Of a stretch of 64,000 nt of DNA, positions 1 through 64,000 are shown one piece after another. Below the pieces are notes generated by a model, which worked only from the letters and a program-made list of their open reading frames with translations, ran no database searches and was not told the DNA's origin. The stretch lies in assembly GCA_039793485.1 (NCBI GenBank), contig JBAMLO010000049.1, positions 4,157 to 68,156 of the forward strand, written 5' to 3'. The DNA is from Nitrososphaera sp. Its GTDB lineage: Archaea; Thermoproteota; EX4484-205; JAAOZO01. The translations under genes were made by a program, and so were the position numbers. Every line of letters starts with the position of its first letter. Position 1 is the first letter of the stretch.

Positions 1-432
1 TGTGGCATGGGGGGAGTTCTCCTCGAAGCTGAACTAATAGGAGCGAGAGCAATTGGAGTTGACTTTAAAGAAAAAATGCTACGTGGAGCGAAAGAAAACC
101 TTACCTTTTATGGTGCTATGAACTATGATTTGATAAAAGGCGATGCAAGATTTCTTCCCGTAGCAAAGTCAGACAAAGTAGCAACTGATCCCCCATATGG
201 AAGACTATCTCCAAAACTTAAAAAAGAACCCATAGTTAATCTTTACACAAAGTTTATAGCTAACCTTTCCAACATCATTGCAACCGGTGGACACTTTGCC
301 ATGGTTTACCCAAAAGGTTTAGAGGTAAAAACGTTACTAAATGAGAACGGTTTCCAAGTAATTTCTGAAGATGATGTTATAGCTCATCAAAAGCTAACGA
401 GAGTTTTTTTAGCTTCACGTAAGGTGGGCTAA
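1..432 (+). CDS. RNA/DNA methyltransferase, C-terminal part (5'-truncated by window edge); DPPYG motif of m2G/N6-type MTases (Trm11/RlmL-like)
   Basis: The frame is open from position 1. The translation contains the ...DPPYG... SAM-dependent amino-methyltransferase motif IV. It lies directly upstream of RNase Z in a tRNA-processing cluster. Confidence 0.5.
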   Translation, partial: CGMGGVLLEAELIGARAIGVDFKEKMLRGAKENLTFYGAMNYDLIKGDARFLPVAKSDKVATDPPYGRLSPKLKKEPIVNLYTKFIANLSNIIATGGHFAMVYPKGLEVKTLLNENGFQVISEDDVIAHQKLTRVFLASRKVG

Positions 433-434
433 CT

Positions 435-1352
435 TTGAGGGGTAAACTCGTTTTTCTCGGAACCTCTGCAGGAGTTCCAACAGAGTCTAGAAGCTTGCCT
501 TCTTTAGCGTTAGTGTGGAATGGTGAAATTATCCTATTTGATGTAGGCGAGGGTACTCAACACAGAATGATAAAGGCGCAGTTAAGCCCAGTAAAGGTTA
601 CTAAGATCTTCATTACGCATATGCATGGCGACCACGTTCTTGGCTTACCTGGCTTAATAATGACGATGTCTTTAATGAAGAGAACACAGCCTCTAGAGGT
701 GTTCGGGCCCCCTGGAATTAAGACCTTTTTAAATTGCTTACTTCCAACAATTCATGAAGATGAAGAAAGCACAAAGTTTAGCATAATCGTAAATGAAATT
801 ACTCAAGATGGTCTTGTAGTTTCAGAGAAAGATTACGAAGTTTATTCGATTAAGGTTAAGCATAGCATAGAAAATAGAGCGTATAAATTCGTAGAGAAGG
901 ATAGACCTGGGAAGTTTAACGAAGAGGTAGCAAACAAGCTTGGCATTCCTGAAGGTCCATTGAGGAAAGAACTGATTGAAGGGAAAAGTATAACTCTAAA
1001 TGGAAAAGTTATAACTCCAGAAATGGTAGTTGGTCCTCCTCGACCTGGTTTTAAGCTTGTATATACTGGCGACACCGCTTATTCTGAAAACTTAGTTGAG
1101 TTTTCAAAAGACGTTGACATACTCGTGCATGAATCTACTTTTGATTCAAGCAAAGAAGATGCCGCAAAAAAAGTTTTTCACTCTTTGGCTTCTGATGCCG
1201 CTGTTGTTGCTGCGTTAAGTAGAGCTAAAAAACTTGTTTTAACCCATTTTAGTGCCAGATACAAAGACCCCAGCATATTGGTGGAAGATGCAAGGAGAGT
1301 TTTCAAAAATGTGGTTGCGGCAGAAGATTTAATGGAGATTATAATAGATTAG
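435..1352 (+). CDS. rnz: Ribonuclease Z (tRNA 3' endonuclease, metallo-beta-lactamase fold)
   Basis: HxHxDH motif (ITHMHGDHVLG). Length of about 305 aa is typical of short-form RNase Z. TTG start. Confidence 0.8.
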   Translation: MRGKLVFLGTSAGVPTESRSLPSLALVWNGEIILFDVGEGTQHRMIKAQLSPVKVTKIFITHMHGDHVLGLPGLIMTMSLMKRTQPLEVFGPPGIKTFLNCLLPTIHEDEESTKFSIIVNEITQDGLVVSEKDYEVYSIKVKHSIENRAYKFVEKDRPGKFNEEVANKLGIPEGPLRKELIEGKSITLNGKVITPEMVVGPPRPGFKLVYTGDTAYSENLVEFSKDVDILVHESTFDSSKEDAAKKVFHSLASDAAVVAALSRAKKLVLTHFSARYKDPSILVEDARRVFKNVVAAEDLMEIIID

Positions 1353-1424
1353 CTTGAAAAATAACGCTGTCCATTGTGTTTTTAGAATAAGTGCTCTTTT
1401 CCTCTATTTTGTTAATTAAGTATT

Positions 1425-1997
1425 TCAGCTACTATTTCTTAGTAGTCTAAGTTTTTCCATTATTTTTCTTACATTGTGTCTAAGTTCTTGTAAGTCTCCT
1501 TCGTTTTCTATCTTTATTCCCTCACTGTCGTTTATTACCTCTCTTAAGCCAATATTTAACTCAACTTCGTCTCTTGTTTTTAGTTCTTCCAAAGTTTTAG
1601 GGTCATCTGCTCTACGTCTTCTTGAAAGTCTTTTTAGTCTTGTTTCTATACTAGCAACAACGATCAACAGTAAAATTTTCTTGAAGGCTTTTCTAAAGAC
1701 CTCAAGCTCTTCTTTGCTCCTAAGTCCGTCTACTATAACAAAATTTTTGTTTAGTTCTTCAATCTTATTTATTGCTAGTTCCGCTACGATTCCAGGACCA
1801 TGCTCCTTTCTAAGCTCTACGATAAACTGCTGCATTGATTTTGCATCCTCTTTTATGCCTCTTTTCTTTGCTTCTTCCCTAACGCAATCTCCCATAGAAA
1901 CTACTGGAAAACTATATTCTTCCATTATGAGCTTTGATACTGTGGATTTTCCTGCGCCAGGAAGGCCTGTTACTACTATGAGTGTTTTATTTTTCAT
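1425..1997 (-). CDS. P-loop nucleotide/nucleoside-monophosphate kinase-like protein (archaeal UPF0200-like)
   Basis: N-terminal Walker A GLPGAGKST. Size of about 190 aa and adenylate-kinase-like layout. Confidence 0.5.
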   Translation of the reverse strand: MKNKTLIVVTGLPGAGKSTVSKLIMEEYSFPVVSMGDCVREEAKKRGIKEDAKSMQQFIVELRKEHGPGIVAELAINKIEELNKNFVIVDGLRSKEELEVFRKAFKKILLLIVVASIETRLKRLSRRRRADDPKTLEELKTRDEVELNIGLREVINDSEGIKIENEGDLQELRHNVRKIMEKLRLLRNSS

Positions 1998-2069
1998 TCT
2001 TGCTTTCTAAAGCGCCTAATGCAAAGAAAACAATTTAAATGTTGACTTTTCAGTTTTAGGAGGCTAGAA

Positions 2070-2621
2070 TTGCGAGCTTTTGTATCGATGGACCTTGAAG
2101 ACAAGAACGTTATTAGAAAAATAAAAGGGGTGCAAGAAGAAATAGTTTCAACAGGTTGCGACGTTAAACTAGTTGAAGAGTACAACTTCCATTTTAGCTT
2201 AGCTTTCTTGGGAGAAATCAGCGAGGTTCAAAGAGACGAAATATGTAAATTTTTAGGCACATTTGATAAGACAAGTACAAAAATTAAGCTAAGTGGAGTT
2301 GGCTCTTTTCCTTCGAGCAGCAATCCCCGAGTCGTATGGATTGGCGTTTCTGATGGCGCTGAGTTGCTTAGAGAAAGTGCAAAAAGAATTTGGCCTTTTT
2401 TAGAAAAAATTGGAATTAAAATAGATAAGAGGTTTGAGCCTCATTTAACGATAGCAAGGGTAAGGTCTCCAAGAAATAAGGATAAGTTGGTCGCGAAATT
2501 AGCTGAATTAGCTAGTGTCGAGTTTGGTGAAGTGTTCGTTTCTCCAATAAGGCTAAAGAAAAGTACTCTAACTTATAGTGGCCCAATCTATGAGACGTTG
2601 TGTGAGGCAGGACCAAAATGA
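2070..2621 (+). CDS. thpR: RNA 2',3'-cyclic phosphodiesterase (2'-5' RNA ligase family, ThpR/LigT)
   Basis: Two H-x-T/S-x motifs (HFSLAF and HLTIARV) at the spacing typical of the 2H phosphoesterase family. Confidence 0.75.
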   Translation: MRAFVSMDLEDKNVIRKIKGVQEEIVSTGCDVKLVEEYNFHFSLAFLGEISEVQRDEICKFLGTFDKTSTKIKLSGVGSFPSSSNPRVVWIGVSDGAELLRESAKRIWPFLEKIGIKIDKRFEPHLTIARVRSPRNKDKLVAKLAELASVEFGEVFVSPIRLKKSTLTYSGPIYETLCEAGPK

Positions 2622-4045
2622 GCGACGCTCTTTCTTCTGTAGTAGATCAAGCCTTAAGAATAATAAAGCCTGATGAAAACTTAAGGAAAAAAGTTAATCA
2701 AACTGTAGAGACTGTAATCAAAGACTTAAAGGAAGTTTTTTTAAAAATAGACCAAAGGATTGAAGTTGAGCTTGAAGGCTCAATAGCAAAAGATACATGG
2801 ACTTCAAAAGATATAGATGCAGATATTTTTGTTTTATTTCCAAAAGACTATAGCAAAAATGAAATTGGCAAGATCACAATCAATTCGGTAGTCTCAAAAT
2901 ATGGAAAAGAAAAATGCCTACTGAGGTACGCTGAGCACCCATATGTAACGATAAATTTTGAATTCATGGACGTAGATGTTGTCCCTTGCTATAAGGTTGA
3001 GCCTCCAAATTGGCTTTCTGCAACTGATAGATCTGTCTACCATACAAGGTTTATAAGAAGTAAGTTCGATGATAAGCTTAAAGATAGTTCAAGGTTGTTG
3101 AAAGTTTTTCTCAAGAGTATAGGTGCCTATGGTGCTGAAATAAAAATTGGCGGGTTTAGTGGTTTTTTGTGCGAGCTCCTAGTTTACAATTATGGTGGAT
3201 TTCTAGAAACGATCAAAGCTTTTTCTGAGGTAAAACTTCCACTAATCATTGACCCAACGAGAAAAAGCGCTCAATTAAACAAAAAAACTCTAATAGAAAC
3301 CTTTGGTTCTGATTTTATCGTCATCGACCCTGTAGACCCTGAGAGAAACGTAGCTGCTGCAGTAACGAAGGAAAATTTCTGGAAGTTTTCTTGGGCGTGC
3401 AGGTCTTTTTTAAAGCGGCCTTCTTTAAGTTACTTTAGACTAGAAGGTTTTTTGGAGCCTTCTTCCTTGGAAGAAATTACTAACGCAGTCTCTTCTGGAG
3501 ACTTGAAGATTTATGGCATTTTAGTGAAACCTTGGAAAGCTCCCCCTGATGTTCTTTGGGGGCAGATTAAACGTATATTAAAGCGGATTGAATCAGAAGC
3601 AAAACAAAACGACTTCAATGTCGTAAAAAGTGAGGCTTGGAGCGATGAAGTTGAAGAGCTTTTATTTCTTTTTGTTTTAGAAAACGATAAAATAGAAGCT
3701 AAAGAGCAACTTGGCCCAAAAACGTTCGACTATGAGAACGCAGAAAAGTTCATCAAAAAGCACCTTAACGATAAGAATACGCTCTTTGGTCCTTTTATAA
3801 AAGACGAGAGATGGTATGTGTTGAAGAAGAGAACTTTAACTACCTTCTCAGACATGCTAGAGTTCATAGTTTCAAGCGATAAGTTTTTAAGTAGTTTACC
3901 TCAGGAAGCAGTAAGTTCATTTAAATCTTTTAAAGTGCTAAAGAGCACCGACTTAATAAAGTACGTCACTTCTTCAAAAGATAAAAAGAAAGCGCTTGTA
4001 AGACTTCTTTCTGGGAAAGAATGGTGGATAAAAAACATAGTCTAA
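2618..4045 (+). CDS. cca: CCA-adding enzyme (archaeal class I tRNA nucleotidyltransferase)
   Basis: Pol-beta nucleotidyltransferase signature GSIAKDTWTSKDIDADIF. At about 475 aa the length matches archaeal CCA enzymes. It overlaps the thpR stop by 4 nt, which indicates an operon. Confidence 0.85.
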   Translation: MSDALSSVVDQALRIIKPDENLRKKVNQTVETVIKDLKEVFLKIDQRIEVELEGSIAKDTWTSKDIDADIFVLFPKDYSKNEIGKITINSVVSKYGKEKCLLRYAEHPYVTINFEFMDVDVVPCYKVEPPNWLSATDRSVYHTRFIRSKFDDKLKDSSRLLKVFLKSIGAYGAEIKIGGFSGFLCELLVYNYGGFLETIKAFSEVKLPLIIDPTRKSAQLNKKTLIETFGSDFIVIDPVDPERNVAAAVTKENFWKFSWACRSFLKRPSLSYFRLEGFLEPSSLEEITNAVSSGDLKIYGILVKPWKAPPDVLWGQIKRILKRIESEAKQNDFNVVKSEAWSDEVEELLFLFVLENDKIEAKEQLGPKTFDYENAEKFIKKHLNDKNTLFGPFIKDERWYVLKKRTLTTFSDMLEFIVSSDKFLSSLPQEAVSSFKSFKVLKSTDLIKYVTSSKDKKKALVRLLSGKEWWIKNIV

Positions 4046-4109
4046 GAGGTTTTTATTTTTAAGTAAGCTTTCTTTACAAAACCAAGTTTTAAAAAGTTTT
4101 AGCTTCTTT

Positions 4110-4643
4110 TTACGCTACAGATTCAAGGAGCTCTCTGCTTTTTTTATCCATCTTGTACAAATCTTCTGCTACATAGACGTTGTCGTTCGTGTCAACTATT
4201 ACAATCTTGTCCCCTGCTCTGCTTATACTTCTTCTTCCCCTCGTTCTAAACTCCCTCTGGCCTCTATCCGTTTCTACAGTCCACACAAACTCGTCTCCAC
4301 TTGTTTCTAACTTTTTCACCTTTTTTATTTTTGGCATAAAGTAAAGTTTATCTAGAAGCTCCTCCAAATTTTTCCTGGATTCTTCATCAATTTTTCTGTA
4401 GTCTTCTACCATGAGTATTTCGTTTCCACTAGTGTCAACAAATATTAAGAAATAAGGATAACTTATTGGAAACGGTTTCTTTGGTATTACTTCAAAAGTC
4501 TCTCCATTTTTGTTTACCAGCCTAACGGTGTTTGCTTTCTCGCCTTTAAGAATTTTTACGCCCTCTATTTCAGTAATCCATGTTTTCTTTAAGAAGTCCT
4601 CAAGCGGCGGCAACCTGTTTTTCACCTTCTGCAAACTGAGCAT
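4110..4643 (-). CDS. Hypothetical protein co-transcribed with the ABC exporter (possibly a DUF1854-type ABC-associated protein)
   Basis: Overlaps the 3' end of the upstream ABC gene by 44 nt on the same strand. No recognisable catalytic motif. Confidence 0.4.
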   Translation of the reverse strand: MLSLQKVKNRLPPLEDFLKKTWITEIEGVKILKGEKANTVRLVNKNGETFEVIPKKPFPISYPYFLIFVDTSGNEILMVEDYRKIDEESRKNLEELLDKLYFMPKIKKVKKLETSGDEFVWTVETDRGQREFRTRGRRSISRAGDKIVIVDTNDNVYVAEDLYKMDKKSRELLESVA

Positions 4644-6804
4644 TGTATATTCTTGCGTATAGCCCGTTTTTCTTTAGTAGTTCTTCGTGAGTTCCTTCTT
4701 CTACAATTCTGCCTTTTTCCATCACTATTATTTTATCAGATCGTCTAAGCGTAGAAAGGCGATGCGCAATTACTATCGTTGTCCTTTCTTTTGAAATGTT
4801 GTCTAAAGCTTCCTGAATTTGTCTTTCGGCTAAAGAATCTACAGAAGAGGTTGCTTCGTCCATTATGAGAATCTTTGGTTCAAGAATTATTGCTCTTGCT
4901 ATAGCTACCCTTTGTCTTTCTCCTCCAGAAAGTCTAGAACCTCTTTCCCCAACAGGTGAATCGTATGCCAATTGAAGGTTCATAATTGCTTCATGTATGT
5001 TTGCTGCTTTTGCAGCTGCTATCACCTTCTTTGGATCTACTTTCTCAAGACCATAAGTTATATTGAATAGTATCGAGTTGTCAAAGAGGAATGGATCTTG
5101 CGCAACTATTCCTATGCTTTTTCTCAGCCTTTCTATTTTGATTTTTCTAATGTCGACTCCATCTATCAAAATTCTACCTTCGTTTACATCGTAAAACCTC
5201 AGCAACAGTTTCGTTATTGTAGTTTTTCCAGATCCGCTTTGCCCAACTATCCCTATCATCTGGCCTGCCTTTATCTCGAAACTTATGTCCTTTAAGACTG
5301 GGATAAATGGCTCGTAGCCAAAGGTAACATGTTCAAACTTTATGTCTCCTTTTATCTCAAAGTCTCTAGCGTCAGGCGCATCCTTGATTGCAGGGTCTAC
5401 TCTAAGAATTTCCAGTACTCTTTCTCCAGAAGTTATTGCTTGCTGGAGTGGCTCTGCTAAGTTTGTCACAGTTTGGATTGGTCCGTAGAACATCCACATG
5501 TAGCTAACGAACGCGACAAGCGTACCTGGAGATATATCTCCTTTTATCACGTGCAAGCCCCCAACATACCACACTATGGCGGCGCCTGCGGAGCTAACGA
5601 ATCCAAGTAGTGGAAAGAAACCTAGATGAAGTTTCGTTGTATCCATGTTTGCATTTACAACATCGTTCATCTTTTCAACTAGTCTATTGACCTCTTCTTT
5701 TTCTTTTGCAAAGGACTTTACAATGGATATCCCTGGTATTGTGTCTACAAGTAAGGAGCTTAAGTCTGCCCACTTTCTCCAAGCCTTATGGTAAACAATT
5801 CTTGCTCTCGACCTAAACCTTGGCAACCCAACTATTATAAGTGGAAAGGGTAAAAGTGCAAAGAAAGATAGTCTGTAGTCCATGGTGAATATTATCATTC
5901 CTATTCCAATTATCGAGAGGATGTTTATAACTAAGCTTGGTATGCCCCAAACCAAAAACCACTGAACTCTGCCAATGTCATCTGTTATTCTTGATATTAC
6001 TCGTCCTGTGCTCATTTTATCGTAAAAAGACATTGAGAGTTCTTGTACGTGCGCATAAAGATCTTTTCTCATACTATAGACTAATTTTTGGCTCAGTAAG
6101 GAAAGCGAATAATTCTGAATTATTCCAAGTATTGTGTTCGTGGCATATATTGATATCAAAAGAAATGTTAGGTATCGTAGCTCACTTTCTTGCTTGTTTA
6201 CCACAACTTGGTCGATAAGCGTTTTCAACAACGATGGAGGCGCTAAGTTAAGACCGGTGATTGCGATGGACAAAATTAATCCTACCAATGCTAAGTACCA
6301 ATGAGGTCTTAAGTATGACAGTAGCCAAAACATGGCGCTCATTTTGCCTTTCTTATTGGTTTCTAAGGGAAATTCAAATTCTATTTCTTTTTGTTCTTTG
6401 TATTGGAGTAGAGCAGATATTACCCCAGCTGTATGCCTAAATTCCTCTATTTTTTCTCTTGAGAATCTTGCTATTGGTATTTCTTTTCCATCAACAACCA
6501 GTATGAGTTCGCTGTTTCCAAGGTAATCGTTGAAATTAACTTGTGTTATTCTTTGTATATCTATTTCTTTCTGGATTTTCCCATCTGTACCAAGTTTTAC
6601 TACTCTCTTACCTGTTACTATGAGTAAGTACTCAGAGTAATTACCTTCCTCATTTAGATTTCCCTTTGCAACCGATAGTATGGTTTCTTCTGGTTCTATT
6701 ATCTTTTCTACTAGATTCCTTTCCCTTTCTTCGAGCTTTTCCATAAGTATTTCTAGACTTTCTTTAGAGCGCATTACTTTCAAGTAGCGCCTCTTTACGA
6801 ACAT
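4600..6804 (-). CDS. ABC transporter, fused permease and ATPase (MsbA-type exporter) with an N-terminal cytoplasmic PH/GRAM-like domain of about 150 aa
   Basis: Six-TM domain followed by Walker A GQSGSGKT, ABC signature LSGGERQR and Walker B ILIMDEATS. The N-terminal 150 aa contain the YLLIVTGKRVVKL pattern typical of bacterial PH-like domains. Confidence 0.85.
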   Translation of the reverse strand: MFVKRRYLKVMRSKESLEILMEKLEERERNLVEKIIEPEETILSVAKGNLNEEGNYSEYLLIVTGKRVVKLGTDGKIQKEIDIQRITQVNFNDYLGNSELILVVDGKEIPIARFSREKIEEFRHTAGVISALLQYKEQKEIEFEFPLETNKKGKMSAMFWLLSYLRPHWYLALVGLILSIAITGLNLAPPSLLKTLIDQVVVNKQESELRYLTFLLISIYATNTILGIIQNYSLSLLSQKLVYSMRKDLYAHVQELSMSFYDKMSTGRVISRITDDIGRVQWFLVWGIPSLVINILSIIGIGMIIFTMDYRLSFFALLPFPLIIVGLPRFRSRARIVYHKAWRKWADLSSLLVDTIPGISIVKSFAKEKEEVNRLVEKMNDVVNANMDTTKLHLGFFPLLGFVSSAGAAIVWYVGGLHVIKGDISPGTLVAFVSYMWMFYGPIQTVTNLAEPLQQAITSGERVLEILRVDPAIKDAPDARDFEIKGDIKFEHVTFGYEPFIPVLKDISFEIKAGQMIGIVGQSGSGKTTITKLLLRFYDVNEGRILIDGVDIRKIKIERLRKSIGIVAQDPFLFDNSILFNITYGLEKVDPKKVIAAAKAANIHEAIMNLQLAYDSPVGERGSRLSGGERQRVAIARAIILEPKILIMDEATSSVDSLAERQIQEALDNISKERTTIVIAHRLSTLRRSDKIIVMEKGRIVEEGTHEELLKKNGLYARIYNAQFAEGEKQVAAA

Positions 6805-6890
6805 TTCCTTATTTAAGTTTTTTAGTTTATCGCGTAAATCTCTTATTCAGAAATCTTTTTATCTTGGCTTTTTACTAAAGATAACTGCTC

Positions 6891-8009
6891 TTGTCAGTGT
6901 CCGGAACCTTTGACTTAAGGCTACATGGGGGAAAAGCTCCACCTTGGCTAGTAAGTAGGATGCTCAAGCTAGCTGATGGCATATTTCAGGTAATTTATTC
7001 AGAGTTTGGCGAGGTGGAAATCTTAAGGAGGCTTTCTGATCCAATTTGGTTTCAAGCAATTTCCAACGTTCTTGGCTATGATTGGGATAGTAGCGGCTCA
7101 ACAACAGTTACGTCTGCTGTTCTAAAACATGTTTTCAATAAAAATAATCTTGACATAAAGGCCGCTGGTGGAAAGGGTAAAAGATCGAGATCAACTTTAG
7201 ATGAAATAGATCGTCTATGTGAGAAAAGTTACGATGTTAATCCAGAAGAACTTAAGTATGCATCAAGGCTTGTAGCAAAAGTTGATAATTCTGCAATTCA
7301 AGCAGGGTATAGCATTTACCACCATGTATTTTTCTTTACAAAAAGTGGCAAATGGGCAGTAGTTCAGCAGGGGATGAACACTAACTTAAAATCTGCGAGA
7401 CGTTATCATTGGTTTAGTGATAACGTAAGAAGTTTTGTAGTAGAACCACACTCTGGAATAATAGGCGACAGAGTTGTTAAAAACGTTATGAACATGGTTG
7501 CGTATGAAAGCGAGGAAGCCAGAAAAATTTCAGTTGAAATAGCAAGTGAGCCTCCTAACAATTTAAGAAGATATCTTTCATTAATAGAGGACTCAAAACA
7601 AACAACTTTAACTTCGTTTATAGACCCATCATTCAAAAATATAAAGCGTTACAAAATTGTTTTAGAGAAGAACATAAATTGGGATGCCCTCAAGGAAGCA
7701 TATGAAACGAAACCCTCAAATTTTGAACAATTATTAGCAATCAAAGGAGTTGGCCCTGCTACAGTAAAAGCTCTTGCTCTAGTTTCTGAGATAATTTTTG
7801 ATGCAGAAGTAAGTAAAAGAGATCCAATAAGATATTCTTTCGCTTTTGGAGGAAAAGATGGAATTCCTTATCCCGTTGACAGAAAGAAAATGGATGAAGC
7901 AATAGATTTCTTAAGATTTGCTGTAGAACGAGCTAAAATAGGCGACAAAAGCAAAATAGTTGCTCTAAGGCGGCTTAGTAGCTTTATGAATAAAAGTTTT
8001 CCACAGTGA
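6891..8009 (+). CDS. DUF763-family protein with a C-terminal helix-hairpin-helix motif
   Basis: N-terminal LHGGKAPPWL and SSGSTT motifs, recalled from memory as DUF763 features. HhH motif LLAIKGVGPATVKALAL. TTG start. Confidence 0.45.
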   Translation: MSVSGTFDLRLHGGKAPPWLVSRMLKLADGIFQVIYSEFGEVEILRRLSDPIWFQAISNVLGYDWDSSGSTTVTSAVLKHVFNKNNLDIKAAGGKGKRSRSTLDEIDRLCEKSYDVNPEELKYASRLVAKVDNSAIQAGYSIYHHVFFFTKSGKWAVVQQGMNTNLKSARRYHWFSDNVRSFVVEPHSGIIGDRVVKNVMNMVAYESEEARKISVEIASEPPNNLRRYLSLIEDSKQTTLTSFIDPSFKNIKRYKIVLEKNINWDALKEAYETKPSNFEQLLAIKGVGPATVKALALVSEIIFDAEVSKRDPIRYSFAFGGKDGIPYPVDRKKMDEAIDFLRFAVERAKIGDKSKIVALRRLSSFMNKSFPQ

Positions 8010-8017
8010 TGAAGTAG

Positions 8018-9544
8018 TTGGTTCAAGAAAGGATTAGACCAAGATACGTCGGTCTCTTAAACTTTATTTCTAGAATTTTTGCTCTTTTTGTTGGCTTTGC
8101 TTTTCTTACGCTTGTTTCTAGAAAGCTTCCTGTTGAGATCTTTGGGGCATGGCAGTACTTTTCTTCAGTACTCACGTATTTTGTAATACCTGCTTCCGTG
8201 ATTAACTTCTGGGCAACGAGAGAAGCAGGAAGAGAAAAGGCAGTTGGTCGGACTACGTTGCAATTAAGCTTTTTTACTTCTTTGGCTTCTCTTTCTCTCT
8301 TTTTAGTCTTAGCCAATCTAAACCTTTTTGTAAGGACAGAAATTTCAAACTTAGTTATTTACGTTTTTGCTCTTTGGATTGTTGCATATTTCGTTACAAC
8401 GTCAGCTGAAGCTATAAACTATGGCTTAAACCCAACACTTAACGTAATTTCTTCTATTGTATTTGAAGCAACAAAGCTCTTCTTTGGAGTACTGTTAGTT
8501 GTTGTTTTCAAGTTAAGCTTACTTGGCGCTGTTCTTTCAATCATATTAGCTTTTTTCCTTGAGTTTATGTTTTTTGTAGTTATGAATCCAAAAATGTTGT
8601 CTGGCAATTTTGATCGAACTTTAATAAGAAAGTGGGTGAGCAACGCATGGTTGCCGTTGATTAGTGCGCTGCCTGGCTTTATAGCTTCATTAGACGTCAT
8701 ATTTCTAGGATACTTCTTAGGAAGTAGCTCAGTAATTCCAATAGCGTATTTTAAGGCTGCTCTAACTTTCGGAAGTATTGTTGGTTACGCTGGTGCAATA
8801 TCATTTGCAATTTATCCAAAAATACTAAGAGAAGGCATTGACAACTCAAAGTCTTATATTGAAGATATAATTTCCTTAACAAACATGTTTGGAATTCCAA
8901 TGATGTTTGGAGCCATAATCTTGTCGGAACCTCTTTTATGTATTCTAAGGGAAGAATACAGTATTGCAAGAAACGCTCTTATCTTACTTTCAGTGAGTAG
9001 CTTACTTGGGGCAAACAGAAGCATCTTTACTTCTGTTCTGTTAGGATCAGAAAGGGCTGATGAAAAAGTGAGCTCTTTTTCAAAAGACTTAGTTAATTCT
9101 CTCCTGTTTAAGCTTCCAATAATTGATTCTATTAATTCATTGCTTTACGTAGTAACTTTAGCTTTAGCTACGATTGCGCTTTCTGGTCTAAAAGTTGGAT
9201 ATGAACTTTTTGCTACTGCTTTAGCATTTAGCAACTTGCTTTGGAACTTAGTTTTTACCTTTTACTACTTCGTTAAAGTTAAATCGTTAGTAAAGTTAAG
9301 TCTTCCTAAAAATTCATTCATAAAGTACACAATTTCAAGCTTGATAATGTCTGTTGTTCTCGTTCTTATGTATCCAAAAAGTGCGGTAAGTGAAAAGCTG
9401 TTTTTAGTATTGTATGGCGTTCTTCCAGTAATCGTAATTGGCGCTGCTGTATATTTTCTAGTTTTACTTCTCATAGATAAGAACACTAGAGTTCTTGTAA
9501 GAAGAGTTATTCTTCTTCTCACCAGCTTAACTAATTCGAAGTAG
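8018..9544 (+). CDS. Polysaccharide biosynthesis flippase (MOP/Wzx-like multi-pass membrane protein)
   Basis: About 14 predicted hydrophobic helices. The architecture is that of an oligosaccharide flippase family protein. Confidence 0.55.
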   Translation: MVQERIRPRYVGLLNFISRIFALFVGFAFLTLVSRKLPVEIFGAWQYFSSVLTYFVIPASVINFWATREAGREKAVGRTTLQLSFFTSLASLSLFLVLANLNLFVRTEISNLVIYVFALWIVAYFVTTSAEAINYGLNPTLNVISSIVFEATKLFFGVLLVVVFKLSLLGAVLSIILAFFLEFMFFVVMNPKMLSGNFDRTLIRKWVSNAWLPLISALPGFIASLDVIFLGYFLGSSSVIPIAYFKAALTFGSIVGYAGAISFAIYPKILREGIDNSKSYIEDIISLTNMFGIPMMFGAIILSEPLLCILREEYSIARNALILLSVSSLLGANRSIFTSVLLGSERADEKVSSFSKDLVNSLLFKLPIIDSINSLLYVVTLALATIALSGLKVGYELFATALAFSNLLWNLVFTFYYFVKVKSLVKLSLPKNSFIKYTISSLIMSVVLVLMYPKSAVSEKLFLVLYGVLPVIVIGAAVYFLVLLLIDKNTRVLVRRVILLLTSLTNSK

Positions 9545-9546
9545 AA

Positions 9547-10026
9547 CTATACGTTCGGAAATTTATCTCTTACTGGTTTGTAAACTTCTTCAAAAAATTT
9601 TCTTTGGTCTAGCAATGTCTCTTTATCAAACTTCTTTAAATAATCTATAGCTACCTTCCATGCTTCTTCGAATGGCATAACGTCTGCAATTTTGTCTATT
9701 ACTTCTCTTTCAAAATCTGAGGGTTTTTGTTCTTGGGTTCCTATCTTAAACCACCCGCTTTTCGATAAGTATGCTCCCTCGTTTCCAAGGAAGAATATTT
9801 TTTCTTCACCAATTTCCTTTTTTTCTCCTGAAACTTCTCGCGTTGATTTTAATCCTGTTTTACTTGGTCTTGCCTTTAGCGCTCTCTTCGCCCAAGCATA
9901 AAATATTGCTCTGTTAAGACCAAACGATAAAGCTTTTTCAAAATCCTTCATCAAAAGGTAATAACGAGCTGCCTGCAATAGAGCCATAACCTGAAATCTA
10001 CCAATCTTTCTTTCAGCTTTTTTCAT
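9547..10026 (-). CDS. Hypothetical protein
   Basis: 159-aa ORF with good coding appearance. No motif recognised. Confidence 0.3.
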   Translation of the reverse strand: MKKAERKIGRFQVMALLQAARYYLLMKDFEKALSFGLNRAIFYAWAKRALKARPSKTGLKSTREVSGEKKEIGEEKIFFLGNEGAYLSKSGWFKIGTQEQKPSDFEREVIDKIADVMPFEEAWKVAIDYLKKFDKETLLDQRKFFEEVYKPVRDKFPNV

Positions 10027-10085
10027 CTTTTGCTTAAGTTTGTGAGTTAGAAACTTTTTATACTTTTCCTTATTTCTTTTTCGCT

Positions 10086-10820
10086 ATGAAAAAAGCAACT
10101 TTAGTTGTAATTGGCGGCAGTGGAACTTCGGACTTGTTTCCACTAGAAGAAAGCGAGGAAGTAAGTACTCCCTATGGAAAAAGTCTTGTTTATTGGGTGC
10201 GTGTTGCGGGCAGGGATGTGGCTTTTATCAGTAGGCATGGTCTAGCGCACAGTCTTCCTCCTCATAAGGTGAACTATAGGGCGAACATATACACTGCTAA
10301 GCAGTTAAGTGATAATGGTTATGTTGTAGCAACTAACGCCGTAGGGTCGTTGAACAAGAGAATGCGTCCCGGGGAGCTAGTTCTTGCAGATCAGGTTATA
10401 GATTTTACGAAGGGGCGAACTTACACCTTTTTTGATGGTGCTAATGGAAAAGTTGTTCATACTGACGTAACCTTTCCCTTTTCTAGTTTGCTTACTTCAA
10501 AGATACTAATGGCTTCTAAAAAATTGGGTCTAAGAATACACCCTAAGGGAACTTATGTTTGCACGGAAGGACCACGGTTTGAAACAGCTGCAGAAATAAA
10601 GATGTTCAAGAAAATTGGAGGCGATTTAGTTGGAATGACCTTAGTTCCAGAAGTTTTTCTTGCAAAAGAATTAAGTCTTGAGTATGCATCGATTTGCATT
10701 GTAACAAATTGGGCTGCTGGAATTGCAAAAAAAGTTTCTAGTGAAGAGGTTTTACAGGTAATGAAAAATCTTGCTCCAAAGTTAAAGTTGCTGTTAGAAG
10801 AAACCATAAAACTTATTTAA
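10086..10820 (+). CDS. mtnP: S-methyl-5'-thioadenosine phosphorylase / purine nucleoside phosphorylase family
   Basis: PNP/MTAP fold signatures: the VIGGSG N-terminus and the TNAVGSL and GMTLVPE motifs. It sits next to the MTA deaminase. Confidence 0.75.
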   Translation: MKKATLVVIGGSGTSDLFPLEESEEVSTPYGKSLVYWVRVAGRDVAFISRHGLAHSLPPHKVNYRANIYTAKQLSDNGYVVATNAVGSLNKRMRPGELVLADQVIDFTKGRTYTFFDGANGKVVHTDVTFPFSSLLTSKILMASKKLGLRIHPKGTYVCTEGPRFETAAEIKMFKKIGGDLVGMTLVPEVFLAKELSLEYASICIVTNWAAGIAKKVSSEEVLQVMKNLAPKLKLLLEETIKLI

Positions 10821-10842
10821 GACGAAAAATTAAAAATATTCC

Positions 10843-12171
10843 ATGGGTCTGGTAATAAAAAATGGCATCGTACTAACAGGAGAAAAAATAATTAGCGAAG
10901 GAGTTGTCGTTGTAGAAGATGACACTATTGTTGATGTTGGGGACGAAAATCTTATCTCCAAGTATTCTTCTTACGAAAAGTTAGATGCGAAAGGATGCAT
11001 AGTAATGCCTGGTATGATAAACACGCATACGCACGCAGCAATGTCTGTTCTAAGAGGGTACGCTGAAGATTTACCGCTTCACGAGTGGTTACAGAATAAA
11101 ATTTGGCCAGTCGAAGCTAAACTAACACCAAAAGATATTGAACTGGGTGCGACTCTTGGAGCATATGAGTCGCTCTTGTTTGGAGTAACTACTTTAAATT
11201 CAATGTACTTTTATTCAAAGGAAGCAAGCGAGGCTCACGCTTTCGCTAAAGTTGGCATTCGAGCCGTCGTTGGCCATGGCATCTTTGAGACTACTAAAGA
11301 TACTGGGTTCAAGTTAACAGAAGAGCTTACCAAAACATGGCATGGTTATGATAAAGGAAGAATAAGGGTAAGTGTTGATCCCCATGCGCCCTATACAGTG
11401 GGCCCAGGTACGTTTAAAGAGTCAGTTAATCTAGCTAATGAACTTAATGAAAAATATCATGAAAAGGGCAAGATACTTGTTCATACACATGTTGCAGAAT
11501 CTTTTCAGGAGGCTGAATCTATAAAAAAGAACTTTAACGTTAACTTCGATGGTGGTGTTGTGAACTATCTCAACAACTTAGGCATCCTCTCGCCAAACCT
11601 TATAGCGGCTCACATGGTTCATGTTTCAGATGAAGAAATTAGTTTGTTGGCAAAAAACAACGTAAAAGTCTCTCTAAACTTAGTTTCTAACCTAAAGCTT
11701 GGCATGGGCGTTGCTCCGTACTTAAAGCTTAGGGATTTTGGAGTTGTAACTAGCTTAGGAACGGACAGCGCTGCTTCAAATAATGCTCTGGACATTCTAG
11801 AGTCAGCTAAGCTTCTCGCATTACTCTATAGGGGGCTTACACGAAAAGCAGATGCGGTTAAGTCTTATGAAGTTTTTAAGTTAATGACGGTCGAGGGTGC
11901 CAAGGCTTTGTGCTGGGAAAATGAAATCGGAAGGCTAGAGAAAGGATACAAAGCAGACATAGTTGTCTTAAGTTTGAAGAAAGTAAATGCGACCCCTCTT
12001 TATGATCCTTACGCGCATCTAATTTTTTCAGCTAAATGCAACGACGTGCTACACGTATTCGTAAACGGAAAGCAACTTGTTCAAAATGGATCAATAGTTG
12101 GATTAAACTACGAAGAATTCTTTAAAGAAGTAAATAAGCTAAAAGACAAGATTATCTCCATGTCGAGCTAA
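10843..12171 (+). CDS. mtaD: 5-methylthioadenosine/S-adenosylhomocysteine (5'-deoxyadenosine) deaminase, amidohydrolase superfamily
   Basis: HxH metal motif (INTHTHAAM). The size and layout match the MtaD/TRZ/ATZ family. Confidence 0.7.
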   Translation: MGLVIKNGIVLTGEKIISEGVVVVEDDTIVDVGDENLISKYSSYEKLDAKGCIVMPGMINTHTHAAMSVLRGYAEDLPLHEWLQNKIWPVEAKLTPKDIELGATLGAYESLLFGVTTLNSMYFYSKEASEAHAFAKVGIRAVVGHGIFETTKDTGFKLTEELTKTWHGYDKGRIRVSVDPHAPYTVGPGTFKESVNLANELNEKYHEKGKILVHTHVAESFQEAESIKKNFNVNFDGGVVNYLNNLGILSPNLIAAHMVHVSDEEISLLAKNNVKVSLNLVSNLKLGMGVAPYLKLRDFGVVTSLGTDSAASNNALDILESAKLLALLYRGLTRKADAVKSYEVFKLMTVEGAKALCWENEIGRLEKGYKADIVVLSLKKVNATPLYDPYAHLIFSAKCNDVLHVFVNGKQLVQNGSIVGLNYEEFFKEVNKLKDKIISMSS

Positions 12172-12173
12172 GT

Positions 12174-12386
12174 TTAAACTTCTTTTATCTTATTCTCCTT
12201 CCTTAACTCTTCCAATACGGAGTACAGCTCCCAGAGATGGCAGTTAACTTCTTTCCAAATTTCTCCGCTCCTAGCAGTTCTTTTAGCTTTTATTACATTA
12301 AGCACTTTTCTCTTTAACTCGTCTTTGTCCTGAGTTACAACCATGTCAAGATGAGGCCCAACAACTATTGGTTCTTCGTTACTCAT
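12174..12386 (-). CDS. Small hypothetical protein (possible winged-helix)
   Basis: 70-aa ORF that abuts the mtaD stop. Confidence 0.25.
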   Translation of the reverse strand: MSNEEPIVVGPHLDMVVTQDKDELKRKVLNVIKAKRTARSGEIWKEVNCHLWELYSVLEELRKENKIKEV

Positions 12387-12504
12387 GTTAACTTTTCTAG
12401 TAAATGAAAGTCGAGTATGCTTTTTAAGCTTTTTATTTTCATTTTCGTGTTGCTTGTTATATTAATTAAAATAAAGTTTTACTGTTCTTTTATTGGCCAA
12501 AAAG

Positions 12505-12512
12505 TTAATAAA
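12505..12512 (+). promoter_or_regulatory. Archaeal TATA box (TTAATAAA) with an A-rich BRE-like upstream sequence
   Basis: Lies 27 nt upstream of the ATG at 12539. This fits a leaderless archaeal promoter for the histone-fold gene. Confidence 0.4.
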
Positions 12513-12529
12513 GTCTACCCTCTCTTTAG

Positions 12530-12742
12530 GTGGTAGCAATGTCTCAAGAAGAAAAGAAGGAGGAAAAAGAAACAAGCTACATAACAAAATCTGCTGTAAG
12601 AGAATTCTTCAAGCAAAAGAACAAAAGAGTTGCTGAAGATGCTCTTGATGCTCTTAACAAGCAAGTAGAAGCATTACTTGCTAAAGCTGCAGAAAGGGCA
12701 GAAATGAACAAGAGAGCGACGATACAACCACAGGACTTCTAA
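12530..12742 (+). CDS. Histone-fold protein (archaeal histone-like / DUF1931-like)
   Basis: The pattern ITKSAVREFF..RVAEDALDALNKQVEALLAKAAERAEMNKRATI matches the alpha1-L1-alpha2-L2 pattern of archaeal histones (RVS.DA...L......A...A...RKTI). The true start is probably the ATG at 12539. Confidence 0.45.
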   Translation: MVAMSQEEKKEEKETSYITKSAVREFFKQKNKRVAEDALDALNKQVEALLAKAAERAEMNKRATIQPQDF

Positions 12743-12806
12743 ACCCTACAATAAAGTTCGATGAATAAATTTTTATTTTTGCATATCAGGTTGTTCTTCG
12801 GTCAAC

Positions 12807-13601
12807 TTGTCTCCAAACTTTTGCCCTGAGCCAGAAGGAAATGAAGGTAAAGTCAAAGCAGTAGTACTTGCTGGAGGCGAGGGCTTACGGCTAAGGCCGC
12901 TAACCTATTATTTTCAAAAATGTATGGTTCCAATAGGCTCTAAACAAAAACCTCTATTAGAGTATGTTATTCGGTTGCTAAAGTACCACAACATAACAGA
13001 AGTATGTATTCTTGCTGGGTATAAGGCAGATCAAATAGAAAATTACTTTGATGATGGAAGCAGATTTGGTGTAAAAATAACTTACGTTCTCGACGCTCCA
13101 AACATGAAGGGCACTGCATGTGCTTTATTGAATGCATACTTAGCTGGTGCTTTAAGTGAAAACGACCTATTACTAATTTACTATGGAGATATCTTAACAA
13201 ACCTAAACATCAAAGAGGTTTTGAATTATCACAAAGAAAAGAAGGCAACAGCAACGGTTGTGCTTTCTATGAACTATCCTATACAAGTAGGAACGGCTGA
13301 ACTTTCAAATGATTTTCGCATAGTTAAGTTCATTGAAAAACCAGACCTAAAAGTTCCAGTCAGCATAGGAGTCTTAGTTTTAAGTGGTAAGATCCTTACG
13401 TACTTAAGGCAGATGTGGAACGGAAGTCACTGTGATTTAGATCTTATGCGTGATTTAATTCCTTTCCTTATTTCTAAGAACGAAAATGTCTTTGGCTTCA
13501 TAACTTCCTCTTTTTGGTACGATGTGGGAACTACTGAGAAATATGAGAAACTTTCTAACTACACGATAGAAAAGGAACTAAGTTTTCTTTTCTATCGCTA
13601 G
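12807..13601 (+). CDS. Sugar-phosphate nucleotidyltransferase (NDP-sugar pyrophosphorylase)
   Basis: N-terminal AVVLAGGEGLRLRPLT matches the G-x-G-x-R-L motif of glucose-1-P thymidylyl- and mannose-1-P guanylyltransferases. Confidence 0.7.
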   Translation: MSPNFCPEPEGNEGKVKAVVLAGGEGLRLRPLTYYFQKCMVPIGSKQKPLLEYVIRLLKYHNITEVCILAGYKADQIENYFDDGSRFGVKITYVLDAPNMKGTACALLNAYLAGALSENDLLLIYYGDILTNLNIKEVLNYHKEKKATATVVLSMNYPIQVGTAELSNDFRIVKFIEKPDLKVPVSIGVLVLSGKILTYLRQMWNGSHCDLDLMRDLIPFLISKNENVFGFITSSFWYDVGTTEKYEKLSNYTIEKELSFLFYR

Positions 13602-13698
13602 ATTTTTGATTCTCTAAAATATTTTTAACCTTAATTTCTAAGATAGACGTGAAGGTGAGCAGTCTCTGAGATACATTCGTGACTATAGACTAGAAACG

Positions 13699-14052
13699 GT
13701 GTTGAGCAAAATTATAAGAGATCTTGAGTTACATTATATTCGTCCAGAAAGGGTTCGCGTTGTTAGAAGCAGGGGTAGTCATTCGATAGGCACCGTAGCA
13801 AGAATTCATGGGTTACCAAAATGCGTCCAAGTTGGCTTAGGGCTCGAACCAAGCTATGTAATCGAGATAATAGACGAAAAATTCAATTCTTTAAACAAAC
13901 AACAGAAAATTAGAGTTCTGATACACGAACTTCTTCATATTCCGAGTAATTTTGGGGGTGGGGTTTTAGCCCATGCTCGAAAAAACTTTTCAAAACTTGA
14001 GGAACTTTATTTTTCAAAACTTGAGGATACTTTAGATTCGTATCAACTTTGA
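13699..14052 (+). CDS. Small putative zinc metallopeptidase/hydrolase (HExxH motif)
   Basis: IHELLHIP contains HELLH. Size is 117 aa. Confidence 0.3.
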   Translation: MLSKIIRDLELHYIRPERVRVVRSRGSHSIGTVARIHGLPKCVQVGLGLEPSYVIEIIDEKFNSLNKQQKIRVLIHELLHIPSNFGGGVLAHARKNFSKLEELYFSKLEDTLDSYQL

Positions 14053-14129
14053 ACTTTTAAGGCTTTTGATCTAAAGTAGGAGTTTAGCAAAAGAGTTAAA
14101 TTTAGGCTAGGTGGAACCTCTTGTAGGAA

Positions 14130-14786
14130 GTGGAAATGGTAAGGATTGAGTGGTTGGGGCATGCTTGCTTCTTCATTCAACACGAACAAACTAAAATTGT
14201 AGTAGACCCCTTTGAAACTTCTTCTGGTATTCGTTATCCAAAGATCGATAAAGTTGCCAATTACGTATTGGTTTCGCATGAGCACTTTGACCATAACAAC
14301 GTTAAAGTTGTTAAAGGTAATCCAAAAATCATAAGGTCTCCCACAGAGCTAGCAGAAGACGGAGTAAAAATAAAAGGTGTTCCTGAATTTCATGATAAAT
14401 CAATGGGAAAAGAGAGAGGAAAAATTACTGTGTTCAAGATCTCTTTGGGTGGTATAGATATTGTTCATTTAGGAGATCTTGGCGAAGTTCCAAGTTCGGA
14501 ATTCAAAAATAAAATAGGTAACGTAGACGTACTATTAGTTCCTGTTGGTGGTACTTACACTATAAATTCGGAAGAAGCGGATGAAGTTGTGAAATTGCTT
14601 AATCCTAAAGTAGTTATACCTATGCATTACAGAACAGAATACCTTGATTTTCCAATAGATGGTGTTGAGAAATTCTTGAAGAATAAGACAAATGTAAAAA
14701 GGTTTGAAACTAATTGGGTAGAAATAACTAAAGCCGAACTTCCAGACAAGCAAACAATATATTTGCTTGCTCCGCCTAAAAAATAA
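14130..14786 (+). CDS. Metallo-beta-lactamase-fold hydrolase (UPF0173-like)
   Basis: The WLGHACF and VSHEHFDH motifs are typical of the MBL fold. Confidence 0.7.
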   Translation: MEMVRIEWLGHACFFIQHEQTKIVVDPFETSSGIRYPKIDKVANYVLVSHEHFDHNNVKVVKGNPKIIRSPTELAEDGVKIKGVPEFHDKSMGKERGKITVFKISLGGIDIVHLGDLGEVPSSEFKNKIGNVDVLLVPVGGTYTINSEEADEVVKLLNPKVVIPMHYRTEYLDFPIDGVEKFLKNKTNVKRFETNWVEITKAELPDKQTIYLLAPPKK

Positions 14787-14860
14787 GTCGAAAGTTCATA
14801 TTAACGTAAGCACAGCCCAAAAAATTCGCTGAAATTATGATGAGTTCGGAGTAGGTAGTT

Positions 14861-16597
14861 ATGAAGACTTCTCACGAATTAAAACAACTTCATGTCTTCA
14901 GTTTCCTGTTTAGCTGCACTAAAAAGCTAAGATTTAGTTTCGTTTTAGTCCCGTTTCTTTTTCTGTTTTTCTTCCTCTTTTCACCAAGTTATCAAGTTAA
15001 AGTTAATTACTACAATACTTCTTTTTGGGATCTCTCTTCCGTTAACAAGCCAACAAATTTTTCACTTGGGACTTGGAGAGTTGTTGATGGCGTAGAAGTT
15101 GCAGAAGTAAACTATACCAGCGAAATCTATGGAGGAGAAAAAGTGGTAATAAATGGCTACATAGCAAGACCGTTTCAAGAAGGCGTTTTTCCGGCTATCC
15201 TTCTAATGCATGGCTCTTATGGTACAGCAGACTCGATGCTACCCTTTGCAATTGAACTTGCAAAAAGAGGCTACGTTGCATTATCGATCTCTGGCCCCGG
15301 TCAAGGAAAGTCAACTGGCCCATCAGAATCTAACGAAAATAGGCTTAACTTGTCCAGTTCTCCCTATTTTTCGTACTACTACCGCCTAACTTATTCTGCG
15401 TTACGCGGAGTAACCTTACTTTTAGAGTTGCCTTTTGTTAACAAGTCTGCTGTTGCAGTGTGTGGTGCCTCTCAGGGAGGCCTCGAATCCATCTGGATTG
15501 CTGCTCTCGACAAAAGAATAAGAACAAGCGTTCCTGTAGTTGCTGGAGGCGATTTTCCTTACTTAATATCAAGCGGATCTCTTGCTTTGGGGCATATTCC
15601 AAAAAATGAAAGTGCGTCTTCTCAAAAGGCTTTGAAGCTAGCTGAATTTTTTGACCCAATAGGCTATGCTAAAGAAATAAAAGTTCCAATACTTTTTTTA
15701 GTTGGTACTTCTGATGAGTTCTTTCCGTTTTTTAGCTTCAATGAAACATACTCTTCTATCAACAGCATAAAATCAATAGATATGCTTCCAAACGTTGGCC
15801 ACTTTAAGGTGCAAGCTGCTTGGGTTAACTCGGCGCTTATATGGTTTAATTACTGGTTAAAAAATGAAGGTCGTTTACCAAGTGTAAGTATCTTGAGTTA
15901 TAAAGTTGAGAAAGACAAAGTAGAGATAAATGTTGCTGGCAACAATGTAGATTCTGTTGTAGTTAACTACAGGTACGATATGCCTTGGGATCGGTGGAAA
16001 ACCAAGAAGCTTGAGGTAAAAAGCGGCTTCTTTTCGGGTTATGTTGAAAAACCTCTCTTTGGTTCATTGTACTTTTACGCTGGAGGCATAGTAAATGGAG
16101 AACAAGTAGTATCTTCAGAAGTAAGAGCTGTGAAGAGTTCCATCTTTGATTCTTTTGTATTTCTGCTCTTTATTTTTTCTTTGGTAACTCCTCTGTTTCT
16201 AGTGGTAATAAGTCTTGGTTTAGATTGGTTTGCATCATTTCAAAGAGGGTTAATATTCTTTTTCAACTGGCTTTCTTACTTTCTTCCGATAATAGTCGTG
16301 TCCAAGGCAGTACCTCTTACAGTTTGGACTTTCTTTAGAACCTATGAGCTTCATATTCCGCAACTCGTTTCTCTCTTGTTCGTTCTATCCTTTTTCATAT
16401 TGCTCCTTTTTTCTTCAATTTCTGATTTGAACCTAATCCTCTCGCTACTTACAACTTTTACAATTAGTTTGGTATTTTACTTAGCTGTAAGCAACTTGCT
16501 TGGAAACTACGTTGAAATCATCCCAAGCTCCGCAATCCTCTTTCAATTACTTTGTCTCATTATAGTTTCCCTTGAAACTAAGTTTAGAAAGGATTAA
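14861..16597 (+). CDS. Alpha/beta-hydrolase (dienelactone hydrolase / acetyl-xylan-esterase-like) fused to a C-terminal multi-TM domain
   Basis: N-terminal hydrophobic segment. Nucleophile elbow GASQGG and a downstream HGSYG-type oxyanion region. The last roughly 150 aa form several hydrophobic helices. Confidence 0.55.
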   Translation: MKTSHELKQLHVFSFLFSCTKKLRFSFVLVPFLFLFFFLFSPSYQVKVNYYNTSFWDLSSVNKPTNFSLGTWRVVDGVEVAEVNYTSEIYGGEKVVINGYIARPFQEGVFPAILLMHGSYGTADSMLPFAIELAKRGYVALSISGPGQGKSTGPSESNENRLNLSSSPYFSYYYRLTYSALRGVTLLLELPFVNKSAVAVCGASQGGLESIWIAALDKRIRTSVPVVAGGDFPYLISSGSLALGHIPKNESASSQKALKLAEFFDPIGYAKEIKVPILFLVGTSDEFFPFFSFNETYSSINSIKSIDMLPNVGHFKVQAAWVNSALIWFNYWLKNEGRLPSVSILSYKVEKDKVEINVAGNNVDSVVVNYRYDMPWDRWKTKKLEVKSGFFSGYVEKPLFGSLYFYAGGIVNGEQVVSSEVRAVKSSIFDSFVFLLFIFSLVTPLFLVVISLGLDWFASFQRGLIFFFNWLSYFLPIIVVSKAVPLTVWTFFRTYELHIPQLVSLLFVLSFFILLLFSSISDLNLILSLLTTFTISLVFYLAVSNLLGNYVEIIPSSAILFQLLCLIIVSLETKFRKD

Positions 16598-16630
16598 AAA
16601 TAAAAAATTTATTAAACAAAGTATTTTTTC

Positions 16631-17017
16631 TTAGCTAACTTCGTCTGAAAAGCTTATCTCAATTTTTCCATATTCTAAAGTTCTTGAGTTAATTGTAATT
16701 TTGTGCGTTCCGGGCTGCAGTCCTCCCTCCTTTCTCACGATAAACGTTACTTCATCGCCTATATCAAAAGGCATACTTCTTGTTTCTAGTTCCTTTACAC
16801 TAAATTCGTTCTCCCCCTTTCTTATTGAAACTAATTCTGGTTCAATTGGTGTTTCATCTACTAATATGTTTAGTGTTCCCTTTATCGTTCCGGATCCTAA
16901 GTTGTTTCTTAGTTTAAACGAATAGCCCTTTATCTGGTCTCCCTCCTTTATGTTCTGCAGACTGCCTTTTACGTAAAGTTGTCTCAACATGAACGATGGT
17001 ATCATGTTTTCACACAC
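16631..17017 (-). CDS. Hypothetical protein
   Basis: 128-aa ORF. No motif recognised. Confidence 0.3.
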   Translation of the reverse strand: MCENMIPSFMLRQLYVKGSLQNIKEGDQIKGYSFKLRNNLGSGTIKGTLNILVDETPIEPELVSIRKGENEFSVKELETRSMPFDIGDEVTFIVRKEGGLQPGTHKITINSRTLEYGKIEISFSDEVS

Positions 17018-17124
17018 CGATTTATGTCTAAGGTGCTAAGTAAGATAAATACTTTTCCTTTTCAAAGCAAGCATACTAAACGCAAAAATAAAAAACTGAG
17101 TGAAAAATTCTAGAGTTAAATCTT

Positions 17125-18168
17125 TTAAAAACAGTACTTTTTCTCGAATTCTCTTACAGCTGATTCTATGCTTTTTTGGCTTGGAGTTTTCTTGAAGCCA
17201 AAGTTGCATATTTCGCTAACGGCTCCATACTCTCCTTTTCTCACAGAATACTTCACTGCGCGAATCACATCGAGTAGTACGTTGGTAGCGTTTGGGGCAT
17301 CTTCTGTAGTCAGTAATAAGTCGATAGTGTACTTCTTTCCCAGAAGTCCCTCAGCCTCAAACCAAAAGTGGCTTACTCTCCTATTTTTCATAAATTCTAC
17401 GTAGTCTGTAGTTCCGGTAACAACTTCATATGAGTCTCCAACTTCTGAAACGATTGCGTTTGTTTTTATATTCTTTTTTAGTTCTTTAAGGTCTTCGTCC
17501 ATAGTGTTCAGACTTTCCAGGCCTCCACCAACATCGACTTGGTAACTCTTTACTGCTGAGATTCCTCTAAGTTTCATGAAGTTCAGTATTCCTCTATGTA
17601 ATGCTGTTCCTCCAAATTGGCTCATTAAGTCATCTCCAACAACAACAAGCCTTCTTTCTTCAAATTTTTTTGCAATTGTTGGATTACTTGCTATCGTAGA
17701 AGGCGTAGCATTTACTAAAGAAACTCCTACATTTAACGCTTGTTCTGCGTAAGCTTCAGAAGTTTTCTGCAAACCACTTGATATTGTGAGAAGAAGTATT
17801 TCTGCGCCGGAGTCTGCAAGAACTTTGCCTATATTTTCTGGGGTTTCTGTTTTCGCAATTCTTAGTTTGTCTTTTGCAAAATAAGAGATTTCATCTAGCA
17901 AAATTCCTCTTCGCACTCTTACCTCTTCCCCTACTGTTATGCCACTTAAATTTACAACATTTGGTTCTGTTGTAGCTGCTTCGTTGAGTGGTTTTCCAAT
18001 TTTTCTTTCATCTATGTCAAAAGCAGCTACGATCTCTATATCTTTTACTGCTATGCCCCCTACTTTTTGATGCCATATTCCCTCAGGTTCATCCTTTAGG
18101 CTTAACGTCTTAAGAAGGTAAGCGATACTGTTTCCTACCCCCGCAACTGCAACCTTAACTTTTTCCAT
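17125..18168 (-). CDS. myo-Inositol-1-phosphate synthase family protein (Ino1-like NAD-binding Rossmann protein)
   Basis: N-terminal VKVAVAGVGNSIAYLL matches the MIPS signature VRVAIVGVGNCASSLVQG. The central GDD...GxT region is also consistent. Confidence 0.5.
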   Translation of the reverse strand: MEKVKVAVAGVGNSIAYLLKTLSLKDEPEGIWHQKVGGIAVKDIEIVAAFDIDERKIGKPLNEAATTEPNVVNLSGITVGEEVRVRRGILLDEISYFAKDKLRIAKTETPENIGKVLADSGAEILLLTISSGLQKTSEAYAEQALNVGVSLVNATPSTIASNPTIAKKFEERRLVVVGDDLMSQFGGTALHRGILNFMKLRGISAVKSYQVDVGGGLESLNTMDEDLKELKKNIKTNAIVSEVGDSYEVVTGTTDYVEFMKNRRVSHFWFEAEGLLGKKYTIDLLLTTEDAPNATNVLLDVIRAVKYSVRKGEYGAVSEICNFGFKKTPSQKSIESAVREFEKKYCF

Positions 18169-18325
18169 AGCATCAGATGGACTTTTAATGGTTTTAAATC
18201 TTAACTCTTTTCTCTTTGGACCTAAAATTAAGTACTCTAAAGCAACCTGTGTTTTGGAGAATTTAAAGTTATAGTTAACGGAAAGTACTGAAAGTTTTTA
18301 TTTTTCTATTTTTCCTTTACAAGGC

Positions 18326-19522
18326 ATGAGCTTTATCGAAAGTTTAGAAAAAATTAGAGCAAAACCTAAAAAAAGGATAGTTGGCCTCATGTCGGGAACT
18401 TCTGCTGACGGTGTTACTGCTTCATTGGTTGAAGTTGAAGGGAACTACACAGGTACGAAGGTGAACCTAATAAATTATCACACTTATCCGTATGATGAGC
18501 ATGTAAGAGCACTAATTTTTGAGTTGTTTGACCCAAAGAAAAGTAACGTTGAGAAGATATGTGAAGCCAACTTTCTGTTGGGAGAAGTTTTTGCTAAAGC
18601 TGCTGTTGAAATAGTTAAAGATTCAAAATTAAACCTAAATGAAATTGACCTTATTGGTTCTCATGGTCAAACAATTTATCACATGCCTAAGGGAAAGCTG
18701 GTAAGGAAGTCAACACTACAGATAGGCGAATTAGCTGTAATCGCAGAAAGAACAGGAATAACAACAGTAGGAGACTTTAGGAAAAGAGATATAGCTGTTG
18801 GCGGCGACGGCGCACCACTTGTTCCTTATGTGGACTTCATACTTTTTAGAAGTGATAAAAAAAGCATAGTCATTCAGAACATTGGGGGAATTTCAAACTT
18901 AACGTTCTTGCCTTCTGGGTGCAGTGAAGAAGAAGTTGTTGCGTTTGATACTGGACCGGGAAACATGGTTATTGACTATCTTGTCAAAAAGTATACTTCT
19001 GGAAAACTTAACTACGATGTTGACGGCCAAATCGCATCTAGAGGTGAAGTTAGTAAAGAGCTTTTGAACTACTTTATGAGCAACGAATACTTTAGCATTC
19101 CTCCTCCAAAGTCAACAGGTAGAGAAGTTTTTGGTTCACATTTTGCTGAAAGCTTTGCTCTTCAAGGAGAAAAACTTGGCTTAAAGAAAGAAGATATAAT
19201 TGCAACAGCCACAGCTCTTACTGCTGAGTCGATAGTAAAGTCATACGAAGACTTTATTTTAAGCAAGGAAACCATAGACGAAGTCTACGTAGCAGGAGGT
19301 GGGCTAAAGAACAAGGCTCTAATCAACATGATAAGAAAAAGATTGCCCCAAATTCCCGTTCTTCCCTTTGATGTTCTAGGCTTTCCATCGGAAGCTCGAG
19401 AGTCAGTATACTTTGCAATTCTTGCCAACGAATTTATCCATGGCAATAAGACAAATCTGCCGAGTGCAACAGGAGCCAGTAAGAAGGTTTTACTTGGAAC
19501 TTTAGTGCCTGGAAATTTCTAA
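18326..19522 (+). CDS. anmK: Anhydro-N-acetylmuramic acid kinase-like (AnmK / 1,6-anhydro-sugar kinase, UPF0075)
   Basis: N-terminal GLMSGTSADGV is the AnmK family signature (GxMSGTSxDGID). Length is about 400 aa. Confidence 0.7.
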   Translation: MSFIESLEKIRAKPKKRIVGLMSGTSADGVTASLVEVEGNYTGTKVNLINYHTYPYDEHVRALIFELFDPKKSNVEKICEANFLLGEVFAKAAVEIVKDSKLNLNEIDLIGSHGQTIYHMPKGKLVRKSTLQIGELAVIAERTGITTVGDFRKRDIAVGGDGAPLVPYVDFILFRSDKKSIVIQNIGGISNLTFLPSGCSEEEVVAFDTGPGNMVIDYLVKKYTSGKLNYDVDGQIASRGEVSKELLNYFMSNEYFSIPPPKSTGREVFGSHFAESFALQGEKLGLKKEDIIATATALTAESIVKSYEDFILSKETIDEVYVAGGGLKNKALINMIRKRLPQIPVLPFDVLGFPSEARESVYFAILANEFIHGNKTNLPSATGASKKVLLGTLVPGNF

Positions 19523-19573
19523 AGAACAGCACAACAAAAGACTTTTTAAATACAAGTTCTTATTATTAAAACG

Positions 19574-20497
19574 TTGGGAAAAATGAAGCTAGTTGAGTTT
19601 GAGGAAAGCTACTTCGAAGAGGTTCGAAGTTTACTAAACCTAAGCCTTTCTGAAGACTTTATTTCTGATAGAAGCCTTAAGAGAATAACGTTCGATGACC
19701 CAAACTATGATGAGCGTTACGCTCTTGTTGCAATAGAGAATGAAAATATAGTTGGGTTTGCACTTGGAGTTAAGAGAAAAAGAGCTCCAGAAGAACTGGT
19801 TGAAGCTCAAAAAGGGTTAGCTTGGATAAAGGTTTTTGCTGTAAGAGAAGGCTACAGAAATAAAGGAATAGCAACAAAGCTGTTTGAGGAACTAGAAAGC
19901 CGACTTAAAGATAGTGGTACTAAGAAAGTTCGAATTGCTGACTTTCCAGGGTGGACTCTTTTCAGTGGCGTAGACTTAAAATACCAGGATGCGCTTGCTT
20001 TCTTACTTGGTAGGGGGTTTAAGAAGGTAGGAGAAGCTGTCGACTACGAAATAGATTTACTAAACTTTTACATACCAAAAAGGATCCTTAAGACGAACGT
20101 TAGCCCAGCTGTAGTACGCAAAGCCGAGAAATCAGATAAAAACAAAGTTCTAAGCTGGGTAAAGTCAGAATTTTCTGCTTTTTGGGAATACGAGGCAAGT
20201 GTAGGCTTTACATACGACAAGCCAAAGTTATGGATCGCTGAAGAGGGCAACGAAATTATTGGGTTCTCTGTTTATAGTGCACTTGAACCTCATTGGTTTG
20301 GTCCAATTGGCGTTTCTGCAAAAACTAGACTAAAGGGAATAGGTTCTTTGCTTCTCTTTAACTGTCTCAAGAGCATGAGAGAGGAAGGTCAAAGAATCGC
20401 AGTAATACCTTGGACTAGCCACTTGTTCTTTTACACACAGGTACCTGGAATAAATAGAATCCGTCACTATTGGATTCTCGAAAAAACCTTCCCTTAG
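19574..20497 (+). CDS. Tandem GNAT-domain N-acetyltransferase
   Basis: Two acetyl-CoA binding motifs: VREGYRNKGIATKLF and the region around GPIGVSAKTRLKGIGSLL. Confidence 0.6.
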   Translation: MGKMKLVEFEESYFEEVRSLLNLSLSEDFISDRSLKRITFDDPNYDERYALVAIENENIVGFALGVKRKRAPEELVEAQKGLAWIKVFAVREGYRNKGIATKLFEELESRLKDSGTKKVRIADFPGWTLFSGVDLKYQDALAFLLGRGFKKVGEAVDYEIDLLNFYIPKRILKTNVSPAVVRKAEKSDKNKVLSWVKSEFSAFWEYEASVGFTYDKPKLWIAEEGNEIIGFSVYSALEPHWFGPIGVSAKTRLKGIGSLLLFNCLKSMREEGQRIAVIPWTSHLFFYTQVPGINRIRHYWILEKTFP

Positions 20498-20637
20498 ATC
20501 TTACGTTCAATAAAAAGGAAAACAAGAATTACCATATCTGAAGTGCCAGCTCATGCACTGTTTTGAAGCGAAGTAGGGATTAGTAGGATTGTCCTAGTTC
20601 TAAGGTCATGTAGTTTAGTTTAAGTCTTTTAAAAGTT

Positions 20638-21843
20638 TCAGGTTGTTACAGAGATTACTTTCTTCACAGCCGAACTTATCGTAACTATTTCATTGTCCGT
20701 AAGCACAGGGTCCGTGTACAAGCTAAATACTCTTCCTGAAACATCTTCGCTTACCGGGAAGTCTCCTGCTTTGTACTTTATGTTTTTATAGAAGTCTAAC
20801 CTTTTTCCTCTCTCATATAGATCCTGAAAAAGTGGTTCTAGGTGGAGTGGAGTAGGATAAAACACTCCTGCTGGTGCGTTCTCCGCTCTTAAGTACTTCA
20901 CGAACTCATCTCTTGGCACTTTCACGTCTTCAGTTAGCTTAATCGTATATAAGTGAAAGACATGTTTTGCATATGGTCTTTCAATGGGGAGCTCTAAACC
21001 CTTTATCCCTTTTAACTCATCATAGTATATTTTAGCATGCTTCCTCCTTATGTTGTTAAAATTTTCTAGTTTTTTAAGCTGAACTAGTCCTATTGCTGAT
21101 TGCATCTCTGTTATTCTATAGTTGTATCCAAGTATTTCGTAGTGATATGTTGAGGCCTGGCCATGATGTCTAACCAACCTGGCTTTGTTTGCCATTTTTT
21201 CGTCGTTAGTCAAAACCATGCCCCCTTCTCCAGTCATCATATTTTTTGTCGCGTAAAAACTGAAAGCAGATATGTGCCCTATACTCCCAACTTTCTTACC
21301 CTTATATTCTGCTCCTATTGCCTGTGCACAATCTTCAACAACTATTAAATTTTTTTCTCTTGCGATTTCCATTATCTCATCCATTTCAGCAGGGTGACCA
21401 AATAAATGAACAACGATTATTGCTTTTGTTTTTTCAGTGATTTTTCTCTTTACATCTTCTGGATCAATTGTAAAAGTTTCTTTGTCTATATCTGCAAAAA
21501 CGGGTACTGCATCTTGATGAAGCACGCTAGTTGCTGTAGCAACAAAAGTAAACGGTGGAACGATTACTTCGTCTCCCGCTTTTATCCCTGCCGCCGCTAA
21601 CGCAGTATGGAGTGCAGTAGTTCCGTTTGAAGTTGCAATAGCAAATTTTGTTCCAATATATTTAGCGAATTCTTCTTCAAATTTTTTTGTTTTATCTCCT
21701 GCTAGGCTTGAAAGTTTTCTTGATCTTAAAACTTCTTCTACAGCCTCTATTTCTTCTTCCTCTATTACTGGTCTTGGTCTTATGGGCTGCTCACTTACGG
21801 GCTTACCACCGTAGAAAGCTAGCCTACTTAGGTCGTTCATCAT
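20638..21843 (-). CDS. DegT/DnrJ/EryC1/StrS-family PLP-dependent sugar aminotransferase
   Basis: SFYATKNMMTGEGGMV contains the lysine of the PLP-binding motif. Fold type I layout. Confidence 0.8.
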   Translation of the reverse strand: MMNDLSRLAFYGGKPVSEQPIRPRPVIEEEEIEAVEEVLRSRKLSSLAGDKTKKFEEEFAKYIGTKFAIATSNGTTALHTALAAAGIKAGDEVIVPPFTFVATATSVLHQDAVPVFADIDKETFTIDPEDVKRKITEKTKAIIVVHLFGHPAEMDEIMEIAREKNLIVVEDCAQAIGAEYKGKKVGSIGHISAFSFYATKNMMTGEGGMVLTNDEKMANKARLVRHHGQASTYHYEILGYNYRITEMQSAIGLVQLKKLENFNNIRRKHAKIYYDELKGIKGLELPIERPYAKHVFHLYTIKLTEDVKVPRDEFVKYLRAENAPAGVFYPTPLHLEPLFQDLYERGKRLDFYKNIKYKAGDFPVSEDVSGRVFSLYTDPVLTDNEIVTISSAVKKVISVTT

Positions 21844-22116
21844 ACTTGACTGTAAACTGCCCTTTTTTAGTTTTTCTTACTGCTTATAGTGAGCCACCCG
21901 CATTACGGACGAAGTCTCCTTGCGAAAAGGAAGAAAGGGCGATTTTTATAGAACAAATTTAGATTTTCAAGAACAGTTTTGCGCAAAGGCCTTCGGTTGA
22001 TGATAGAAAGAAAAACGATGCTTATGTTTTTAAAGGATTTTGTTGAAAACATACAAATCCTTACAGCCTCAGCTTTTTCATTAGGATTTAAATACCTTCT
22101 TTGCAAGTAGGCTGCC

Positions 22117-22839
22117 ATGAAAAAACCCACGTTATTCTTTAATGAAGGTATGAAAATAAGCGGAATTCTCTCAGAGGTTGAAGGTTCCGAAGACATCGTA
22201 ATCTTCTTTCATGGCTTCACTGGTGACAAAAATGAAGCTAACAACCTTTTTGTTGAAGCTGAAAATTATTTCAACAGAGAAGGTATTTCAACCTTTCGCT
22301 TTGATTTTAGATTTTCAAAAACAAACTCTAACAAGAGTGAGAGCGAAGGCACTATAGACGAAATGCTTCCCTCTGCTTGGATTTCCGATGGTCTTTTTGT
22401 CACAAGAAAAATTAAGCAACTCTTTTCAAAAAAGAAAATTCATTTAGTGGGGCTAAGTATGGGTGGATTAGTTGGCATTCACGTTGCGGTAAATGAAAAA
22501 GTTAACTCATTGATTTTATGGTCCGCAGTTGTAGACTCTGAATCGTTACTTGATGGCTCGAAAGAATGGATAAAAAGTATAATGCCAAAAAATTACGAAG
22601 CGTTTGTAGCAGACTTTGCAAGAAACAATCCAGTTAAACTTTACAACAAACTAACTAATACTCCTATATTTATAGTAGCAGGAGAAAAAGATATTACGGT
22701 TCCGGTAAGTCAAGCTGAAATGTTTCATAAACTCTTAGAAAACTCAAAACTGGTAGTAATTCCAGAAGCGGACCACGTCTTTTCAACAAAGAAAAATGAA
22801 CTTTTCGAAGCAACCCTGGGCTGGATAAAAAGCCTTTAA
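22117..22839 (+). CDS. Alpha/beta hydrolase (esterase/dienelactone hydrolase-like)
   Basis: GLSMGG nucleophile elbow and HGF oxyanion motif. Confidence 0.6.
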   Translation: MKKPTLFFNEGMKISGILSEVEGSEDIVIFFHGFTGDKNEANNLFVEAENYFNREGISTFRFDFRFSKTNSNKSESEGTIDEMLPSAWISDGLFVTRKIKQLFSKKKIHLVGLSMGGLVGIHVAVNEKVNSLILWSAVVDSESLLDGSKEWIKSIMPKNYEAFVADFARNNPVKLYNKLTNTPIFIVAGEKDITVPVSQAEMFHKLLENSKLVVIPEADHVFSTKKNELFEATLGWIKSL

Positions 22840-22856
22840 GTTGTTGCTTTCTACAA

Positions 22857-24419
22857 CTATTGCAAAACAAAATTTATAGTAACTTTCCACTTTTCATTTT
22901 CGCTTGGAAAATCTTTTCTGTAGTGGCAGCCCCTACTTTCTTCCCTAACCAATGCTGCCGTCGTTATTAGTTCAGATAGGTCCAACATGTTTACAAATTC
23001 TAATTGCTTTTTATCAAAAATTTTCTTCTGCTGATTGATTCTATTTCTTGTTTTCTTAATCCTTAGTATTGCTTCACTGAGAGTTCTCCTCTCTCTTACA
23101 ATTCCAACGTTATTCCACATCACTTCTTTCAACTCGTTTACATCCTTTATAATTTTCACGTCTTCCTGATGTTCATCTAACTCTACGGAAGGATTTACTA
23201 AGTCTTTTTTCTCTAATCTTAATCCTTTCCATTTAGCTCCGTCGACTATTGCTTCAACAGCTCTAGAAGAAAAAACTACTGCTTCAAGTAAAGAGTTACT
23301 TGCCAGTCTATTTGCACCGTGAACTCCTGTACAAGATGCTTCTCCTATTGCATACAATCCTTCTAGGTTGCTTTGTCCAAGTTCGTTAACTCTAATTCCT
23401 CCATTCATATAGTGTGCTGCTGGGACGATTTCTATCGGTTCTTTCGTTATGTCTTTCTTGTACCGCATCATAGTTTCATAAAATCCTTCAAATTCTTTCT
23501 TTATTTTTTCTACTGGAACGTCTCTTAGGTCAAGATAAATGCGAGTGTTTTTCTCTTGCATTTCGAAGTAAATTGCTCTAGATATAATGTCTCTAGTTGC
23601 TAGCTCACATCTTTCATCGTACTTACACACAAACCGTTCTCCTCTATCGTTTATTATTTTAGCTCCAGCGCCTCTAATTGCTTCTGTTATTAATCTAACC
23701 TTGCCATCAGGTAAAATTGTGGCTGTTGGATGAAATTGCACAAATTCGAGGTTGCTTACTACTGCTCCAGCTCTATATGCAACAGCTATTCCATCTCCTG
23801 TCGCAGTTCGTGCATTTGTCGTGATCTTGTAAAGTTGTCCTGATCCTCCAGTTGCCAGTATTACGTTATCTGCAGACATTTTCATGCGTTCTCCGTTTAA
23901 CATAATCTCTGCTCCTCTAACGTGGCTTTCCTCTGTTACTAATTTAAGTAAAAACGCATTCTCAATTATCTTTATGTTTTCATGTAAAGCTTTCTCTATA
24001 AGGCTTTTTTGTATATACTCACCAGTTTTATCTTTTATATGCAAAATTCGGGGAAGCGAATGCCCTCCTTCAAGAGCAAAGTCAAACTCTTCATTCTTTC
24101 TTTCAAACTGTATTCCAACAAACCTTATGAATTCTTCAACTCGATTTTTTGCTTCAGAGACGAGTATTCTCACAATTTCTTCATCGCTTATTCCAGCTCC
24201 AGATTCGAGGGTATCTTTTAGATGCAACTCTATGCTATCGTCTTTGCCAAGAGCTACAGCCATTCCTCCTTGAGCTAAATTTGTGTTTGTTTCGTCTACT
24301 TTGTCTTTTGTTATAACAACTACATTTAGCCCATACTTTTTTAACCTCAAGGCTGAGTAAAGACCAGCAATTCCACTTCCAACAACTATTACATCAAATT
24401 TTTTATCTTCTTTATCCAT
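22857..24419 (-). CDS. nadB: L-aspartate oxidase
   Basis: FAD-binding N-terminus DVIVVGSGIAGL. Succinate dehydrogenase / fumarate reductase flavoprotein-like layout. It lies downstream of nadA and nadC. Confidence 0.85.
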   Translation of the reverse strand: MDKEDKKFDVIVVGSGIAGLYSALRLKKYGLNVVVITKDKVDETNTNLAQGGMAVALGKDDSIELHLKDTLESGAGISDEEIVRILVSEAKNRVEEFIRFVGIQFERKNEEFDFALEGGHSLPRILHIKDKTGEYIQKSLIEKALHENIKIIENAFLLKLVTEESHVRGAEIMLNGERMKMSADNVILATGGSGQLYKITTNARTATGDGIAVAYRAGAVVSNLEFVQFHPTATILPDGKVRLITEAIRGAGAKIINDRGERFVCKYDERCELATRDIISRAIYFEMQEKNTRIYLDLRDVPVEKIKKEFEGFYETMMRYKKDITKEPIEIVPAAHYMNGGIRVNELGQSNLEGLYAIGEASCTGVHGANRLASNSLLEAVVFSSRAVEAIVDGAKWKGLRLEKKDLVNPSVELDEHQEDVKIIKDVNELKEVMWNNVGIVRERRTLSEAILRIKKTRNRINQQKKIFDKKQLEFVNMLDLSELITTAALVREESRGCHYRKDFPSENEKWKVTINFVLQ

Positions 24420-24479
24420 GGTCTTAGCCTTTAGCTTCTCATGGGTTCTACTTAAGTTTATTTTATAAATAAGCTTATC

Positions 24480-25337
24480 TTATGGCCTTAGGACTTCAAA
24501 AACTTCTAAACTCACGTCAACGGCTTTTGCTGAGTGAGTTATAGCTCCACTACTTATGATGTCTACGTCGCAAGCAGCATAATCTAAAATGTTTTCCTCG
24601 TTAATTCTCCCTGAAACCTCTATCAAAACTTTTTCTCTCAACTTAAGTTCTCTAAGTTTATTTACCGTTTCTTTAATTTCTTCAACAGTAAAGTTATCCA
24701 GCATTATGATGTCTGCCCCTCCTTTAGCTGCTTCTATAGCCTCTTCTAAGTTACTTACTTCGATTTCTACTTTCATAAATGAGGACGCTTTTTCTTTAGC
24801 TTGTTTGATTGCTTCTCTTATACCTCCGATTATTCTTACATGATTGTCCTTTATTAGTATCATATCGCTTAAGCTCATCCTATGTGTATCACCTCCTCCA
24901 AGCTTAACTGCCTTCTTCTCTAAGTACCTAAGTCCAGGTAACGTTTTTCTTGTAGCTGCTACTCTAACTTTTGGGTTCACTTTCCTGCATAACTTCACAA
25001 GGTTGTTTGTTGCTGTAGCAATTCCTGAAGCATGAGAAATTATGTTAAGTATTAGTCTCTCAATACTTAGAATGTCTCTTGCGTTACCCTCTAGTATTGC
25101 TATTTTCTCTCCTTCTTTTACGTCTTCGCCATCCTTCTTAAGTTGTCTTGCATTCACTCCAACTACGCTTAAGAATTGAATGCACTCTTCAAGACCTGCT
25201 AGAACAAAATTCTGCTTAGCTACTATTGCTGCTTTACACCTTACTTCCTCCCCAATTAGTTCTGAAGTGACGTCAAAGAATGGAATGTCTTCGTTAATAT
25301 AGTCAAAAAACTTCATTGCTTCTGCTTTGCTCCTCAT
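24480..25337 (-). CDS. nadC: Nicotinate-nucleotide pyrophosphorylase (quinolinate phosphoribosyltransferase)
   Basis: Typical QPRTase length and motifs. It overlaps nadA by 4 nt. Confidence 0.85.
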   Translation of the reverse strand: MRSKAEAMKFFDYINEDIPFFDVTSELIGEEVRCKAAIVAKQNFVLAGLEECIQFLSVVGVNARQLKKDGEDVKEGEKIAILEGNARDILSIERLILNIISHASGIATATNNLVKLCRKVNPKVRVAATRKTLPGLRYLEKKAVKLGGGDTHRMSLSDMILIKDNHVRIIGGIREAIKQAKEKASSFMKVEIEVSNLEEAIEAAKGGADIIMLDNFTVEEIKETVNKLRELKLREKVLIEVSGRINEENILDYAACDVDIISSGAITHSAKAVDVSLEVFEVLRP

Positions 25338-26266
25338 AGTTTTATTCCCACCAGTTCGTATGTCTTAATAATTTTTTCTCTTGCCATATTGGCTAAGTTT
25401 TCATCAACTACAACCCTATTCTTCATGTCTCTCAGCGAATCACGAATGCTTTTCAGCGTTATCTGTTTCATGAATCTGCAGATTGCTGAATCATTGAGAG
25501 GTATGTATTCCTTTCCTGGACATTCTTTCTTAAGCCTATGTACAAGCCCAATTTCTGTTCCTATTATAACTTGGTTGCTTTCGCAACTGCATGCATACTT
25601 CATCATTTGACTGGTTGAACCTACGAAATCCGCAAGCTGCCTTACTTCTTTTGGAGTTTCTGGATGAACAGCTATCTTAGCATTAGGATATTTTTCTCTC
25701 GCTAAAATTATATCTTCCCTACTTATTATATGTGAGTGAACATAGCAGTGGCTTTCCTGTGGTACTACTATTACTTCTTTTCCTGATTTTTCAGCTACAT
25801 ACTCGGCTAAATTTCTATCAGGCCCAAACAAGATTTTGGGAGAGTCTATCTTTTTTACAACTTCTGCCGCATTTGCACTTGTAACGATATAATCTGAAAT
25901 TGCCTTTACTTCTAGATAAGAGTTAACATAAACAACTAACGGTATGCCTGGATATTTTTCCTTGTAAGCTCTAGCTACTTTTGAAGTTAGATAGTTTGCT
26001 AGAGAGCATGTCGCTCCTCTTTCAGGATGGAGTACAACTTTGTTTGGATTGAGTATGGCCGCTTGTTCTGCCATAAAATCAACACCAGCTAGAACTATCA
26101 CTTTGTTACTAAGCTTCGTTGCCTTTATTGAAAGTTCTAGTGAATCACCAACAAAGTCAGAAACGTCTTGAACCTCTGGAAGTTGGTAGTTGTGCGCCAG
26201 CACCACCGCATCTCTTTCTTTTTTTAGCCTAATTATCTCCTCTCTTAATTCTTCCTGCATTCTCAT
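25334..26266 (-). CDS. nadA: Quinolinate synthase A
   Basis: NadA family. Conserved cysteines for the 4Fe-4S cluster. Operon position. Confidence 0.85.
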   Translation of the reverse strand: MRMQEELREEIIRLKKERDAVVLAHNYQLPEVQDVSDFVGDSLELSIKATKLSNKVIVLAGVDFMAEQAAILNPNKVVLHPERGATCSLANYLTSKVARAYKEKYPGIPLVVYVNSYLEVKAISDYIVTSANAAEVVKKIDSPKILFGPDRNLAEYVAEKSGKEVIVVPQESHCYVHSHIISREDIILAREKYPNAKIAVHPETPKEVRQLADFVGSTSQMMKYACSCESNQVIIGTEIGLVHRLKKECPGKEYIPLNDSAICRFMKQITLKSIRDSLRDMKNRVVVDENLANMAREKIIKTYELVGIKL

Positions 26267-26347
26267 GCTTCTTATTCGTAGAGGGGTATAAGTGCGTTAT
26301 TCCAACACAAAAGTCAGAATGTACCTTAAGGAAAAGTTTTTAACTTC

Positions 26348-27805
26348 TTGTTTGAGGTATTTTTCTTTATGGACGTAGAAAGTCTTCTAAAGTATGGCCT
26401 TTCAATGGCTCAAAAAAACGGCGCGAGTTACGCGGAAGGCCGATACCAAGCAGACCGAGGTGAAGGCCTAATGCTAAAAAATGGGGTACCTGAGTTAGCA
26501 AGTCACTTCAACAACGCGGGTATTTCGTTTAGGGTTTTAGTTGATGGTGCCTTAGGCTTCGCTGCAACAAACAGAGTTTCTAAAAAAGAAGTAAGTAAAG
26601 TTGTAGACATGGCAATAAAAAGTGCAAAAGCTGCCTCGTTTTTGTTTAAGGATAAAGTTGGGCTGAGCGAAGAAGAGCCCAGAGAAGATAAGGTTGTTGT
26701 AAAGCAGAGAATAAAATTTGAGAATGTAGATCAGGAGAGCATGATCGAACTTCTTAGAGAGGCTGATAGCGTTGCAGTGGAATCAGCAAGCAAGCATGAA
26801 GCAAAGCTTGTTGGAAGAATCTTTTTCGTAAGGTCGTGGACAACAGAAAAAAGGATAGTAACAACCGATGGAATAGACGTTTATAGCTTCATACCAAGAG
26901 TAGCTTTTTCATTTTACTTAACTGCATTAGGCCCCAACAAGTTAGCTTCTCAAAGGTTCGCTGAGAAAGGAGAAAGTGGAGGCTGGGAAGCAATAGAAAA
27001 GCTAGATGTTGTTCGTATGATGAAGAGCGAGGGAGAAACGCTAGGAAGATTAGTAACTCAAGCTAAATCTCCACCGAAAGATAAACTAGACGTTGTCTTG
27101 GGGAGCGAAGTCGTTGGAATTGTTTGCCATGAATCTAGTGGTCATCCTGGAGAAATGGATAGAATACTGGGAAGAGAGGCCGCCCAGGCTGGCGAAAGCT
27201 ACTTAACTAAGGACTCCCTAGGAAAGGTTGTAGGTTCAAAAGTAGTTAATGTTGTTGATGACCCAACCATTCCTCACTCTTTTGGTTTTTACCTCTATGA
27301 TGATGAAGGTGTTAAAGCTAGGAAGAGGTACTTAATCAAAGAAGGAAAAATAAATGAATTCCTTCAGAACAGAGAAACCGCTTTTGCAACTGGAACAAAG
27401 AGTAACGGTGCTGCCAGAGCTTCACAGTACAATAGAGAGCCAATCGTTAGAATGGCAAATACCTACATGGAACCTGGCGACTATAAGTTTGACGAGCTTC
27501 TAGAAGACATAAAGTTTGGAATCTACATTAAGAATTTTACGGAATGGAACATAGATGATAGGCGCTTTAATCAAAGGTACGTTGGCTTAGAGTCCTACAT
27601 AATCGAAAACGGCGAGCTAAAGGATATGGTAAGAAACCCTGTTATAGAAATGACAACGGTCGGCCTATTCTCTTCAGTTGATGCAGTTGGCTCTGACCTA
27701 GACTTCTGGGCTGCCACCTGCGGAAAAGGCGACCCAATGCAGGGTGTTCCTGTTTGGACCGGTGGGCCCTCGATAAGATTAAGAAATGTAAACCTTGGAG
27801 GGTGA
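26348..27805 (+). CDS. tldD: TldD-family metalloprotease (TldD/PmbA pair, first member)
   Basis: HESSGH motif. Size of about 480 aa. The true start may be the Met at 26369. Confidence 0.75.
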   Translation: MFEVFFFMDVESLLKYGLSMAQKNGASYAEGRYQADRGEGLMLKNGVPELASHFNNAGISFRVLVDGALGFAATNRVSKKEVSKVVDMAIKSAKAASFLFKDKVGLSEEEPREDKVVVKQRIKFENVDQESMIELLREADSVAVESASKHEAKLVGRIFFVRSWTTEKRIVTTDGIDVYSFIPRVAFSFYLTALGPNKLASQRFAEKGESGGWEAIEKLDVVRMMKSEGETLGRLVTQAKSPPKDKLDVVLGSEVVGIVCHESSGHPGEMDRILGREAAQAGESYLTKDSLGKVVGSKVVNVVDDPTIPHSFGFYLYDDEGVKARKRYLIKEGKINEFLQNRETAFATGTKSNGAARASQYNREPIVRMANTYMEPGDYKFDELLEDIKFGIYIKNFTEWNIDDRRFNQRYVGLESYIIENGELKDMVRNPVIEMTTVGLFSSVDAVGSDLDFWAATCGKGDPMQGVPVWTGGPSIRLRNVNLGG

Positions 27806-27811
27806 AGAAAG

Positions 27812-29143
27812 ATGAGCGCAAGAGAAATAGCATCGAAGGTAATTAAGTTAGCCAAGAGAGAAGGAGCAACAGATGCTGTAGCACGGATAGAAGAACTTGA
27901 GTGGTACATGCTAAGATTTTCCAACAATAGCCTCACTGTAACAAAAAGCTTGTTGGAAAAAGAGCTTCATATCTTTGTCTGCATAAATGGCAAGAAGGCC
28001 AGCTGTTCTATTATGAACCTAAGCGAAGAAGCCATAAAAGAAGCAACAATAAAAACAGTGAGACTCGCGAAAAGTAGCAGAGAAAGCGACCTTTACGCTC
28101 CACTGCCAAAAGGTCCTTTCAAGTACGACAAGAAGTTCAAAAAAATAGGTGACGAAAACATAGATGTTGAAAAACTGCCTACTATAGTTAAAGCTTCGAT
28201 TGAATCTGCTTTAAGTTCAGGTGCAAGTAGAGTCGCTGGCTCTTTAATAGCTCAAAGAGTAAAAGTCCTTCAGGAAACTTCAGGCAGTGCAAGAAGCGAA
28301 TTTGAAAGTACGATGTACAACTTATCAGTTAGAGCATTTGCAGATTCAGATGCTACGGGACAGTTTGCAACAACTTCAACTTTTCTTTCAAAAATGGATG
28401 CTGAAAAAGTAGGCAGGATGGCTGGAGAAATAGCAAAAATGGCGAAGGATCCAAAGCCTGCAGAAGCTGGGGTTTACGACGTTGTATTTGGTCCCATGAC
28501 CTTTGCTGACCTAATAGAAGAGGTAGTTGACGCCTCTTCTGCGTTTTCTGTGGATGCAAAAACCTCATTCCTAGTTGATAAGCTAAATGAAAAAATTTCA
28601 AGTAAGGAAGTTACTGTAGAAGACGACCCTTTGAATCAAGAGGCTCCGGGGTCTTCGCCTTTTGATCAAGAAGGTTTACCAACATTCCGTAAGAAAATTA
28701 TAGATAGCGGCATTTTGAGCACGTACCTCCACAATTCAGCTACCTCAAAAAAGATGAATCAGAAGAATACTGCAAACGCTGGGCTCATTCGTCCTTTTCC
28801 GTTTAACATAGTAGTTTCTGAGGGGAACAAGTCTTTAGACGAGCTTATCTCATCCATAGACAATGGCCTGTATGTGACGAACAACTGGTACCTTAGGTAT
28901 ACGAATAGCTTGACCGGAGACTTCTCAACTATACTTAGAGACGGCTTATTTAAGATAAGGAATGGATCCATTGAAGGACCAATAAAAGGGCTCAGGCTTT
29001 CCGACAACATGTTGAATTTCTTGAAGAACATCGAAGAACTTGGAAGAGAAAGATATTGGATAAAGTGGTGGGAAGTTGACGTTCCGGTGCTAACAGGGGC
29101 TGCTTTGGTAAGGCAAATGAAGTTCACAAAACCCACAGTATAA
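27812..29143 (+). CDS. pmbA: PmbA/TldE-family protein (TldD/PmbA pair, second member)
   Basis: TldD/PmbA fold and adjacency to tldD. Confidence 0.7.
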   Translation: MSAREIASKVIKLAKREGATDAVARIEELEWYMLRFSNNSLTVTKSLLEKELHIFVCINGKKASCSIMNLSEEAIKEATIKTVRLAKSSRESDLYAPLPKGPFKYDKKFKKIGDENIDVEKLPTIVKASIESALSSGASRVAGSLIAQRVKVLQETSGSARSEFESTMYNLSVRAFADSDATGQFATTSTFLSKMDAEKVGRMAGEIAKMAKDPKPAEAGVYDVVFGPMTFADLIEEVVDASSAFSVDAKTSFLVDKLNEKISSKEVTVEDDPLNQEAPGSSPFDQEGLPTFRKKIIDSGILSTYLHNSATSKKMNQKNTANAGLIRPFPFNIVVSEGNKSLDELISSIDNGLYVTNNWYLRYTNSLTGDFSTILRDGLFKIRNGSIEGPIKGLRLSDNMLNFLKNIEELGRERYWIKWWEVDVPVLTGAALVRQMKFTKPTV

Positions 29144-29198
29144 AGTATTAATAAGAAACATTTTTAATTACCTTTTTAAGGTACAAAAACGATAAAAA

Positions 29199-30506
29199 TT
29201 GGAGGTAGGTGCCGCAAAAGTAGACATAACGCCTACTAACAATGTTTGGCTGGGCGGGTTTGCTGCAAGGTACAAACCAAGCGAAGGGGTGCACGATCCA
29301 CTATTTGCTAAAGCCTTCTTCATAAGCTCAAGAAGTTCTGAAGCCCTGTTAATCTCATGTGATCTTTTGAATATTCCAGAAGAACTCTACTCCATAGCTT
29401 CGGAAAAGATTTCTAGCGAGACGGGCATCGAACAGAACGCCATTCTAATAGCTGCTACTCATACTCATTCCGGTCCCTCGCTTTCTCCAAATATTTCTTC
29501 TTCAGCCAATCACGAGAATAAATCAAACAATGCTTACTACAGATCGTTACCAGGTCTAATAGCAGAAGCAGGTATAAGGGCAGTAGAGAAGTCAAGAAGC
29601 GGTTACATTGGCTTTGGTTCAACTAGTCTAAACATTTCCTTTAACAGAAGGAAAAAAGATGGACCGACCGATCCTGAGCTAATAGTTGCATTTGCAACAG
29701 ACCACGACAAAAATCCTATAGCAGTAACTATTAACTACGCATGCCATGGTGTAGTTCTTGGTCCAAGCAATTATCAAATTTCTTCAGATTTTATGGGCTA
29801 TGCTACCAGAACCGTTGAATCCTTAATAAAGGATAAAGTAGTGTCTTTGTTTTTTAATGGTGCTGATGGAGACCTCAACCCGATAACTTGCAAGGGCTAC
29901 GCTTGTAATGGAACGTTTGACGATGTAGAACGTCTAGGACTTGCTCTGTCTGACAGGGTGATAGATGCAATTCAGAACGTTACGCTGTTAGACAACATTG
30001 AAATAGGTCATGCGTTTAAAAAGATGGACGTGGAACTAGAAAAACCTTCTCTTGAACTCGCTGAAAAAATGTACAGGGAACAAGAAAACTACATAAAGAG
30101 TTTTTCTTCGAGCCGCTCTCCAACAGAAGCTATTCCTGCAGATAAAATTGAAGAGGCTACAGCAGTACTAAAATACTTAAGGAAAAACTTAGATAAAATA
30201 AAAACACAAAACTTTCCGGACAAAACTGTTGCAAATTTACAAGCAATCAGAATTGGTGATTACGCCATATTGGCTTTACCTGGTGAACCATTCGTAGAGC
30301 TTGGTCTTAAGATAAAGTCAAACTCACCCTTTAAGTTAACTTCTGTGTTTTCTTATGCAAATGGCTATGTTGGATATATTGCCCCTTTAACTTCCTATGA
30401 GGAAGGGGGATATGAAGTAATGCCTACGTATTGGAATAGGCTTAAGAAAGGCTCCGGAGAGTTGTTTGTTGAAGAAGGACTGAAGCTTTTGGGTTCGCTA
30501 AAGTAG
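29199..30506 (+). CDS. Neutral/alkaline ceramidase-like hydrolase family protein
   Basis: N-terminal GAAKVDITP...GVHDPLFAKAFFI...ATHTHSGP parallels bacterial neutral ceramidase (GVGKADITG...ARAFVI...ATHTHSGPG). TTG start. Confidence 0.55.
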   Translation: MEVGAAKVDITPTNNVWLGGFAARYKPSEGVHDPLFAKAFFISSRSSEALLISCDLLNIPEELYSIASEKISSETGIEQNAILIAATHTHSGPSLSPNISSSANHENKSNNAYYRSLPGLIAEAGIRAVEKSRSGYIGFGSTSLNISFNRRKKDGPTDPELIVAFATDHDKNPIAVTINYACHGVVLGPSNYQISSDFMGYATRTVESLIKDKVVSLFFNGADGDLNPITCKGYACNGTFDDVERLGLALSDRVIDAIQNVTLLDNIEIGHAFKKMDVELEKPSLELAEKMYREQENYIKSFSSSRSPTEAIPADKIEEATAVLKYLRKNLDKIKTQNFPDKTVANLQAIRIGDYAILALPGEPFVELGLKIKSNSPFKLTSVFSYANGYVGYIAPLTSYEEGGYEVMPTYWNRLKKGSGELFVEEGLKLLGSLK

Positions 30507-30573
30507 GAAGTCTATTTCCGCTAAGTTCAAGAAGATTTATATCTATAGTATTTTTCATTCTGCTTTTAAAAGC

Positions 30574-31776
30574 GTGCGCAAAATGAAGTTTACGAACTTC
30601 CAAATAATTTTTCTACTTGGCTTTTTAACATGGAGTTCGCTTGCTCCCCTTTACCTGTACTATGGCTGGTACTTAAGGTCTGAAGGTATAAGCTACGTTG
30701 AGATAGGAATGGTTTTAAGCTCAAACGTTATTTTTACATTTTTTGCTCAGTTGCTTTCTGGATTTCTTTTTGATCGTTTCCATAATTATAAATATTTACT
30801 TCTTTTTACTTTTCTCATTAGATCTTTGTCTACCTCATTCATTGCCTATTTACCAAATCCACGTGACACTTACATTTGGTATGTTCTATCCTCTTTTTCT
30901 TTAGGCATGTTCTCCCCTCTCTCGCAATCCATAATTGCTGAAACATCAAGAAGTGAAAAATTGGGTACAAACTTAGGTCAATTTAGGCTTTCTGGTTCCG
31001 CTGGATGGGTTTTTTCTTGCATAGTTTCTGGATTTGTTGCGATGCAATCGTTAAAGGGATCTTTTGTTCTTGCATCCTTCTTCTCTATACTATCGCTTCC
31101 TCTTATACTATTGCTTAAAACTAGCGCCAACACTAGCCAGAACGTTAATAACTTAAATCTTAGCAAAGACACTAACAATAGTACAAGACAAAATAATTTA
31201 GCTATATTCCTTTTTTACTTAAGTATATTTCTTGCCAGCATTGGAATGGGAGCAGCTAGCAATTTTTTGAATATATTTATTTTAGAAAATGGAAACAATG
31301 CTCTTTCACTTTCTCTAATTTTGGCAATTGGTGCACTAGTTGAAGTTCCCTCTATGTTGCTCTCAGGAAAGCTTTCTGATGCAGTAGGCCCGTTGAAACT
31401 TCTCTCAGTAAGTGAGTTCTTCTTGGGGTTGGTGTACTTAGGCTATGCGTCTGTAAAAAACCTTTATAGCTTTTTTGTAGTTCAGTCCTTCAGAGGGCTT
31501 TTTTATGCTATTTTTACAGTTTCCGGTATGCACTTTAGTTCTATCGCAGGAGGAGAAAAGAAAAGAGGCATTTCAGCAGGAGTTTACAATGTGGCTAATA
31601 CTATAGGTTTAGCTTTAGGCCCTTATTTAGCAGGATTAATTTCGCAGTATCCTCTTTTTCTCTTAGGTTCATACTCTGGCATCTCTGCTTCTTTTATTTT
31701 TTCTTTCTTTATCTCAATTTTTGCTGCGGCCTTATTGCTCCTTTACGAGTTGCTGAAAAAGCTACTAAAGTATTAG
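30574..31776 (+). CDS. Major facilitator superfamily transporter
   Basis: Twelve predicted TM helices in two 6-TM halves. Confidence 0.75.
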   Translation: MRKMKFTNFQIIFLLGFLTWSSLAPLYLYYGWYLRSEGISYVEIGMVLSSNVIFTFFAQLLSGFLFDRFHNYKYLLLFTFLIRSLSTSFIAYLPNPRDTYIWYVLSSFSLGMFSPLSQSIIAETSRSEKLGTNLGQFRLSGSAGWVFSCIVSGFVAMQSLKGSFVLASFFSILSLPLILLLKTSANTSQNVNNLNLSKDTNNSTRQNNLAIFLFYLSIFLASIGMGAASNFLNIFILENGNNALSLSLILAIGALVEVPSMLLSGKLSDAVGPLKLLSVSEFFLGLVYLGYASVKNLYSFFVVQSFRGLFYAIFTVSGMHFSSIAGGEKKRGISAGVYNVANTIGLALGPYLAGLISQYPLFLLGSYSGISASFIFSFFISIFAAALLLLYELLKKLLKY

Positions 31777-31787
31777 TTGTCTCTTTG

Positions 31788-32780
31788 TTATTTGTCGAGA
31801 TTAATTTGAGGTAAGGGCCACATTAGAAGTATCTCGTAGTTTATTCCCATAGGTTTTTCCTTAGCGCTTCCAATAAGAGTGCTTGAGCCTAACAGTAAGT
31901 CCAAAATTGATGGTTTTGGAAGCGAAATAACCTTGGTTGGTGCATCTTGTGGCAAGCCTGCAAGTTGTTTTGCTCTAGAAACCGCATACTCGAAGCTTCC
32001 AACTTCATCAACCAGTCCAACCTTCAGTGCTTGCTTTCCTAAGTATGGTTTAGCAGTTACAACTTCGCTTAGGTTTACTTTGCTTCCTCTGTTTTCTACA
32101 ACCTTTTCTATGAAGTCCTTAGCAGTTTCATTTACCATTTCTCTAAATATTTCTTGTTCGTTTTCAGTTATGTTTCTATATGGGCTGCCAATATCTTTAA
32201 AGTTACCGCTCTTAAAGGTGTATACTTCAACTCCTAGCTTATTTAATAGGTTGCCGTAATTTATAAGTACGGAAACCGCTCCTACCGAACCTGTAAGTGA
32301 CAAAGGTGAGGCTATTATTTCTTTTGAAGGCAAAGCTATCATATATCCCCCAGATGCCCCATATTCAGTTATGTACGCAACAACTGCTTTCTTTTCTGCA
32401 AGTTCCTTTACTTGGTAATAAATTTCTTCTGAGGCAGCAGCACTTCCTCCGGGGCTGTTTATCACAAAAAGAACACCTTTAGCATTTGAGTCCTCTTCCA
32501 CTGTCTTTAAGAGGCTTCTTACACTACTTGGAGTTATTGTTCTCCCCGAAATAAAACTGGATTCTTCGTATGCAATTGTACCTGAAAGTTCTACTATGGC
32601 TAAGTAGTTCTTACCTGGACCTTTACTTGGACCTGTAAACTCTAGGTACCCCACTACTAGAGTCAGCACCACTAGTATGACGATTAGAGCTAAGATCTTC
32701 TTCTTTTTTCCACTTTGATTTTCTTTCATAAATATTTTTAGTAAAGCTTTCACCATATAAAATTTATCGTGAGCTAACAA
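31788..32780 (-). CDS. sppA: Signal peptide peptidase SppA (S49 family, 36K type)
   Basis: N-terminal TM anchor and a ClpP/crotonase-like S49 domain with the GGYMIA region. Confidence 0.7.
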   Translation of the reverse strand: MLAHDKFYMVKALLKIFMKENQSGKKKKILALIVILVVLTLVVGYLEFTGPSKGPGKNYLAIVELSGTIAYEESSFISGRTITPSSVRSLLKTVEEDSNAKGVLFVINSPGGSAAASEEIYYQVKELAEKKAVVAYITEYGASGGYMIALPSKEIIASPLSLTGSVGAVSVLINYGNLLNKLGVEVYTFKSGNFKDIGSPYRNITENEQEIFREMVNETAKDFIEKVVENRGSKVNLSEVVTAKPYLGKQALKVGLVDEVGSFEYAVSRAKQLAGLPQDAPTKVISLPKPSILDLLLGSSTLIGSAKEKPMGINYEILLMWPLPQINLDK

Positions 32781-32804
32781 GAGAACCTCCTGCTAAGCGT
32801 GAAG

Positions 32805-33021
32805 GCGAACTACGAAAGCTTAAATAAACGTTGAGATACTAAAAACTTAGGGAACGTTTCTTATGCAGAAGGATGTTCAGGTCTGTGTTGAAGGAAAGGT
32901 TTTCAAGCTGAATAGGCTTGTAAAATGGCAGAGCTGTGAACTCAGCGAACCAGCAGATGAAGAGATAGGCGTGAAGTCTACCATAGGTACTGGAAGCCCT
33001 TCTGAGGGGAGAGTAGTTCGC
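32805..33021. ncRNA. Candidate structured ncRNA / repeat element, copy A
   Basis: 217-nt intergenic segment closed by a perfect 9-bp inverted repeat (gcgaactac ... gtagttcgc). It shares an exact 19-mer aaacgttgagatactaaaa and further blocks with copy B at 43.7 kb. Confidence 0.35.
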
Positions 33022-33042
33022 GTAAGTTGAGCCCAAGGTGGT

Positions 33043-33594
33043 TTGATGGTGGAATTTCTGGTGGTTTCAGTTCCAAACAAAGAGGCCAAAGCAAAAATAG
33101 AATTATTGGATGCTATTCTTTTAGCAGATAAAGATGTTAAGATAATAGAAACTGAACAAAAAAGCGCATTCAGAATAGTAACAAAACTCAACGAGGATGA
33201 CTTCTTGCATCTAGTCTTTAGTTCCTTGCCAAGATACATCGTTAGAGTCGTTCCTATTTACAAAACTTGCAGCTTAAACAAAAACGAAGTGCTCGCGTCT
33301 GCTTTAAGTTTGCTTGAAGATTTAAATTCAACTAAGAAAATTAAGGTAGAACTCAAATCTAAAAAGTCTTTAAGAAGTCTCTTAGATCCAATAAAAGAGG
33401 AGCTTCTTAAGGCAGTAAGAACAAAAGGCTATGAGCTAGACGTTATCTCTCCCGAGGTTATCCTATACCTTGAAACCATAGGCAATAAAATGATTATTTC
33501 TCTGCTACGAAGTACTCTTCCACTTTCATTGTACTCCCTGAGAGACAAAGCCTGCAAATTCGTAAAGCATATAACTGAAGAAAAAGGCACTTAA
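33043..33594 (+). CDS. Hypothetical protein (possible THUMP-like RNA-binding domain)
   Basis: 183-aa ORF with only weak resemblance to THUMP-domain proteins. Confidence 0.3.
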   Translation: MMVEFLVVSVPNKEAKAKIELLDAILLADKDVKIIETEQKSAFRIVTKLNEDDFLHLVFSSLPRYIVRVVPIYKTCSLNKNEVLASALSLLEDLNSTKKIKVELKSKKSLRSLLDPIKEELLKAVRTKGYELDVISPEVILYLETIGNKMIISLLRSTLPLSLYSLRDKACKFVKHITEEKGT

Positions 33595-33611
33595 AAGGAC
33601 AAGGAGAAACA

Positions 33612-34724
33612 ATGATGCTTGAGCCAAAAGCGCAGGACTATCTCTTTCCTTTAACTAGAGGTTATCTTCCGCCTCGTCTTCCCTTTAGGGAAAAAGAACT
33701 AAGTGAGCTAGAATCTTTCTATCTTACTGGAATTAAGCTAGGATCCTTTCCTACCTTTCTCTTAATTGGACCAAGAAGCTCAGGAAAAACCACACTTGCA
33801 CTTAAGCTAGCTGAAGGCTTAAGAGTGAAGTTAGGTCTCAGAAGCATAGTAATTGACTGCAGCGCTGAAAGCAGTGAATTCAAAATAATTTCGAAGACGA
33901 TTAACATTCTTGGCATAACTTCAAGTAGACTTAAGGGTTCTTCAACAGAAGAACTTTTATCTTTCTTACTGAGATATTTTGCTTATGACAAACTTAAAAC
34001 CTTAATGGTTCTTGATAACATTGAATGTTTGGGCATTAGCAAAAATAAATTCTTGCTTAGCGCTCTACTGAAACTAAATGAAAACTTCAGAGAGGCCAGT
34101 AGAAACCTCGCGCTACTTTTTACAGCTAATGAAAAAGAATTTGAAAACCTGAGGCAATCAATAAAAGAATTCCAGAGGGTCCCAGTACTTAGGTTAAAGA
34201 GGTATACAAAAGAACAAGTTTACAACATAATAAAGTATAGGATAAGTTTGTTGCCTCTTCACCTTAAGTTTTCTAAGAGTAGCATAGAGCGTCTTGCTGA
34301 ACTCTCAACCAGTTATGAAGATGTAAGCCTAGCTCTTTCCCTTCTTTCGAGTTTAATTTTAGAGGCAAAAAGTACAAGAAAGGAAGAGATAACTCAAAGC
34401 GACGTAGATGACATTTATTCTAAAACGATCATTTCACGTAGTCGAGAATCTTTTACTCTTTCTGATGAGGAGGCGCTAATTTTCAACGTAATCTTAGAAC
34501 TAAAAGGAAACGAGTCTCTTAATCCAATAAAGTCTAGTCTTCTATGGGAAACTTATCAAAAGGTTTGCGAAAGAAAAGGAAAAAAGTTAATTTCATACAC
34601 AAAGTTCTGGAACATACTAGTTCAACTAGAAAGAAAGGGCTTAATAAAAAGGGATGTGAAAAGCTTTGGAAGGTTTGGGAGGTCAACTTTAATTTTCGTC
34701 CATAATGAACCAAATAGAGCTTAA
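33612..34724 (+). CDS. Orc1/Cdc6-family AAA+ protein, divergent paralog with a C-terminal winged helix
   Basis: Conserved N-terminal LPPRLPFREKE (hRE motif). Walker A GPRSSGKT. The Walker B is atypical at VLDNIE, where DE has become DN. Sensor-1 LFTAN. C-terminal wH with GRFGRS. Confidence 0.6.
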   Translation: MMLEPKAQDYLFPLTRGYLPPRLPFREKELSELESFYLTGIKLGSFPTFLLIGPRSSGKTTLALKLAEGLRVKLGLRSIVIDCSAESSEFKIISKTINILGITSSRLKGSSTEELLSFLLRYFAYDKLKTLMVLDNIECLGISKNKFLLSALLKLNENFREASRNLALLFTANEKEFENLRQSIKEFQRVPVLRLKRYTKEQVYNIIKYRISLLPLHLKFSKSSIERLAELSTSYEDVSLALSLLSSLILEAKSTRKEEITQSDVDDIYSKTIISRSRESFTLSDEEALIFNVILELKGNESLNPIKSSLLWETYQKVCERKGKKLISYTKFWNILVQLERKGLIKRDVKSFGRFGRSTLIFVHNEPNRA

Positions 34725-34974
34725 AATTAGAAAAAGAGCTTTAACCCCTTTTTATCGAATACTGAAGGTGCTTTCAGAAGAGGAAGAGCTAACTATTACT
34801 CAAATTGAACTAAGGGCAAGAGTAAATCACAAAACAGCTGTATCCAACCTTATCTTGTTAAAGAATGCGGGAATGGTGTTTGAAGTATCGCTAGGTCGAG
34901 TAAAAATGTACAGACTAAATAAAGACAACGAAAGAGTACAAATTTTAATCAAATTATTTTCTTCTTGGCCTTGA
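34705..34974 (+). CDS. Small winged-helix DNA-binding protein
   Basis: 89 aa with an HTH-like TITQIELRARVNHKTAVSNLILLKNAGMV. It overlaps the end of the Orc1-like gene by 20 nt. Confidence 0.3.
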   Translation: MNQIELKIRKRALTPFYRILKVLSEEEELTITQIELRARVNHKTAVSNLILLKNAGMVFEVSLGRVKMYRLNKDNERVQILIKLFSSWP

Positions 34975-36120
34975 GCTGCCTTTCTTTTTTTCTGCTATAA
35001 AGTTCATCAAAGGAATAGTTTCAAATATGATTGTTCTGGTGGTTTCATGGTATTTTGTTTTCAGCTCTTTTATTTTTCCAGCTCTTTCCTGACTTTTTGA
35101 TATCCTTATCCATTTTTCTGACACCCTATTTGGTCTAGAAAGCCTAATGTATCCACCTTTTTTCGACTCCATAAGAGCAATCGCTAACAAATCGTAAATA
35201 TATGGAATTAATGACCACGACCTCTTCTTTTGAACAGTTGCAAGTATAAAGTCTGCGTCCGCTATTCTCTTTAAAAATTCATAAGCTTTCGTGCTGTCAT
35301 TCGCAATGTTTAGAAAGTTTCCATATATCCAGTCTAAAAGTTCATCGGGATTCATGTCTACGCTCATGAGGTGCGCTTTTGCTTCGTTTATGCTCTTTGC
35401 ATAAATTGCATGTCTAATAGCATCAAATATGCTTTCCTCTCTAAGTCTGTTTCCAAGTAAACTTTTCACTGACCCGTTGCTTATAACTTCGCTTTCTGTA
35501 GTTAATGCCTCCAAGTCTGTTAAAGCACTTCTCATGTCTCCTCCAGACCTTTCAGCAATTGCTTCCAAAGCTTCGTCTTTTATGAGAATGCCTTCTTCTT
35601 CAACAATCTTCTTTAGCCTTTTTAGTACTTGATCTTTTCTTAATCTATTAAATTCTATCATAAGACATTTTTCTCTTATTTCTCTTAAGCTTTGCTTCCA
35701 GGGGTCATTTGCAACCATAACTATTGGACTAGTTGCCTGATCAATTAACTGCTTTATAGCACTAACAGCCCCAACATCTTCTCGCTGGTATATCCCATCA
35801 ACTTCATCAAGGAAAACTAAGTTTGGTTTTCCTGAAATCGATCTGCTTCTTGAAGCTGGAAGAACTTTTTCCAGTATAACGTCTTTTGTTCTTGAGTCGC
35901 TTGCATTAAGCTCGATTAAGTTGTAGCCAAGCATTTTTGCTGCAATTTCTACTGTTAACGACTTTCCAACTCCTGCTGGTCCGTATATCAGTGCTGCCTT
36001 CTTTCCTTCTGGAGACCAGTTTTTTAACCAGTTTAAAAATTCCTCTCGCGCTTTTTCATTTCCAACTATCTCATTCCAGCTTTTGGGTTTAAATTTAGTA
36101 GTCCAAATTTCTCTAAGCAT
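34954..36120 (-). CDS. rfcL: Replication factor C large subunit
   Basis: N-terminal W..KY.P....EIVG and Walker A GPAGVGKS. Adjacent to rfcS. Confidence 0.85.
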   Translation of the reverse strand: MLREIWTTKFKPKSWNEIVGNEKAREEFLNWLKNWSPEGKKAALIYGPAGVGKSLTVEIAAKMLGYNLIELNASDSRTKDVILEKVLPASRSRSISGKPNLVFLDEVDGIYQREDVGAVSAIKQLIDQATSPIVMVANDPWKQSLREIREKCLMIEFNRLRKDQVLKRLKKIVEEEGILIKDEALEAIAERSGGDMRSALTDLEALTTESEVISNGSVKSLLGNRLREESIFDAIRHAIYAKSINEAKAHLMSVDMNPDELLDWIYGNFLNIANDSTKAYEFLKRIADADFILATVQKKRSWSLIPYIYDLLAIALMESKKGGYIRLSRPNRVSEKWIRISKSQERAGKIKELKTKYHETTRTIIFETIPLMNFIAEKKKGSSRPRRK

Positions 36121-36169
36121 TCGTTGATTTCACAGCTCACGATTAACTTTAAATGTCTTTCTCCTAACT

Positions 36170-37156
36170 CTAGCCACTGCTCTGTTTCTTTCTTTTATCT
36201 GCTGAAAGCATACTTATTTTAGCAAGTAAAGCAGAAATTTGAATTTCTGGATCCGCTCCAGAGTGAATTCTGTATTCTACATCAGCCAACATAGAAACCA
36301 TGTCTGCTTTTTCTTGAGCGCTGAGAGTTGATTGTGTCACGTTTTTGTGAATTCCTCTTATTATTTCTTTTGGGGGTATTCCTTCATTGTACAGTAAGTT
36401 GTTTAAGGTGTTCATAGCTGCCTCTAGGTCACCATGAAATGCTTTTTCAAATACTTGGTCGATTTTTCCAACTCCGGCATACCCAATGAAATCCTTTACT
36501 GATTTTACTGTTATGGCTCCTTCAATAGCTGCAGCACCTTGTGCAAAGTTAATTGCTTTTCTCATATCTCCTTCTGACTTTTCAACTATCATTTTTAATG
36601 CCTCTTCTTCGTATTTTATGTTTTCTTTAGTTGCTATTTCCTTCAGTCTTTCTAGGATTGCGCTGTCAGGAAGTGGACCGAATCTAAAAACTGCACACCT
36701 AGATTGTATTGGTTCTATTATCTTGTAAAGTTCGTTTGCTATTAAGATAAATCTTGTTGTGTTTGAGTATCGCTCCATCGTCCTCCTTAAGGCTTGTTGC
36801 GCTTCTTCGGTAGTGCTATCGCACTCATCCAGTATGATAATTTTAAATGGCACTTCGCCCAGAGGAACTGATCGAGCAAATTCCTTAACTCTATTTCTTA
36901 TAACGTCAATTCCTCTCTCATCTGAAGCGTTCAACTCTATGTAGTTTCCTGAAACATTTCCATTGTACATGTCGTAAACTAAAGCCAGTGCAGAAGTTGT
37001 CTTCGAAGTTCCAGGCGGCCCAACGAAAAGCAAGTGGGGCATATTCTTAGTTTTTACAAATGTTTCAAGTCTCTTGACGATTTCTTCTCTATCAACCATT
37101 TCGCTTAGACGCCTTGGTCTGTACTTTTCAGTCCAAACTTGCTCAGCTTCCATCAT
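36170..37156 (-). CDS. rfcS: Replication factor C small subunit
   Basis: WTEKYRP...GPPGTSKTT, the DEAD-like ILDECD motif, and the SRC motif (QSRCAVFRF). Confidence 0.9.
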   Translation of the reverse strand: MMEAEQVWTEKYRPRRLSEMVDREEIVKRLETFVKTKNMPHLLFVGPPGTSKTTSALALVYDMYNGNVSGNYIELNASDERGIDVIRNRVKEFARSVPLGEVPFKIIILDECDSTTEEAQQALRRTMERYSNTTRFILIANELYKIIEPIQSRCAVFRFGPLPDSAILERLKEIATKENIKYEEEALKMIVEKSEGDMRKAINFAQGAAAIEGAITVKSVKDFIGYAGVGKIDQVFEKAFHGDLEAAMNTLNNLLYNEGIPPKEIIRGIHKNVTQSTLSAQEKADMVSMLADVEYRIHSGADPEIQISALLAKISMLSADKRKKQSSG

Positions 37157-37412
37157 CTTGATTTTATTTAGTATTTTTAAAGCAATTTAAAGTTTTTATT
37201 AAAGCTAATGTTTTTGCTGAGGTAAAATAACTAAAAATGGACGTCTCTAAAGTCTTCTTCTAAGAAGCTCATTTTTAAGTTTTCTTAAGCTTTAGACCCT
37301 TCTAACTTTCAGAAAACTTTTGTTCAAACAACTAAAGAGTCTTAGTGTTAACCTAAATTAAACTTAAAAGATAAGGTTATATTACTCTCTTACTAGAACT
37401 ACAACTATAAGT

Positions 37413-37955
37413 TTGATGGAAAGCGAGCGTGCCCTAGTGAGTCTTTTAGTTAAAAAAGGCATAAGCAGAGTGAGAGCTGAGCTACTGATAAAGCCCATAA
37501 AAGTGGCACCAAAGTCGGAAACAGAGCTTTCTTCTACTCTTTTCGGAGAGATTCAAGTAAAGAAGTCTTCAAGTACTGAAATTCCATACTTTGCTGCTAC
37601 CATTATGGAGCGAAACGGGTTGTTGGAAATACCAAACTCTGACTTATCGGAGAAAAACCTAAAAATGCTTAGCTGGAACGAAAAGTACAAGGAAACAAAG
37701 CTTTCTTCTCTACCTGAAAACTTCTATCTCCTAGCGCAAGAAGCGCTTTTGAATACGAAAGATAAAAAAATTGATTCTCTAATTATTGAAATTGTTAGCT
37801 TAAGGATTAAAAAACTATTAAGATATCTCGTCCTTCCTTCAATTCCATCCGAGGTAATAAGTTCTTTTAGTCCAGAGGAGAAGTATCTCTTTTATTTGTT
37901 AAGAGAAGTTATAAGCTCATGGCAAAGGGAGGTGCTTGGAATTGGAGCAAGATAA
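37413..37955 (+). CDS. Possible GINS subunit (Gins23/Gins15-like)
   Basis: A 180-aa alpha-helical protein immediately upstream of, and overlapping, mcm. This is the position occupied by gins23 in several archaea. The assignment is by context only. Confidence 0.3.
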   Translation: MMESERALVSLLVKKGISRVRAELLIKPIKVAPKSETELSSTLFGEIQVKKSSSTEIPYFAATIMERNGLLEIPNSDLSEKNLKMLSWNEKYKETKLSSLPENFYLLAQEALLNTKDKKIDSLIIEIVSLRIKKLLRYLVLPSIPSEVISSFSPEEKYLFYLLREVISSWQREVLGIGAR

Positions 37956-39990
37956 AACTGAATCTATAACTGTTCTTTTCTCAAACTTCATTAGAAGCTT
38001 TTCTGACAACGAGGGTAAGTTTAAGTACTTGGATGCAATAATAAGTATGCCAATAAACTTAGAAAAATCTATAGTAGTAAGCTTTGAAGACATGCTCATT
38101 TTTGATAGTAAACTTTGTGAATTTTTAGAAAAGAATCCAAGTGAAGCAATAAAGCAGTTTGAAGAAGCTGCTTTAATGATTTTAGCTGAGCATGATGCTG
38201 AGTATGCAAAGAAGATAAGAAAAGTCAGAGTTAGAATAAGCGGCTACCCACAATCCGTAACAATAAGAGACCTTAATTCTTCTTTCATAGGAAAAATTGT
38301 TAAAATAGAAGGCGTCGTTGTTAGACAGTCCCAAGTAAAAACACAACTTGTTGAAGGAACTTTCAGGTGTTTGAATTGTGGAACTCTCATTTCGGTCGAG
38401 CAAAATTCTCAAAGTTTAACTCTTCCAAAGGCTTGTCCTGCCTGCAACGCTAACAACCCAAGTAATTTTGAGCTTGATCCCTCTAAGTCCGTGTTTGACG
38501 ACTTTCAAATGATTTCTATTCAAGAAAAACCAGAGTCTTTGCCAGCAGGACAAATTCCTCAAACTATTGACCTTAACTTAACTGGAGACCTAACAAATAA
38601 GGTCAGACCTGGCGATAGAGTTAAGTTAACTGGGATAGTTGGGATTCGTTACGCTAAGTCTGCGTTTGGTAAACCTAAGTCAAAGATATTTGAACTCTCA
38701 CTAGAAGTTAACAATGTTGAAATTGAAACAGAGGAAAGTTCAGACTTAGTATTAAGCGAAGAGTTAATTGAAAAATTCAAGAAAGATGTCAAGGATCCTC
38801 TTTTCTATAGAAAGCTGGTTTCTTCCATTGCTCCCTCAATACATGGTCTTGCTCACATTAAGGAGGCTATACTCCTGCAACTAGTAGGCGGAGTACCTAA
38901 GCAATTTAAAGATGGAATTAGAGTTCGTGGAGACATAAACATTTTACTTGTTGGAGACCCTGGAACTGGAAAGTCGCAACTCTTGAAGTACGCTCAAAGA
39001 ATTGCACCACGTGGTTTGTATACTTCTGGCAGAGGTGCCACAGCAGCTGGACTGACGGCAGCAGCGGTAAGAGATGAAAGTGGCACGTTCATGCTAGAAG
39101 CGGGTGCCTTAGTGCTCGCCGATAAGGGTTTAGCAGCTATCGATGAGTTTGAGAAAATGAGAGAGGAAGATCGAGTAGCAATTCATGAAGCTTTAGAACA
39201 ACAAACATGTAGTATTGCGAAAGGAGGAATAGTGGCTACTCTAAACGCTAGAACTGCAGTTCTAGCTGCAGCCAATCCTCAACTAGGGCGTTATGATCCC
39301 AATAGAAGCTTTTACGACAACATAAGCTTGTCAAGCACGATACTTTCAAGATTCGACCTTTATTTCATATTGAGAGATGTTCCAAATCCATCGGCTGATG
39401 AAGAGCTTGTCACTCATATTTTAGCGCAGCATCGTTACGAAGAAGCTGTAGAAGAGGAAATCTTTGATATCAACTACTTAAGGAAGTTCATCGCTTATGC
39501 AAAAACAATTGAACCAAAGCTTAGCAAAGAAGCAGAGGCAACTATTAAGGCATACTTCCTCTCCTTGAGAAGTGCAAGCACAAGCGCTTCACTTCAAATA
39601 ACCCCAAGGCAACTAGAATCTCTTATAAGGCTGAGTGAGGCTAGAGCTAAGCTGATGCTTAGGAACGAAGTTCTAAAAGAAGATGCTGAAGTAGCAATAA
39701 GGTTGTACAGAATTTCGATGGAGCAAGTTGGAATTGACATGGAAACAGGACAAATAGACGTGGATGCCATAACTGGTAAGCCTCGTTCAACAAGAGAAAA
39801 AATGTCTACAATAATGTCAATCTGCGACCAACTTGAAAGCGAGTTTGGTTCTGCCTCGATAGAAGAAGTTCTAAAGAGGTGTGAAGAAAAAGGAATAGAC
39901 AAAAATGATGCGAGACGTTTAATAAACCAGCTTTTGAGAGATGGCGTGTTTTACTCTCCTGACGACAAATCGCTGAAAAGAGTTAGGTGA
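37936..39990 (+). CDS. mcm: MCM replicative helicase
   Basis: Zn-finger CxxC...CxxC, Walker A GDPGTGKSQ, Walker B DEFEKM and arginine finger SRFDL. The start is TTG at 37936 or a downstream ATG. Confidence 0.9.
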   Translation: MELEQDKTESITVLFSNFIRSFSDNEGKFKYLDAIISMPINLEKSIVVSFEDMLIFDSKLCEFLEKNPSEAIKQFEEAALMILAEHDAEYAKKIRKVRVRISGYPQSVTIRDLNSSFIGKIVKIEGVVVRQSQVKTQLVEGTFRCLNCGTLISVEQNSQSLTLPKACPACNANNPSNFELDPSKSVFDDFQMISIQEKPESLPAGQIPQTIDLNLTGDLTNKVRPGDRVKLTGIVGIRYAKSAFGKPKSKIFELSLEVNNVEIETEESSDLVLSEELIEKFKKDVKDPLFYRKLVSSIAPSIHGLAHIKEAILLQLVGGVPKQFKDGIRVRGDINILLVGDPGTGKSQLLKYAQRIAPRGLYTSGRGATAAGLTAAAVRDESGTFMLEAGALVLADKGLAAIDEFEKMREEDRVAIHEALEQQTCSIAKGGIVATLNARTAVLAAANPQLGRYDPNRSFYDNISLSSTILSRFDLYFILRDVPNPSADEELVTHILAQHRYEEAVEEEIFDINYLRKFIAYAKTIEPKLSKEAEATIKAYFLSLRSASTSASLQITPRQLESLIRLSEARAKLMLRNEVLKEDAEVAIRLYRISMEQVGIDMETGQIDVDAITGKPRSTREKMSTIMSICDQLESEFGSASIEEVLKRCEEKGIDKNDARRLINQLLRDGVFYSPDDKSLKRVR

Positions 39991-42194
39991 AATTTTTGAG
40001 AGTAGAAGACCTTGAAATACCAGAAGAGGTAAAAGCTTCGCTAAGAGAGCTTGGCTTTAGTACGCTTTATCCTGTTCAGGAGCAGTCAATTAAAGGTGGC
40101 CTGTTGGAAGGGCGAAATCTTTTAATTTCTGCACCCACTGCATCAGGAAAAACTTTAGTTCCGATTATCGCAGCCGCTAATAAAGTTTACAACAATGAAG
40201 GAAAAGTTGTTTACTTAGTGCCATTGAAGGCACTCGCAAACGAAAAGTTCGAAGAATTTAATTCTGCGCTAAAAATAAAAAAGAAGGATGGTTCAAAGAT
40301 TAAGGTTGGAATAAGTACTAGTGATTTTTATTCAACTGGAGAAGAACTTAGAAAGTTCGACGTAATCATTGCAACTTATGAAAAAATGGATTCTTTGATT
40401 AGACATAAGCCATCTTGGTTAAGGAACATATCCTTACTAACGTTCGATGAGATTCACTTAATAGGTTCTGCAGATCGAGGTCCCGTTGTTGAAATGATCT
40501 TAACTTGGCTAAAAGAAATTTCTCCCAATTCTCAGAACATTGCTTTAAGCGCAACAGTAACAAATGCCAAAAAAATTGCTGAGTGGCTTAACGCAAAACT
40601 AGTTCAAAGCGACTGGAGACCAGTTCCGCTTAAGGAAGGAGTATTCTTCTCCAACAGTATTGTTCTTGAGGATGAAACCATTCAAGTGAACAACGTCTTT
40701 GGAGATGAACTCCAAGATTTAGCAAATCATGCAATAAAAGACAGCAGAGGCCAAATTCTCTTTTTTGTTCCAACGCGAAAAAGAGCAGTAGCCCTAGCTA
40801 GGAAGCTTTCTCCAGTATCGTCGCTAGCCTTAAGCAAAAATGAAAAGGCAATTCTCGAAAAAATTTCTTCTGAACTTCTTTCGATTGAAGATTTAACTCC
40901 AGTAGGTTCTGAGCTTGCCAACTTGGTGAAGAAAGGCGCCGCATTTCATCATGCTGGGCTTACTTCATTTCAGAGGAGAAAAATTGAAGAAGCTTTTAAG
41001 AAGCACTACATCAAGATTTTAGTTGCAACCCCAACTCTAGCTGCTGGAGTTAACTTGCCTGCTAGGTATGTTTGTATAACTTCTTTAGAAAGGTACTCTC
41101 AAGAAGTTGGGTACCAGCAAATACCTATTTTAGAGTACAAGCAAATGGCAGGTAGAGCTGGAAGGCCTCAGTTTGACGATGTTGGTTATTCTTTGATATA
41201 TGCTAGAAAGCAAGAAGATATCGACTATTTTGTAGACAACTACATCAAGGCAAAGCCTGAGCCAATAAGGTCAAACCTCACATTGTCTAGCTATCTTTCT
41301 TCTGCCGTTCTCTCAACTATAGTTGTTGGACTAGCTTCAGATGAAGTTGAACTTGAAGAGGTATTTGAGAAAACTTTTCTAGCAAAACAAACAACTCCGC
41401 AATTAATTAAATACAAAGTAATGCAATCCTTAGACTACTTGATGAAAAATGGCGCAGTTGTTCTTTCAAATGGGATAAAGGCAACTCCCCTAGGAAGAAG
41501 AATTGCTGAACTTTACGTGCTCCCAGAAACTGCCTTTTCTATATTGAATAAGCTTTCTTCTCTTCCACGAAAAGTTTCAGAGATTACACTCTTGCAAATT
41601 GTAGTTTCTACTCCTGATATGCATCCCCTTCTCTCGTCTACTAGAAAGGATTTGCTGTGGATTGATAGTTTTATAAGCGAACATTACGATGAACTTTACT
41701 TCTTAGAAACGGAATCTGCAATTCAAGACCAACTGAAAACAATTAGGGCGATTGAGATGTGGATAAACGAGTACTCTTTAGACAAAATTTATGAAGAATT
41801 AGACCTTGAGCCTGGCGACTTGTATGCTTTAAACGAAAAAGCCACATGGCTTCTCTTTGCAGCTTCTGAGATTGCAAAGTGGTCGAAGTATCCGGAGCTC
41901 GTCAAGAACTTTGAGACACTGAGTATGAGAGTAAAGTATGGAGTGAAGAGCGAGCTATTAGACCTAGTAAGCCTAGAGGGCATCGGGCGGGTGAGGGCCA
42001 GAAATCTGTATAAACTTGGCATAAGGAGTAGGGAGGATATCGCTAAAACTCCATTTGATGAGCTTGTTAAAGTTCCTGGAATAGGTGCAAAATTAGCGTA
42101 TAAGATAAAGTCCCAAGTTGGAGGGCAAGTAAAAGAAGTGGGAACAAAAGAAGTTACACAAAAAAGTTTATTTGGCAACGAGAAAAATTATTAA
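39987..42194 (+). CDS. hel308: Hel308/Hjm Ski2-like DNA helicase
   Basis: Motif I APTASGKT, motif II DEIH and motif VI QMAGRAGR. The C-terminal HhH domain is followed by a basic tail. GTG start overlapping the mcm stop. Confidence 0.85.
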   Translation: MKFLRVEDLEIPEEVKASLRELGFSTLYPVQEQSIKGGLLEGRNLLISAPTASGKTLVPIIAAANKVYNNEGKVVYLVPLKALANEKFEEFNSALKIKKKDGSKIKVGISTSDFYSTGEELRKFDVIIATYEKMDSLIRHKPSWLRNISLLTFDEIHLIGSADRGPVVEMILTWLKEISPNSQNIALSATVTNAKKIAEWLNAKLVQSDWRPVPLKEGVFFSNSIVLEDETIQVNNVFGDELQDLANHAIKDSRGQILFFVPTRKRAVALARKLSPVSSLALSKNEKAILEKISSELLSIEDLTPVGSELANLVKKGAAFHHAGLTSFQRRKIEEAFKKHYIKILVATPTLAAGVNLPARYVCITSLERYSQEVGYQQIPILEYKQMAGRAGRPQFDDVGYSLIYARKQEDIDYFVDNYIKAKPEPIRSNLTLSSYLSSAVLSTIVVGLASDEVELEEVFEKTFLAKQTTPQLIKYKVMQSLDYLMKNGAVVLSNGIKATPLGRRIAELYVLPETAFSILNKLSSLPRKVSEITLLQIVVSTPDMHPLLSSTRKDLLWIDSFISEHYDELYFLETESAIQDQLKTIRAIEMWINEYSLDKIYEELDLEPGDLYALNEKATWLLFAASEIAKWSKYPELVKNFETLSMRVKYGVKSELLDLVSLEGIGRVRARNLYKLGIRSREDIAKTPFDELVKVPGIGAKLAYKIKSQVGGQVKEVGTKEVTQKSLFGNEKNY

Positions 42195-42220
42195 AGCACC
42201 TTTATCAGTGAACAAGAAGC

Positions 42221-42883
42221 ATGTCTAAGATAAAGTTAGTTGCTTTTGATTTGGATGGCACTTTAGTAGAAGAAAAAAGTAGCTGGAGAAAGGTTCATGA
42301 ATTTTTTGGGACTGAAGAGAAGAGCGACGAAGGCCTAAAACTTTATGTGGATGGAAAAATAAACTATGAACAATTTGTTGCTCATGACCTTAGTTTGTGG
42401 CCCAAGGGCATCTCCAAAAACGTCTTCAACTATGTGTTTAGTAAGATTCCTCTAAGTGAGGGAGCAAAAGAAGTTGTAACCGAAATTAAAAAGAGAGGTA
42501 AGTTAGTGGCAATCGTTAGCAGTGGCATAAGCTTGTTGGCTGAAAAAGTTTCAAAGGAACTTGGCGTTGACTTCTTTATTGCTAATGAAATTGTGTTCGA
42601 TGAAAAAGGTCGAAGTACTGGGTCTGGCATTGCCACTGTTGACCTAAATAAAAAGGATGAAGCCCTACTAAAAATACTTGAAAAAGTCAATATAAAACCA
42701 CAGGAAGTTCTTGGAGTTGGAGACTCTGAGTTTGACCTAAGCTTCTTAAAAGTTTGTGGATACTCAGTTTTGCTAAGAAAAAAAGACAGCCAAATGGGAA
42801 ACGAGAAGTATGGAGTAAACTTTGTCATAGATAGTTTGCACGAGCTAATAAAAGTTATAGACATCATAGAGAAAGATGAATAG
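42221..42883 (+). CDS. HAD-superfamily phosphatase (phosphoserine phosphatase SerB-like)
   Basis: Motif I FDLDGTL and the C-terminal GDSEFD motif. Confidence 0.65.
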   Translation: MSKIKLVAFDLDGTLVEEKSSWRKVHEFFGTEEKSDEGLKLYVDGKINYEQFVAHDLSLWPKGISKNVFNYVFSKIPLSEGAKEVVTEIKKRGKLVAIVSSGISLLAEKVSKELGVDFFIANEIVFDEKGRSTGSGIATVDLNKKDEALLKILEKVNIKPQEVLGVGDSEFDLSFLKVCGYSVLLRKKDSQMGNEKYGVNFVIDSLHELIKVIDIIEKDE

Positions 42884-42963
42884 TTGAAAAACTAACTCTT
42901 ATTTTTTGTTTTACTAAGTAACAATACTTTTATAATGTTTTTGCTAGCTATGTGTAGAAACAA

Positions 42964-43689
42964 ATGAACGAAATAGTAAATAAGATGTTGTATAGATCAA
43001 AAGAAACTTCTTCAAGAATAATCTTGGCCTTCGACCTAGATAGCGTAGAAGATTACGAAAGAGGGAAGAACCTCTTAAATCTGGTTGAGCCTTACTTAGT
43101 AGGCGTAAAATTTGGTTATCCTACGATATTGTCTTTTGGATTAGAAAGAATAAAAGAAGTAATTCTCTTGTTAAGAGAAAGAGGTCTCGTTTCAATAGCT
43201 GATGCTAAAATTGCAGACGTAAGTCATACCAACTCAAAAATTGCAAGAATACTGTTTAGGAATGGATTTGACGCTGTAATTGCTCATGGCTTTATGGGAT
43301 TCAAAGGGTCTTTAGATGGGCTGTCAAGAACTGTTAAAGAAGAAAACAAAGCCCTCTTCGTTTTAGCTACGATGTCTAATGAAGGAGCTTCAGTAATAAT
43401 GGACAAAGTTGTTGAGCAAATAATTAGTGAGTCTTTGTTAGCTGAACCCTCTGGTTTTGTAGTTCCTGCAACTAGGCCTGCTATGATCAAGAAGGTGAAA
43501 GAACTTTTGCCAATGAGCAACGAGCTTGTTCTCTTAAGCCCTGGAGTTGGTGCACAAGGAGCGCCATACGGTTCTGCAATAGCTAATGGTGCACACTTTG
43601 AAATAATTGGACGTTCTATCTATGAGTCTGCTAAGCCTCTTGAAGAAGTTAAGAAGATTATATTAGAACAAAAGAAGTTTTATTCCTAA
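42964..43689 (+). CDS. pyrF: Orotidine 5'-phosphate decarboxylase
   Basis: LAFDLD and the catalytic-lysine region DAKIADVSHT. It lies adjacent to pyrE. Confidence 0.75.
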   Translation: MNEIVNKMLYRSKETSSRIILAFDLDSVEDYERGKNLLNLVEPYLVGVKFGYPTILSFGLERIKEVILLLRERGLVSIADAKIADVSHTNSKIARILFRNGFDAVIAHGFMGFKGSLDGLSRTVKEENKALFVLATMSNEGASVIMDKVVEQIISESLLAEPSGFVVPATRPAMIKKVKELLPMSNELVLLSPGVGAQGAPYGSAIANGAHFEIIGRSIYESAKPLEEVKKIILEQKKFYS

Positions 43690-43724
43690 GTTAGCAAGAA
43701 GACCCCCATGCGTAAGCATGAAAT

Positions 43725-43921
43725 AAGTTGCGAAAGCCCAAACAAACGTTGAGATACTAAAACGTAAGCATAGATAAACATTAGCGCAATAGAGTAACGA
43801 GCTCTATGAAGTGGCGGAGCTGTGAATCCCACAAATCAACAGGTGAAAGAAAGCGTAAAGCTTACCATAAACGCCGGAAGCCTTCTGAAATGAAGAAAAA
43901 GCAGTTCACAAAAAGTAACTT
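43725..43921. ncRNA. Candidate structured ncRNA / repeat element, copy B
   Basis: Shares the exact 19-mer, the ggcRgagctgtgaa block, the ccggaagccttctga block and the gttgaaRgaaaggtttt block with copy A. It has an analogous closing helix aagttgc / gtaactt immediately 5' of the conserved gaaagc. Confidence 0.35.
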
Positions 43922-43961
43922 CCAAGTTGAAAGAAAGGTTTTAAAGTAAAGAATCAAAGCT

Positions 43962-44558
43962 ATGCTCATGAATTTTAAAGAAGAGTTACTTCTAGGAATA
44001 TGGGAAAAGAAACTAATAAAGTTTGGCGACTTCAAGTTAAGTTCTGGGCTTTCAAGCAACTACTACATTGACTTAAGACCTTTACCTTCTTATCCACGCT
44101 TGTTGAAACTTGCAGTACTTGGACTTAAAGAAGCACTAAGAGAAGAGCTATCTCAAGACGTTGGCATCGCAACTATTGAACTTTCAGGCATTCCTTTAGC
44201 TACCGCACTTGCTTATGCCGTTGAAAAGCCGCTAATTTATGTTAGAAAGAAACAAAAAGACCATGGCACAAAAAGTCTAGTAGAGGGCGACTTAAGCTCA
44301 GCAAGAGAGTTTGTAGTTGTTGACGATGTGCTGACTACAGGCTCAAGCGTACTACAGGTTGTAAGTGAGCTAAGGAGCAATGGCGCTTCTGTTAAAACAG
44401 CTGCTGTTGTATTCGATAGACTTCAGGGAGGAGAAGAAAACCTGCTTAAAAACAATGTAAGATTAAGGAAGGTCTTTGACATAGGAGAAGCAGCAGTAAT
44501 GCTAAAGCAAAAAGGACTTATATCTCAAGATGAACTCAACAAAATCCTAAAAGTCTAA
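43962..44558 (+). CDS. pyrE: Orotate phosphoribosyltransferase
   Basis: PRTase motif VVVDDVLTTGSS and the N-terminal FGDFKLSSG motif. Confidence 0.8.
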   Translation: MLMNFKEELLLGIWEKKLIKFGDFKLSSGLSSNYYIDLRPLPSYPRLLKLAVLGLKEALREELSQDVGIATIELSGIPLATALAYAVEKPLIYVRKKQKDHGTKSLVEGDLSSAREFVVVDDVLTTGSSVLQVVSELRSNGASVKTAAVVFDRLQGGEENLLKNNVRLRKVFDIGEAAVMLKQKGLISQDELNKILKV

Positions 44559-44559
44559 C

Positions 44560-45219
44560 TTATATTTTAAGAAGCTTAAGTTGTCTTAAGCTAAGTTTGT
44601 CTATTGTTTTCCAACTCCACCTAACAAAGTCATACTTTCTCCCATCTTTTGATATAATCTCCTTCAAAAACTCTCTAGTTCTTCTGTCTGAAGGATATCC
44701 ACTTCCAAAGAAGCCATACTTCTTTGCTATTTTTCTCACTGCTTTATCTCTTTCAACTTTTGCAACGATTGAAGCACAAGCAACCTCTACCCATTTGTCC
44801 TCAGCTTTGTTGGCAGAAATTACTTTTATGTTATTGTTTCTTAGGATCTTTTCTATCATGAGCTTAAAAGTCTCAGGCTTTGAGTACGGCGAATCAACGT
44901 AGGCTATGTCTGGAGCTAGTTGCATTATGTGCTTAGAAATTATCTTAGCCTCTAGGTAGTTTAGCGTTTTCATTTTTATCCTTTTCCATACGTAAGAATC
45001 TATAACTTTTGGCTTTAGGTAAGAGACTTTGTAGCTAACGCAGTTCTTTTTTATTATCTTGCTAAGGACCTCTCTCCTCTTCGGAGATAGCTTCTTAGAG
45101 TCTTTTACTCCAATTTCTTTAAATTTTTCTTCGTCTTCTTGATCCAGCACTACTGTGGCTACGACGAGTGGTCCTATTACACTTCCCCTTCCAGCTTCAT
45201 CACTCCCCGAAGCTATCAA
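44560..45219 (-). CDS. rnhB: Ribonuclease HII
   Basis: N-terminal GSDEAGRGSVIGPLVV with catalytic DEAGRG. Confidence 0.85.
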   Translation of the reverse strand: MIASGSDEAGRGSVIGPLVVATVVLDQEDEEKFKEIGVKDSKKLSPKRREVLSKIIKKNCVSYKVSYLKPKVIDSYVWKRIKMKTLNYLEAKIISKHIMQLAPDIAYVDSPYSKPETFKLMIEKILRNNNIKVISANKAEDKWVEVACASIVAKVERDKAVRKIAKKYGFFGSGYPSDRRTREFLKEIISKDGRKYDFVRWSWKTIDKLSLRQLKLLKI

Positions 45220-45879
45220 CTACTTCCACCTACATACTACCATCTCGTGAGCCCTGTCAAACGGTTCTAGGTCTACTCTTTCTATTAGTTTAAAGCCAAG
45301 TTTTTCCATCTTTTTTATTTCTTCGTCTACTACTACATGAGGATCTTTTGTTGAGTCTATGCTGCTTGCCTTTATTGCTACGCATGCTATTCCTCTAGGC
45401 TTTAAATAGGCAAGAGCATTACTGTAAACTATGTCCGTTTGGTCTGGTTGCGCAACATCAGCGTAAATTAAGTCAACGTTCTCCACTAGGTAGCAATAGC
45501 TAAATGGCTTTCTTGCATCTGCAAGTATTGGGACTACGTTTGTTCTTCTTTTTGCAACTTTCTCAACTAAGTCTCTCATTGGTCTGAAAGCAACCTCAAC
45601 AGCATATATAGCACCATTTTTGGCTACATCGGAGACATGACTAACTGTTGTTCCGTTTGCTGCTCCCAAGTAAAGTATCTTAGAATCCTCTTTTATTGGA
45701 AAGTTTTTCAAGCCTTTCTTTATGGCGGCTGAGATCTTACTTCTGTAGGGATCCCAAACTCTGTACTCTTTTGACTCTACTTTAATCAGCTCTTCACCAT
45801 AAACAGAAAATCCTGGAACTAAGTTAAGGGTAAGAATTTTTTCATTTTCCTCAAAAACATTCTTGAAAATTTCTCTCAT
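45220..45879 (-). CDS. flpA: Fibrillarin-like rRNA/tRNA 2'-O-methyltransferase
   Basis: Fibrillarin family with SAM motif LYLGAANGTTVSH. Adjacent to nop5. Confidence 0.9.
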   Translation of the reverse strand: MREIFKNVFEENEKILTLNLVPGFSVYGEELIKVESKEYRVWDPYRSKISAAIKKGLKNFPIKEDSKILYLGAANGTTVSHVSDVAKNGAIYAVEVAFRPMRDLVEKVAKRRTNVVPILADARKPFSYCYLVENVDLIYADVAQPDQTDIVYSNALAYLKPRGIACVAIKASSIDSTKDPHVVVDEEIKKMEKLGFKLIERVDLEPFDRAHEMVVCRWK

Positions 45880-45883
45880 TATG

Positions 45884-46975
45884 CTACGCCTCCATCTTCA
45901 CTCCAATTTTTTTCAGTTTTTCTTTTAGTTCGGATTTTAATTTTTGACTAGAATCAACTCCAGAGAATGCATCAAACCTTGCAGCCATTACAATCTTGCT
46001 GGCTAGTGTTCTTGCTACCTTACCTCTTAGCTTCCTTGGAGCATTGTGAACTAGTGGATGCTGAAATATCATTCCATGCTTTGGAGGTTTGCTTCCTTCT
46101 TTTATTGCTCTAAATAAAGCCTTCTCTGCTCCTATAACTTGCACTGTAGAGGAAGGCATCTTAGCCAGTTCAACTAGTCCTCCTGCCTTTGTAATCAGCT
46201 TTGCAGCTAGCACTGGACCTGCAACTTCTGATAAGTTGGGTGCTATTTCTTTAGCTATTTCTGTAATTCTTTCGGTTAACTTATCTTTAAGCTTGTAAAG
46301 TGCTCTTACACCTTTTGCGTACTCGTAAATCGTTTCTTCGCTTTCTTTTCTCATAGGAGCCCCTATTGACTTTTCTGCTGCTCTCACAACTTCTTTCCCA
46401 ACTTCCAAGCGTTTACTATCTTTTTTTGTACTTAAAAGCAACTCTCTTGAAGGATACTCTGTAAGAAAACTTACATACTTTTCAGGGTTCCTTAAAACTC
46501 TCCTAAGTTCCGGAAAGAAGAGGTCGTTTAAATCCTGAAGTTTTTCTGTAAGTTCATTGATTGCTCCATTTATGCTTTCATAGGCGTTTACTAGAGCTAT
46601 TAGCTCCTTATCAAGCCTGGCAGAGTCTTCAGAGATTCTTTTACTTGTTATCTCCAGGGCAATTTCCCTATACTTGCTCAGGTAGTCTTTTACTCCAAAA
46701 AGTTCAGAAATTTTTTGCATGTTTTCTCTTACCCACCTACCCCCCCTAGAGGGTTGCTCGAGAATTGCCTTACCGTTTGCTTGCTCGATAACTTTCTTTA
46801 AGTTCTCGTCTTCAACAACGAACGTTGTGTCTGGGTGCTTTCTTACAAGATCTTCAAAGAGGCTTTGTTTTTGAAAATCTTTCTCGCTTTCTAAGGGAAA
46901 GACGTCCTCGACTTCTAAATTGCTGTTTAAGGTTATTATTCCAAGAGCTGTAGTTACTACGAAGACATTTTCCAT
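45884..46975 (-). CDS. nop5: Nop5 (Nop56/58) C/D-box sRNP core protein
   Basis: NOP domain with coiled-coil. Immediately upstream of flpA. Confidence 0.85.
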   Translation of the reverse strand: MENVFVVTTALGIITLNSNLEVEDVFPLESEKDFQKQSLFEDLVRKHPDTTFVVEDENLKKVIEQANGKAILEQPSRGGRWVRENMQKISELFGVKDYLSKYREIALEITSKRISEDSARLDKELIALVNAYESINGAINELTEKLQDLNDLFFPELRRVLRNPEKYVSFLTEYPSRELLLSTKKDSKRLEVGKEVVRAAEKSIGAPMRKESEETIYEYAKGVRALYKLKDKLTERITEIAKEIAPNLSEVAGPVLAAKLITKAGGLVELAKMPSSTVQVIGAEKALFRAIKEGSKPPKHGMIFQHPLVHNAPRKLRGKVARTLASKIVMAARFDAFSGVDSSQKLKSELKEKLKKIGVKMEA

Positions 46976-47074
46976 CTCTCGGTCATTTCTTAATATTTTA
47001 CGGTGGGTATTTAAAGCATTAGAACGTTCGATAACTATTTATGGCGCCTAGCAAATAAAAACGAGCGAAGTTAA

Positions 47075-47464
47075 ATGGTTAAGGTTCTACTCGACTCAAG
47101 TGCGTTGATTTATTGCATTTCGGGCAAGACAAACTTTATTGTTGAGCTAGAAAACCTCCTAGATAAGGTTGATTTTTGTGTTACAGAAAGTACTGTTAAG
47201 GAACTTATCTTACTTTCAAAAATAAGAAGGGGTTCGCTAGCTTCTAGTGCAAAAAAAGCCCTAGAAATTGCAAAAAAAGCCAAAATTTTAAAGTCTGCAA
47301 GCGAAAACGTTGACGAAGACCTTCTAATAGTCGCGAAGAAAAGTAAAGCAATTGTTGCTACTTCGGACAAAAGTCTAAGGGAAAAACTAATAAAAAGTGG
47401 AGTAGCGGTCGCCTTCCCTACCAAAGGGAAAAGAATAAGAATAGATGGTTTTGTAGAGTTGTAG
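47075..47464 (+). CDS. PIN-domain protein, Fcf1/Utp24-like
   Basis: PIN motifs VLLDSSALI, TESTVKEL and IVATSDKSLREKL. Located beside the C/D-box RNP genes. Confidence 0.45.
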   Translation: MVKVLLDSSALIYCISGKTNFIVELENLLDKVDFCVTESTVKELILLSKIRRGSLASSAKKALEIAKKAKILKSASENVDEDLLIVAKKSKAIVATSDKSLREKLIKSGVAVAFPTKGKRIRIDGFVEL

Positions 47465-47470
47465 GGGAAG

Positions 47471-48046
47471 TTGTTTAAGATAATAAAACTAGAAGATACG
47501 TTGAGAGTTCCTCCAGAACTTTATGGTAGGTCTGTTAAAGATGCCATAAGGAGCTTACTCGAGGAAAAGTACGAGGGAATGGTCTTTGAAGACCTTGGCT
47601 TCGTTCTCTCTGTTCTAGACTTTTCATTCAACCCAAAAGGCAAAGTAATGCCCGGCGACGGCGGTTCTTACCATAAGGTTACATTTACCGTTCTATCTTT
47701 TATGCCAGAAGTTCAAGAGGTTACCTTAGGAAAAGTAACAGAAGTTGAAGAGTACGGTGCTTTCGTAAGAATTGGCCCATTTGAAGCTCTCCTGCACGTT
47801 AGTTCTATAGTCGACGACTTCGTTGATTTTAACAAGTCTCAGGGTATCTTAGTTGGCAGAAAGACAAGGCGAGTTCTTTCGAGTGGAGATTGGGTTAGAG
47901 TTAGGATAACCGCAGTAAGTATTGGAGGTGCTGGCGGCGATAAAATTGGAGTGATGAGCAGGCAGCCCTTCTTAGGAAAAGAAGAATGGATACAAGAAGA
48001 CATAAAGAAGCTGGCAGCAGAAGCTAAAGCAAGTGAGCAAAAATGA
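47471..48046 (+). CDS. rpo7: DNA-directed RNA polymerase subunit Rpo7 (E')
   Basis: N-terminal RNAP Rpb7-like domain plus an S1 domain. Followed by spt4. Confidence 0.85.
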   Translation: MFKIIKLEDTLRVPPELYGRSVKDAIRSLLEEKYEGMVFEDLGFVLSVLDFSFNPKGKVMPGDGGSYHKVTFTVLSFMPEVQEVTLGKVTEVEEYGAFVRIGPFEALLHVSSIVDDFVDFNKSQGILVGRKTRRVLSSGDWVRVRITAVSIGGAGGDKIGVMSRQPFLGKEEWIQEDIKKLAAEAKASEQK

Positions 48047-48228
48047 AGGAACATGCATGCATTAAGTGCAAGTTCATAACAACGGAAAGCGTTTGCCCAA
48101 ACTGTGGGTCAACAGAATTTTCAGAAAATTGGTCTGGGGTTGTCTACATAATAAAGCCAGAAGACTCTTACGTTGCAAAGCTCATAAACGCAAAAAAACC
48201 AGGCATGTATGCTATTAAAATAAGATGA
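48043..48228 (+). CDS. spt4: Transcription elongation factor Spt4 (RpoE'')
   Basis: 61 aa with a four-cysteine Zn ribbon (CIKC...CPNC). Conserved position after rpo7. Confidence 0.7.
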   Translation: MKEHACIKCKFITTESVCPNCGSTEFSENWSGVVYIIKPEDSYVAKLINAKKPGMYAIKIR

Positions 48229-48737
48229 ATTTATTCTACAAAATTAAAGAGGAGCAAAGAAGGAAGCTTTCTGTGCCAATAGGGCCGCTCGTAAGAGGAA
48301 CACCCGAGGAAGTAGCAGAAAGAATAAAAGGCAGCTACAAAAACAAGGATATCTCTTTTTGTGTAGGTGATTTTGTTACGAACAATTTTTTAGTACACAA
48401 TATTAAGTTTAAAGCAGCCATAGTTGACTTTAAAACCGAGAGAAAAAAACTTCCAGGTGAACTAAAGTACTGCTTTAAGTTGTTTAATCCGCAAGGACAT
48501 ATAAACGCTGAAGCTTGGAATGTTCTGAAAGCCGCTCTTGAAAAAGACAACGGCTGCATCGTTTTTGTTGAGGGAGAAGAAGACCTACTAGCTTTGCCTG
48601 CAATTGAGGTCTCAGAAATTGGAAGCTTAGTGGTGTATGGCCAACCAGGGGAAGGCGTTGTTGTTGTAGAGGTAAACGATTACTATAAAAAATTTGTAAG
48701 AGAAATTATACTATCGTCAGAAGCTGTTGTTTTCTAA
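48225..48737 (+). CDS. DUF359-family protein (archaeal GTP-dependent dephospho-CoA kinase family)
   Basis: Size is about 170 aa. It follows spt4, which is the conserved position of DUF359. The assignment is by linkage and overall pattern. Confidence 0.45.
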   Translation: MNLFYKIKEEQRRKLSVPIGPLVRGTPEEVAERIKGSYKNKDISFCVGDFVTNNFLVHNIKFKAAIVDFKTERKKLPGELKYCFKLFNPQGHINAEAWNVLKAALEKDNGCIVFVEGEEDLLALPAIEVSEIGSLVVYGQPGEGVVVVEVNDYYKKFVREIILSSEAVVF

Positions 48738-48866
48738 CATCTCCTATGAAAAGTCTATTCTTTTTAATTTTAGAGAAGAAAAATAAATCTTTAGCTCTCC
48801 TTTTTTCTATGCTTTTGCTATGTATTACTTTTTAGTTTGTAGGTGCCGTCTATGTTATCTCTATCT

Positions 48867-49001
48867 AAGATTTTTCTTTTTTGCTTAGAAACCAAGATGC
48901 AAAGGCTTTTAGTGCCTTAGCTCTGTGAGAATACTTGTTTTTCTCTTCGATGCTCATCTCAGCGAACGTGAGGTTTGAGCCTAAAGGCTTAAAGACGGGG
49001 T
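48867..49001. repeat. Left direct repeat (135 bp), a duplicated copy of the ham1 3' end (putative attL)
   Basis: 100 % identical to 51670..51804. Confidence 0.9.
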
Positions 49002-49666
49002 TTTCCTGTTTCAGAGATAGCAAGGTCTACTAGAACTTCGTCTTCAGTAACATCAATATCAGAGATTTCAAGCTTATCTACTTCCAGAGACAATTCATAA
49101 CCTAAAATACGCTTTGCCAGCTTCTTCTTGATCAACTTCTTCGATAAAGAGTAAACAAGTTTTACCATCTCATTAAAATTAAAATGGAAGGCCCCCACCC
49201 GCATTCTAATTCCATACTCAGGTTCAAGTTCAGAGAATAGATGCATGTCAGGAAAGACCAAAATTTTCCTTCCATTCATTAAAGCCTTCACTCGTGGATC
49301 TTTTTTAACTTTTTCGATGCACTTTCTTTCAAGAATCTTATACTGTTTTCTTACTTCATTAAGCTCTTTTAAATGTGTTTTGTTATTTTGAAATTCCTCC
49401 TCAGAGAGTTCCAATGTGATTTCATAAACTTTGTTTTTCTCCCTTAGAACTAGATTAAGCAAGCGGTCTACTAAGATTCCAATGCTTTCTCGATCTCTAG
49501 TGTATGCATCGATACCAAAAAGTATATCCTTACTTCTACTCTTCCCAACTAAAGTTATGCGACATTCCTTGGTTGTTACTTTCCAAAACTTCTTAGCGCA
49601 AATTTCGCTATTGGTTTTCGCAGATTTGTAGTCGTCGCCCCACCCCCAAATAGTAATTTTTTTCAT
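48989..49666 (-). CDS. Hypothetical protein (island cargo)
   Basis: 225-aa ORF. Its last 13 nt run into the left direct repeat in a frame different from ham1. No recognisable motif. Confidence 0.4.
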
Positions 49667-50577
49667 TCTTCTTTCCTCTTTTTTATTCTCCCTCTTCTTA
49701 CCTTTCCTTCCTTATATGCTTTTAGAAACCTTTTGAACCTTTCTATATGTGAAGGTTTACAACTTCCTATCTCCTCAATGAATCTCATTTGCTCTTTTGA
49801 GTATATCTCTAAGTAATGTGCATCGTAAGTTCTATCAGTGCGAACCTCAGAAGGATTAAAGCCTAGTCTTACTAATGCTTCTCTGACCTCCTCTAAGCAA
49901 TCTTTGTATTTTGACGATATCCGAAGTTTAATAGCATACTTCCCATGCTTTGCAACGCTCCCATCCCCTGAGAAAAAACCCCTTAAGTACGCTCTCAATC
50001 CTTCTTTATCTAGATGCTCTAAAGGAACATGATACCTATATGGTCCAGTCTTAGCACCTATTTCTTTTAAGTCATAATATGCTTCCTTGTTAGCTATTCC
50101 TGCTATAAGTTCACCTTTACCTTTGTAGATATTTGGCACCTTCCCGTAAACTTTCTCAAACAGTTCATTAAACCTTTTAATAAGTTCAATGTCAGCAGAG
50201 TGAAAGAAAATTCTGTAATGACCTCTTTGAGAAGGTAAACTTCCTTCAGAAGCTATAAGGCCGCATAATTCTGCTTTTTCAGGAATAAAAATTTCTTTTA
50301 TTCCATCTTTCGATACCTCTAGCATTACTCCAAGGCCCAAAGGGAACAAAATTCTATCTTCTTCCATCTTCGCCTTTGAAAATGTAGCTATAACGGTGTC
50401 TCCTCTTACTAATTTGTACTCTTCGCTTTCTGTTATACTTACTTTATACTCACCAAACTCTATTGTTTGTTGGCTTGATTGCTCACAAGATTTCCATCCT
50501 TCTTTATTTTCTGTAGAAACATGCTCCCCTTCGTGAAATCTTAGTTGGTGCTGTCTTATCAGCGAAGCTTCTCCCAT
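49663..50577 (-). CDS. LAGLIDADG-type homing-endonuclease-like protein, two-motif form
   Basis: Two LAGLIDADG-like motifs about 95 aa apart: LCGLIASEGSL and YLRGFFSGDGSV. The basic C-terminal tail is [13 protein letters not shown]. Confidence 0.55.
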   Translation of the reverse strand: MGEASLIRQHQLRFHEGEHVSTENKEGWKSCEQSSQQTIEFGEYKVSITESEEYKLVRGDTVIATFSKAKMEEDRILFPLGLGVMLEVSKDGIKEIFIPEKAELCGLIASEGSLPSQRGHYRIFFHSADIELIKRFNELFEKVYGKVPNIYKGKGELIAGIANKEAYYDLKEIGAKTGPYRYHVPLEHLDKEGLRAYLRGFFSGDGSVAKHGKYAIKLRISSKYKDCLEEVREALVRLGFNPSEVRTDRTYDAHYLEIYSKEQMRFIEEIGSCKPSHIERFKRFLKAYKEGKVRRGRIKKRKEE

Positions 50578-50578
50578 T

Positions 50579-51661
50579 TCATGTATTTCGCTTCCAATCT
50601 AATAAGTTGTGAATAGCTAATATCCTTTTACAGGATTCTAGATCTTTGATCCATAGATCGATTAAATCCTGTGGTGTCATACCTCTACAGGCATCGCAGT
50701 AACATTCCTTAAATCTTATTCTTTCATCTCTCATATCATATAATTTACAATTTCTGAAATAAAGCCCATGTTTAGCTTCAAGAAACCACGAAAAATTGCT
50801 ATAACTTATTCTACTATATTTGAGCTTTCTTCCAACTCCGTAAACAAGCATTTCAAAATTTTTGTTGTTAGTTTTGCCTAACTTCTTTAACATGCTCAAT
50901 ACATATGGAAGAACGTCATTTAACAAACCTTGCTCAAAAAGTTCTCTAGAGGGCATGACAAAGGAAACATAGCCCATCTCTATCTCTTTTTTAAGAGACC
51001 AATATATTTGACGTAAGTTTGCTCCCTTAATTAAACCAATTAATGGAATGTCAAGACAAAGAAACTCGTTTGCAAGTTGTACTAATCGTATTGTTTGCGA
51101 CCAAGATTGATATAATGGTGCATCAGTGTATGTATAGTTGTCCGGTATCATTGTAGCATCTGGTTTTAGGTCTTCAATTAGCTTGAGGTAGTCATCTATT
51201 TTTAGCTTATCAATAAGTTCATCTGGCATAACTGTGGATAGTAATATTTTTCCATTAAATTCAAGGAAGTCATGAAGACTTTTGCTTAAAGCCTTTAGTA
51301 GCAGATCTTTATGGAGAATCAACTGCCAAAGTGGAACAAATATAGCGGATGTCTCTACCTCCTCTTTCCAGAACCACGAGCTCTGGTCTGTTACATCAAC
51401 TTGAGGTATAAAAGTCGAAAAGTTGACTTTTAACATGCTTTTCTTTTTAAGAGGCGGAAGTAAGAGGGGAGGAGGCTTGCTCTTTCCTCCAATTGGACAG
51501 TACTCTCTTAGTTTGCAGAACGACTTGGGATAAGTTATGCCTGTAAAGGAATGTCCCTTAATGCATAGATCTACAAGACAACTTTCAATTACACAACCAG
51601 GACATAGTTTTCTATAGTAGTAGCATTCTTCACAAAGTATTCCACATTTACTTTTTTTCAT
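50579..51661 (-). CDS. tRNA-guanine-transglycosylase-superfamily protein (TGT/DpdA-like) with an N-terminal Cys-rich extension
   Basis: The C-terminal CYCDAC followed 25 residues later by H (AIHNL) equals the TGT zinc signature C-x-C-x2-C-x25-H (E. coli CDCYTC...TIHNL). The N-terminus contains CGILCEECYYY, a CxxxCxxC-aromatic arrangement, plus four more cysteines. Confidence 0.5.
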   Translation of the reverse strand: MKKSKCGILCEECYYYRKLCPGCVIESCLVDLCIKGHSFTGITYPKSFCKLREYCPIGGKSKPPPLLLPPLKKKSMLKVNFSTFIPQVDVTDQSSWFWKEEVETSAIFVPLWQLILHKDLLLKALSKSLHDFLEFNGKILLSTVMPDELIDKLKIDDYLKLIEDLKPDATMIPDNYTYTDAPLYQSWSQTIRLVQLANEFLCLDIPLIGLIKGANLRQIYWSLKKEIEMGYVSFVMPSRELFEQGLLNDVLPYVLSMLKKLGKTNNKNFEMLVYGVGRKLKYSRISYSNFSWFLEAKHGLYFRNCKLYDMRDERIRFKECYCDACRGMTPQDLIDLWIKDLESCKRILAIHNLLDWKRNT

Positions 51662-51667
51662 TTCTGC

Positions 51668-52240
51668 TCAAGATTTTTCTTTTTTGCTTAGAAACCAAGA
51701 TGCAAAGGCTTTTAGTGCCTTAGCTCTGTGAGAATACTTGTTTTTCTCTTCGATGCTCATCTCAGCGAACGTGAGGTTTGAGCCTAAAGGCTTAAAGACG
51801 GGGTCAAATCCGAAGCCGCTTTTTCCTCGGGCTTCAGTTGTTATTACTCCATCTACTCTTCCACTAAAGATCTTTAGTTCACCTCCTGGTTCGCCGTAGG
51901 CTAAAGCTGTCATAAAGTAAGCCGACCTATCTGTTGAGCCAGAGAGCAATTTAAGTATGCCTTCATAACCAATTGTTCTATAAACGTATGACGAGTATAC
52001 ACCTGGAAAGCCATTCAAAGATTTTATAAAAAGACCGGAGTCGTCGATGATGAAGTTTCCCTTAACAATCTTTAAAGCGTCCTCAGCACACTTCCTAACA
52101 ACTTCTTCTAAGCTGTCTGACTGAGGCTCGGTTATGTCAAGGTCAACCTGCTCAAGTTCAATTCCAAAGTCCTTAAGCAATTTTTGTGCTTCAAGGAACT
52201 TTCCACGGTTGCTAGTTATGAAGATAAGTTTAGCCTTCAT
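51668..52240 (-). CDS. ham1: Non-canonical purine NTP pyrophosphatase (Ham1/ITPase/RdgB family)
   Basis: N-terminal FITSNRGK and central FGFDPVF are hallmark Ham1 motifs. Confidence 0.85.
   Translation of the reverse strand: MKAKLIFITSNRGKFLEAQKLLKDFGIELEQVDLDITEPQSDSLEEVVRKCAEDALKIVKGNFIIDDSGLFIKSLNGFPGVYSSYVYRTIGYEGILKLLSGSTDRSAYFMTALAYGEPGGELKIFSGRVDGVITTEARGKSGFGFDPVFKPLGSNLTFAEMSIEEKNKYSHRAKALKAFASWFLSKKEKS
51670..51804. repeat. Right direct repeat (135 bp), the native 3' end of ham1 (putative attR)
   Basis: 100 % identical to 48867..49001. Its reverse complement encodes the ham1 C-terminus ...[42 protein letters not shown]. Confidence 0.9.
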
Positions 52241-52413
52241 TGGACAATGCTTTCATTAGGTGCTATTAAAAGCTTAAAACTCTTAGTAGCAATGAGACAA
52301 CGAACGCTTAAAAGATAGAAGTAGCATGCAAGTTTAAAGACTACTTAAAGTATCGTTTTATTCTTGTCTATGGCTCTTTAAAATTTTCTTAAAATTTAGT
52401 ATTAGAGTTTGTT

Positions 52414-53070
52414 TTATTTGCTTTTTCTCCTTTGCTTATATCTTCCTCTCTTATTTATTTCGTTCAGTCTCCCAATTATCTCTCTCGAAGCTTCTCCGCC
52501 TTGACTAATATAGCCGTTAATTATGGCATTCCACTTCTTATAATAGCTATCTCCAAGCTTTGATTGCAAACTCTTTTGAAGGACATTTAAATCTTCAGCA
52601 AATTTTTCGATATCTGAAACTTTTTCTCCTAAGCCAAAGTCGATGAAATAAGGTTCGTGGTTTACTACTATTATGTTTGATGGAGTAAGGTCTCCATGGT
52701 AAATTTTTGAAGAGTGCATCAAGTAGATATCTCTGCCAACTTTATTAAGCAGTTCTTCGTTTTCTTCTTGAATAACTTCAGCTAAGCTCTTTCCTTCTAC
52801 GAAAGACATTATAAGCCAACCCTTCACTGGGTTAACGTGAAGAACATAAGGAACTTTAATTCCGGCCTTTTTTGCTTCATAAAGTAAGGAAGCTTCTTTT
52901 AATGTCCTTGACTTTATTAGCTCGTCATCAAGTTCCCTTACTCTGTAGCCTTTCTTAATTCTTTTCTTCAAAACAACTCTTATGTTAAGCCAAATTCCAA
53001 GCCATAGCTCTGCTTCAGCTCCTCTGTAAAGTAGCTTCTCGGGTATAAATTCACCAGGGAATTCTGACAT
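52414..53070 (-). CDS. bud32: KEOPS complex kinase Bud32
   Basis: Small RIO-like kinase with HGDLTPSNII and DFG. Immediately downstream of kae1, with an overlap. Confidence 0.8.
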   Translation of the reverse strand: MSEFPGEFIPEKLLYRGAEAELWLGIWLNIRVVLKKRIKKGYRVRELDDELIKSRTLKEASLLYEAKKAGIKVPYVLHVNPVKGWLIMSFVEGKSLAEVIQEENEELLNKVGRDIYLMHSSKIYHGDLTPSNIIVVNHEPYFIDFGLGEKVSDIEKFAEDLNVLQKSLQSKLGDSYYKKWNAIINGYISQGGEASREIIGRLNEINKRGRYKQRRKSK

Positions 53071-54028
53071 CGTCTATTCTAAACCTCACAAGAACCTTTG
53101 ATTCTTCAACACTTATTGTATCTCCAGATAAGTACTGCTTAAGCCCAGTCCATGCTATCATTGCTCCGTTATCTCCATAGTATTCTGTTGGGTAGTCTAA
53201 GAACTTAGCTCCTCTTTCCTCGCACATTGTTCTTGCCATTTCTCTTAGTCTCTCATTTGCTCCCACTCCACCTGCAATTACAAGCTCGTCTTTCTTTAAG
53301 TAAGCCATAGCTCTTTCTGTAGCTTCCAGAAGCATGGCAAAAGAAGTTTCTTGAAGGGAGTATGCTAGGTCTTCAATACTCTCCTTTCCAATAAGTTTTT
53401 CTGCAGCAGTTAAAGTGCCTGAAAAAGAAACATTCATTCCCTTTACAACGTATGGCAACTTTATTAGTTTTTTTCCATTCTTTGCAAGCTTCATTATTTT
53501 TGGTCCACCCGGAAAAGGTAGTCCTGCTGACCTCGCAAAAGCATCGAAGAGGTTTCCTACTGCAATATCTTCTGTCTCTCCAAACACAACATATCTATCT
53601 TTTACTTTAGATATTATTTGTGTGTTACCTCCCGAAACATAGAGGAATACTGGATCTCTTGCTCCACTCTTTAAATATCCAATTTCAAGATGCGCAACAG
53701 CATGATTTACGCCAACAAGTGGCTTTTTGAATTTTAGCGAGATAGCTCTTGCAAGGGTGGCCCCCGCCCTCAAGCATGGACCAAGACCAGGTCCCCTTGA
53801 AAAAGCAACTACAGCAACATCCTCCAATTTTACTTTTGCTTCTTCTTTTGCTTTTCTTAAAACACTTACAGCAACCTCGTAATGGTGTTTAGATGCTTCC
53901 CTTGGATGAATTCCTCCTTCTTTAGGAGTATACACAGACTTTACGTTAGAGAGAACTTCGCCTTTGTCGTTTACAAAAGCAACTCCAAAAGTATGAGCTG
54001 TTGTTTCAATTCCAAGCGAAACTAACAT
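53051..54028 (-). CDS. kae1: tRNA N6-adenosine threonylcarbamoyltransferase Kae1
   Basis: ASKH-fold Kae1/TsaD motifs LGIETTAH and HxxAH. Confidence 0.9.
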   Translation of the reverse strand: MLVSLGIETTAHTFGVAFVNDKGEVLSNVKSVYTPKEGGIHPREASKHHYEVAVSVLRKAKEEAKVKLEDVAVVAFSRGPGLGPCLRAGATLARAISLKFKKPLVGVNHAVAHLEIGYLKSGARDPVFLYVSGGNTQIISKVKDRYVVFGETEDIAVGNLFDAFARSAGLPFPGGPKIMKLAKNGKKLIKLPYVVKGMNVSFSGTLTAAEKLIGKESIEDLAYSLQETSFAMLLEATERAMAYLKKDELVIAGGVGANERLREMARTMCEERGAKFLDYPTEYYGDNGAMIAWTGLKQYLSGDTISVEESKVLVRFRIDDVRIPW

Positions 54029-54121
54029 CTTTCTCTCTTAGCTGTTACTTGTTACTTTTTTAAATTTATAAGACTTAACTACAAGAAGAATGTTAAAAGT
54101 TTGTTAGTTTCTCACTAAACT

Positions 54122-54322
54122 TTAAGTTGCTACAAATTCAGTATAGTGGCAACTACCGCAGTAGTACCTTTTTCTTCCCTCTGAGTGAAACGCTAAGAAA
54201 TTTCCACACCTTGGACACTTCTTCTTAGTTAGCTTTACTTCTTTTTTCTGCAAGTCTACAACGTAGTAGCTCCATGCTCCCGTCTTCTTATCCTTTTTGC
54301 CCTTTTCTTCCTTTTTGCTCAT
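54122..54322 (-). CDS. rps27ae: Ribosomal protein S27ae (eS31)
   Basis: 66 aa with a C4 zinc ribbon (CPRC...CGSC). Follows rps24e. Confidence 0.75.
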   Translation of the reverse strand: MSKKEEKGKKDKKTGAWSYYVVDLQKKEVKLTKKKCPRCGNFLAFHSEGRKRYYCGSCHYTEFVAT

Positions 54323-54690
54323 TTCTTACCCCCTCCCTTTGCTACAGCCTTCTTTTCTGTTCTTGCTTTTTTAAGTTCTTCAAGTTTTGCTTTTCTTTGA
54401 GCTGGTTCAAGGTTTGCGATTATGATGTGCTTGCTCTCAAAAGCTTGAGCTGCCTTTTCGTCCTTATACACGTGCGCAACTCCTATGCTTTTGTTCGTGC
54501 CAAACTTACTCTTAAGCTTAACAACAAAAGTTCCTTCAATTGGAAAACCTCCTACTGCAGCTAGAGTCTTCCTAACTTCCCATATTGGTGGTGTGGGGGC
54601 GCCGTCGTGAGCTACTTCAAACGTTACCTCGTTTCTTCCAATTAATTTTTTTTCAACGTTTTCCAGTATCTTTAGTTCCATTGCTCTCAC
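54319..54690 (-). CDS. rps24e: Ribosomal protein S24e (eS24)
   Basis: eS24 pattern N.LL.R.E..F...H. It forms an operon with S27ae, as in many archaea. Confidence 0.8.
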   Translation of the reverse strand: MRAMELKILENVEKKLIGRNEVTFEVAHDGAPTPPIWEVRKTLAAVGGFPIEGTFVVKLKSKFGTNKSIGVAHVYKDEKAAQAFESKHIIIANLEPAQRKAKLEELKKARTEKKAVAKGGGKK

Positions 54691-54810
54691 TTGCTTAAAC
54701 TATGCATTTTTTAAGCATTTTGTTTTTTGTAGCTGACAATTTAAAACCTCAAATAGCTCCAAATTCGAAAACTTTTATATAATGTGAAAAAAACGAGTTA
54801 ACTATCTAAA

Positions 54811-55257
54811 ATGGCTAGGATGTACAGTCATAAAAAGGGTAAAAGCGGTTCAGTAAAGCCAATAGTTAAAACTAAGCAAGAATGGGTTCAAATGCCCCCT
54901 GAAGAAATTAAAAAGCTAGTTGTAAATTTGTACAAAGAAGGTAACACAAAAAGCTTAATTGGAGCAATACTAAGAGACAACTACGGTATACCTTCAGTTA
55001 AGCTTGCTACCGGGATGTCCATAACTGAAATTTTAAAGGAAGCTGGAGAAGACCCATCTTACGGAGAAGACCTGAAGATTTTAACTTTAAAGGCCGAAAG
55101 GCTAAGGAAACACCTCGAGAGGTATAAGTCCGACAAATTAAACGTTCACAACCTCCAGCTCATTGAATCTAAGATAAGAAGGCTTTCAAAATACTACAAG
55201 AGAATTGGCGTCCTGCCAAAAGATTGGAAGTATGAGCCAAAGTTTGAGTGGAAGTAG
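54811..55257 (+). CDS. rps15: Ribosomal protein S15 (uS15, S13e type)
   Basis: N-terminal MARMYSHKKGKSGS and the conserved C-terminal helical domain. Confidence 0.85.
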   Translation: MARMYSHKKGKSGSVKPIVKTKQEWVQMPPEEIKKLVVNLYKEGNTKSLIGAILRDNYGIPSVKLATGMSITEILKEAGEDPSYGEDLKILTLKAERLRKHLERYKSDKLNVHNLQLIESKIRRLSKYYKRIGVLPKDWKYEPKFEWK

Positions 55258-56665
55258 GGCAAGAGAGTTTATAGCTAATGCAAGAGAGGTTTCTAAACAA
55301 ATTCTTGAGTGGTCTGAAACAAGCGACCTTTCTTTAGTTGCCCATTGGGATGCTGACGGCATTGCGGCAGGTTCTTCACTAGCATCTGCGCTTATGCAGA
55401 GGAGTATCCCTTTTAGGCTTAGGTTTGTTGATTCCATAAGCGAAGAGCTCCTAGAGCAGCTTTCTCATGAAGGTTTGCCCGTAATTTTCTTAGACCTTGG
55501 CTCCGGTTACCTTGAAGAAATCTTTTTACACTTAAAGGAAAAAGTTGCTGTCCTTGACCACCACCAGCCTTCAGGCAACATAGAAGAAATAGTTCACTTG
55601 AACCCAATGAACTTTGGCTTCGACGGCTCAAAAGACCTTTCTGGAGCTGGAGTTTCTTACTTCGTTTCAAAGCATATCGTAAGGGATGCAGACGCCTCTT
55701 GCATCTTAGCAATAGTTGGTGCTCTTGCAGACCTTCAAGACAAGAACGAAAGACGAGAGCTTAGGGGATTAAACTCAATAATAGTTAACGATGCGGAAGA
55801 GCATGGGCTCGTGAAAGTAGAAGACGATTTTGTCTTCTTTGGGAGAGAAACTAGGCCGATTTCAAAGGCGATAGCGAGCACACCTTCTATTCAAATCCCA
55901 GGCTTAACCGGTAACGAAACAGCAGTAATTAACTTGCTGAGGTCGCTTTCAATAAACTTCGAAGAAAATGGAAGAATAAGAACTCTGGCTGAGCTCTCAA
56001 TGGAGGAAAAGCACAAGCTTCTGGCGGGCATCCTCCAAGTTATGATCGACGTTGGCTTAACGCTGCCAGAAGAGTTTCCCCTAATAGGGAAAGTTTACAC
56101 TCTAGTTAGGGAAGACAAATGGTCTCCCACGAGGGATGCAAGGGAATTTTCGTTTTTGCTTAACTCCCTCGGCAGAATGAGCGCATTCGACGTAGCCCTT
56201 AAACTTTCCTTAGGATACAGAGGCGAGGTTCTTGAAAAAGCAATAGAAGTCTCAAAGGAGTACACAAACTCAATACAGTCTGCAATAAGCCAAATCCTTT
56301 CCTTACCGGGGGCAATTCAGGAAACAAAAAACCTTATAGTCATAAGAGGTGAAGGCATAATAAATTCAAACATAGTCAGCCCAATTTCTACAATGATGGC
56401 TGGAGGTCCCCTTTACAAGGAAGACAAGATGTTGGTGGTCGTTTCTAATCAAAGCCAAGAAGAGCTGAGAATATCAGTTAGAATTTCAAGTAAGCTTGTT
56501 GAAAGAGGAGTTAACGCTGGTAAGATTGTTGAAAGCGTAGCAAAGAAACTTGGCGGCACAGGAGGAGGACACAACGTTGCTGCCGGTGCAACAATTTCGA
56601 GAAAAAAGCTCATTAAGTTTTTAGAGGAGGTTGAAGGTTTGTTGGATGAAAAATCCAGAAATTGA
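55232..56665 (+). CDS. RecJ-like DHH phosphoesterase (archaeal RecJ/Cdc45 homolog, GAN-like)
   Basis: DHH motifs HWDADGI and LDHHQ. The C-terminal DHHA1 carries GGGH. The start is uncertain between 55205 and 55232 and overlaps the rps15 end. Confidence 0.7.
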   Translation: MSQSLSGSRAREFIANAREVSKQILEWSETSDLSLVAHWDADGIAAGSSLASALMQRSIPFRLRFVDSISEELLEQLSHEGLPVIFLDLGSGYLEEIFLHLKEKVAVLDHHQPSGNIEEIVHLNPMNFGFDGSKDLSGAGVSYFVSKHIVRDADASCILAIVGALADLQDKNERRELRGLNSIIVNDAEEHGLVKVEDDFVFFGRETRPISKAIASTPSIQIPGLTGNETAVINLLRSLSINFEENGRIRTLAELSMEEKHKLLAGILQVMIDVGLTLPEEFPLIGKVYTLVREDKWSPTRDAREFSFLLNSLGRMSAFDVALKLSLGYRGEVLEKAIEVSKEYTNSIQSAISQILSLPGAIQETKNLIVIRGEGIINSNIVSPISTMMAGGPLYKEDKMLVVVSNQSQEELRISVRISSKLVERGVNAGKIVESVAKKLGGTGGGHNVAAGATISRKKLIKFLEEVEGLLDEKSRN

Positions 56666-56894
56666 AGTAGAAATAAGAACTAAAGTTGAGGACGAGAATG
56701 TTGCTAGAATTCTTACGCTTTCTCTTACTCCAGATGAGGAGTTTGAGTTAGAAGGGTTAGCTATAAGAACAACTTATGAGAAAAACATAGTGACTACAAA
56801 AGTTGTTTGTTCGAGAGGTCCAAGGTCCTTAGCTGAAACACTAAATGAAATAATGCTTGCTTACGAAGTTGTTTTTGGTTCTATGGAGCTTTAA
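56631..56894 (+). CDS. Possible KEOPS subunit Pcc1-like protein
   Basis: 87 aa with a SLTPDEE...RSLAETLNEIMLAYEVV pattern reminiscent of Pcc1. Context only. Confidence 0.3.
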   Translation: MKVCWMKNPEIEVEIRTKVEDENVARILTLSLTPDEEFELEGLAIRTTYEKNIVTTKVVCSRGPRSLAETLNEIMLAYEVVFGSMEL

Positions 56895-56896
56895 CT

Positions 56897-58426
56897 TCAC
56901 GGCCACGTTACAAGCTTTATGTTTTCAGGAAGCTTCCCTAGATATTTTCTAAAATCCTTTGGCCAATCCTCTGGATTAAAGCCGTGGTTTGCGAGCAAAG
57001 AAATAACCCATCTTTCAAGTCCATTTCCAGAGCAGCCAGTCCAAACTTCTCTTTCTTTTTTCTCCTTAACGTTATACCATTGCATGTACTTGTCAAAATG
57101 CACGGAAGCATTTCCAACTTCTAGCCATTCGCTAGTTTCTCTTTTTCCCCTATACGGTAGGTAAACTTCAAAGTCAAGCGTTGCAGGTATGCTTCTTTGC
57201 ACGTCGCTTGTAACGCCCGCATGAGCCATCCAAACTGGAGTAACTTCTACAGTCCTTACTTCAAGGTCTAAAGTTTTGTCAAGGACTCTTTGGTAGGAGT
57301 CAACCAACTTGTCTCTAATCTCCACAACTTGTTCTGGGGTTCCAAGGTACGTAATCTCTATTCTGTTGAAGGCATTTAGCCTTTCTAAACCAGTTAATCC
57401 CCCCGACTCATACCTAAAGCTAAACCCCGACCTATCAAAGAGCTTTATTGGCCCTTGGTCAACGTCAACAATTTCTCCAGAGAATATTTCGTAGAAGGGC
57501 TCGCATTGAGCATATGGCAAAGCGTACGTTGGGGGCTTAAGCTTGCCTAAAAGTTCAGTTGGCAAGGTCTCGTTTGTAACTTTTACTTTGTCCATGTAGT
57601 CTTCAAAGTAGGAAACGTCTCTTGAAATCGGCTCACAAACATAGAACATTTCATTTGGTATGCCATAAAGTTGCCCTTTCTTCCTCATTACTTCTAACGT
57701 GATTAGTTTTGGGAAGTAAGCTTCTACGAAGCCATTTGGCACTGCAATTTCTTCGACTATTATCTTCTCCATGGCCCTCATTAAAGCAGCAAACGGTGGC
57801 ATGTAGTACCAAATTCCTTGGTCAAATCTTTTAACCCACCCTCTCTTTACTAGCTCTAAGTTTGGGTCAACATCGTACTTGTGGGGCTTTTGCTGACTGC
57901 TCCACTTTATTTCATGTATCTCCTTGCCAGTTGGAGCTTCCTGTTGCTTTTCTAAGAAAAGCTTAACTATCCTATCTGGAACCTGAGAGTAAATTTCCTT
58001 TTCAGTTAAGTTAAGTTTTACTCTCGCTTCGTTTTCGTTGGTCGTTACTTCCTTTGTAAATGGTAAGCTAACTTTCTTGAAGTTGCTACCTTCGAAGATT
58101 ATTTCGTAGTCTTCAACTTGAATTTCTCTTACTCCAATCCCAAGCTTCTTGCCAAGCTCTTCTCCAATTGCTTTTCTTAGCCTTGCAAAAGCATCATGGG
58201 GCCTCACGCTTCTCCCCGAAGAAATCTCCAAACTTATTTTATTATCAAAAACTTCAAAATTTTCAATCTTTGCCGCTTCTTCTTTTACTTTAGTTCCCTT
58301 TGAAAGAAGCTCTCCTGCTCTAAGCTTAATCCATTTGCTTAGTTCATCTCTTTTTTCTTCCTCGAGAGGCTTACTGAGCTTAAGGGTAGCCCTTGCCCTA
58401 AAGCTTATCCTCCTTACTTTCTCCAT
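56897..58426 (-). CDS. serS: Seryl-tRNA synthetase, methanogen-type (type-2 SerRS)
   Basis: Blocks GRSVRPHDAFARLRK, VPDRIV, FDRSGFSFRYESGGLTGLERL, LPYRG...W and WTGCSGNGLERW closely parallel Methanosarcina type-2 SerRS. Confidence 0.8.
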   Translation of the reverse strand: MEKVRRISFRARATLKLSKPLEEEKRDELSKWIKLRAGELLSKGTKVKEEAAKIENFEVFDNKISLEISSGRSVRPHDAFARLRKAIGEELGKKLGIGVREIQVEDYEIIFEGSNFKKVSLPFTKEVTTNENEARVKLNLTEKEIYSQVPDRIVKLFLEKQQEAPTGKEIHEIKWSSQQKPHKYDVDPNLELVKRGWVKRFDQGIWYYMPPFAALMRAMEKIIVEEIAVPNGFVEAYFPKLITLEVMRKKGQLYGIPNEMFYVCEPISRDVSYFEDYMDKVKVTNETLPTELLGKLKPPTYALPYAQCEPFYEIFSGEIVDVDQGPIKLFDRSGFSFRYESGGLTGLERLNAFNRIEITYLGTPEQVVEIRDKLVDSYQRVLDKTLDLEVRTVEVTPVWMAHAGVTSDVQRSIPATLDFEVYLPYRGKRETSEWLEVGNASVHFDKYMQWYNVKEKKEREVWTGCSGNGLERWVISLLANHGFNPEDWPKDFRKYLGKLPENIKLVTWP

Positions 58427-58477
58427 TTCTCCCTACAGAATTGCTTAAATACCTTATTTAAGCCTGAGTGCGTAGAA

Positions 58478-59080
58478 TTGTCGACTAGGAAAAAAAGAGA
58501 AAGAGTTGAGCTGTGGCTTGAAGTAACGTCACCAAGCTACTTAGGAGAAAAGCCAGTTGGGAACATACTAGTTTACTCTGAACAAGAAGCAATAGGGAGA
58601 ACCTTAGAAATTCTTTACTCAGACATAACGGAAGACCCCTCGCACTCCTATACAAAAATTAAGCTAAGAGTAGTTGAAGTCTCTGGAGGCGTTGCAAAGA
58701 CTTCTTATTGGGGGCACGAGGTTTCAAGAGACTACTTAAGAAGTATACTTAGAAGAGGCTCGTCAAAAGTTGAACCAATAATAGACGCTACAACAAAAGA
58801 CGGCTACTTACTTCGCCTAAGAGTAACCTTAATTACAAGAGAAAAGATATCTTCAAACAAATCAACTTTCATCCACCACCTACTAACGGACATGATGAAG
58901 GAAAAAGTTTCTTCAATGAAGCTTCACCAACTTGTTCAGGACATGCTTTCCGGAAAAACTGAGTCTGACATCTTCAACTTAGCAAAGAAGCACGCTAGAA
59001 TTAAATACGCTGGAGTTTCAAAAGTAAAGATTCTCCAAACTCCAGAAGTGAAGAAAGAAGAGGTTGCGGCTGCTACTTAG
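58478..59080 (+). CDS. rps3ae: Ribosomal protein S3Ae (eS1)
   Basis: N-terminal basic region followed by W...V..P..LG, typical of eS1. About 200 aa. Confidence 0.8.
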   Translation: MSTRKKRERVELWLEVTSPSYLGEKPVGNILVYSEQEAIGRTLEILYSDITEDPSHSYTKIKLRVVEVSGGVAKTSYWGHEVSRDYLRSILRRGSSKVEPIIDATTKDGYLLRLRVTLITREKISSNKSTFIHHLLTDMMKEKVSSMKLHQLVQDMLSGKTESDIFNLAKKHARIKYAGVSKVKILQTPEVKKEEVAAAT

Positions 59081-60272
59081 ATGCTGAGACTATGCTTATT
59101 ACGTCAAGGTGCTTAAGCTTATAGTCATCAGGTAGCCTAATCATCTTTCTTGCATCTACAGCATAAAGAAAGTTTTTTCCTATTTCACTGTGTATCGCAA
59201 AAGCTAAGTCTCTCACAGTTGAGTCTTTGTCCATTAGATAAACGTCTGGAAGAACTCTTCCCTTGTTATCTGTAAGTTTCCTTGGGTCTGCAACTGGATA
59301 GACTGCAACCATGCCAAGAAGGTTAAAGGTGGCGTGCTCCAAAGCTTGTTGCACTCCAGTGCTACCCCATTTTTCAAGGACTTTCTCTCTTATGAAGTTA
59401 AGTGCCCTAAGCTGAGCTTCTTTTATTTTTATTCCCTCCTTCATTTTAAAGGAGCTTTCTCCTGCAACATAGTCTATGATTCCAAGCTTGTCTGCTCTCT
59501 TTAGTGCAAGTTCAGCCTCTGCAGAAACTGGAACAACAGAGTAGCCTTCTTTAGTTAATCGTTTAATGTTTTCCTCAGCCTCTGGAACGTCTACTTTGTT
59601 TGCAACGATCAAAGTTGGCTTTGTTAGCTTCATTAAAAGCTTAGAGAAAGAGAGGAAGTCCTCTTCCTTCCACAGCTTTGCTTCCTCTGGAAGCTCACTA
59701 CTAGAAATAACTTCTTTTACTACGCCTTCGCTCTTAGCTAAGTTTGAAATCGTGGAAAATATTGCTTCTGCTAAGTTCAGCTTCTGAACTTCCTGCTTCC
59801 TTGCTACTTTTTCCCAGTTCTTCTTCAAAACTTCAACCTGCCACATTATGTACTCTTCCTCAAGAAACTTTATGTCCTTTAGGACATCGTGGCTTCCAGG
59901 CTTAACCGGTCTTCCTTCCTCGTCGGTTCCCCCGGAAGCGTCTACAATATGAAGTAAGGCGTCAGCTGTACTAACTTCTGTAAGGAACTGGTTTCCAAGG
60001 CCTCTTCCTTCGTGTGCTCCTGGAACTAAGCCAGGCAAGTCAACAAGCTGCACTGGAACAAACCTGTAGCCACCTCTTACGAAAGAATTGTTTGGTTCGG
60101 GCTTTACGTTAAACTCTTCTGAAACTTCCTTTATCCTAACGTAGCCAACTCCAACGTTTGGCTCAATCGTAGTAAAGGGGTAGTTTGCTATCTTTACTGG
60201 AATCAACGTTGCAGCCGCAAAAAACGTTGATTTTCCAACGTTTGGTTTCCCCGTTACGCCTATTAATCTCAA
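59073..60272 (-). CDS. ychF: YchF/OLA1-type Obg-family GTPase/ATPase
   Basis: G1 GKPNVGKST, ANYPFTTIEPN and GLGNQFL. Confidence 0.75.
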   Translation of the reverse strand: MRLIGVTGKPNVGKSTFFAAATLIPVKIANYPFTTIEPNVGVGYVRIKEVSEEFNVKPEPNNSFVRGGYRFVPVQLVDLPGLVPGAHEGRGLGNQFLTEVSTADALLHIVDASGGTDEEGRPVKPGSHDVLKDIKFLEEEYIMWQVEVLKKNWEKVARKQEVQKLNLAEAIFSTISNLAKSEGVVKEVISSSELPEEAKLWKEEDFLSFSKLLMKLTKPTLIVANKVDVPEAEENIKRLTKEGYSVVPVSAEAELALKRADKLGIIDYVAGESSFKMKEGIKIKEAQLRALNFIREKVLEKWGSTGVQQALEHATFNLLGMVAVYPVADPRKLTDNKGRVLPDVYLMDKDSTVRDLAFAIHSEIGKNFLYAVDARKMIRLPDDYKLKHLDVISIVSASK

Positions 60273-60339
60273 CTCCTTGTACTATAGTTAAGGAAAAGAT
60301 TATTTAAGGAGTTTTGTTAGCTTGAGCGCGACGAAGTAA

Positions 60340-60750
60340 ATGAAAGTTAAGCTTTCGGAGGAGCTTAAGGCAGAACTAAAGGCGGCTCTTGAAGACTTTA
60401 ACAAAAAAGTACTCGAAAGGGTAAGAAAGTTGCCGGCAGTAGCTAAGTTAGAAAGGCCTTTTAGGGTTTCAAGGTGCAGGCGTCTTGGCTACAAACCAAA
60501 GCCTGGTTACGTTGTAGTTGTAAGTAGAGTACCAAGAGGCGGAAGAAGAAAGCCTAGGCCAAACTCTGGGCGAAGGCCAAAGCACGCTGGTTCTGTACTT
60601 TTTACTCCTGGACTAAGCAGAAAAGAAATAGCAGTCTACAGGGCAAAAAGAAAGTTTCCAAACATGAAGGTTCTAGGTGCTCATAAGCTAGTAGAAGACG
60701 GAAGACACATTTGGTATGAAATTGTAATGGTAGACAAAACCTTAGCTTAA
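60340..60750 (+). CDS. rpl15e: Ribosomal protein L15e (short form)
   Basis: The core RLGYKPKPGYVVVVSRVPRGGRRKPRP...FPNMKVLGA...GRHIWYEIVMVD matches eL15. It lacks the usual N- and C-terminal extensions and is 136 aa. Confidence 0.7.
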   Translation: MKVKLSEELKAELKAALEDFNKKVLERVRKLPAVAKLERPFRVSRCRRLGYKPKPGYVVVVSRVPRGGRRKPRPNSGRRPKHAGSVLFTPGLSRKEIAVYRAKRKFPNMKVLGAHKLVEDGRHIWYEIVMVDKTLA

Positions 60751-60777
60751 ACTTTTTAACTGGGTTTTTTAAGTTAG

Positions 60778-61548
60778 TTGCAAATGAGCTTTGTTCAGGA
60801 AGAAAGGCTAAGAGTCCCAACCGGAGTTGTAAACTTCGATAAGCTTATAAGTGGAGGCCTAATAAGAGGAAAAACTTACTTAGTTGCTGGAGAAACTGGA
60901 ACTGGAAAAACAATCTTTTCCTTAAAGTTCTTGCTTACCGGAGCACAAAATGGAGAACCAGGCTTATACATTCCTTTTGATGAAACCATAGATAGCACTA
61001 TAGAAGGTGCCCTAACTTTGGGATGGGACCTAATGGACCCAATAAAGAAAGGCTTAATTGAAATTCTTGATGTTAGACCTTTCTTCGCTGAAGTTACAAG
61101 GGAAAAGTTCATGGCTGAAACTGTAAAAGAAGTTATAAATGAACTAAAAAGACACGTAGGAAGAATAAAAGCTAAGAGGCTTGTAGTTGATCCAGTGGCA
61201 CCTTTGCTTGGAGAAGTTGTAGATATCTCTTGGACTAGGGACTACATAAGAGCTCTAGTTTCTGCCATTGAAAGGTTCTTAGGAACTACCACAATAATAA
61301 CTTCTGAGATTCCAACATCTTCAAATGCCTTAAGCAGGTTTGGGGTTGAAGAGTTCCTAGCTTCAGGAATAATAAGGCTATCGATTGAGAAGATAGACTT
61401 CATGAACGTAAGAACAATAACAGTTAGAAAGATGAGATGGACAAAGGTTGACCTCATGCCATACGTTTACGAAATAAAACCGGGAGAAGGAATAGTCGTA
61501 GGTGACCCTTTACCTACATTCATGAACAAGGTAAGGAAGCTGTACTAA
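60778..61548 (+). CDS. KaiC-like RecA-superfamily ATPase
   Basis: Walker A GETGTGKT. Single KaiC/RadA-like domain of about 250 aa. Confidence 0.7.
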   Translation: MQMSFVQEERLRVPTGVVNFDKLISGGLIRGKTYLVAGETGTGKTIFSLKFLLTGAQNGEPGLYIPFDETIDSTIEGALTLGWDLMDPIKKGLIEILDVRPFFAEVTREKFMAETVKEVINELKRHVGRIKAKRLVVDPVAPLLGEVVDISWTRDYIRALVSAIERFLGTTTIITSEIPTSSNALSRFGVEEFLASGIIRLSIEKIDFMNVRTITVRKMRWTKVDLMPYVYEIKPGEGIVVGDPLPTFMNKVRKLY

Positions 61549-61748
61549 CTGAATCCCAAGAAAGTCAGAAACAAAGGATATATTGCAAGGCTATAGCTTA
61601 ATTCTCTGCCTCTATCTTTTTGGAAGGTAGTAGCATTTCAGGTGCCATTAAATTTTTACGCAAGTTTCTTCTTAGTTAAGAATTAGTTTTAAAGTTTAAA
61701 ATATATTTTAACAACAGAAGCGTAGCCACTGAAATAGCTAAAAGTCTT

Positions 61749-63692
61749 TTGGCACATAGACGATTCGTCTATAAAACTTATAAGACTCTGTCGTCCAACG
61801 ATGCCAATATGGATGCAAAGAACTCTATGCCAAAGTTAACTAAACTTTTACCTAAAGCTCTTAGCAACCAGAGAACAAAAAGTTCTTACTTGAATAAGCT
61901 CTTTAGCTTTTGGTTTATATCTATATTACTTCTTATATCTTCAACTTTTTATCCCTTTAATTTTGGAGAAAAAGAAATTGTTTATGGTGCAACTTACAGT
62001 ACAGCAAGCACCAGTTCGCCTCTAATTAATGTATATGGCATAGTAGTAGATTCCAACAACAATCCAATTTGGGGTGTATCAGTTTCTATTTACGACAGCT
62101 ATGGCTCTCTTGTTACCCAAACCCAAACTTCATCAGCTGGGAACTTCATAGTAACACTAAATCCCGGCACATATAGGGTTCAGCTTGATAAAGTAGGTTA
62201 TGAGTATAAGTCGATAACGTTCAACGTTCCAAGCACTGGACCTGTGTACTTAGGAACTATTACCTTAGGCTATAGTCTCTCACTTTCTGTAGCACTAACT
62301 TACTTAAAAGTGAACTGTCTATCAGAAGTTAACATACCTATAACGATAACTGAAAAAGGTTCACGAAATGAACTAGTTAATCTTTCAGTAAACGCTCCAA
62401 AAGGATGGAGTGCTGGTGTTTACCTAGGACAAACTGAGATAGGTGGACTAAACTTAGCTCCAAATCAAGTTCAGAATCTTAATCTTAATCTACAAATCCC
62501 CTACAACGCTTCTGGTCTTTACAATGTAACGATTGTAGCGTCTGGATGGACAATACAAAATGAAACAATTTCAGTCTATGTTAATAATGTTGATCCACAA
62601 CTTTTAACCTCAACGTATTCAATTATTAAAGCTATGCCAGATTCAACAGCTAACTTCGATCTAACTATCAGCAATAAACTTTCAGAAAGGTTCTTTGGCA
62701 TAATATCTATTGAGCTTCCAAATGGGTGGATTGGAAGCATTACAAATAACGCAGATGGCAACAACTTGTATGGAATTTCTCTTGATCCTGGAAGTTTTAT
62801 TAAGGCAACAGCTACTTTACAAGTTCCTGGGAACATAGCCTCGGGTGACTATGTTGTTGCTGTAAAGCTTGAAGGCACAGATCCATACTTTATATCAAAG
62901 CTTCAACTTCATGTTGTTATAGCGCAAGGAGCTCCCGTTGTAAAGCTTCACACAGATACTCCATATCTTGACGCTTACGCTGGGCAGGCAGTTAGTTTTC
63001 CTGTAGATGTAAAAAACGTTGGAGACGCTAACGGCATCGTAAGCATAAACCTAAAGGGACTTCCTCCGGGTTATAGTTGGATGGCCAAAGATCCTAGTGG
63101 AAACGTTCTTTCTAAGCTTTACTTGAAGGCTGGAGAAGATAAAAACTTAAGGATAGTTGTAAGTATACCTCCATTAGCTGAACCCAGTGTTTTGTCCTTT
63201 GCTCTAGAAGCCAACTCAAGTAGTTCCTATGATAATATTTCTCTTAGTCTTGGTATCCTTGGAAGTTACAGCATAAATTATGTAACTCAAAGCTTTTATG
63301 TAGAATCAACTGCTGGTGCTACAACAACATTTCAAGTACAGGTTCAAAACACAGGCTACAGCTCTTTGACCAACGTAAAAATTAATTTAGCTAATATTCC
63401 AAGTAGTTTTGACGTGCAAGTTGATCCCAATCTCGTTCTCTTACTTAAGCCTCAGGACACTGCTACTTTTACTATAACGATTACTACTACCGCAGACGTA
63501 AGCGCTGGAGACTACTACATAACTTTGGGCCTTACAGCAGACCAGCTTACCGCGGACCAAACTTCAAGCTTAGTTAGAGCTCTTCACGTCTATTTAAAGC
63601 AAAGTAGTGTTGTTGTTTATGTTGGAGTGGGAATTGTTTTAGTTGTGTTGGTAGCGTTGTTTATAGTTTACAGGAGGTATGGTAGGAGGTGA
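61749..63692 (+). CDS. Large extracellular/surface protein with an N-terminal signal anchor, a carboxypeptidase-regulatory-like beta-sandwich domain, CARDB/DUF11-like repeats and a C-terminal TM anchor
   Basis: N-terminal hydrophobic segment. The GTYRVQLDKVGYEY pattern is CarboxypepD_reg-like. The C-terminal TM is VVVYVGVGIVLVVLVALFIV followed by basic RRYGRR. An ABC ATPase gene follows, as in the COG1470-ABC arrangement. Confidence 0.5.
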   Translation: MAHRRFVYKTYKTLSSNDANMDAKNSMPKLTKLLPKALSNQRTKSSYLNKLFSFWFISILLLISSTFYPFNFGEKEIVYGATYSTASTSSPLINVYGIVVDSNNNPIWGVSVSIYDSYGSLVTQTQTSSAGNFIVTLNPGTYRVQLDKVGYEYKSITFNVPSTGPVYLGTITLGYSLSLSVALTYLKVNCLSEVNIPITITEKGSRNELVNLSVNAPKGWSAGVYLGQTEIGGLNLAPNQVQNLNLNLQIPYNASGLYNVTIVASGWTIQNETISVYVNNVDPQLLTSTYSIIKAMPDSTANFDLTISNKLSERFFGIISIELPNGWIGSITNNADGNNLYGISLDPGSFIKATATLQVPGNIASGDYVVAVKLEGTDPYFISKLQLHVVIAQGAPVVKLHTDTPYLDAYAGQAVSFPVDVKNVGDANGIVSINLKGLPPGYSWMAKDPSGNVLSKLYLKAGEDKNLRIVVSIPPLAEPSVLSFALEANSSSSYDNISLSLGILGSYSINYVTQSFYVESTAGATTTFQVQVQNTGYSSLTNVKINLANIPSSFDVQVDPNLVLLLKPQDTATFTITITTTADVSAGDYYITLGLTADQLTADQTSSLVRALHVYLKQSSVVVYVGVGIVLVVLVALFIVYRRYGRR

Positions 63693-63697
63693 GAAAG

Positions 63698-64000
63698 ATG
63701 GAATACGCAATAGAAACAGAGAACCTAGTCAAGGTCTATGGAGACAAAAAGTCAGAGGTTAGAGCACTTGACGGAGTTAATTTAAAAGTGCCAAAAGGGA
63801 GCATTTTTGGGCTTCTTGGTCCAAATGGCTCTGGAAAGTCAACCTTGATCTCAATCTTAGTAGGATTGTTGCTACCAACTAGCGGAAGTGCTAAGGTTCT
63901 AGGCTTTGACGTAATAAGGCAATCTGTAGAAATTAGGAAGAGGGTTGGCCTTCTTCCAGAAGGCTTTGGACTCTACGAGTACATGACCGCACTTGAAAAC
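63698..64000 (+). CDS. ABC transporter ATP-binding protein (3'-truncated by window edge)
   Basis: MEYAIETENLVKVYGDKKSEVRALDGVNLKVPKGSIFGLLGPNGSGKSTLI carries the Walker A motif. Confidence 0.75.
   Translation, partial: MEYAIETENLVKVYGDKKSEVRALDGVNLKVPKGSIFGLLGPNGSGKSTLISILVGLLLPTSGSAKVLGFDVIRQSVEIRKRVGLLPEGFGLYEYMTALEN

Follow-up and report, generated by a model that had tools for sequence, protein, structure and literature searches.

Genomic context of the two elements

We analyzed a 64-kb stretch of DNA (the window) from a Thermoproteota archaeon, in which two intergenic regions, here designated A and B, contain related sequence. In agreement with the gene context given in the first-pass annotation, A is flanked by sppA (Peptidase_S49, minus strand) on one side and by a TAN1/THUMP-like ORF on the other, and B is flanked by pyrF and pyrE. 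Pfam matches and syntenic loci identified a replication gene cluster directly downstream of A (window 33612-42194), which comprises the following genes:

33612-34724, orc1/cdc6
34954-37156, minus strand, RFC large and small subunits
37413-37955, GINS-like ORF
37936-39990, MCM
39987-42194, Hel308-type helicase

No tRNA or Rfam family is found in the 64 kb (ARAGORN reported nothing in the window), yet synteny with locus L010 places fibrillarin and Nop5 genes at 45220-46975; any C/D box sRNAs encoded here escape the curated models. Two long ORFs have no Pfam family at E ≤ 1e-5 (8018-9544, plus strand, 508 aa; 50579-51661, minus strand, 360 aa).

Sequence shared by A and B

The first-pass annotation described A and B as related intergenic elements of about 200 nt; we find a size of 230-250 nt. 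The 19-mer AAACGTTGAGATACTAAAA is present exactly at 32826-32844 in A and at 43744-43762 in B, with a chance expectation of 0.04, and no third match with three or fewer mismatches occurs in the 64-kb window. In MAFFT and blastn alignments, A and B can be aligned over approximately 230 nt, including a 32-nt stretch that is 91% identical and an 83-nt stretch that is 73% identical. The blocks tggcRgagctgtgaa and ccata..ggaagcc..tctga were recovered from both copies. Other details of the annotation needed adjustment: the octamer gcgaaagc said to precede the 19-mer is present as CGAAAGC in A, where its first base is a, not g, and the block ggaagccYttctga is found in both copies in a form that is one base shorter in B than in A. 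The shared blocks and the 19-mer are thus real and far above chance.

Element A contains a fused remnant of tnpB

The plus strand of A contains a 55-codon ORF, and a called ORF elsewhere (P0014) is 96% identical to it. When this ORF was compared with 1.8e9 representative proteins using phmmer, it matched P0017 (E 4.7e-4), a 112-aa fragment of Pfam family PF07282 (Cas12f1-like_TNB) in which CHRCG...CSRCG and DRDLNACINIA correspond to the Zn ribbon and the RuvC-III motif of TnpB. P0017 has 69 relatives in archaeal MAGs, with names that include "IS605 OrfB family transposase" and "RNA-guided endonuclease TnpB," and these relatives reveal the true N-terminus of the family, MQKDVQVCVVGKVFKPNR.KVLALN. 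The opening protein match is weak when taken alone, and the case rests on pairwise and DNA follow-ups. In BLASTP, the ORF of A matched both the N-terminus of P0018 (MQKDVQVCVEGKVFKLNR, 14/18, 78%, 3e-7) and its C-terminal tail (W.S.EPSEPADEEIGVKPT..GSP, 20/44, 45%, pairwise E 9e-12), and in blastn the DNA of A matched loci L030 (which encodes P0017) and L033 on both sides of its deletion. None of the three relic ORFs has a Pfam match. The features of A, all on the plus strand, are as follows:

32763-32767, TTTAT, candidate target site/TAM abutting the 5' side of A (read from the sequence)
32768-33021, element A, very probably an internally deleted solo-tnpB IS200/IS605 relic (phmmer, BLASTP, blastn)
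32768-32862, left end (LE), 95 nt (aligned with B, L016, and L033)
~32790-32804, weak hairpin region in the LE
32805-32813, 9-nt LE arm GCGAACTAC (inverted-repeat search)
32814-32828, putative archaeal-type tnpB promoter, with BRE-like GAAAGC (32814-32819) and TATA-like TTAAATAAA (32820-32828)
32826-32844, 19-mer, starting within the TATA box (in its 3' half) and reaching approximately to the expected tnpB transcription start (from sequence position)
32863-33030, relic tnpB ORF, 55 codons plus TGA, in which the first 19 codons (32863-32919) run directly into the final ~36
32925-33021, omega-RNA-like 3' scaffold (five-sequence alignment, pair counts)
32936-32941, pseudoknot 5' strand GTGAAC
32950-32954 and 32989-32993, stem CCAGC / ACTGG
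32966-32980, hairpin TAGGC-GTGAA-GTCTA
32997-33008, right-end hairpin
33013-33021, terminal motif (TEM) GTAGTTCGC
33022-33041, 20 nt 3' of the right end, putative guide segment of any omega RNA still produced (family architecture, PMC10055086)

From their position approximately 35 nt upstream of the tnpB ATG (32863), we infer that GAAAGC and TTAAATAAA constitute the tnpB promoter. The same position is occupied by TTTAAATA in L033 and by TTTAAAATAA in L030, and it is 94% conserved in L016, which carries an ortholog of A.

All 69 database relatives of the TnpB C-terminus (P0017-P0085) are 62-192 aa fragments or internal-deletion derivatives, and in several of them (including P0018, P0022, P0041, and P0058) the first 15-80 residues are followed immediately by the last ~100, indicating that internal deletion of this tnpB family recurs across MAGs. 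The MAGs that contain deleted tnpB genes are labeled Asgardarchaeia, Odinarchaeota, Thermoprotei, Methanomethylicaceae, Culexmicrobium, and Woesearchaeota.

Element B is a precise insertion between pyrF and pyrE

In B, the left end is retained to about the expected transcription start site and is followed, after a deletion, by C-terminal tnpB codons. B is 77% identical to the P0017 locus L030 over 118 nt (blastn, E 3e-17) and also matches the RuvC-III/C-terminal part of TnpB at the protein level; stop codons interrupt its remaining tnpB codons. The following features, all on the plus strand, were assigned:

43679-43683, TTTAT, target/TAM of B (empty-site comparison with L026-L028)
43684-43909, element B, very probably a second, independently deleted relic, consisting of LE, last ~58 decayed tnpB codons, and right end (RE)
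43707-43720, LE hairpin CATGC-GTAA-GCATG
43723-43731, LE arm ATAAGTTGC
43732-43737, BRE GAAAGC
43738-43746, mutated TATA CCAAACAAA, three T-to-C differences from the TTAAATAAA of A (from the alignment)
43744-43762, 19-mer
43763-43909, tnpB 3' relic and omega-RNA-like scaffold
~43763-43790, RuvC-III "NACINIAH" codons
43789-43807, hairpin ATAGAG-TAACGAG-CTCTAT
43822-43827, pseudoknot strand GTGAAT
43851-43863, hairpin AAGC-GTAAA-GCTT
43882-43895, right-end hairpin CTTC-TGAAAT-GAAG
43901-43909, TEM GCAGTTCAC
43910-43961, ancestral pyrE upstream flank, outside B (kept in element-free L026, L027, and L028)

In loci L026-L028, whose PyrE proteins are 95%, 89%, and 84% identical to that of the window, the pyrF-pyrE spacer is only ~50 nt long and B is absent. 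The empty site of these relatives reads AAGTTTTTAT followed directly by AAAAGTAGC (the flank is further given as AAGTTTTTAT followed by AAAAGTAGCTCCAAGTTGAAAGAAAGGTTTTAAA), and the filled site in the window reads ...TTTTAT, then TCCTAAG...GCAGTTCAC, then AAAAAGTAACTTCCAAGTTGAAAGAAAGGTTTTAAAG. Comparison of the empty and filled sites and a repeat search detected no target duplication and no inverted termini at B. Because the empty sites of the relatives align across its junctions, B is a precise insertion after TTTAT, and a recent one. Exact-protein look-ups, which also recovered syntenic loci from relatives, identified loci of the same species (L010 and L011), where B differs only by one SNP and an indel of 3 nt. 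Such a recent insertion implies TnpA activity in trans in this uncultured lineage. B landed in the stop codon of pyrF (window 43679-43689): the gene ends TTT TTA T/AA in the relatives, and the C-terminus ...KKFL* of L026 has become ...KKFYS* in the window, where the new TAA (43687-43689) comes from the initial 6 nt of B.

The comparison with empty sites also settles two claims made about B in the first-pass annotation. The flank 3' of B contains GTAACTT (43915-43921) and GTTGAAAGAAAGGTTTTAAAG (43926-43946; including GTTGAAAGAAAGGTTTT), and the latter is the BRE/TATA-like promoter of the leaderless pyrE gene. GTAACTT had been paired with AAGTTGC (43725-43731) to form a closing stem that covaried with the one in A. 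Both sequences exist, but the argument fails because the 3' arm belongs to the flank that was there before the insertion; the true counterpart in B of the 3' arm of A is GCAGTTCAC (43901-43909). Similarly, the block gttgaaRgaaaggtttt does match at 19/21 positions between GTTGAAGGAAAGGTTTTCAAG (32887-32907) and GTTGAAAGAAAGGTTTTAAAG, with 0 such matches expected by chance in the window, but on the B side it lies outside the inserted element, in the ancestral pyrE flank. In A, GTTGAAGGAAAGGTTTTCAAG corresponds to tnpB codons 9-15; its partner, the ancestral pyrE promoter, is older than the insertion of B despite this 19/21 likeness.

Only three of the five pairs in the long stem of B are intact. 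Because its TATA box is mutated and this stem is broken, B is probably inert debris, as judged from its sequence, although it may still be mobilisable.

Relatives of the elements and scope of the searches

An ortholog of A was found only in L016, from a related species whose TAN1-like protein is 86% identical. The equally long spacers of L018 (84%), L019, L020, L012, and L017 show no homology to A. L016 keeps 24 nt more C-terminal coding sequence than A (NVAHSAMSF versus NIAHRVMSSMG). L033 is a second independent relic with TTTAT, a 92-nt left end containing the TTTAAATA box, a start that reads ATG-CAA-AAG-GAT-GTT..., and a right end that closes in GTAGCTCAC. L034, in a viral contig, is a near full-length relative with 58% amino acid identity, and similar hairpin-plus-tail sequences are present at both of its ends, as expected for TnpA sites. 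The pentanucleotide that abuts the left end is TTTAT in A, B, and L033 and TTTAC in L016. Subterminal hairpins are found near both ends and covary between copies; the likeness between left and right ends is clear in L033 and L034 and unconvincing in A and B.

The 64-kb window contains no intact tnpB or tnpA, and so a source copy and a mobilising TnpA are assumed. The exact 18-mer scan of 185k species genomes gave only nine chance bacterial matches, and a scan of viral contigs gave one chance match, inside a phage gene; the 19-mer is not conserved even in the ortholog in L016. Comparison of A with phage and plasmid collections by blastn gave no match, an nhmmer profile built from A, B, and L016 detected no additional copy, either elsewhere in the window or in 30 loci, and a metagenome scan with PyrE returned only relatives of 36-40% identity.

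An omega-RNA-type fold in the right ends

We aligned five sequences (A, B, L016, L030, and L033) and wrote a structure with four helices. Helix 1 is a small hairpin; helix 2 is a pseudoknot between the loop of this hairpin (GUGAAC/GUGAAU/GUGAGC) and the terminal motif (GUUCGC/GUUCAC/GCUCAC); helix 3 is a longer stem (CCAGC/GCUGG); and helix 4 is an inner hairpin (UAGGC-GURAA-GYCUA). Across the five sequences, 79% of the cells are paired, compared with 24-39% when the partners are slid, and compensatory changes are found in four pairs, a number reached in 10 of 500 shuffles. Pairing reaches 90% in the pseudoknot to the terminal motif, which has one compensatory pair, and 87% in the inner hairpin, which has two. 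Every copy also has a variable right-end hairpin before the terminal motif (CCCU/AGGG, CUUC/GAAG, CCUUU/AAAGG, CUCCC/GGGAG, and CCUCG/CGAGG). Single-sequence folding z-scores for the plus strand are not distinctive (-1.7 for A and -0.7 for B).

A pseudoknot between a hairpin loop and the TEM, together with a right-end hairpin, is a hallmark of omega RNAs (PMC12558985). The shared 3' blocks are the 3' end of tnpB plus the right end, and they carry what reads as an omega-RNA scaffold. If such an RNA were made from A, its putative guide segment would overlap the Shine-Dalgarno sequence AAGGTGG of the TAN1-like gene (ATG 33046). The putative targets of a family TnpB would be TTTAT plus GTAAGTTGAGCCCAAGGTGG with the A scaffold and TTTAT plus AAAAAGTAACTTCCAAGTTG with the B scaffold. 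At gathering and permissive thresholds, Rfam 15 has no match to the window or to related, better preserved loci, as was already the case for the window at the gathering threshold and for the surroundings of either copy at E ≤ 10.

Pairing of the left-end arm with the terminal motif

The 9-bp complement between GCGAACTAC (32805-32813) and GTAGTTCGC (33013-33021) noted in A is exact: the left-end arm and the TEM pair at 9/9 positions. Homologous arms pair at 7/9 positions in B (43723-43731 with 43901-43909), L016, and L033, and two of the positions covary, with C-G/U-A and A-U/G-C/G.U alternation. As the terminal motif also pairs with the hairpin loop of the omega-RNA-type fold, it has two alternative partners. 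The perfect complement in A falls outside the standard transposon model. The left-end arm lies upstream of the promoter, and the pairing may thus concern a single-stranded DNA intermediate or a read-through RNA.

Conservation of element A and the downstream operon

The similarity between A and its ortholog in L016 differs markedly by segment. Identity is 92% in the sppA-proximal promoter, 57% in the left part of the left end, 94% from the BRE/TATA to the ATG, 89% in the first 19 codons, and 53% in the omega-RNA part. This distribution points to selection on the promoter-proximal 105 nt and not on the RNA fold: the promoter and first 19 codons of A appear to be under purifying selection, and the right-end half appears to be drifting. 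A is an older insertion than B.

In L018-L020, a TTTAAAAATT TATA box is found approximately 40 nt upstream of the ATG of the TAN1-like gene. This box is absent from the window and from L016, where the right end of the relic fills its place and the Shine-Dalgarno sequence AAGGTGG is kept. The difference from L018-L020 goes beyond the insertion of A, as ~200 nt of ancestral spacer are also gone. Because the ancestral TATA box of the TAN1-like/orc1-cdc6 operon is missing, the tnpB promoter of A has probably been taken over by this operon, which it would now drive with the relic as leader. In both species the relic ORF has stayed open up to an identically placed stop, 15 nt ahead of the ATG, and so it may be a translated leader. 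A is thus a possible case of a transposon promoter taken over for a replication-initiator operon.

Elements A and B as probable tnpB-only IS200/IS605 remnants

Insertion sequences of the IS200/IS605 type move as single-stranded DNA by "peel and paste," with a Y1 TnpA acting in trans. Insertion is precise, on the 3' side of a pentanucleotide (TTTAT in the present case), and leaves neither target duplications nor terminal inverted repeats. The scaffold of the omega RNA, which guides the TnpB nuclease, is encoded in the right end. Several features of A and B agree with this description: only remnants of tnpB are present, and they read towards the right end; both elements lie immediately 3' of the pentanucleotide; and there are no inverted termini and no target duplication, the junctions being seamless in the comparison of B with empty sites. 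Very probably, A and B are independently truncated, protein-less remnants of one tnpB-only (IS1341-type) IS200/IS605 family in this Thermoproteota archaeon. Each copy would then consist, in order, of a left end with a subterminal hairpin, the tnpB promoter (which contains the 19-mer), leftover tnpB codons, and a right end in which a stem-loop and a right-end hairpin are combined with a pseudoknot that involves the terminal motif.

Three described systems are instructive for comparison. In Sulfolobus islandicus, the left end is reported to be preceded by TTTAA in elements with both tnpA and tnpB and by TTTAT in those with tnpB only (PMC10640517). The solo-tnpB IS of S. islandicus REY15A (PMC10640517) resemble A and B in that the left end immediately follows TTTAT, tnpB is oriented towards the right end, an omega-RNA gene is conserved at the right end and 3' end of tnpB, and there are no inverted termini or target duplications. 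Unlike these elements, A and B have lost nearly all of tnpB and encode no nuclease; the comparison is one of layout. Protein-less IS605 derivatives that still encode omega RNAs (PATE-like) have been described in bacteria (PMC10055086). These share with A and B minimal, non-autonomous ends, an omega-RNA scaffold, and dependence on TnpA/TnpB in trans (Meers et al., PMC10055086). In contrast to PATEs, A and B differ by independent internal deletions and do not derive from the amplification of a single short element, no more than two copies are seen here, and the promoter and one stem of B are damaged. Finally, the omega RNAs of TnpB (ISDra2 reRNA and the haloarchaeal sotRNAs, PMC12558985) have the same loop/TEM pseudoknot and right-end hairpin and a guide derived from the flank, which is putative in A and B, but no Rfam model matches the clade described here, the scaffold of A lacks its natural 5' part, and the fold of A and B is a predicted one.

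Alternative explanations

The first-pass annotation offered a choice between a novel structured noncoding RNA and a MITE. The MITE option came close, in that A and B are very probably non-autonomous, protein-less derivatives of a mobile element, and the shared 3' blocks do covary, as an omega-RNA scaffold; neither a classical MITE nor a new RNA family describes them. A reading in which A and B are paralogs that encode a novel, independent structured RNA of ~200 nt, closed by a terminal helix, would fit the absence of an Rfam match, the covarying plus-strand helices (which include G.U pairs), and the perfect 9-bp closing helix of A with its homologous 7/9 arms in B, L016, and L033. We nevertheless regard it as very improbable: the sequence is accounted for by tnpB coding DNA and transposon ends, B is absent from close relatives, the syntenic spacers of L018, L019, L020, L012, and L017 have no homolog of A, the 3' half is the least conserved part (53%) in the sole ortholog, L016, and the 5' closing arm lies upstream of the BRE/TATA and hence outside any transcript from that promoter. 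Known RNA classes fare no better. RNase P, SRP, and riboswitch readings were rejected in view of the lack of a model match, the lack of conservation, and the absence of B in relatives, and a C/D box sRNA was rejected in view of chance-level matches to Rfam C/D models and of boxes that are not conserved among family members: the ATGAAGA noted in A is GGTGAAAG, GGTGAGGA, GATGTGAC, and GAGTGAGA in B, L030, L033, and L016. Classical MITEs mobilised by a DDE transposase would likewise be short, non-coding, and dispersed, and B is an insertion polymorphism; since terminal inverted repeats are lacking and the B junction has no target-site duplication, A and B are not classical MITEs, and their internal sequence is of tnpB/IS605 type. 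This explanation is very improbable, and equally so is the proposal that A and B are riboswitch-like cis-regulatory leaders of the TAN1-like gene and pyrE. Both elements do lie directly upstream of plus-strand genes, and the TAN1-like gene, although equipped with a Shine-Dalgarno sequence, lacks its own TATA box, but pyrE is leaderless, has its own BRE/TATA downstream of B, and lacks B in relatives; the elements are not conserved across species, and for A only a generic leader role is left, as already contained in the explanation favored above.

Two further explanations concern A. If it encoded a functional small protein (55 aa, and 61 aa in L016), with the upstream block as promoter and 5' UTR, this would explain why the frame and stop position are the same in the window, P0014 (96%), and L016 in spite of the 53% nucleotide identity of the 3' part, why the indels are of 24, 3, and 3 nt, why the first 19 codons are 89% conserved, and why 15 nt separate the end of the ORF from the TAN1-like ATG. 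However, residues after position 19 are not conserved, the opposite strand is also open over 52-68 codons, the homologous frame of B is interrupted upstream and its product would be of unrelated character, and the only homologs are TnpB fragments; such a protein is improbable. Less so, though still unlikely, is that A is a domesticated transposon end, serving as the only promoter of the operon and as a translated leader ORF, and that the arm/TEM pairing is an undescribed interaction between left and right ends. Under domestication, selection on A would predate the split between the window and L016, and the end-to-end interaction would act in RNA or in a single-stranded transposition intermediate.

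With the elements interpreted as IS200/IS605 remnants, a false lead for a new noncoding RNA family is removed, and pairs of archaeal intergenic "structured RNAs" can be protein-less IS200/IS605 relics that are overlooked by gene callers and by Rfam. What is gained are unannotated members of an archaeal omega-RNA clade for which a curated model is lacking, together with a usable alignment of that clade.

Other repeats and assembly gaps in related loci

Apparent insertions of ~100-227 bp that split the MCM, Hel308, and RFC genes in two NCBI MAGs proved to be scaffold gaps of 100 N, some of them with duplicated ends (L013 16151-16250 and 18804-18902; L014 12581-12679). A different repeat, 289 bp long and relatively GC-rich, occurs as an inverted pair in L012 (3774-4062 and 14221-14500) and also in L013-L015, with 89-92% identity. 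By blastn, the first copy is apparently missing from L013, an otherwise 99.8-100% identical strain, and the repeat also matches the read-through tail of the TnpB fragment P0026. The 289-bp repeat is probably another small mobile element.

Follow-up and report, generated by a model that had tools for sequence, protein, structure and literature searches.

A compact three-gene element at the 3' end of ham1 belongs to a family of Brockarchaeota mobile elements without a recognisable recombinase

The ham1 locus

In the window, i.e., the whole 64-kb stretch of DNA that was analysed, the gene ham1 is followed on the same strand by three tightly packed genes, and copies of a 135-bp segment derived from the 3' end of ham1 border this insert on both sides. 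The locus comprises the following features, listed in the direction of transcription.

51668..52240, minus strand: ham1 (XTP/dITP diphosphatase), the target gene, intact (Pfam Ham1p_like, 2.7e-52; NCBIfam PRK14821, 5.8e-68)
51670..51804, minus strand: repeat copy R1 (attL-like), the functional 3' end of ham1, adjoining the start of the insert (GAGCAGAAATG...); 100% identity to 48867-49001
49002..51669, minus strand: unique part of the insert, 2,668 bp, with genes A, B and C; not present in the empty site L003
50579..51661, minus strand: gene A, 360 aa, TGT fold (Foldseek, AF2, profile alignment)
49663..50577, minus strand: gene B, 304 aa, LAGLIDADG endonuclease (Pfam LAGLIDADG_3, 5.1e-19)
48989..49666, minus strand: gene C, 225 aa, family found in these elements only; ORF between the repeat copies
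48867..49001, minus strand: repeat copy R2 (attR-like), the orphan copy of the ham1 3' end; identical to R1, downstream junction as in the empty site
48738..48866, minus strand: native spacer downstream of ham1, read from the sequence, with a T-rich stretch at about 48772-48787, ending at a convergent DUF359 gene; a spacer of 127-128 nt also follows ham1 in the empty site

A preliminary description of this DNA had reported two perfect repeat copies, and a repeat search of the window bears this out: the copies agree at 135/135 bases, lie 2,803 nt apart and are the only two in the 64 kb. Since the bases flanking each copy differ on both sides, the repeat is exactly 135 nt long, and a direct repeat of this length is effectively impossible by chance. 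The right copy had been described as the end of ham1, covering the last 44 codons and the stop. The codons stand, but of the stop codon the repeat holds only the T, and the GA of the TGA (51670-51668) is supplied by the first two bases of the insert. The left copy is indeed an orphan duplicate; it ends in the native TAG (48867-48865) and continues into native downstream DNA, exactly as in the empty site.

The three minus-strand ORFs are packed as tightly as had been stated, with a gap of 1 nt between A and B and an overlap of 4 nt between B and C, and gene A starts 6 nt past the ham1 stop on the same strand. Gene C runs 13 nt into the left repeat, where it has its stop codon, and the insert contains essentially zero non-coding DNA. 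No promoter-like TATA box of the insert's own was found in the window copy. Expression by read-through from ham1, as proposed earlier, is plausible: a TATA-like box precedes A in 0 of the 11 ham1-clade copies versus 47 of 100 others. From its sequence we infer that the T-rich spacer (48738..48866) is a putative terminator of a ham1-A-B-C transcript.

An empty site and a second occupied assembly

The empty site that the preliminary description proposed to look for is found on the JGI contig Ga0453805_04107 (L003), which encodes an identical Ham1 protein and carries one copy of the 135 bp, directly followed by the DUF359 gene. This strain is about 99.7% identical to the window in the flank. The empty site could in principle arise from a de Bruijn assembler mis-walking over the 135-bp repeat; the JGI metagenome scan contained no near-identical A gene, which counts against such an origin. 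Among 33 small contigs, none showed a terminal overlap or the C-att-A circular junction of an excised circle.

A second, independent assembly (GCA_049970115.1) is occupied in the same way, so that an artefactual duplication, against which the preliminary description had cautioned, is for practical purposes ruled out. This assembly differs from the window by 85 SNPs in 21 kb, and its repeat copies match at 134/135 positions; since they differ at one base, they were assembled as distinct sequences. An artefact would consist of a mis-join, or of a free 2.8-kb circle that shares 135 bp with ham1 and was threaded into the chromosome. An exact 135-bp repeat is indeed close to common maximum k-mer sizes, and in short-read graphs alone the integrated form looks no different from an empty site accompanied by a circle. 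However, the same structure occurs in two independent assemblies, one of them with distinguishable repeat copies, related species harbour the trio at ham1 with orphan copies that have diverged or been deleted, the stop of gene C lies inside the repeat and the stop of ham1 is completed by the insert. We consider an artefact extremely improbable.

The three proteins of the element

Gene B, previously called LAGLIDADG-like, is confirmed as such by the Pfam match given above. As an endonuclease of the I-DmoI type, the protein is monomeric and has two LAGLIDADG motifs; its residues 103-282 match PDB 2dch and I-DmoI, and an additional N-terminal domain of about 100 aa is likewise conserved. Both catalytic motifs, GLIAS(D/E)G and FFSGDG, are kept across 60 homologues, each with its catalytic acidic residue. 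Gene C, listed as unknown in the preliminary description, has no recognisable relative, and its family is confined to these elements. The protein is confidently predicted to adopt a two-lobed alpha/beta fold, for which the search for known relatives returned no match. Its invariant residues are W7, W28, E34, K79 and G189, with Y55 and Y190 near-invariant only, and they form no invariant Arg/His/Tyr constellation.

Gene A encodes an N-terminal Cys-rich module (9 Cys) followed by a TGT-fold TIM barrel with a CxCxxC...H zinc site, the residues of which (C320, C322, C325, H351) are invariant or near-invariant in the family. The AF2 model has a mean pLDDT of 85, and its best Foldseek match is ArcTGT (1iq8; E 1.3e-12, TM 0.65). 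TGT and DpdA enzymes possess three invariant active-site aspartates, which act as general acid, in guanine recognition and as nucleophile (PMC10164549). In a profile alignment, the guanine-recognising D130 of ArcTGT corresponds to D174 of A and is kept. The general acid D95 aligns with the invariant S142 beside a 4-residue deletion, a region of moderate alignment confidence, and the nucleophile D249 (D249/D256) aligns with a non-conserved S/A/I column in a region where the alignment is good. The earlier label “TGT/DpdA-like” thus holds for the fold and fails for the chemistry, as two of the three invariant catalytic aspartates are missing. The cassette, which holds A, B and C only, includes neither a DpdB ATPase nor preQ0-pathway genes. 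The invariant residues of A are Ser142, Lys212, Arg239, Tyr274 and several aspartates, and within the ham1 clade the dN of A (0.16-0.18) compares with 0.15-0.17 for Ham1. Next to one element of the family, an A-like domain is fused to an Mre11-type phosphoesterase.

These features raise the question of whether A or C is a new kind of site-specific recombinase, with the TGT barrel of A and its invariant Ser142, Lys212, Arg239 and Tyr274 as the candidate and B as a passenger or accessory. A keeps the nucleic-acid-binding zinc subdomain and the base pocket (D174, equivalent to ArcTGT D130), has replaced the TGT catalytic residues by a different invariant set and evolves as slowly as Ham1, and C is confidently folded and confined to these elements. 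Yet recombination chemistry is without precedent on a TGT barrel or on the fold of C, C lacks the Arg/His/Tyr constellation mentioned above, and the conserved catalytic residues of B argue against B being a dead passenger. We therefore deem a recombinase of this kind rather improbable.

Distribution and target genes

The search for the same trio elsewhere, suggested in the preliminary description, retrieved more than 160 related loci with A-B-C synteny (115 A clusters, 45 genome loci and 163 metagenome matches). They come from MAGs of Brockarchaeota/Thermoproteota and from metagenomes of hot springs, and a single genome can carry as many as 8; 2.9 million viral contigs contained no relative. 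A tRNA gene adjoins about 40 of the 66 complete copies. The duplicated target-3'-end geometry recurs in 22 relatives, mostly at tRNA genes, with direct repeats of 31-135 bp. Repeats of at least 31 bp at tRNA copies always span the 3' part of the tRNA gene including the T-arm, and in about half of the tRNA-adjacent copies an orphan repeat was undetectable. In three loci (L018, L024 and L076) the side of the orphan copy that faces the element continues into the diverged 5' half of a tRNA.

The clades of A track the target: there is a ham1 clade, in which ham1 is the target in every case, a tRNA-Leu-type clade, a tRNA-Met clade and a clade with the acceptor end ...CCCGGTCCA. Single genomes carry multiple copies at different tRNA genes, along with tandem and degraded remnants, and the family uses at least 8 different targets within single genomes. 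The element in the window is an integrated member of a family of Brockarchaeota mobile elements that had not been described before and that are very compact (about 2.7-2.8 kb). They insert at the 3' end of a conserved gene, a tRNA gene for most clades and ham1 here, and since the far side receives a spare copy of this 3' end, the target stays intact.

Movement, divergence and selection

Elements that are 90-93% identical are found in flanks that do not align (e.g., L018/L069/L076 and L007/L023). At ham1 itself, the elements of L006 and L082 are 96-100% identical (97% overall), and their downstream flanks share 66-80% (about 72%). Conversely, L005 and L006 have flanks of 96% identity, and their elements are about 87% and the last 260 nt of their ham1 genes 79-84% identical, which suggests that ham1 sequence may travel together with the element. 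Over at least 260 nt, the ham1 genes of L005/L006 and L006/L082 follow the element and not the flank, a pattern seen in few pairs, one of which is truncated by a contig end. Between the window and the second assembly (L001), pS is 0.037 in the element and 0.013 in the flanks (p = 3e-4), and the excess of SNPs begins about 50 nt before R1 and ends about 20 nt after R2. Position 74 of the repeat is T in both copies of the window and C in both copies of L001. The two copies evolve in concert, and hence their perfect identity is no proof of recent insertion.

The correlation of clade and target, the near-identical elements in unrelated flanks and the discord between element and flank at ham1 together imply that the family moves, and that it does so site-specifically; the comparisons at ham1 show horizontal movement into the same site. 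Copies within one genome have at most 75-86% nucleotide identity in A and are, judged by this divergence, old. The dN/dS values of A, B and C (0-0.13) show purifying selection on all three genes, and this selection is strong even where the repeats have decayed.

Many pairs have flanks as similar as their elements and look vertically inherited. They raise the possibility of an old, essentially immobile host operon ham1-A-B-C, in which gene conversion would have homogenised a relic repeat and a simple deletion between its copies would have given rise to the empty site. The similar dN of A and Ham1 in the ham1 clade, the equal divergence of element and flank in the orthologous pairs L015/L016, L005/L030 and L010/L012, the concerted evolution of the repeats and a cassette apparently read with ham1 from no promoter of its own all agree with this account. 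It does not accommodate, however, the same lineage at 90-93% identity in unrelated flanks, the L006/L082 elements at 97% identity in flanks of about 72%, the occurrence within one genome of several copies, at different tRNA genes and alongside tandem and degraded remnants, or presence and absence in strains that are 99.7% identical. At the level of the family, an immobile operon is largely refuted by the unrelated flanks and the L006/L082 discord, and for the locus we hold it to be very unlikely.

Integration without a recognisable recombinase

The preliminary description had seen here the footprint of site-specific integration, with no recombinase in the element, and both parts are borne out. 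Direct repeats of the target 3' end accompany a restored target gene, and a close relative has the single-copy empty site. No recombinase was recognisable in A, B or C by Pfam, NCBIfam, PADLOC, PHROGs or fold searches; an element-encoded tyrosine or serine recombinase, as in integrase-type elements, is absent, and no integrase Pfam family occurs within 7 kb of 8 other copies.

The trio might accordingly be the cargo of a non-autonomous satellite, the att site of which is recognised by a trans-acting tyrosine integrase (SSV- or pNOB8-type) from the genome, a helper virus or a plasmid. Such a satellite would account for an element without a recombinase of its own and for the textbook integrase anatomy, i.e., direct repeats of the tRNA 3' part and a restored target gene, and the repeat lengths of 31-135 bp lie within the range known for archaeal att sites. 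On the other hand, at least 8 targets within single genomes would need many helpers or one very promiscuous helper, and target identity follows the phylogeny of the element's own protein A. Moreover, integrases near the 8 copies and relatives in the viral contigs are lacking, hardly any non-coding DNA is left to accommodate arm-type binding sites, and a stretch of ham1 of at least 260 nt outside the repeat appears to move with the element, an outcome that a recombinase with a fixed crossover would not give. We regard a satellite as unlikely.

The nuclease gene invites comparison with other classes. The immunity that a homing endonuclease confers by disrupting its site is not seen, as the occupied allele retains the two junctions of the empty site and all of its 135 bp intact. 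Terminal inverted repeats and matches to transposases or Cas1 are missing from the cassette, and the repeat length varies in the family from 31 to 135 bp, unlike the short, fixed target-site duplications of transposons and casposons. The element does share with insertions of the restriction-modification (R-M) type a nuclease unit without mobility genes and long, variable direct repeats of the target. The sole candidate for a protective modification enzyme is A, which is devoid of the canonical transglycosylase residues; the cassette encodes no methyltransferase.

In an R-M-like selfish unit, B would act as the nuclease, A would shield the genome from it through modification or masking of a guanine in the B site, the repeat would be the recipient's own sequence duplicated at insertion, and loss of the unit would lead to post-segregational cleavage. 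R-M units free of mobility genes and with long target duplications provide a precedent (PMC2853133). Both repeat copies bear the strain's own allele at position 74, A, B and C are under strong purifying selection even in copies with decayed repeats, and the fusion of an A-like domain to an Mre11-type phosphoesterase beside one element fits as well. Several points speak against it: A lacks the nucleophile and general-acid aspartates invariant in TGT and DpdA, the cassette is devoid of a preQ0-pathway or DpdB-like gene, described R-M insertions show no strong clade-specific preference for tRNA 3' ends, and in L018, L024 and L076 the orphan copy with its diverged tRNA 5' half is no simple duplicate of the local target. 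A unit of this type thus seems to us a poor prospect.

A proposed model for homing and loss of the element

We favour, at about even chances, a model in which a compact three-gene element is moved by a predicted B-dependent break in the repeated target segment, combined with host repair or ligation. B would make a site-specific double-strand break within this segment, the putative cleavage site. As the target segment flanks the cassette on both sides, the cut target could be repaired from an occupied copy with the repeat as the sole homology, and homing would proceed by synthesis-dependent annealing, in which short stretches of adjoining sequence are co-converted. In another variant, B would generate cohesive ends through which the released cassette is re-ligated. 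A and C would be accessory, e.g., in target recognition, synapsis or protection. The promoterless cassette of the ham1 lineage would be transcribed by read-through from ham1, gene conversion would keep the two 135-bp copies identical, and recombination between the copies, or re-cleavage, could restore the empty site seen in the sister strain. Since the occupied allele keeps every local empty-site sequence, the model requires either that re-cleavage is tolerated or that A or C protects.

A further proposition goes beyond this homing model: A, B and C together may be a new machinery that inserts and excises site-specifically without a recombinase, in which B cuts, A and C recognise, synapse or protect, and host ligase or RadA completes the reaction. 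We consider this possible, though probably not the case.

Site-specific insertion at tRNA genes is normally read as the hallmark of a tyrosine integrase. In the present case, an entire family (more than 160 loci, several copies per genome) displays this hallmark with a homing-type nuclease, a re-tooled TGT-fold protein and protein C only. If the trio is self-sufficient, it would represent a new mobility mechanism, a new use of the TGT fold and a compact, thermophile-derived system of 2.7 kb for programmable insertion at conserved sites; if not, it points to a helper not yet known. A recombinase-free machinery would, if true, be a third way, beside integrases and transposases, for prokaryotic elements to occupy tRNA genes. 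The family further demonstrates that compact archaeal elements can persist for long under purifying selection and yet still move between lineages.

Comparison with known systems

Archaeal integrative elements with tyrosine recombinases (SSV-, pNOB8- and pTN3-type; reviewed in PMC8371274) likewise insert at the 3' end of tRNA or conserved genes, form direct repeats, leave the target intact, have lineage-specific targets and accumulate tandem and decayed remnants at hot spots. Unlike them, the present family lacks a recombinase and a split int gene, offers no space for arm sites, consists of three genes in 2.7 kb and, at ham1, appears to travel with sequence from beyond the repeat.

R-M units that lack a mobility gene and carry long, variable direct target duplications, some of them overlapping gene 3' ends, are documented (Nobusato 2000; Furuta 2010, PMC2853133). 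They resemble the family as selfish, nuclease-bearing units of this architecture. In contrast, the nuclease is here of the homing type, its partner is a TGT-fold protein without transglycosylase residues, and the targets, instead of being scattered, depend on the clade (tRNA 3' ends or ham1).

Protein A has the TIM-barrel TGT fold and the CxCxxC...H zinc subdomain in common with DpdA and archaeosine TGT, which are 7-deazaguanine transglycosylases of DNA or tRNA, and it also possesses the aspartate aligned to ArcTGT D130. It differs in having Ser for the general-acid Asp, S/A/I for the nucleophile and an extra N-terminal 9-Cys module, and the cassette provides no DpdB or preQ0 companions.

Free-standing LAGLIDADG homing endonuclease genes, and the I-DmoI/I-Tsp061I-type enzymes from rRNA introns of Thermoproteota, share with B the two-motif monomeric core and the conserved acidic residues, and with the family the highly conserved target genes and a pattern of spread that gene conversion after a break, with co-converted flanks, could explain. 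Unlike those systems, the element lies outside any intron or intein, contains two further conserved genes and long direct target repeats, and destroys no local empty-site sequence upon insertion, so that classical immunity is absent.

Endonuclease cassettes of fungal mitochondria (e.g., at Allomyces atp6) supply the host gene with a replacement 3' end and push the original one downstream. The resulting order, namely the 5' part of the gene, a functional 3' end, the endonuclease cassette and a displaced orphan 3' end, is the same as at ham1; in the mitochondrial cassettes, however, the two 3' ends differ and thereby confer immunity, a single endonuclease ORF is carried, and the host is an organelle.

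Organization of the ham1 insertion

The features at the insertion, with every relevant gene on the minus strand, are as follows (R, the repeated segment):

52240..51668, minus: ham1, a confident XTP/dITP diphosphatase by family search
51670-51804: right repeat copy, the functional 3' end of ham1
A, minus, 360 aa: TGT-fold protein, starting 6 nt past the ham1 stop codon
B, minus, 304 aa: LAGLIDADG endonuclease, separated from A by 1 nt
C, minus, 225 aa: novel-fold protein, overlapping B by 4 nt, its final 13 nt inside the left copy
48867-49001: left, orphan repeat copy
Integrated junctions: ham1-R-A and C-R-downstream
Empty junction: ham1-R-downstream
Hypothetical circle or tandem junction: C-R-A, i.e., ...ACAGGAAA + 135 bp + GAGCAGAAATG

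The preliminary description had reported two perfect 135-bp copies, the right one being the end of ham1, and a first island gene 6 nt behind the ham1 stop codon on the same strand, and both statements hold. The 135-nt sequence occurs exactly twice in the window, identical at every position and flanked on both sides of each copy by differing bases; the right copy comprises the last 44 ham1 codons and the T of the stop codon. Of the 2,803 bp of the insert, 2,668 bp are unique and the remainder is one repeat copy, and alignment with the empty site shows that the occupied gene ends in TGA, the GA being provided by the insert. Neither a tRNA-like structure nor an Rfam family was found in the 135 bp or the cassette (fold z-score -1.2).

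A BRE/TATA-like box (aagcttttaaattc) precedes A in tRNA-clade copies of the element. It is present in none of 11 ham1-clade copies versus 47 of 100 others, which supports the earlier proposal that at ham1 the cargo is probably expressed by read-through.

Occupied and empty sites

Searching for exact matches to the Ham1 protein leads to two further contigs. The source samples are Kamchatka hot-spring MAG projects, for the window and GCA_049970115.1, and JGI 3300041917. JBMFNO010000003.1 of GCA_049970115.1 (L001/L002) carries the same insertion, and in JGI Ga0453805_04107 (L003) ham1 is followed directly by the convergent gene DUF359, providing the empty site sought among close relatives: a single 135 bp, then AG (completing a TAG stop codon) and the native spacer. 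The orphan junction of the window corresponds exactly to the L003 sequence past the 135 bp. The window and L001 are separate assemblies, given 85 SNPs in 21 kb, and the L001 repeat copies differ from each other at one base, which excludes a graph artefact; two agreeing assemblies, one with a repeat mismatch, thus rule out an assembly origin of the repeat pair. Conversely, the empty site could in principle reflect an assembler walk across the repeat that skipped the insert, but a scan of the JGI metagenome yields no A gene above 78% identity. The insert at ham1 is a real insertion. Over 8.3 kb downstream the three strains are roughly equidistant (22, 15 and 6 private SNPs), and exact-match look-ups of DUF359 and C revealed no further strains.

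Three independent contigs stop inside or just upstream of ham1 (L003 at position 1, L006 at position 1, L052 at its contig end), suggesting strain heterogeneity or repeat-induced graph breaks in several metagenomes.

A family of tRNA- and ham1-targeting elements

The same trio was found elsewhere: a genome scan for A yields 45 loci (up to 8 per MAG) and a metagenome scan 163 matches. A-B-C synteny is kept throughout, and frameshifted, tandem, convergent or rearranged copies also occur. Intact reading frames were counted for A (88), B (68) and C (65). All 115 A clusters belong to Thermoproteota/Brockarchaeota MAGs, and a viral origin was rejected, as a search of IMG/VR found no relatives.

About 40 of 66 complete copies adjoin a tRNA gene (ARAGORN), which immediately precedes A on the same strand or immediately follows C on the opposite one. 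In 22 copies the element lies between direct repeats of 31-135 bp, spaced ~2.8 kb apart, and at tRNA genes the repeat always contains the 3' portion of the tRNA with its T-arm (23-64 nt) and extends 0-33 nt past the tRNA. The phylogeny of A follows the target, with a ham1 clade, a tRNA-Leu-type 3'-end clade, a tRNA-Met clade and acceptor-end clades (e.g., ...CCCGGTCCA), whose different tRNA species have in common only the last ~25 nt.

Several copies depart from this layout. In L017 (7197-9965), L021 (7209-9963) and L074 (6-2861) C is inverted and lies upstream of A; the first two of these have a tRNA-Gly gene after B. Some ham1-clade copies (L006, 298-343/2961-3006; L030, 8034-8081/10687-10734; also L052 and L082) lack the orphan ham1 fragment and harbour, 12-60 nt past C, a duplicate of 46-48 bp of the A N-terminal coding region, which resembles what is left of a tandem copy and, between L006 and L082, has moved along with the element. 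In L098 and L103 ARAGORN calls a candidate tRNA with a 184-nt intron 19-279 nt after C, possibly a tRNA gene that is split or disrupted. In L044 (9441-11948) the B gene of a tRNA-clade element is split by a ~2.5 kb insert containing a fragment resembling UDP-glucose dehydrogenase and a 392-aa ORF that looks secreted, placing the repeats 5,034 nt apart. In deep-branching A clades (L036, L038-L040, L112-L128, L133-L136; 43-50% identity to the window A) the third position, behind A-B, is taken by an ORF of 172-218 aa with no detectable similarity to C, and no tRNA gene was called beside these copies. Finally, L009 (JBMFNR010000018.1, 2,950 bp) is a complete archaeal A-B-C element with tRNA flank in a MAG of the bacterium Fervidobacterium, almost certainly through misbinning; its accession series and isolate naming point to the sequencing project that yielded GCA_049970115.1.

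Inheritance and movement

A static operon is an unlikely rival reading of the trio. Copies within one genome share at most 75-86% nucleotide identity in A and are old, several inter-genome pairs (e.g., L015/L016, L005/L030 and L010/L012) look vertically inherited, and in the ham1 clade the dN of A is similar to that of Ham1. Clear evidence that the family moves comes from comparing elements with their surroundings. Elements 90-93% identical reside in flanks without any alignment (L018/L069/L076, L007/L023 and L100/L107). At ham1, L006 and L082 share an element 96-100% identical next to a downstream flank of 66-80%; conversely, L005 and L006 have flanks 96% identical around an element of ~87%, with 79-84% in the last 260 nt of ham1. 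In both pairs the ham1 sequence past the repeat tracks the element rather than the chromosome.

Between the window and L001 the element has diverged more at synonymous sites (0.037) than the flanks have (0.013; Fisher p = 3e-4, the flanks being heterogeneous), and the excess SNPs start ~50 nt before the right repeat copy and stop ~20 nt after the left one. Three synonymous SNPs cluster within 10 nt at 51851-51860 of the window (L001 9802-9811), 47-56 nt upstream of the repeat, where the window reads AA..T and both L001 and L003 read GC..C. A, B and C, with dN/dS values of 0-0.13, are under purifying selection. At repeat position 74 both window copies have T and both L001 copies have C; the copies have thus been homogenised, and the insertion cannot be dated from their perfect identity.

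Discordance between element and flank in L042/L048 was set aside as uninformative pseudogene decay. The unequal repeats of L016 are likewise no proof of a crossover within the last 11 nt of a tRNA, since L015 and L016 are orthologous loci, and the difference would arise just as well if the tRNA gene had been replaced later. A search for circular forms among contigs of ~2.8 kb found none.

The three proteins

The label “TGT/DpdA-like” given earlier to A is borne out for the fold and fails for the catalytic triad. Pfam yields only a TGT match below threshold, and the AF2 model (pLDDT 85) matches archaeosine TGT (E 1.3e-12, TM 0.65) and also bacterial TGTs. In the family alignment the CxCxxC...H zinc site is retained together with a series of invariant residues, and a 9-Cys module at the N-terminus is modelled at low confidence. 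Three Asp residues are invariant in TGT and DpdA and required for activity (PMC10164549). In the profile alignment ArcTGT D130 corresponds to the conserved D174 of A, D95 to an invariant Ser beside a 4-residue deletion, and the nucleophile D249 to a non-conserved S/A/I column. A DpdA-type DNA transglycosylase was therefore rejected, and since the Asp set is incomplete, A is predicted to be a TGT-fold protein with a different chemistry.

A 620-aa ORF in L129 (4666-6528, minus; corresponding to L011 6440-7498) carries an A-like TGT-fold domain (25% identity to A) and, at the C-terminus, a calcineurin/Mre11-type phosphoesterase domain (Metallophos_2, 7.7e-5). Lying divergent from an A-B-C element and neighboured by a 755-aa protein without family match, it may represent a separate nuclease system using the same re-tooled TGT module.

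B is, as suspected, a LAGLIDADG enzyme with two motifs (Pfam 5.1e-19), both catalytic motifs being kept across 60 homologues next to an extra conserved N-terminal domain; the nearest solved structures are 2dch and I-DmoI. C has no family match in four libraries, and only 81 representatives, all ~220 aa or fragments, occur among 1.84 billion proteins. A novel recombinase in A or C is an unlikely rival reading; the invariant residues of C (W7, W28, E34, K79 and G189) are unlike any recombinase signature.

Mechanism and comparison with known systems

Our data show a target-specific, horizontally moving cassette without a known recombinase, in agreement with the initial failure to recognise one in the island. 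An integrase acting in trans is a less likely alternative, and no integrase was found near other copies in 8 annotated neighbourhoods. We favour movement by B together with host repair or ligation. B would cut site-specifically within the repeated segment, and the cut target would acquire the cassette by copying an occupied allele; as the repeated segment brackets the cassette, such repair would need homology to the repeat alone, which would explain both entry into unrelated flanks and the putative short co-conversion tracts. Alternatively, the cassette might be excised and ligated in via cohesive ends. The occupied allele retains all local sequences of the empty site, so classical homing immunity is absent, and it must be assumed that A and C protect or synapse the site, or that re-cleavage is tolerated.

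A full-text literature search returned no paper on a mobile element that pairs a TGT-like protein with a LAGLIDADG enzyme, and no description of an integrase-less tRNA-targeting element of the A-B-C kind. That the element represents a categorically new mobility mechanism is possible, yet we consider it the lesser chance. A further rival comparison is with restriction-modification units of the “long target duplication” type, which have been described (PMC2853133); we consider it unlikely that the A-B-C cassette is an R-M-like unit of this kind.

Follow-up and report, generated by a model that had tools for sequence, protein, structure and literature searches.

A LAGLIDADG gene that stands free in an archaeal chromosome, directly behind a gene for a TGT-like protein, raises the question of what the two genes do together and how they came to lie there. 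A preliminary description of this DNA had suggested that the pair is a modification-linked nuclease module, either restriction-like or homing-like. Here, the pair was analyzed within its window, i.e., the whole stretch of 64 kb under study, and was compared to related loci in other assemblies. The features of the locus are compiled in Table 1.

Table 1. Features of the locus in the 64-kb window (positions in the window; aa, amino acids)
Feature	Position	Strand	Remarks
Ham1/ITPase gene (190 aa)	51668..52240	-	Target gene; last 135 nt form repeat copy A; Pfam Ham1p_like E=2.7e-52
Direct repeat copy A (135 nt)	51670..51804	-	Codes for Ham1 C-terminus; 100% identical to 48867-49001
TGT-fold gene (360 aa)	50579..51661	-	Cys-rich N-terminal ~75 aa, then predicted TIM barrel with CxCxxC...H zinc motif
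Predicted LAGLIDADG endonuclease gene (304 aa)	49663..50577	-	Conserved N-terminal domain (1-95), I-DmoI-like double-motif core, basic tail
LAGLIDADG motif 1	50236..50268	-	LCGLIASEGSL, residues 104-114, acidic E111
LAGLIDADG motif 2	49954..49989	-	YLRGFFSGDGSV, residues 197-208, acidic D205
ORF3 (225 aa)	48989..49666	-	Third gene of the element; last 13 nt inside repeat copy B
Direct repeat copy B (135 nt)	48867..49001	-	Displaced, non-functional Ham1 3' end; tblastn: Ham1 residues 146-190

The nuclease gene and its two partners

Profile searches placed the nuclease in the Pfam family LAGLIDADG_3 (E=5.1e-19; 68.7 bits against a cut-off of 22.5) with two matching stretches. The best solved relative of its family was I-DmoI, found with a profile of 40 homologues (E=2.8e-8; nuclease residues 98-285 against I-DmoI residues 11-181). 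Among the NCBIfam models, those of archaeal inteins (RFC, RNA polymerase A'' and PolII) were matched in their endonuclease inserts. Motif 2 begins 93 residues past motif 1, in agreement with the distance of about 95 residues given in the preliminary description. The acidic position of motif 1 is occupied by E in the window protein and by D in more than 90% of the 40 homologues, and D205 of motif 2 is invariant among them. The basic tail comprises residues 289-304. The gene product is thus an intact, monomeric two-motif LAGLIDADG protein and a predicted endonuclease of the I-DmoI type, with site-specific cleavage of a long target as its predicted activity.

The assignment as a gene outside introns and inteins was confirmed. 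No Hint/intein domain was detected in the nuclease by Pfam search, no intron or other RNA family of Rfam was found between positions 48000 and 53000 (E up to 1), and an intein or intron as carrier of the nuclease was ruled out on these grounds. The ORF has its own start codon, and the homologues align from Met1-Gly2 on; it is therefore a free-standing ORF. Both the nuclease gene and ORF3 are under purifying selection, with dN/dS values of 0.09-0.17 and 0.10-0.29, respectively, for which only closer pairs are informative because synonymous sites are saturated between the window copy and its relatives. The selection on the nuclease argues for a functional protein.

The start codon of the nuclease gene is located 1 nt past the TGA of the TGT-fold gene, as had been stated before. 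The AlphaFold model of the TGT-fold protein (pLDDT 85) gave archaeosine TGT 1iq8 as top Foldseek match (E=3e-12, TM 0.65), followed by about 190 TGT entries. Searching the PDB with the profile of its family also yielded 1iq8 (E=3.7e-7). For the protein, 115 homologue clusters were obtained. The match to PF01702 reached 18.7 bits, which is under the Pfam cut-off of 26.3, and PF01702 was matched by 16 of 33 relatives (E up to 0.01; best 1.6e-6). The TGT model of PADLOC matched weakly (E=1.1e-3 over 80 residues). Within the family, C320 is invariant, whereas conservation of C322, C325 and H351 is 90% or higher; together, these residues align with the CxCxxC...H segment of 1iq8. According to the structural model, the neighbour of the nuclease has a TGT fold, as its earlier designation as TGT-like implied.

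In the HMM alignment, the catalytic aspartates of archaeosine TGT, which we take to be D95 and D249, correspond to an invariant Ser142 and a variable Ser288 (19% identity, gaps adjacent). Further aspartates are invariant in the TGT-fold family (D147, D151, D168, D174 and D180), and three of them, D168, D174 and D180, fall within a block whose counterpart in archaeosine TGT is the D124/D130/D136 segment. In the window, the TGT-fold gene is surrounded by Ham1, Bud32, Kae1 and transcription genes, and neither preQ0 nor dpd genes were found nearby. Membership in a DpdA/Dpd-type system for DNA 7-deazaguanine modification and restriction was rejected based on the weak PADLOC match and the absence of a DpdB-K or preQ0-synthesis context.

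The third gene, ORF3, follows directly, its ATG overlapping the nuclease stop codon by 4 nt (ATGA). Neither ORF3 alone nor a set of 16 members gave a match in Pfam, NCBIfam, PADLOC or PHROGs, and the profile search of the PDB yielded just a chance match to Cmr3 (E=0.43). The AlphaFold model of ORF3 was poor (pLDDT 64), and Foldseek comparison of this model to the PDB gave nothing below E=0.2. An exhaustive profile search of 1.8 billion proteins retrieved only 67 ORF3 representatives of up to 232 aa, all without fusions. Co-transcription of the element genes is plausible in view of their tight spacing.

The insertion site behind Ham1

The TGT-fold gene, the nuclease gene and ORF3 are all located between two perfect direct repeats of 135 nt, spaced 2,803 nt apart; no other repeat of 40 nt or more is present in the window. 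The preliminary description contained neither ORF3 nor these repeats; its pairing of nuclease and TGT-like gene stood, and the extent of two genes had to be enlarged to a three-gene element of about 2.8 kb. Repeat copy A ends at the T of the Ham1 TGA stop codon, 8 nt before the ATG of the TGT-fold gene. Copy B is followed by a TAG stop codon and an unrelated flank with the sequence TAGATAGAG. Ham1 is intact despite the insertion, its last 135 nt being present on both sides of the element. The synteny upstream of Ham1 (Bud32, Kae1) is common to L045 and L046 at 89% nucleotide identity.

The three-gene unit is a discrete mobile element behind Ham1, with a size of 2,803 bp when one repeat is counted. 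In principle, an assembly mis-join of a circle plus an empty site could also account for the perfect 135-nt repeat. Domains of integrases, transposases or tyrosine/serine recombinases were not detected in the three proteins with Pfam, NCBIfam, PHROGs and PADLOC. We found no description of this three-gene element, or of any other element combining a TGT with a LAGLIDADG protein, in the searchable literature, in which a study of bacterial R-M units was the sole useful analogue (Furuta et al., 2010; PMC2853133).

A multicopy, target-specific and polymorphic element family

The gene trio was found at about 35 loci in assemblies of Brockarchaeota and Thermoproteota, with 5-7 copies per genome. Both the pairing of TGT-fold protein and nuclease and the presence of ORF3 are kept at nearly all of these loci. 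Direct repeats of 30-135 nt at a spacing of 2,650-2,940 nt flank the element at about 16 loci and in about half of its complete copies. Most copies adjoin a tRNA gene with its 3' end toward the element; the 3' end of Ham1 is a further site of this kind. The tRNA 3' ends included in the repeats are 23-64 nt long (L009, L014, L017, L023, L030, L032). Each target is matched by its own clade of all three proteins, and the target-linked divergence is highest in ORF3 (12 clusters), followed by the nuclease (6) and the TGT-fold protein (2).

Occupied, internally deleted, scar-only and apparently empty alleles of the Ham1 3' site were observed, and the junction of Ham1 and the TGT-fold gene is common to several diverged genomes. 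Apparently unoccupied Ham1 3' ends were seen in L056 and L059, and L045 carries a scar allele. About one third of the element copies are frameshifted. In every case seen, related copies from different genomes occupied orthologous sites; recent transposition is therefore deduced from repeat identity and polymorphism. The repeats show concerted evolution, with identities of 0.91-0.98 within a genome and 0.83-0.90 between genomes.

The loci L055, L057 and L058 document transfer of the element into a host of 60-65% GC. The 57-nt repeats flanking L055 correspond to the resident Ham1 3' end and are 95% identical to each other, and the donor's own copy is only 67% identical. Both outer repeats being of the resident type, the resident Ham1 3' end of the GC-rich host is truly duplicated, an outcome that conservative att recombination does not give. 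The make-up of the repeats is heterogeneous and consists of target only, of element end plus target, or of element only. Element-terminal sequence, derived from the 3' end of the nuclease gene, the 5' end of the TGT-like gene or the 3' end of ORF3, is present in many of them. Taken together, all repeats look like one unit with terminal redundancy.

No close relative of the element was found in IMG/VR, and carriage by viruses is unsupported. In each of two contigs of about 2.8 kb, L127 and L128, one and the same tRNA fragment is found at both termini (25 and 21 nt), and L001 likewise ends inside a repeat. A free circular form was not accepted from L127 and L128, which are explained equally well by a repeat-flanked integrated copy broken at the repeat.

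Proposed mode of insertion and comparison with known mobile systems

With moderate confidence, we regard the unit as a selfish, site-specific element for which the nuclease supplies the targeting break and host repair copies the element in. The nuclease would cut the conserved 3' end of an unoccupied target site-specifically. Host recombination or repair synthesis would then copy the element together with a target patch from a donor that is probably circular or tandem. Copying of slightly more than one unit length would leave long flanking repeats of variable size, and recombination between these repeats would excise the element and produce scars. The predicted circle junction consists of the ORF3 end, the repeat and GAGCAGAAATG, and the predicted empty site of Ham1, the repeat and TAGATAGAG. 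As a point against this reading, any target located inside the repeat survives insertion in at least one repeat copy; thus, re-cutting must be prevented by some factor. The TGT-fold protein and ORF3 would be accessory, possibly serving to protect the site or confer immunity, to bind DNA or to select the target.

More tentatively, the elements may represent a new class of archaeal mobile elements whose site-specific integration requires neither integrase nor transposase, the nuclease opening the target and a circle being copied in by repair. The site opened would be a conserved 3' end, either of a tRNA gene or of a housekeeping gene. The TGT-fold protein would perhaps help the nuclease by flipping out or excising a base on the other strand, and target-primed or synthesis-dependent repair running slightly more than once around the circle would generate the long, variable terminal duplications.

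Further points count against a nuclease-driven insertion: repeats over tRNA 3' ends are the classic att signature of integrases, and ORF3, with its model of pLDDT 64, could be a new recombinase. Strand exchange by ORF3 or the TGT-fold protein, between an attP located between ORF3 and the TGT-like gene and an attB in the tRNA or Ham1 3' end, is conceivable and in our judgement rather unlikely. The nuclease would then only aid maintenance; e.g., cells losing the element would be killed or re-converted. Such an exchange would fit the repeats, which extend over tRNA 3' ends and leave the target gene restored, as in tyrosine-integrase elements. It would also fit ORF3, which is strictly element-linked, under purifying selection and the most target-divergent of the three proteins, matches no known fold, and has nearly invariant Tyr190 and Ser93 residues. 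However, ORF3 showed no similarity to recombinases by sequence or profile (Pfam, NCBIfam, PHROGs, PADLOC, PDB), the resident-type outer repeats of L055 indicate a true duplication, and many repeats represent element-terminal sequence and not target.

LAGLIDADG enzymes recognise long, rare sites and are poor general restriction enzymes. This speaks against a mobile R-M-like or addiction module, in which the TGT-fold enzyme would exchange a base (e.g., a 7-deazaguanine) at the recognition site, the nuclease would cut unmodified sites, and the cassette would spread by 'insertion with long target duplication'. This explanation is considered improbable also in view of the serines (Ser142, variable Ser288) at the presumed catalytic positions D95 and D249, the scores under the Pfam TGT cut-off and with PADLOC (E=1e-3), and the absence of preQ0 and Dpd genes nearby. 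Of the preliminary description, the restriction-like, modification-linked part was not borne out for these reasons of residues and scores, and the homing-like part agrees with the site-specific insertions, the presence/absence polymorphism and the decayed copies. An R-M-like module would nevertheless account for repeat copies escaping re-cutting. It would also be consistent with a nuclease that has a partner from a base-exchanging superfamily and no other mobility gene, with the retained zinc motif, and with the invariant D168, D174 and D180 in the block aligned to D124/D130/D136. Long (>30 bp), variable target duplications as found here were described for R-M units (Furuta et al., 2010; PMC2853133).

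That the trio is an immobile and domesticated host operon, fixed for a role in tRNA or nucleotide metabolism, with the repeat as a chance local duplication, is highly improbable and already largely refuted by the polymorphism data. The Ham1-TGT junction common to several diverged genomes, the purifying selection on the genes and the tight, operon-like spacing with Ham1 would be in line with it. The presence of 5-7 paralogues in one genome, each next to a different tRNA gene, the partial tRNA duplications flanking copies, the frequent frameshifts, the scars and empty sites in close relatives, and the transfer into a GC-rich host all contradict it.

Integration at tRNA 3' ends with restoring repeats is regarded as a hallmark of integrases. 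Here, this hallmark is seen in a whole element family whose gene content is limited to a nuclease of the homing type, a divergent TGT-fold protein and an orphan protein. Provided that insertion is driven by the nuclease, homing endonucleases would be linked to integrative elements, and a tractable model of three genes and 2.8 kb would be at hand for 'insertion with long target duplication'. If the elements are indeed a new class as outlined above, they would supply a mechanism for this type of insertion in bacterial R-M units. The family also constitutes a natural set of LAGLIDADG enzymes, which apparently differ in the tRNA or Ham1 sequence to which they are tuned and are each accompanied by a fixed pair of partner proteins.

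The nuclease resembles I-DmoI and further monomeric LAGLIDADG homing endonucleases of archaea, intein-borne ones included, in having one chain with two acidic-ended motifs about 95 residues apart. It differs from them by its location outside rRNA introns and inteins, by a basic tail and an additional conserved domain that occupies the N-terminal 95 aa or so, and by its constant linkage to two further genes. In contrast to insertions of such enzymes, the target is left unsplit, and 23-135 nt of it are duplicated. The TGT-fold protein shares with the TGT superfamily (archaeosine TGT, DpdA) the predicted TIM-barrel fold, the CxCxxC...H zinc motif and a conserved 'PDxxxxxD' segment. Unlike archaeosine TGT, it lacks the C-terminal tRNA-binding domains and, according to the HMM alignment at 19% identity, has Ser at both positions of the catalytic aspartates; its Cys-rich N-terminus is unique.

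The Seg and Mob genes of T4-like phages are free-standing homing endonuclease genes, and SegB acts in a tRNA gene cluster. As in the present family, a free-standing nuclease gene lies between host genes, shows presence/absence polymorphism, and is directed at conserved genes or their vicinity, tRNA genes among them. However, Seg and Mob are single-gene cassettes of the GIY-YIG or HNH type that spread by co-conversion between co-infecting phages, without flanking repeats, whereas the window element has three genes and long direct repeats and resides in cellular chromosomes with multiple diverged lineages per genome. Tyrosine-integrase elements insert at tRNA 3' ends with a partial duplication of the tRNA that restores the gene, and the present elements share with them the 3'-end insertion, the restoring partial duplication and repeats of tens of nucleotides. 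In contrast to these, the window element has no integrase of a known family and measures only about 2.8 kb, the repeats of its family often include element-terminal sequence, and in one case both copies are derived from the recipient.

The use of tRNA 3' ends as targets of phages and plasmids has been reviewed together with the bacterial Type I-IV R-M units that carry methyltransferases and insert with long target duplication (Furuta, Abe and Kobayashi, 2010; PMC2853133). This phenomenon was described for R-M systems from 2000 to 2010, and its mechanism was left open in the 2010 study. Those units resemble the present elements in being nuclease cassettes without transposase or integrase and with variable target duplications of more than 30 bp that often overlap the 3' end of a gene. 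The elements described here differ from them by a LAGLIDADG nuclease with a TGT-fold partner of putative modification role, by strongly site-specific insertion, and by target-specific lineages.

Genes of the element

The TGT-like gene, the LAGLIDADG nuclease gene and ORF3 form a discrete, multicopy, site-specific element. Selection acts on its three proteins, and copies have been inserted, have decayed and have been lost.

Positions of the three genes, the flanking repeats and the Ham1 gene in the window
Feature	Position	Strand	Size	Remarks
Ham1/ITPase gene	51668-52240			Pfam E=2.7e-52
Repeat copy A	51670-51804		135 nt	Perfect direct repeat; copies spaced 2,803 nt, enclosing the three genes
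TGT-like gene	50579-51661		360 aa	TGT superfamily by profile, model and fold match
LAGLIDADG nuclease gene	49663-50577	minus	304 aa	
ORF3	48989-49666		225 aa	Start overlapped 4 nt by the nuclease gene
Repeat copy B	48867-49001		135 nt	See copy A

The nuclease had been described as a two-motif LAGLIDADG protein with a basic tail, lying in neither an intron nor an intein, and these claims were borne out. The motifs are located at residues 104-114 (LCGLIASEGSL) and 197-208 (YLRGFFSGDGSV), and the tail at residues 289-304. Pfam LAGLIDADG_3 was matched in two stretches (E=5.1e-19, 68.7 bits, cut-off 22.5), no Hint domain was detected with Pfam, and no RNA family was found within 48000-53000. NCBIfam matches were to endonuclease inserts within archaeal intein-containing proteins, and the PADLOC and PHROGs labels were homing endonuclease or endonuclease. 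A profile built on 40 homologues placed I-DmoI first among relatives of solved structure (residues 98-285, E=2.8e-8). In the alignment of these homologues the acidic position of motif 1, E in the window protein, is D in more than 90%, D205 of motif 2 is invariant, and the N-terminal 95 residues are conserved, starting at Met1-Gly2. The dN/dS ratio was 0.09-0.17 for unsaturated orthologue pairs. The protein belongs to the LAGLIDADG family with I-DmoI as nearest relative; given its motifs, family matches, conserved acidic residues and the lack of a Hint domain or RNA family, it is a free-standing double-motif protein that is probably active.

As stated in the preliminary description, the nuclease gene starts 1 nt past the stop of the TGT-like gene. 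The family profile of the latter matched archaeosine TGT 1iq8 (E=3.7e-7), which was also the top Foldseek match of the AlphaFold model (E=3e-12, TM 0.65; pLDDT 85, with the Cys-rich N-terminus of about 75 aa not resolved), followed by bacterial TGT entries. The CxCxxC...H zinc motif is kept, and the block PDATMxPDNYTYxDDP was aligned to the D124/D130/D136 segment of 1iq8. PF01702 was matched by 16 of 33 relatives, yet the window protein scored below Pfam's cut-off, and D95 and D249, the two catalytic aspartates of archaeosine TGT, align to an invariant Ser142 and a variable Ser288. The protein is therefore labelled TGT-fold, a member of the TGT superfamily; that part of the earlier claim stood, whereas base exchange is kept as putative only.

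For ORF3, no match was found in domain and family databases, either with the window protein alone or across 16 members, nor in the PDB by profile or by fold (poor model, pLDDT 64). Within 1.8 billion proteins the family has just 67 representatives, all of at most 232 aa and none fused to a further domain. ORF3 has no detectable relatives beyond this small family, and is under purifying selection (dN/dS 0.10-0.29).

Related loci and repeats

Homologue clusters of the nuclease (66) and the TGT-like protein (115) came from Thermoproteota/Brockarchaeota assemblies, with contigs in common. Scanning of species-representative genomes yielded 35 loci, with 5-7 per genome in several assemblies; no close relative of the element was found in IMG/VR. 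The order TGT-like, LAGLIDADG, ORF3 is kept in nearly all loci, and ORF3 is inverted and upstream in one subfamily. Frameshifts or truncations are present in about one third of the copies. Most copies adjoin a tRNA gene (Ala, Leu, Glu, Thr, Arg, Met and others), the 3' end of which points toward the element. Direct repeats (30-135 nt long, 2,650-2,940 nt apart) flank about 16 loci, and at tRNA-adjoining copies include 23-64 nt of the tRNA 3' end. Clusters follow the target for all three proteins, divergence being greatest in ORF3 and least in the TGT-like protein.

Two diverged copies lie no more than about 7.5 kb apart in one Brockarchaeota genome (loci L012 and L019, both JAFNIX010000002.1), the second adjoining tRNA-Arg(CCG). 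The three copies adjoining tRNA-Met(CAT) (L039, L040 and L041) are in advanced decay, their nuclease and TGT-like genes broken into fragments, which suggests that an old lineage is disappearing from this target. At L030:10792-10934 a TGT-like 5' fragment (residues 1-48) stands alone, separated by some 180 nt from tRNA-Val (10537-10610). It looks like another scar, left by an element since lost; the Ham1-site scars, too, retain only this stretch of the gene.

No tRNA gene was found in the window. The 135-nt pair, the only repeat of 40 nt or more in its 64 kb, corresponds to the Ham1/ITPase 3' end. Copy A completes Ham1, and identity ends at the T of its TGA, 8 nt ahead of the TGT-like ATG. Copy B follows ORF3, contains the ORF3 stop codon, and is succeeded by TAG and unrelated sequence. 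In principle, a perfect repeat of this length could cause a circle and an unoccupied site to be joined in assembly. The Ham1-TGT junction was found independently in several other assemblies, and either arrangement implies the same element.

Repeat content is heterogeneous among loci. Repeats are target-only in the window and L055. In L014 and L030 they combine the final ~20 nt of ORF3 with the 3' part of the tRNA, the upstream copy still encoding the conserved ORF3 C-terminus of the family. Element-only repeats correspond to the nuclease gene 3' end (L005 subfamily) or the TGT-like gene 5' end (L007/L008). Every type reads as one unit length plus a terminal redundancy of 33-135 nt, with a differing start on a circular map. 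Likeness of repeat copies in the L005 subfamily was 0.91-0.98 within a genome versus 0.83-0.90 for orthologous copies between genomes, with one close genome pair as sole exception, which indicates continuing exchange or re-insertion. At L005:5385-6090 (also L024, L026 and L036; inverted-ORF3 subfamily) the upstream repeat is the last 58 nt of the nuclease gene; in a different reading frame it supplies the closing 16 codons of a class I methyltransferase gene, and the insertion thus appears to have rewritten the C-terminus of a host protein.

The Ham1 site in other genomes

Site states were taken from a metagenome scan with the Ham1 protein; L002, L007, L008 and L027 were added from earlier scans. 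Every stage of occupancy was seen: full elements (L049, L055, L057, L058 and the four added loci); internal deletions (L048, L051-L054) that leave Ham1, about 8 codons of the TGT-like gene, the final 45 nuclease codons and then ORF3, which is intact in L048 and L052, shortened in L053 and L054, and interrupted in L051 by the end of the contig; scars of Ham1 plus a degraded TGT-like 5'-end fragment of ~105 nt (L045, L046, L050), including the closest relatives of the window (L045 and L046, Ham1 89% identical); and sites with no trace of the element (L056, L059). In L007, L008 and L055 the TGT 5' fragment recurs after ORF3 and ends at the same position as in the scars, for which reason the scars look like products of recombination between these fragment repeats.

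Synteny of L045:3100-6490 with the window ends exactly at the Ham1 3' end. Unrelated small genes follow, including those for a zinc-ribbon protein and a 245-aa coiled-coil-like protein, and may belong to another inserted element. In a distant lineage whose Ham1 is 49% identical (L100:4946-6527), a 1.46-kb insertion distinct from the element likewise has a Ham1 3'-end duplication (121 nt, 75% identical) at its flanks and encodes a 375-aa protein in which an apparent helix-turn-helix region and then membrane segments were read from sequence. Repeated insertion at the Ham1 3' end seems to make it a hot spot.

Transfer was seen in a host of 60-65% GC (L055, L057, L058), where an AT-rich 4.1-kb segment contains a donor-type Ham1 gene and the three genes. 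On both sides of the segment stand 57-nt repeats of the resident's Ham1 3' end; they share 95% identity with one another and 67% with the donor's Ham1 copy. The repeats match the resident and are a true duplication of recipient sequence, unlike the outcome of conservative att recombination. The resident Ham1 (L055:1-4435, L057:1-4892, L058:1-3474) is a pseudogene, the left copy lacking residues ~85-164. The AT-rich donor Ham1 that arrived with the element appears to replace it functionally.

Mode of insertion and known systems

No recognisable integrase is encoded in the element. With modest confidence, we favour a break made by the LAGLIDADG enzyme, which would target the conserved 3' ends of tRNA and Ham1 genes. 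Synthesis during repair, templated by a circular or tandem donor that includes a patch of target, would insert slightly more than one unit and so create long repeats, and recombination between these would excise the element. Contigs of ~2.8 kb that start and end in the same tRNA fragment do not discriminate between presence and absence of a circle. A recombinase hidden in ORF3 or in the TGT-like protein is rather unlikely. Still less probable is a mobile module, R-M-like or of the addiction type, in which the site would be protected by the TGT-like protein, for which base exchange is putative. A domesticated host operon is very improbable for genes found in several copies per genome and at every stage of occupancy.

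No description of a TGT-like/LAGLIDADG/ORF3 element was found in the searched literature, and the break-and-repair route may, tentatively, be a separate way of integrating site-specifically without an integrase. In footprint the element is like integrative elements that target tRNA genes, and in its enzyme it is like the free-standing homing endonuclease genes of phages. With bacterial R-M units 'inserted with long target duplication' (PMC2853133) it shares the lack of a mobility gene and duplications of >30 bp. It nevertheless falls outside all three groups.
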